A stretch of 14,417 bases of DNA from Paramicrosporidium saccamoebae KSL3. Taxonomy: Eukaryota > Fungi > Cryptomycota. Below the pieces are notes generated by a model. The model ran no database searches, had not been told where the DNA came from, and saw only the letters and a list, made by a program, of their open reading frames with translations. Location of the stretch: contig MTSL01000152.1 in the NCBI GenBank assembly GCA_002794465.1, forward strand, positions 6,234 to 20,650. Reading direction: 5' to 3'. Position 1 is the stretch's first letter. Each line of letters begins with the position of its first letter. Position numbers and translations under genes: made by a program. This document shows positions 1-14,417 of this stretch, piece after piece.

Positions 1-1
1 A

Positions 2-1735
2 ACATCCGCAACGTCACAAACAAAAGCATGGAAATCAAAAGGGCCACAGTTCAGCTCAAAGGATCTTGGAATTGACATTAGTCTATTCCCGTCCTGTGTC
101 TCCTTGCCGCCCGGTGATTTCAGACGCGATGAACCAAGGCATGAGGAGCCTAAGCGCAACGAAGCTAACCGCGGTGGACCGAAACAGCACGAACAAAAGC
201 GTGGTGGAATGAATCCTGATGATTCAAGAGGCAGATCTCATTCGGAGCAAAGAAACAATGGTGAAGGATACCCTGAACTAGCTCGAAAGGCACACATAGA
301 GCCTCCAAATAGATCAATGAGCAGCAGCGCCGACTCTAAGAAAAGAATTAATGATTTAGTCCGCTCAATTGGTATGAAAAAAGAAGCTAGTCCGCATGAA
401 GAGATGAGTGGCAATCTCAATAGACCTCTGCGGATTAGAGAAATCCCCGAAGACGGTCCTGGTTATGTTAAAACGCGGTCAGTTGAGCGGGTGCCATTCC
501 AAAAGGCGCCGCGTCAAGAAGATCCCACTGATCGTGAATACAGTCGAGGCTGGGTTGAACACAAGTCTGTGAGAGTGGACGACTGGGAAAATGACGAATC
601 TGATGGCGAGACCCACCATATTGGGCCTGCAGTCGACCTCCATGCTGAGTATTACTGGAAACAGACTGGAGAATACCTGGACGACTTTTCCGAGTCCCAA
701 CCGGTGATGCATCAACCTGCTCAACGTCGTCCAACGGCCACAAAGACTGTCACTGCTCAGATGCAAGATGCTCGTTGCACTGGTGCTCAGGCTGATCCTT
801 GGCAGTCAGTAGAGGCTCATTTGCGCTACAATGAGTATCCGCGCGAAACAAACGAGTCTTTTGGATGGAATGGCAGCGAAGAGCCTTCTAAAGCAATGTC
901 AAGCAACTACAACAGCCCTAATCGGTTTGATGAGTCAAACTATGGTGAGAGTGTTGGGTATGGAAATGAAGCCTGCGTGGGTATCGGGTATGGAGATGCA
1001 GCCTGTAAAGGTGCGGAGTATGAAAATACAGTCTGTAAAGGTGTTGGGTATGGAAATGCAGCCTGTAAAGGTGTGGGGTATGAAAATGCAGTCTGTGAAG
1101 ATGGTGGCCAGTACTACAATGGCGCTACATACTATGACATGGCACCTAATAGTGCCACATACTATGATGCTGTATCCACCTGCAGTGCTACCTGCGACAA
1201 TTCCGTTCGTGTTGATGACAGTCATGTCCAAAGGGATGAAAAGTACAATAGCAGCCCCTCCACTTATAAGGACACTGCTTCCACTTATAAGGACACGGCT
1301 TCCACTTATAAGGACACGGCTTCCATTTATGAGAACACTGCTTCCACTACTTACGAAAGCACTGCCCCCACCGCTTACAAGGACCCTGCTCCCACTACTT
1401 GCAAGAACACTGCCCCCACTTACAAGGACATTGCCTCAATCGTCGCAACTGCAGACCATCATAATGTCCCGACTACGGACGCCGCTCCGACTATGGACGC
1501 TGCTCCGACTACTAGACGTCGATCACTGGACACTTATTCGCCATGTCTCCTTCCCGACGCCCAGGAACTGCGCGCACCATCAAATTACAAGCCCGATGGT
1601 GTGGTGTTGGACAAGGGACAATCGTGGGTGACTTGTCCGTTTTGTCATAACGGCTTTGGCTATCCGCCCGTCATGCTGCCCACTCCACCATATTCTGGCC
1701 TGGTTAGCAGTGCTGCCTTTACTCCGAATCCCTAA
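2..1735 (+). CDS. Hypothetical low-complexity, repeat-containing protein, 5'-partial
   Basis: The frame of ORF 104..1735 has no stop from position 2 (TSATSQTKAWKSKGPQ...), so the TTG at 104 is not the true start. The protein is charged/disordered, then carries Tyr/Cys/Thr repeats and ends in a CPFC motif and Pro-rich tail. No family recognised. Confidence 0.7.
   Translation, partial: TSATSQTKAWKSKGPQFSSKDLGIDISLFPSCVSLPPGDFRRDEPRHEEPKRNEANRGGPKQHEQKRGGMNPDDSRGRSHSEQRNNGEGYPELARKAHIEPPNRSMSSSADSKKRINDLVRSIGMKKEASPHEEMSGNLNRPLRIREIPEDGPGYVKTRSVERVPFQKAPRQEDPTDREYSRGWVEHKSVRVDDWENDESDGETHHIGPAVDLHAEYYWKQTGEYLDDFSESQPVMHQPAQRRPTATKTVTAQMQDARCTGAQADPWQSVEAHLRYNEYPRETNESFGWNGSEEPSKAMSSNYNSPNRFDESNYGESVGYGNEACVGIGYGDAACKGAEYENTVCKGVGYGNAACKGVGYENAVCEDGGQYYNGATYYDMAPNSATYYDAVSTCSATCDNSVRVDDSHVQRDEKYNSSPSTYKDTASTYKDTASTYKDTASIYENTASTTYESTAPTAYKDPAPTTCKNTAPTYKDIASIVATADHHNVPTTDAAPTMDAAPTTRRRSLDTYSPCLLPDAQELRAPSNYKPDGVVLDKGQSWVTCPFCHNGFGYPPVMLPTPPYSGLVSSAAFTPNP
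950..1099 (+). repeat. 30-nt coding tandem repeat x5, consensus GVGYGNAACK
   Basis: Units translate to SVGYGNEACV, GIGYGDAACK, GAEYENTVCK, GVGYGNAACK, GVGYENAVCE. Tyr and Cys are invariant. Confidence 0.95.
1259..1435 (+). repeat. 21/24-nt coding tandem repeat (STYKDTA-type) x8
   Basis: TCCACTTATAAGGACAC(T/G)GCT x3, one diverged 21-mer, three 24-nt variants (STTYESTA, PTAYKDPA, PTTCKNTA) and a final 21-mer (PTYKDIA). Confidence 0.95.
1469..1513 (+). repeat. 18-nt coding repeat x2.5 (PTTDAA/PTMDAA/PTT)
   Basis: CCGACTACGGACGCCGCT CCGACTATGGACGCTGCT CCGACTACT. Confidence 0.85.
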
Positions 1736-1835
1736 AAATTGTACCTTTTGTAAAATGACTATCCACTAGTGTACTAGTAATACAACTGTTCATCCGGCGG
1801 TACGACTGTTTATTCGCGCGTCATGTGCTTGTCCG

Positions 1836-2750
1836 CTACTCTTTTTTGTCGTTGGAATCCGTCTTGTTCTTTTGCTTCATGACACCACCAGGCTGCCATG
1901 GCGCAGCAAAAAACTTTCCCATAGAGAACCACGATTCGTCGTAGAAACGGAACATGCAAAAATGACTGTACGGGTCGGAGGAACCAGAATGTCGAGAGCG
2001 CAGCCGTTGGCCTGGCTTCTTGCCCATAATCTCGTCTTCCAGATATTTTTGTGGTGTGCCCAGAATCTCAGCCATGGGCGACCGCACCAAAGAGCTAGCT
2101 TGCTGCTCTAACACTGGACGCCAGTCCACATCGCCGACACTGCGACATGGCTGCCATCCACGTACAAAGCCCAACTTGGCATATAATGCAAACGATTCGG
2201 CGGCAAATTCAGTAGTCAAGTCGACATCTAATCCCAACAACAGTCTGCTACCCAACTTGGCGTGCCGACGCTGCTCCTCCACACCCTCAGCAATGAGACG
2301 CTTTGCAATACCGCGACCACGATAGGCGGGGTCCACACAGACATTGTACATGGAGATTGCAGTGCTGGGTGCCGCCGTCTCTATATGAAAGGAAATGAAG
2401 CCGACTACAACACCGTCATCCAGAATGGCTGAATTGTGGTAATATTTGAGGATGAGCTTCATGTTTTCGTGGCAAGCAGAAAGATCCTTGTAGATAGAGT
2501 CGGGTTCAGGGAAACATGGAATAAGAATACGACAGGCGTCGCCCTTGGAATTGGCCGTGTGGACGTCTGTGACCTGCTGGCCGGCATGCTGATGCGCTAT
2601 GCTCAGCTTCCCCGCATCTGGAATGGCCTTTTCAGTCTTAATGGATGGAGCCTCTTGCCCAACATGGCGACCGGCATAAAATGTGCCTATTAAAACGGCC
2701 CCCAATAGCGCAAAAAAGACGCCATACTTGACCAGCCGACTTCGTATCAT
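1836..2750 (-). CDS. GNAT-family N-acetyltransferase with N-terminal signal anchor
   Basis: 304-aa ORF from ATG. It has the acetyl-CoA-binding motif A (MYNVCVDPAYRGRGIAKRLI) and motif B (LYAKLGF). A hydrophobic stretch GVFFALLGAVLIGTFYAG follows basic residues at the N-terminus. Confidence 0.85.
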   Translation of the reverse strand: MIRSRLVKYGVFFALLGAVLIGTFYAGRHVGQEAPSIKTEKAIPDAGKLSIAHQHAGQQVTDVHTANSKGDACRILIPCFPEPDSIYKDLSACHENMKLILKYYHNSAILDDGVVVGFISFHIETAAPSTAISMYNVCVDPAYRGRGIAKRLIAEGVEEQRRHAKLGSRLLLGLDVDLTTEFAAESFALYAKLGFVRGWQPCRSVGDVDWRPVLEQQASSLVRSPMAEILGTPQKYLEDEIMGKKPGQRLRSRHSGSSDPYSHFCMFRFYDESWFSMGKFFAAPWQPGGVMKQKNKTDSNDKKE

Positions 2751-2771
2751 TACGGGTGTTTCAAACCACCC

Positions 2772-2781
2772 TGACCAATCA
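2772..2781. promoter_or_regulatory. TGACCAATCA CCAAT-box motif upstream of the GNAT gene
   Basis: NF-Y/HAP-type CCAAT consensus 21 bp from the GNAT ATG (2750). The identical 10-mer recurs at 7620 and 12356. Confidence 0.55.
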
Positions 2782-2823
2782 GGAAGTCTGTGAACTATGT
2801 ATAAAAGATGGTTACCTATTCAA

Positions 2824-2901
2824 AGTCCATTCACTCTAACCTCACTTTACAATCATTCAGTTCATTCACTCTAACATTACTTTACAATCATTCAGTCCAT
2901 T
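2824..2901. repeat. 35-bp tandem duplication (2.2 copies), intergenic
   Basis: AGTCCATTCACTCTAACCTCACTTTACAATCATTC / AGTTCATTCACTCTAACATTACTTTACAATCATTC / AGTCCATT, with 3 mismatches between the full copies. Confidence 0.9.
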
Positions 2902-2920
2902 AGGCCATTTAGCCCTTACT

Positions 2921-3259
2921 CTAGCGTCGACTCTGCGTGGAATACTTTTTGCGTTCATAGAACATGTCCATCCGTGCAGAACCAATATTCACAATCTTGG
3001 GGCAGCCATCGCGGTCCTTTTCTTGCAGACAGCAGGCGTGGCAATAAAACGCCTCTGTGCTTCCTGGACCACCACAAACCACACAGCGGTCCCGCTGTGC
3101 TCCAAAGTTACATTCGTCGCAGATGCGCACAGCAGCCGTGGGTCGCACATACGAGTCACACAGCACACAGCGACCGTCACAGCGTTCACACAGCTTTCCC
3201 ACCACTATTCCCGGTAGTTTTCGACACATTACCAGGTCCGGATGATGTCGAGCCGCCAT
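2921..3259 (-). CDS. PHF5A: PHD finger-like domain protein 5A (SF3b subunit, Rds3/Ini1)
   Basis: 112 aa, [11 protein letters not shown]...[18 protein letters not shown]...RICDECNFG...[25 protein letters not shown]. Close match to the recalled PHF5A/Rds3 consensus with the Zn-binding Cys pattern intact. Confidence 0.97.
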
Positions 3260-3389
3260 CCCAGTCTAGTATCCGCTGTGCTGCACCCTGGCCGCAACTG
3301 CACACATATAGACATGGAATACGTTTCATACAATAACACTGCAACTTTTATTTAATATCTAATCATCTCACTCTCCCATGAAATTCCCC

Positions 3390-3430
3390 ATACAATGCAT
3401 TCCTCCGACTAGGACTCTAATGCATTGTAT
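3390..3430. repeat. Perfect 12-bp inverted repeat with 17-nt spacer
   Basis: ATACAATGCATT (3390-3401) and AATGCATTGTAT (3419-3430), between the divergent PHF5A and eIF3i starts. Confidence 0.85.
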
Positions 3431-3448
3431 ACCCTGGTCGAGGTGAGA

Positions 3449-4438
3449 ATGATTCCGATTTTACTTCAGGCACATACTCGTTCACTGACAAAGGTGATCT
3501 ACAACCACTCGGGAGACCTGTTGTTCTCGGCCAGCAAGGACGACAAACCCAATGTGTGGCGCACTATCAACGGAGAGCGACTGGGTTCGTATAACGGCCA
3601 CCGCGGAACGGTTTGGTCGTTGGATGTGACTCGGGACAGTGCCATTCTGGCTTCGGGTTCGGCCGACAATTCCTTCCGTCTGTGGGACGTGGAGTGTGGA
3701 AAGTCGCGTAATGCGGTGGAGACGGACACGGGAGTTAGGAGTGTGGCCTGGGCCATGGGTGACCAACTGTTGGCAGTTCTCACTGACAATACGATGGGCT
3801 TTACTGCATCCGTCCTAATCTATGACGTCCGTGCCGGGGAAGTTGTTCGCAAAGTGCTTCCCAACGAAATTGGCAAGAAACCAACCATTGTTCGTTGGAC
3901 CGACTGTAACGAGGCCCTCCTGACCGGCCATGATGACGGCCACGTCGCCCTCTGGGACGCCGCCTCCTCCAAACTGCTCACCTCCACCCGTCCCCACAGT
4001 GACACTATTCGCGATTTGCAATTCAGTCGCGATCGCACCTATTTCATCACTGCCTCCAAAGACACCACGGCCAAGCTCATTGAGACTGCCAATCTCAAGG
4101 CCATCAAAACCTATCAGACGGAACGGCCTGTCAATTCAGCTGCCATTTCGCCCGTGCGGACGGAAGTTTTGGTTGCCGGTGGTCAGGAAGCCCTCAATGT
4201 CACCACCACCTCCAGTCGCGCCGGTCAATTTGAGGCACGCTTCTTCCACGAAATTTGGGAGAGTGAAATTGGCAGGGTGAGGGGCCATTTCGGACCCATC
4301 AACACCCTCGCTTATGCCCCCGACGGACGGGGCTATGCCAGCGGTGCCGAAGACGGTTACATCCGTCTGCACTCCTTTGATCCCGACTATTATGAGTTTG
4401 CCATGATAGATCCCGATTTGGACGAGCCTCTTCTTTAA
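3449..4438 (+). CDS. EIF3I: Eukaryotic translation initiation factor 3 subunit I (TIF34), WD40 protein, 329 aa
   Basis: The start is reassigned from TTG 3425 to ATG 3449 because MIPILLQAHTRSLTKVIYNHSGDLLFSASKD matches the family N-terminus. Other diagnostic segments: GERLGSYNGHRGTVW, TYQTERPVNSAAISP, GGQEALNVTTTSSRAGQFEARFFH, GHFGPINTLA, GAEDGYIRLH. Confidence 0.97.
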   Translation: MIPILLQAHTRSLTKVIYNHSGDLLFSASKDDKPNVWRTINGERLGSYNGHRGTVWSLDVTRDSAILASGSADNSFRLWDVECGKSRNAVETDTGVRSVAWAMGDQLLAVLTDNTMGFTASVLIYDVRAGEVVRKVLPNEIGKKPTIVRWTDCNEALLTGHDDGHVALWDAASSKLLTSTRPHSDTIRDLQFSRDRTYFITASKDTTAKLIETANLKAIKTYQTERPVNSAAISPVRTEVLVAGGQEALNVTTTSSRAGQFEARFFHEIWESEIGRVRGHFGPINTLAYAPDGRGYASGAEDGYIRLHSFDPDYYEFAMIDPDLDEPLL

Positions 4439-4443
4439 ATAAA
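4438..4443 (+). terminator. AATAAA polyadenylation signal overlapping the eIF3i stop codon
   Basis: CTT TAA ATAAAG: AATAAA begins on the last base of the TAA stop. Confidence 0.5.
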
Positions 4444-4663
4444 GTGTTATCAAGGTATGTGTCCAAAGCGTTATTACAAGATGTGATTAGAGTTGAAATA
4501 CATTGTACTTGTATGCACATAATCTCTTTTTCGAGAATGATAAACCATCAGTATATCCTATTAAATAATACTCATCACATGTACAGTATATCACAGTTTA
4601 CCACTTCCATCACTAATGTATCACATCAAACAAAATTACCCACTACAAATCGCTATGCACGCA

Positions 4664-7594
4664 TTACAATACAAGTCGTTTTAGAGATTTACGGGGATTA
4701 GTCTCCAGCGTCTTGGCAAGATCACAGAGAACAATTCCGTTTCCAGTGAGAATCAGTTCGTGCAGAGTCACATTCACCTCAAGGGCTGTCCCTAGTGCTC
4801 CTAAATGCTCTCCCGCCAGACATCCAGCCAAATCGAGGACCCGCAGACTGGACGTCTTTCGGATCAGTTCAGCAAGTCCCATTCCGGAAATTGCGTCCAT
4901 CGGACAATACGACAATATCAACCTCTCCAACCCCTCCAGATAGTGCAAATCACCCAAATCAACCCCGCAAATATCAACTCCCGACAAGTCCAGTTCCTTC
5001 AATTGCGGATGACTACTGGTAATGGTTTTGATAAACTTGGAAAGATTAACAATATCACAAAACTGGCTCCTTAGACACTTTACTGGTATGGGTGGGATGG
5101 TGTGGACAAAAGTAAAGGAAATGTCCAGTTCCTGAAGTGACTTTAGTGCTGCCAACTCTTCCAAAACTCTATCAGTAACCAGATGGTTGTGACTTAGATC
5201 CAGTGACACAATTTCGCCAGAATAGCTCGCCACGGCACGAATCACCAAATCAAAATGAGATTCATCATGTATCCATCGGCTCACATCGATCTTTGCATCA
5301 TCAGTAGAGAGGCTGGCTAGTACTGCCGTGTTCACTGTTAATCCACACTCGTTGCACAGTACAGTGTATATCTGAGCCAGACTTTGAGTCTTGAATCCAA
5401 CAACTCGAGCTCGCACACTCTGTCCATCCGATAAGACCACTGCTACGGGATCGCCTCCGCAAAGCCGTGCACCATCCTCCGTTAGCAAGGCGTCAATAAG
5501 CGGCTCTTTTCCTCCAAAATCCGCCCGATACCGTGCGGCAATCTCTCCAATCAGCCAAGAAATGGTCCTCTGTTCAGCAATATCATCAATGATCGGGATT
5601 ATAAGCGCTTCATCAAATATGAGCACTTTGACCCTGAGGATGGTCGCTATAAATGCAGGATCACCGCTCCAAGTTCGTCTAGAAGCCGATTTAGTACATG
5701 AGCGTTGATCATCCTGAATGACTGAACGTTTAGGAGACGGCGGCCAAATGAGCTCCGGTTCAGGCATCGGCGGATCGTCATAGTCCATGGCATGGCGTTC
5801 AGGAAGGGAAGGATCTGTCCGACCGTCAGCTTCGTCATCGACGATAAAGCTGCGCATATCACTGTCATTGTCACTAATAACATGTATGCGCTTTTTTCTG
5901 GCCATCTGTGGTTGGACGTTGGTCGTCTTCCGCCGAGCCCTCTTAATCTCTAGGCCTTTTGTGCCGCGCGATCGACTCTTCATATTAAACTGTCCATCAA
6001 CCAGTTTCATGACATTCTTACTCGGCTTTCTATTGACAAAATAATCCAACTGACCAAGTTCAGCTACTATTTGCGCCTCATTTCCTCGATCGTCATCAAG
6101 GTGGTGTTGGCGCCACAATGTCATGCATTCCTCTTTAATCTCCATATATTGGTTGTCCAGCCCCAGTCGCTTGTATGCACTAGCGAGCTTGCTAAGTATG
6201 TCAATTTCCCGAGGCCGGCTAGTTTTTTGTCGAGACAGATCCAGAGCTTTCTGCAACACTCGCAATGTCTCGGCTGGAAGCGTAGGCAACAACCAATATG
6301 AATCAGAAAGCAACAAAAGAGCGTCAATGCAAGCTTTCGTGTCCCCATCAGGCTCAATAATGCCAAGGTGTTTTTTGGCAAAATACACGCCATCCTGGCC
6401 ATGGCCTTGTTCAATGCAGAGTTCACATGCAATCCGCAGCGCTTCCGCATCACTGTCTAGTTCATCGGCACCCTTGCGAGCATACAGGATTGCATCTTGA
6501 TGAAACCCAAGTTGTCTGCAATTACGTGCCAGTTTTAAATACGTCTTTCCTGTATGCCTGTCATTCTTAATTTTGGCCTCTAATGCGGTAATCTTTTCGG
6601 CGACACTTTTAAATTCTAAAGTAGTTTGGATTTCTTGATCGGCATCTTCAAGTTTGGCAGAATCGACACACTGCATTTTGACATGGTCCTTGTACAAGTA
6701 GAGAGTCTTTAAGGACAGCTCAAAGTCCCACAGATCCCTATAGGCAAGTCCAAGGTTCAGGAGGGCCTCGGACTCAAATTCCGGCTCCTTCATCTCCTTT
6801 GCCAAAGTGAGCTGCAAATCGAAACACTGTTCAATGGCCGACGCCGTTTCCTTCATTCCAAGAAAGGTCTGTCCCATCAAGCCCAAGATTTCAAATTGCA
6901 ACATTTGATCTTTCAAATCACGTGCACCGTCAAGCGCAATCCGCAGCTTTGTCAGTGCAGCGTCGTACTCTTCTGTCTGCATACACAGTCGGCCATCATT
7001 CACACGGGCTCGCAGCCGTAGTCGCTTCAAGTCAGTCCGACGATTAGAGGACAAGAGACCATTCTCGATCAGTGTCTCGTAATCGTCAAGAACTTTATGT
7101 CCCCGGTAAAAAGAGACTCCTGCCTCTGCCAATATTTCCTTACATACCAAATCAACAGTCTCTCCCTCAGCCTCAGATAAAAACAAATTACCAATGGAAG
7201 AATGGGCGTTAAAGGCCTGAGGCATATTCTGATTTTTCAACGCAAAGTCTAGTTGTTCTTGAAGATGGCTCTTTGCCAAATCTATCATCCCCATTGAGAG
7301 GAATGTATCAGCCATATTCCCCATGGCTAACAACAATCCGTCCACATCTCCCGCTGCCTCTGAAATCTGTCGATCATAATGGTGGAAATTCAATGCCTTT
7401 CGATACTCGCAAAGTCGCTCATATGTTTTGGCGATATTGTTGCACAATCGGGACTCTTCCACCAGGTCGCCCTTTTTCTGTGTCTCCAAGAGTTGCCGCT
7501 CAAGACGCTCGACTTGTTGGTCAAGACGGTCCTCGAGACTACCGGATGGAATGGGGGCGGGCTTGCGACAGGACACGACACCAGTGGCCAACAT
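4664..7594 (-). CDS. TONSL: Tonsoku-like (TONSL) protein: N-terminal TPRs, disordered linker, UBL domain, C-terminal LRRs; no ankyrin repeats
   Basis: 976-aa uninterrupted ORF. The N-terminal TPR array (~aa 20-495; KKGDLVEESRLCNNIAKTYERLCEYRKALNFHHYDRQISEAAGD) parallels the TONSL N-terminus as recalled. LRVKVLIFDEALIIPI...TISWLIGEIAARY...EDGARLCGGDPVAVVLSDGQSVRARV (~aa 652-735) matches the TONSL ubiquitin-like domain. Ribonuclease-inhibitor-like LRRs follow (LDLSHN, LQELDIS, LKELDLSG, LRVLDLAG, LHELILTGN). Confidence 0.85.
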   Translation of the reverse strand: MLATGVVSCRKPAPIPSGSLEDRLDQQVERLERQLLETQKKGDLVEESRLCNNIAKTYERLCEYRKALNFHHYDRQISEAAGDVDGLLLAMGNMADTFLSMGMIDLAKSHLQEQLDFALKNQNMPQAFNAHSSIGNLFLSEAEGETVDLVCKEILAEAGVSFYRGHKVLDDYETLIENGLLSSNRRTDLKRLRLRARVNDGRLCMQTEEYDAALTKLRIALDGARDLKDQMLQFEILGLMGQTFLGMKETASAIEQCFDLQLTLAKEMKEPEFESEALLNLGLAYRDLWDFELSLKTLYLYKDHVKMQCVDSAKLEDADQEIQTTLEFKSVAEKITALEAKIKNDRHTGKTYLKLARNCRQLGFHQDAILYARKGADELDSDAEALRIACELCIEQGHGQDGVYFAKKHLGIIEPDGDTKACIDALLLLSDSYWLLPTLPAETLRVLQKALDLSRQKTSRPREIDILSKLASAYKRLGLDNQYMEIKEECMTLWRQHHLDDDRGNEAQIVAELGQLDYFVNRKPSKNVMKLVDGQFNMKSRSRGTKGLEIKRARRKTTNVQPQMARKKRIHVISDNDSDMRSFIVDDEADGRTDPSLPERHAMDYDDPPMPEPELIWPPSPKRSVIQDDQRSCTKSASRRTWSGDPAFIATILRVKVLIFDEALIIPIIDDIAEQRTISWLIGEIAARYRADFGGKEPLIDALLTEDGARLCGGDPVAVVLSDGQSVRARVVGFKTQSLAQIYTVLCNECGLTVNTAVLASLSTDDAKIDVSRWIHDESHFDLVIRAVASYSGEIVSLDLSHNHLVTDRVLEELAALKSLQELDISFTFVHTIPPIPVKCLRSQFCDIVNLSKFIKTITSSHPQLKELDLSGVDICGVDLGDLHYLEGLERLILSYCPMDAISGMGLAELIRKTSSLRVLDLAGCLAGEHLGALGTALEVNVTLHELILTGNGIVLCDLAKTLETNPRKSLKRLVL

Positions 7595-7619
7595 ACATAC
7601 GCAAAGGGATCAATCGACG

Positions 7620-7629
7620 TGACCAATCA
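7620..7629. promoter_or_regulatory. TGACCAATCA CCAAT box in the 83-bp TONSL/AHA1 bidirectional promoter
   Basis: Exact 10-mer 25 bp from the TONSL ATG and 48 bp from the AHA1 ATG. Confidence 0.55.
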
Positions 7630-7677
7630 AACGGCCGACGTTCAATGGAAATTTCGGGAAATTTGTTAAACTGAACG

Positions 7678-8622
7678 ATGGATGAAAGTGCAAACTGGAA
7701 GAATGTGAATAATTGGCACTGGTAAGGGCATTTTACATGCATTTATGCGTTTAGGATTGAAAAGGACTGCACTAGCTGGTCACACGACAGGCTAAAAGAG
7801 ATGCTTCCCACTGCAAAGACCATCCTGGATGGGCAGGCATTAAAGGTGACCAAGGTCAACAGCGTCACTGGAGAAGTGAGTGTCAATGTGCGAAAGGGAC
7901 GGATACGGCAGATCTTTGACCTGACCATGGAGCTGACCTGCATGTATGAAAAACGAGACGTGGAGGCACGGATCACTGACTTTATGTCTGATATGGACTA
8001 TGATGATTTCGAATTTACCATGACAGGAGTTGCCGCAAAAGTGCGTGATGCTCTGAAAAAGACTGTCTGGGAGACATTGGTGGAATTTCGGAAGGAAGTG
8101 GAACAAGTCCACGGCAAATCGCTGCTCGTAGAGGGACCACAGACGCCCGCATCGGCTGACAGCGAAAAGTCGAAATTCAACAACTCTTTTGTCGACAAGA
8201 AGGAGAAATCACCCTCAGCCGTTGGCACTATAGAAGAACGGGTAGAGTTTTCTGCGCCCATGGAACAGGTTTGGTTATGTTTGACAGACGTCCCACGAAT
8301 CATGGCGTGGACTAGGGGCACAGCATCATTGAGCTCTGTAGAGCCTGGCGCACCCTTTTCCCTGCTGGGCGGAAATATAACTGGACGAGTAACGGAATTG
8401 GCCACGGGATTGATCAAGATGGATTGGAGACTTCGACATTGGCCTTCCGAACTGGTCTCCACAGTAGAGATAAAGCTAAGCAACGGCGGATCCGGGACGG
8501 TGCTTAAAATGAAGCAGGTGGGGGTGCCATCGGCGGAATTGGACTCGGTAAAGGAGAATTGGCATCGTTACTACTGGGAGCCCATCAAGACGGTCCTTGG
8601 ATGTGCCTCTGCCGTATTCTAA
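7678..8622 (+). CDS. AHA1: Hsp90 co-chaperone Aha1, join(7678..7721,7755..8622), 303 aa
   Basis: Splicing restores MDESANWKNVNNWHW-IEKDCTSWSHDRLKEML, with the NxNNWHW motif. The RKG(R/K) motif (NVRKGRIRQIFDL) and a C-terminal AHSA1/START-like domain (FSLLGGNITG, MDWRLRHWP, ENWHRYYWEPIK) follow. Confidence 0.95.
7722..7754 (+). other. 33-nt spliceosomal intron in AHA1 (phase 2)
   Basis: GTAAGG...TTTAG. Removal joins TG|G to complete the last Trp of NNWHW. Retention gives an immediate TAA. Confidence 0.92.
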
Positions 8623-8953
8623 TTCTTTTAGTAATCGACAATCACTATTATTGTGAGATGAGCTAACTATGGATCAGGGATAGGAATAAAGAGTCTTGCA
8701 CTCAACCCCACAAAGTCCAATAAAAAGATTTGCTAAACAGTGTCCGATTATGATCAGTAATCCTGATTGCCATTTCCCAACCCAGCGTGTTGAGAAGGGT
8801 AGGCTGTGCCCTGTACTTTAATAAAGATTTTCTCCCACTCATCAAGAGTCTCGAGGCCGAACATGCGACTTGAAATAAAGCTTATTTAGGCTCCTCTGAT
8901 TAGTCATCTTTGCTAATTATCCGGCCAATCAACTATTTCACATTTAGAACATG

Positions 8954-9567
8954 TTAGGATTCCGATTCCAGATATTCGGAATAAGTGAGGACAATTTTTC
9001 GAGATTGATAGCGCGTAATGACCATTTGATTCAAGTCCTCGACGCCCATGGTTCCATGATATCCACTCTTTCGGATCAGCGAAGTAATAGTCTCGGCATG
9101 GCTCCAGCCCTCTTCTGCAGCAATTTCGGGCAGATATGTGGCATGGAATGCGCACTCTCCATCATGAAATTTGATTGCTACGCCATGAACGCCAATCTGC
9201 CAGTCGTGGGGATGAGAGGTCGGCTCGAATTGCGATAATAGCGAGACGTGGACCTGCAACTCGGGTAGCTCGTCTTTTGTGATCGGACGGAATCGGCTAT
9301 CCCGCGATGCACTACAGTCAGTGTTAATGCCCACTTACCTGGCGATCGCATATTTACAAAGGACTTCACCCACTGGGAGCGGCGTAAAGGTACCCAGGCA
9401 GCCACGTAATCGTCCCTTGTGTTTCCACGACACAAACGTGGCACTAGACTGAATACGCGGCCATCTTTCTACCATTTTTCCCGTTCAAACTGCCACTCGG
9501 GGAGCGCTTCCCCATCTAAATGACTGCGTAGGACATTGAAGCAATAGACTCCGTGGTGGACTGACAT
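8954..9567 (-). CDS. AMMECR1: AMMECR1-domain protein, complement(join(8954..9311,9339..9443,9473..9567)), 185 aa
   Basis: Spliced product: MSVHHGVYCFNVLRSHL...EKC|ATFVSWKHKGRLRGCLGTFTP...YAIAS|ASRDSRFRPITKDELPELQVHVSLL...DWQIGVHGV...ATYLPEIAAEEGW...TRYQSRK. It contains the family LRGC(I/L)G, DxRFxP and ATYLPE motifs. Confidence 0.93.
9312..9338 (-). other. 27-nt intron 2 of the AMMECR1 gene
   Basis: GTAAGTGGGCATTAACACTGACTGTAG, with a canonical donor and branch-like TTAAC/CTGAC. Removal restores YAIAS-ASRDSRF. Confidence 0.92.
9444..9472 (-). other. 29-nt intron 1 of the AMMECR1 gene
   Basis: GTAGAAAGATGGCCGCGTATTCAGTCTAG. Removal links the YCFNVL exon in frame to TFVSW-LRGC. Confidence 0.8.
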
Positions 9568-9576
9568 TCAGACCTT

Positions 9577-9610
9577 CTGACCGGGGTGGTACCCATTAGA
9601 CACCACTTAC
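9577..9610 (-). other. Candidate 34-nt 5'UTR intron of the AMMECR1 gene
   Basis: AAG|GTAAGTGGTGTCTAATGGGTACCACCCCGGTCAG|AAG has a perfect donor, a CTAAT branch and a CAG acceptor, at the same size as the other introns. No homology support because it is non-coding. Confidence 0.4.
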
Positions 9611-9950
9611 CTTGTGACGGCCGTTGTGACCGTCACTTAAATGAGGTGTCGAGACTAGCGTGGCTATTATAATGCTTGTTGTGCATCCATTGCCTAGAGC
9701 TTCGCTGTAGCCTCACAGTATATTTAAGTAACTAAAATCAAGTGTGTATAGAGGAGCTTGGCTAAAAACGTCAGGTCGAAACCCATTTAGCTTACTGGTG
9801 CCATATATCGCGGAATGTAATGCGCCAATATACCAATATAGCAGTGTATAAACCCGGCTAATGCTTATAGAGCGCCAATATGGGCACTATACACAGCCAA
9901 CTATAGTGCAAGACACTTAATTGGCCCGCTCAAATTGAGTGTTCACAAAC

Positions 9951-11223
9951 ATGTCGTCCGCGTTACCATCGGGTCCGGAAAGCAGCACTTACACTACGGC
10001 AGTCTTATCTAGTCAAGTACCATTCTTTGTGACGCTGACTGGCGCAGAGAGTGGAGCAGGTCTGCAATGTCGGCATCAGTTACTATCCGAATTACCATCT
10101 GACCAAGGCGCGCGAGGAGACCCATCGGCTCAATCTGCTTCTTCTCGGTACCGAGTCGGATTTACTGACATTAGGTGCACCGGGAACAGGAAAGGCCACA
10201 CTGCTCAACACACTACTTCATGGTACGGTGGTTCCCACAACACGAAGTCGTGATGCTGATGACTTTCAAGTCGCCACATATTGTGGCACCCAACAAGAGG
10301 GCAATGTGGCAATGGACGTGGAGATTTCTGAAATTCTGGGATACGGCTCTGACCGACTGGCCGACAAGACTTACTCGCTTCAGATTGTGGAGCTGCTGAA
10401 GCAACGCCACCAGATGAACCATCAGACAGAGAGGAGCAGAGTCGAAAGTGTTGTTCCACAGACAGCGGATCTGATCCATGCCGTTTTGTATTTTGTCCCG
10501 CCCACCTTTATGCAATTTTCGGCGGGTGAGATTGCACTGTTCAAGGATATGCAGCAGCTGACGCTGGTGGTGCCGGTGATCAGTAAGGCCGACATTTACA
10601 CGGCAGCCGAATTAAAGGACAAGAAGCTATTGGTACCAAAGTATCAAGCTTTCATGTTGTAGATCCGTGCCCAGTTTGAGGCAAATGGCCTACCAATGCT
10701 GCCCGATCTGCTGGCAGGCATCTCTGATGCTTGGCTGACAGACCATCTCCATGCCATCAAGGTAATATTCTGCTCCGTTGTACATTTGTAGGCGCGTTGG
10801 CCGTTGGCTGTAATGGGGGGCACTCAACGTCATGAAATGAATGGCGAGTCGATCCGGGCACGAGTCTATCCGTGGGGAGTGATTGACATTGACAATGACG
10901 AATATTCCGACCTGCTGCATCTGCAACGGCTACTAATATCGTCCTTTTTTGTCACTGGCCACGAATATGTACGCCAGGAGCTGTATGAAAAGGTATGGCG
11001 TCCTTGGTTCATGACATCTGGTCTTGATGCATCCGAAGCTCCGCCTAAGCTCACTGATGAAGTGCCAAAGCTGAGGGAACTTTCTACCTGCGGGTCTATC
11101 AAAACTACACCAATCACCGCTTCGCATGAAGTCTTGCCCAAAATGGCGCATTCCACATCCGCTACATCCGTCAAGGAAAAGACATTTTTCTTCGAGTCTC
11201 GGCAAGGGAGCATGTCCAACTAG
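9951..11223 (+). CDS. Divergent septin, join(9951..10016,10048..10147,10175..10632,10663..10761,10792..11223), 384 aa
   Basis: After splicing: VGISYYPNYH pre-G1 segment, LNLLLLGAPGTGKATLLNTLL (G1), EILGYG (G3 position), LIHAVLYFVPP, VVPVISKAD (G4), WPLAVMG, and the septin unique element IRARVYPWGVIDIDNDEYSDLLHLQRLLI...LYEKVWR. All four introns are GT-AG and keep the frame. Confidence 0.9.
10017..10047 (+). other. 31-nt septin intron 1
   Basis: GTACCA...GCTGAC...GCAG links ATG 9951 in frame to the septin exon. The first exon has no homology support. Confidence 0.7.
10148..10174 (+). other. 27-nt septin intron 2 (in frame, stop-free)
   Basis: GTACCGAGTCGGATTTACTGACATTAG has an ACTGAC branch. 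Removal restores canonical beta1-P-loop spacing LLLLG-APGTGK. Confidence 0.8.
10633..10662 (+). other. 30-nt septin intron 3
   Basis: GTACCA...TTGTAG, phase 0. The acceptor TAG is the apparent stop of ORF 10051..10662. Removal gives KDKKLL-IRAQFE. Confidence 0.85.
10762..10791 (+). other. 30-nt septin intron 4
   Basis: GTAATA...TTGTAG, phase 0. Removal gives HAIK-ARWPLAVMG, matching the septin PFAV(I/V)G motif. Confidence 0.85.
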
Positions 11224-11416
11224 CGAGACTCTGTTAAACCGTATCCGCTTATGATTGGCGGTCCCAATTCAGATATTTATGCTATCCCATAATCCGGTGT
11301 ATTGAGGATGACGGCCTATAAAGGAGCCGCATATTTTAATAAAAAAAATCGCCCATCAACAGGCTGTTGGGATCTCTCATCTGCCAGTGTATCATTTCAC
11401 AAATACCATATTCTTA

Positions 11417-11962
11417 TTAGTACTTCTTTCTACTCTTTCTACTATTGCGATTCCGTTTCATCAGTCTGTCACGTTCGGCCACCGGGACCACAAACTTGGT
11501 GGCAGGTCGGCCGGAACGACTAGGCGCCTGACTGACGGATGCATGCACCCGGGTGCGCTTATTGTGCAGCATTAATAGCTCTTCTCGGCTCTGTCTCTGC
11601 TTCCTCGCTGCCTCTAGATTGACCCTCGCAACTCTTCTGCTGCCTATCAGCACGACCCGCTCATCCTCCTCCTCTTCAGTCTCGCTGGCCTCTTTGAATA
11701 TCCTTCGGGTGGGCTGGATAGTTTCTTTCCGGGAACGCTCCTTTGGGGCAAGCTGCTGGATAGCAGCGGCTACGCGTGATGCTCGTAGGGTGGCCTGTTC
11801 TTTGAGTTTCGCGTCATGAGCACGACGACGGGCGCGTGCCTCGTTAGTAGCAGAGGCTGTGGCAGTGCTGGACGACTTGAGCTGGGTCAAAAAGGCTGAT
11901 TTACTGGTGGAAAGAGAGACGGCCTCGGGCGCCTCATCATCACTGCTCTCATGATAGGCCAT
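11417..11962 (-). CDS. Probable U3 snoRNP-associated protein (Bud21/Utp16/NOL7-like), 181 aa
   Basis: The N-terminal SSDDEAPEAVS motif is followed by a helical ARRRAHDAKLKEQ segment, a pattern recalled for this family. The C-terminus is Lys/Arg-rich and nucleolar-type. Confidence 0.65.
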   Translation of the reverse strand: MAYHESSDDEAPEAVSLSTSKSAFLTQLKSSSTATASATNEARARRRAHDAKLKEQATLRASRVAAAIQQLAPKERSRKETIQPTRRIFKEASETEEEEDERVVLIGSRRVARVNLEAARKQRQSREELLMLHNKRTRVHASVSQAPSRSGRPATKFVVPVAERDRLMKRNRNSRKSRKKY

Positions 11963-11992
11963 TCTCGAGTAACAGTATCAGTGACAGTGGAT

Positions 11993-12006
11993 CAACCCCG
12001 GGGTTG
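11993..12006. repeat. Perfect 14-bp palindrome CAACCCCGGGGTTG
   Basis: Self-complementary and 30 bp upstream of the ATG at 11962. Confidence 0.7.
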
Positions 12007-12227
12007 GGCACACTTAATCAGCAGACGGAGCCATTCTATTCAAAAATCATGTCAGACCGCTATTAGAGTTTGAATGGATAAATTATTGTAGGATATTATC
12101 CTCTATAAGTGACCATTCTTGACACACTAGTTGTGAGGGCTATCAATGAACAGGGGATAGTGTTTTATAGAGCTGATCTCTACCTTGATGAATCGCACGC
12201 TAGGTGACAGGACCTTTACAAGACACT

Positions 12228-12302
12228 CACAAAGAGCGACCTCATAAAGAGCGACCTCACAAAGAGCGACCTCATAAGGAGCGACCCCATAAAAAGCGAC
12301 TC
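12228..12302 (+). repeat. 15-bp tandem repeat x5 (CA(C/T)AA(A/G)GAGCGACC(T/C))
   Basis: Five units, read as HKERP in the frame of ORF 12204..12452. Located outside any confidently called gene. Confidence 0.93.
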
Positions 12303-12355
12303 TTGTATGTACCAATGAGATATCATCCAATTCTTCTTGGCATAGTTTGGTGGAT

Positions 12356-12365
12356 TGACCAATCA
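12356..12365. promoter_or_regulatory. TGACCAATCA CCAAT box upstream of the secreted-protein gene
   Basis: Exact 10-mer 53 bp upstream of ATG 12419. Further CCAAT/ATTGG motifs lie near 12312 and 12395. Confidence 0.55.
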
Positions 12366-12418
12366 GAGCCATTGTTGGCTGTAAACAAAAACGCATTGGC
12401 TGGTGGACAATCGCACAG

Positions 12419-14417
12419 ATGCGTATCATACTTGCAGCAAGTATTCTTCTAGTGACTGTGACAGGGACAAAGTCGCTAGATGACACACTTGACAACTTAA
12501 AGTCGAGCAATGGACCAAAAATTACTCGCTATGTTCGGCATGCTCTGGACTCGGAGTGCTACATGGAGATGTTAGAGACGGCTATGCCAACGCTCTCTGC
12601 ATTACTCACTAAACAATGGGGTAGTCAGGAGACATACAATGACGCAATGCGCGCAACCCTGGATCTGACCCATGAGACACTACCAGCTGATCTGATCACC
12701 TCTCTCTGGTCTGGGGTAACGCCTACCTTTGATGACGGGGATACCCGGCAGTTTCTAAACAAGGTGAGAGAAATGGAAGCAGGTTTAGAAGTTCAAATGC
12801 GGTTTGTAGCGGCCATGCTGCTAAAGATGCCCGGTGCATTTAAAAAGCATATTGGGAAGAATGACAAGTCGCAATTCTCCTCCTGTCTGAAATTTGCCAA
12901 CGCCATGAGTCTGACAAGCTCCAAAGGCGTCAAGAAGAACTTTGCATCCTGTGCTGGCGACACAATCAGCGAGGACACGATGAGAGCATTGGATGTCATT
13001 TTCATCAACTTTGGTCATTTGGTTGATGTTTACGAGTTGATTGACCGGGACCATTGGCTGTTGAGTGGCCCGGCCCACGATATGGCTATGCTGACGGGCT
13101 CTAGATTCATCATCCATTTGCATCAACAGAAAAAGACTCAAAAGTGGAAAAGTTTTAAAACCTGGCTACAAGAGGGTGGAGCCGATCCACAAGATTTGAT
13201 TTCTACACTGCCACTGTCAACGATAGTTATGATAATGTTCGACACGCGTCTCCAAAAACACGGCGCTGGAAGGGTCGAATTTGCTGATTGGCTTTGGGCG
13301 AGCAATGCGGCAGCCACACAATATCTTCGCACGTTGGCCGATAGACATCCTGAGCCGATTTTTGAGGACCTAGATGAACACAGCTACAGCATGTTCCCCC
13401 GTCCATCTCGTTCTATTGGCCAGATCCAGGATGATACGGAATCGGTAGTTTGTGGACTTTTGATGCTTCACTGCTTTCTACAAGAAAACGGCATCGATGG
13501 CGCATGCAGAAAGGTCCGCAATCTAGCTGTACATCCAATGGTGGCGGTCCGACGGGCCATGGCGACACACCAATATGACATTGTCGACACGAAATGGAGT
13601 AAGAGACATTTTGCGCTACTTCCGTTTATTGATTTCGAGCAATACACAGGAGCAAATCTCAAAGTAATCCCGAAGAAGCTGCCAGTCGGGGCAGCAATGG
13701 TGCAAAATGCCGCGAGTGTTTGCACCGTTTTGGATTGTGAAGGACACGGAGTGAGAGCGCGCACATCTGAATATGCCAATTCCCCACAACATGGTCATCA
13801 GTATAGGGATGATGAAATGAGGTCTATTAGAGGTCAAGGCCTTGGTGATGATCATTTCGGTTCTTCATATGCTGCACAGTCGGGACAGGCTCCCACCATG
13901 AACGGTTATCATCCGCAGCCAAGTGCGCCGCCTATGGATCTAGAAACGGAAGACGAAATGTGGTCCTCTGGGGATCCAGAACAATCTATTGGATACACTG
14001 GACAGTCCGCCAGATATGCAGACTATCCAGAATACAGCGATGCACCGATGGGATATTCTAACCAATACTCGGAACATTTCAACCAATCATCTGGCTATTC
14101 CGACCAAGCGCCCGATCATTACGACCAAGCGCCCGGTTATTCCAACCAACCATCTGAGTATTTTGGCCACTCACCTGGCTATCCCGACCATTCATCCGCC
14201 CAACATCCGGGACGCTCCGCCGCGGGACCCGCCACAAGACGCCCCACTACAGGATACTCGGTGGATCACACATATCAGGCCAATTCAATGTCACAGGTAC
14301 CTCCAGGACTGGAGGACTGTACAGATATATACAATCGATGCATCAAGAACTCTATATATTCGCTGCTAAGCACTCGTCTCAACGAGGAAGAGGCTACTGG
14401 GCTGATGAGTCACATGT
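12419..14417 (+). CDS. Hypothetical secreted protein, 3'-partial (at least 666 aa), not in the supplied ORF track
   Basis: Translated by hand from ATG 12419 with no stop to the window end. An in-frame TGA lies about 60 nt upstream. The N-terminus MRIILAASILLVTVTG-TKSLDD looks like a cleavable signal peptide. About 440 aa of globular-type sequence follow, then a Tyr/Ser/Pro/Gln-rich low-complexity region. No family recognised. Confidence 0.8.
   Translation, partial: MRIILAASILLVTVTGTKSLDDTLDNLKSSNGPKITRYVRHALDSECYMEMLETAMPTLSALLTKQWGSQETYNDAMRATLDLTHETLPADLITSLWSGVTPTFDDGDTRQFLNKVREMEAGLEVQMRFVAAMLLKMPGAFKKHIGKNDKSQFSSCLKFANAMSLTSSKGVKKNFASCAGDTISEDTMRALDVIFINFGHLVDVYELIDRDHWLLSGPAHDMAMLTGSRFIIHLHQQKKTQKWKSFKTWLQEGGADPQDLISTLPLSTIVMIMFDTRLQKHGAGRVEFADWLWASNAAATQYLRTLADRHPEPIFEDLDEHSYSMFPRPSRSIGQIQDDTESVVCGLLMLHCFLQENGIDGACRKVRNLAVHPMVAVRRAMATHQYDIVDTKWSKRHFALLPFIDFEQYTGANLKVIPKKLPVGAAMVQNAASVCTVLDCEGHGVRARTSEYANSPQHGHQYRDDEMRSIRGQGLGDDHFGSSYAAQSGQAPTMNGYHPQPSAPPMDLETEDEMWSSGDPEQSIGYTGQSARYADYPEYSDAPMGYSNQYSEHFNQSSGYSDQAPDHYDQAPGYSNQPSEYFGHSPGYPDHSSAQHPGRSAAGPATRRPTTGYSVDHTYQANSMSQVPPGLEDCTDIYNRCIKNSIYSLLSTRLNEEEATGLMSHM
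14051..14197 (+). repeat. Degenerate 21-nt coding repeat x7 with 42-nt higher-order alternation
   Basis: GYSNQYS EHFNQSS GYSDQAP DHYDQAP GYSNQPS EYFGHSP GYPDHSS. Odd units begin GY; even units begin E/D-H/Y-F/Y. Confidence 0.85.

What the first reader, a model, noticed from the sequence alone, without database searches (positions are those of the whole stretch)
4664..7594. TONSL-like genome-maintenance protein lacking the H4K20me0-reading ankyrin domain
Seen: TPR array, ~155-aa low-complexity linker (about 5640-6100), TONSL-type UBL and LRRs, with no ankyrin consensus anywhere in an uninterrupted ORF. Established: animal TONSL is TPR-acidic-ANK-UBL-LRR, its ANK domain reads unmethylated H4K20 on new histones, and it partners MMS22L. 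Plant TONSOKU/BRU1 has TPR and LRR domains without ANK, and its TPRs recognise H3.1. Budding and fission yeast have no recognised TONSL. Inference: this is an intermediate architecture (animal-type UBL, plant-like absence of ANK) in an apparently fungus-related genome. It points to a post-replicative repair module that marks new chromatin without H4K20me0. This is the best candidate for an undescribed system in the window.
Basis: partly seen in the sequence, partly recalled or inferred. Interest (0 to 1): 0.72.

Follow-up and report, generated by a model that had tools for sequence, protein, structure and literature searches.

The report
TONSOKU-type repair scaffold without ankyrin domain
The gene is a real relative of the TONSL/TONSOKU genome-maintenance protein from an unidentified microbial eukaryote, but its TPR-UBL-LRR layout without ankyrin repeats is the one already known from plant TONSOKU, so it is not a new kind of system.

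Summary
Window 4664-7594 (-) is one uninterrupted 976-aa ORF with an 11-hairpin TPR solenoid (aa 20-515), a disordered linker (532-650), a ubiquitin-like domain (652-735) and ribonuclease-inhibitor-type LRRs (797-975). No ankyrin repeat was found by Pfam, PDB profile search or AlphaFold2.

It belongs to the TONSL/TSK family:
- The best fold match of the TPR is plant TSK/BRU1 bound to H3.1 (7t7t).
- The UBL matches the human TONSL UBL in sequence (E 9e-7) and fold (TM 0.92, 1.3 A).
- A starfish TONSL aligns colinearly over the TPR and the UBL+LRR.

The reading as an "intermediate architecture" and "undescribed system" fails. Published work shows that plant TSK is also TPR, then a middle region with a UBL, then LRR, with no ankyrin domain. 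It marks new chromatin through H3.1K27me0, not H4K20me0.

About 17 ankyrin-less homologues exist. All come from unnamed metagenome or SRA assemblies, and six sit in or on the same contig as the conserved PHF5-eIF3I-[gene]-AHA1 neighbourhood. The source organism is unresolved; the nearest named eIF3I hits are chytrids, at 56% identity or less.

One conserved linker motif, YFxxRKxSK, is undescribed. Verdict: new member of a known kind, modest interest.

The parts
4664..7594 (-). Complete single-exon CDS of a TONSL/TSK-family protein (976 aa plus stop)
   Evidence: The ORF is uninterrupted. The N- and C-termini are shared with full-length homologues P0002-P0004.
6050..7537 (-). TPR solenoid, aa 20-515 (22 helices, 11 hairpins)
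   Evidence: AF2 pLDDT is mostly above 90. The top Foldseek hit is 7t7t_A, TSK/BRU1 with H3.1 (E 7.6e-11, TMt 0.68, 489 columns), ahead of LGN/Pins. BLASTP to the starfish TONSL TPR gives E 4e-12. Pfam TPR_12 matches.
5972..6049 (-). Conserved motif LDYFVNRKPSKNVMKLVDGQFNMKSR (aa 516-541), directly after the last TPR helix
   Evidence: Y518, F519, R522, K523 and L531 are invariant in 13 homologues, and G534 and F536 are nearly so. A regular expression finds the motif in all 17 ankyrin-less relatives examined, including very divergent ones. It lies in the only segment that BLASTP aligns with the syntenic L002 protein. AF2 pLDDT is about 80 for aa 511-520.
5645..6001 (-). Intrinsically disordered linker, aa 532-650
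   Evidence: AF2 pLDDT is below 50. No Pfam domain is found, only SPT2 at E 0.12.
5888..5944 (-). Basic, NLS-like stretch KRARRK...ARKKR (aa 551-569)
   Evidence: Read from the sequence. A basic stretch is present in the homologues. Its function is inferred.
5825..5875 (-). Acidic patch SDNDSDMRSFIVDDEAD (aa 574-590), with a D-x-x-D-F-I motif
   Evidence: A DLxDFI-like motif recurs across the homologues. There is a weak, non-significant SPT2 resemblance. Histone binding is inferred.
5726..5746 (-). WPPSPKR (aa 617-623), containing the CDK-type consensus S-P-K-R
   Evidence: W617, P618, S620, P621 and K622 are invariant among the four closest homologues. Phosphorylation is inferred from the consensus only.
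5390..5641 (-). Ubiquitin-like (beta-grasp) domain, aa 652-735
   Evidence: The family profile hits the human TONSL UBL (9wvh_A) at E 9.1e-7 over the whole domain. Foldseek matches 9wvi_B with TMt 0.92, rmsd 1.3 A and 26% identity. The equivalents of human R934 (R654) and G973 (G695) are conserved.
5225..5380 (-). Helical connector between the UBL and the LRR, aa 739-790
   Evidence: The AF2 helices are confident. The region aligns to the corresponding part of starfish TONSL.
4670..5206 (-). Ribonuclease-inhibitor/NLR-type leucine-rich repeats, aa 797-975 (about 8 repeats)
   Evidence: Pfam LRR_4 and LRR_1 match. Foldseek top hits are ribonuclease inhibitor and NLR LRRs. hhalign to the TONSL UBL+LRR gives probability 99.3%, E 4.5e-20.

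Best explanation
This is an orthologue-grade member of the TONSL/TONSOKU (TSK/BRU1) family with the plant-type layout TPR - disordered middle - UBL - LRR.

The most likely mechanism is inferred from the characterised plant and animal proteins:
- The 11-repeat TPR channel binds the N-terminal tail of newly made, still unmethylated histone H3. This ties the protein to freshly replicated chromatin.
- The UBL lets the protein self-associate.
- The LRR docks a partner, either an MMS22L-like recombination adaptor or an H2A-type histone tail.
- Together these bring homologous-recombination repair to stalled or broken replication forks.
- The linker supplies nuclear import, an acidic histone-contact patch and probable cell-cycle phosphorylation.
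- Recognition of new chromatin would not involve H4K20me0, because there is no ankyrin domain.

What is shown here: the domain identities, their order and their homology. What is inferred: every binding and repair activity.
For: Family membership:
- An exhaustive HMMER search retrieves full-length ankyrin-less homologues. Among named proteins it retrieves tonsoku-like protein XP_022094570.1 of Acanthaster planci (E 3.5e-26), which has TPR + ANK + LRR.
- BLASTP to that TONSL is colinear: aa 26-245 align to 7-260 (E 4e-12) and aa 587-954 align to 1008-1347 (E 5e-12).
- hhalign gives 99.3% probability over the UBL+LRR.
- The best fold match of the TPR is TSK/BRU1 bound to H3.1 (7t7t, TMt 0.68). 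Its 22 helices make 11 hairpins, as reported for TSK (PMC9409234).
- The UBL matches the TONSL UBL in sequence (E 9.1e-7) and in fold (TMt 0.92, rmsd 1.3 A).
- The equivalents of R934 and G973, both needed for TONSL UBL dimerisation and function, are conserved in this protein (PMC13418528).

Layout and selection:
- Plant TSK has the same ankyrin-less layout, and all three of its parts are needed for repair (PMC12710692).
- About 17 homologues keep the layout.
- For six relatives the gene lies next to eIF3I or on the same contig. This argues for a real gene under selection.
Against: - By sequence alone the TPR is as close to LGN/Pins as to TONSL. It does not significantly match the plant TSK TPR (7t7t, E 0.88), so the TPR link to TSK rests on fold and colinearity.
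- The H3 pocket residues could not be compared.
- The salt-bridge partner of R934 (human E1002) aligns with S, R or K here.
- The G973 equivalent is replaced in the more distant subgroup.
- No partner (MMS22L), histone variant or methyltransferase gene can be examined from a 14-kb window.
- No functional data exist for this clade.
Confidence: 0.78

Rival explanations
1. It is a lineage-specific scaffold that shares domains with TONSL/TSK by descent but now works in a different process. Examples would be an LGN-like polarity or spindle adaptor, or a generic TPR-LRR signalling scaffold.
For: By sequence, LGN/GPSM2/Pins are the strongest PDB matches for the TPR. The family evolves fast: the syntenic L002 protein aligns by BLASTP only around the linker motif. 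The UBL dimer-interface partner residue is not conserved.
Against: There is no GoLoco motif or other LGN feature. The best fold match is TSK, not LGN. The UBL is specifically TONSL-type. All three domains are colinear with TONSL.
Confidence: 0.1
2. The ankyrin domain is not truly absent. It is encoded on a separate exon or gene (a split gene, a mis-assembly, or a domain supplied in trans), so the system still reads H4K20me0.
For: None directly. Only 14 kb of the genome is visible.
Against: The ORF runs without interruption through the place where animal TONSL carries its ARD. About 17 independent homologues from different assemblies all lack ANK. No ANK gene lies next to the locus in the window or in four syntenic loci. 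AF2 predicts disorder there.
Confidence: 0.04
3. The conserved YFxxRKxSK...GxF element, together with the acidic DFI patch, is a second recognition or regulatory module that functionally replaces the ankyrin domain. It could be a second histone contact or an intramolecular plug of the TPR channel.
For: It is the most conserved non-domain segment in the whole clade, and it lies in the only part BLASTP aligns with the most divergent syntenic orthologue. It abuts the TPR and is predicted with moderate confidence.
Against: There is no experimental or structural support. It may simply cap the TPR solenoid. It was not shown to be present or absent in plant TSK. Only a loose look-alike (FLSRKSKRS) was seen by eye in starfish TONSL.
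Confidence: 0.15

Closest known systems
Plant TONSOKU (TSK/BRU1/MGOUN3)
   Same: The layout is identical: an N-terminal 11-repeat TPR, a middle region with a UBL, a C-terminal LRR, and no ankyrin domain (PMC12710692, PMC9409234). The TSK TPR-H3.1 crystal structure 7t7t is the best fold match of the TPR here.
   Different: Sequence similarity to the plant TPR is not significant (E 0.88). At 976 aa the protein is shorter than the animal TONSL recovered here (1535 aa). The source is neither a plant nor a named taxon. Whether it discriminates H3 variants at residue 31, or senses K27 methylation, is unknown.
Animal TONSL (NFKBIL2), partner of MMS22L
   Same: The TPR, UBL and LRR are homologous and colinear. 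The UBL matches in sequence and fold, with the R934 and G973 equivalents conserved.
   Different: It lacks the ankyrin repeat domain that reads H4K20me0. It also lacks the roughly 490-aa segment that holds the ARD in starfish TONSL, aa 480-973. The presence of an MMS22L partner is unknown.
LGN/GPSM2/Pins TPR domain
   Same: These are the strongest sequence matches to TPRs 1-7 (E about 1e-13), and they have a similar fold.
   Different: There are no GoLoco motifs. The fold match is lower than to TSK (TMt 0.52-0.62 against 0.68). LGN has no UBL or LRR.

Membership tests
TONSL/TSK family | N-terminal LGN-type TPR solenoid (11 repeats in TSK) homologous to the TSK/TONSL TPR | tested here: met
   There are 22 helices at aa 20-515. 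Foldseek rank 1 is 7t7t TSK/BRU1 with H3.1, E 7.6e-11, TMt 0.68. BLASTP to the starfish TONSL TPR gives E 4e-12, starting at the same N-terminal position.
TONSL/TSK family | TONSL-type ubiquitin-like domain between the TPR and the LRR | tested here: met
   The profile matches 9wvh_A at E 9.1e-7 over chain residues 7-83. Foldseek matches 9wvi_B with TMt 0.92 and rmsd 1.3 A.
TONSL/TSK family | C-terminal ribonuclease-inhibitor-type LRR domain, colinear with the UBL | tested here: met
   Pfam LRR_4 and LRR_1 match. hhalign of the UBL+LRR to starfish TONSL gives probability 99.3%, E 4.5e-20. Foldseek top hits are ribonuclease inhibitor and NLR LRRs.
TONSL/TSK family | UBL residues needed for dimerisation (human R934, G973; salt bridge to E1002) | tested here: inconclusive
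   R654 and G695 align with R934 and G973 and are invariant among the four close homologues. The E1002 position holds S, R or K. G is replaced in the distant subgroup.
TONSL/TSK family | H3 tail binding channel and A31/K27me0 pocket in the TPR | not testable with these tools
   The pocket residues are not listed in the papers that could be read. No residue-level structural alignment or coordinates were available.
TONSL/TSK family | Role in replication-coupled homologous recombination; an MMS22L (animals) or H2A.X/W (plants) partner of the LRR | not testable with these tools
   Only a 14-kb window is available, and no partner gene lies in it or in the syntenic loci.
Animal-type TONSL (subtype) | Ankyrin repeat domain that reads H4K20me0 | tested here: not met
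   No Ank family is found at E<=1 for the whole protein or E<=10 for the linker. AF2 predicts disorder at aa 532-650. The homologues also lack ANK, whereas starfish TONSL shows ANK at aa 545-646.
Plant-type TSK (subtype) | TPR - middle region with UBL - LRR, without an ARD | tested here: met
   The layout is established. The definition comes from PMC12710692 and PMC9409234.
LGN/GPSM2/Pins | C-terminal GoLoco motifs after the TPR | tested here: not met
   The Pfam scan of the whole protein at E<=1 lists no GoLoco family. The C-terminus is a UBL plus LRR.

The most novel reading that the evidence does not exclude
This unnamed eukaryotic clade recognises new chromatin through something other than an ankyrin domain. 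A short linear element fused to the end of the TPR (YFxxRKxSK...GxF), helped by the acidic DFI patch, would act as a second histone or partner contact, or as an intramolecular regulator of the H3-binding channel. The TPR-UBL-LRR layout would then be the ancestral eukaryotic state, and the H4K20me0-reading ankyrin domain a later insertion on the animal line.
Probability: 0.15. Interest if true: 0.5.

Novelty: new member of a known kind. Interest (0 to 1): 0.3.

Why it matters
[quoted passage not shown] I found no open paper linking it to early-diverging fungi or unicellular relatives.

This gene and its roughly 17 relatives show the ankyrin-less TSK layout in an unnamed, gene-dense microbial eukaryote lineage. 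That supports the view that TPR-UBL-LRR is the older layout and the H4K20me0 reader an addition in animals.

The practical gain is modest. It offers a compact 976-aa, intron-free protein for biochemical work on H3-tail reading and UBL dimerisation. It also offers one conserved linker motif worth testing. It does not reveal a new repair system.

Tried and rejected
1. Cryptic ankyrin domain. The UBL profile gave weak hits to designed ankyrin proteins (E 0.3-1, 12-14 bits, profile positions 71-95). These lie inside the confidently folded beta-grasp domain and are not significant, so I rejected them. Pfam on the linker alone found no Ank.

2. SPT2-like histone-binding region. The hit has E 0.12 and scores below the cut-off. 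I keep it only as a remark.

3. Word-index homologue searches. The full-length query found only 3 true homologues. The UBL-region profile that included starfish TONSL found nothing useful. The distribution of TONSL in named fungi and protists therefore could not be surveyed.

4. The exhaustive search list is saturated with generic multi-TPR proteins after about 15 true hits. More distant named TONSL/TSK proteins, apart from the starfish one, were not visible.

5. Sequence-level link to the plant TSK TPR. 7t7t scored only E 0.88 and aligned out of register. I could not check whether plant TSK has the linker motif.

6. Identifying the organism. Four routes failed to name it:
- Cluster names were empty.
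- The NCBI assemblies GCA_048222815.1 and GCA_048222835.1 are not mentioned in any searchable paper.
- The eIF3I neighbour-joining tree puts the clade apart from chytrids, animals and Mucoromycota, with no outgroup.
- The septin is divergent.

7. H3.1 pocket residues could not be obtained from the readable papers.
Full report
**What is there**

Window 4664-7594 on the minus strand is a single uninterrupted ORF of 976 codons. With the window's base composition, the chance of 976 stop-free codons is about 1.4e-21. Three full-length homologues, 41-49% identical, start with the same MLATGV and end at the same point. The gene model is therefore complete and needs no introns.

Pfam finds TPR_12 (aa 52-117) and LRR_4/LRR_1 (aa 796-836) above their cut-offs. 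It finds no ankyrin family even at E<=1.

An AlphaFold2 model built on 13 homologues has a mean pLDDT of 80. It shows:
- 22 confident helices at aa 20-515, which make 11 TPR hairpins;
- a disordered stretch at aa 532-650, with pLDDT below 50;
- a beta-grasp domain at aa 652-735;
- a helical connector at aa 739-790;
- about eight LRR units at aa 797-975.

A Pfam scan of the linker alone at E<=10 gives only a non-significant SPT2 hit and no ankyrin.

**What it is**

Four independent lines place the protein in the TONSL/TONSOKU family.

1. Named hit. An exhaustive HMMER search of 1.84 billion representatives returned a dozen full-length relatives and then generic TPR proteins. Among these was P0148 (E 3.5e-26), whose best stretch is the UBL and the start of the LRR. 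P0148 is XP_022094570.1, 'tonsoku-like protein' of the starfish Acanthaster planci. It has TPR, ankyrin (aa 545-646) and LRR domains.

2. Colinearity. Pairwise BLASTP is colinear: TPR aa 26-245 align to 7-260 (E 4e-12), and aa 587-954 align to 1008-1347 (E 5e-12). Profile-profile comparison gives 99.3% probability over the UBL+LRR. A local HMM places the starfish ankyrin segment and its long flanks (aa 480-973) opposite the short linker here.

3. UBL. The family profile hits the crystal-structure chain of the human TONSL UBL (9wvh_A) at E 9.1e-7 over the whole domain. A second AF2 model of aa 641-976 (pLDDT 87.7) superposes on the TONSL UBL R934W structure 9wvi_B with TM 0.92, rmsd 1.3 A and 26% identity. 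This is the only non-LRR hit among the first 50.

4. TPR. Foldseek ranks the plant TSK/BRU1 TPR bound to histone H3.1 (7t7t) first: E 7.6e-11, TM 0.68 over 489 columns. LGN/Pins come next at TM 0.52-0.62. The 11 hairpins equal the 11 TPR motifs reported for TSK (PMC9409234).

By sequence alone the TPR resembles LGN as much as it resembles TONSL. It does not significantly match plant TSK (E 0.88). The TPR assignment therefore rests on fold, N-terminal register and context.

**Why the 'intermediate architecture' reading fails**

The literature says otherwise:
- The TONSL UBL structure paper aligns the Arabidopsis UBL with the animal ones and reports R934 and G973 as invariant (PMC13418528).
- The ARD is absent from plant TSK (PMC9409234, PMC11997104).

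TPR-UBL-LRR without ankyrin is therefore exactly the documented plant layout. Marking post-replicative chromatin without H4K20me0 is likewise the known plant solution: the TSK TPR reads H3.1K27me0, and ATXR5/6 methylation erases that mark (PMC9409234, PMC11997104). This gene is a new member of that kind, not a new system.

**Likely mechanism (inferred)**

- The TPR channel would bind the unmodified N-terminal tail of newly deposited H3.
- The UBL would mediate self-association. R654 and G695 align with human R934 and G973, whose mutation abolishes dimerisation and repair (PMC13418528). However, the E1002 salt-bridge position holds S, R or K here, and G is replaced in the distant subgroup, so the interface may differ.
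- The ribonuclease-inhibitor-type LRR would bind a partner. In animals this is MMS22L; in plants it is the H2A.X/H2A.W tails (PMC9409234, PMC12710692).
- The linker carries a basic NLS-like run (aa 551-569), an acidic SDNDSD..FIVDDEAD patch (aa 574-590) and a WPPSPKR element that contains a CDK-type S-P-K-R consensus (aa 617-623). These are read from the sequence and are conserved among the close homologues.

None of these activities is demonstrated here.

**Relatives and context**

All ankyrin-less relatives come from unnamed SRA (Logan), ENA or JGI assemblies:
- P0002-4, P0007-10, P0012-15 and P0282 are the closer ones.
- P0071, P0098, P0131 and P0149 are more distant.
- A 943-aa gene lies in NCBI assemblies GCA_048222815.1 and GCA_048222835.1.

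The gene sits in a conserved neighbourhood, GNAT - PHF5 - eIF3I - [this gene] - AHA1 - AMMECR1 - septin:
- L004 has all seven genes.
- L001 has this gene with AHA1, AMMECR1 and septin.
- L002 and L003 have PHF5 - eIF3I - [gene] - AHA1.
- Matching contig lengths indicate that eIF3I and the homologue share a contig in four further relatives.

The syntenic L002 protein is so divergent that BLASTP aligns only one stretch (aa 417-591 here). That stretch runs from the last TPR helices through the linker motif to the acidic patch. The family HMM still spans the protein from the late TPR through the UBL into the LRR.

**The organism**

The source remains unidentified.
- The best named eIF3I hits are chytrids (Synchytrium microbalum 56%, others 49-52%), followed by animals and Mucoromycota at about 50%.
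- Unnamed environmental sequences reach 58-83%.
- A neighbour-joining tree puts the window's clade apart from all three named groups.
- The septin is unusually divergent.

'Fungus-related' is possible but not shown.

**What is new**

One feature is not described in the papers I could read. It is a motif directly after the last TPR helix, [SD]YFxxRKx[ST][KR]...L..G.F.[ML]..[RK], at aa 516-541.
- Y518, F519, R522, K523 and L531 are invariant in 13 homologues, and G534 and F536 are nearly so.
- It is present in all 17 ankyrin-less relatives examined.
- AF2 models its start with pLDDT of about 80, so it may simply cap the solenoid.
- Alternatively it could be a second contact or a regulatory element.
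- Starfish TONSL has only a loose look-alike, seen by eye.
- Plant TSK could not be checked.

**Verdict**

This is a new member of a known kind. Interest is modest: it extends the TSK-type layout to an unsampled microbial eukaryote lineage and points to one testable motif.

Noticed in passing
window 5972-6049 (-), aa 516-541; also L002:11086-13917 (-): A strongly conserved short motif, [SD]YFxxRKx[ST][KR]...G.F.[ML]..[RK], lies directly after the TPR domain. It is present in every ankyrin-less homologue. It lies in the only segment BLASTP aligns with the very divergent syntenic orthologue in NCBI assembly GCA_048222815.1.
   Followed up: partly
window 1836-11223; loci L001, L002, L003, L004: The gene order GNAT - PHF5 - eIF3I - [TSK-like] - AHA1 - AMMECR1 - septin is kept, fully or in part, across relatives whose eIF3I is only 61-77% identical and whose TSK-like proteins have diverged almost beyond BLAST recognition.
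   Followed up: partly
window 5726-5746 (-), aa 617-623: WPPSPKR contains an S-P-K-R CDK-type consensus. It is invariant among the four closest homologues, which hints at cell-cycle phosphorylation of the linker.
   Followed up: no
window 10051-11223 (+): The septin gene is split by one short intron. Its protein is unusually divergent, scoring only about 50 bits against animal and yeast septins in the PDB. This adds to the doubt about where the organism belongs.
   Followed up: partly
window 104-1735 (+): This is a 543-aa ORF with no Pfam match at E<=0.01. L004 holds a 928-aa gene without Pfam hits between its GNAT and PHF5 genes, which is not the corresponding position; any relationship to this ORF was not examined.
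   Followed up: no
window 11417-11962 (-): This is a 181-aa ORF rich in charged residues (SSDDE..., KKQRQSREE..., a basic C-terminus) with no Pfam match. The region 12000-14417 has only short ORFs and may be intron-rich or non-coding.
   Followed up: no
window 5825-5875 (-), aa 574-590: The acidic patch, with a D-x-x-D-F-I-type motif, recurs across the homologues (for example EDFTDFINDSD in the L002 protein). It gives a weak, sub-threshold resemblance to the SPT2 chromatin protein family (E 0.12).
   Followed up: partly
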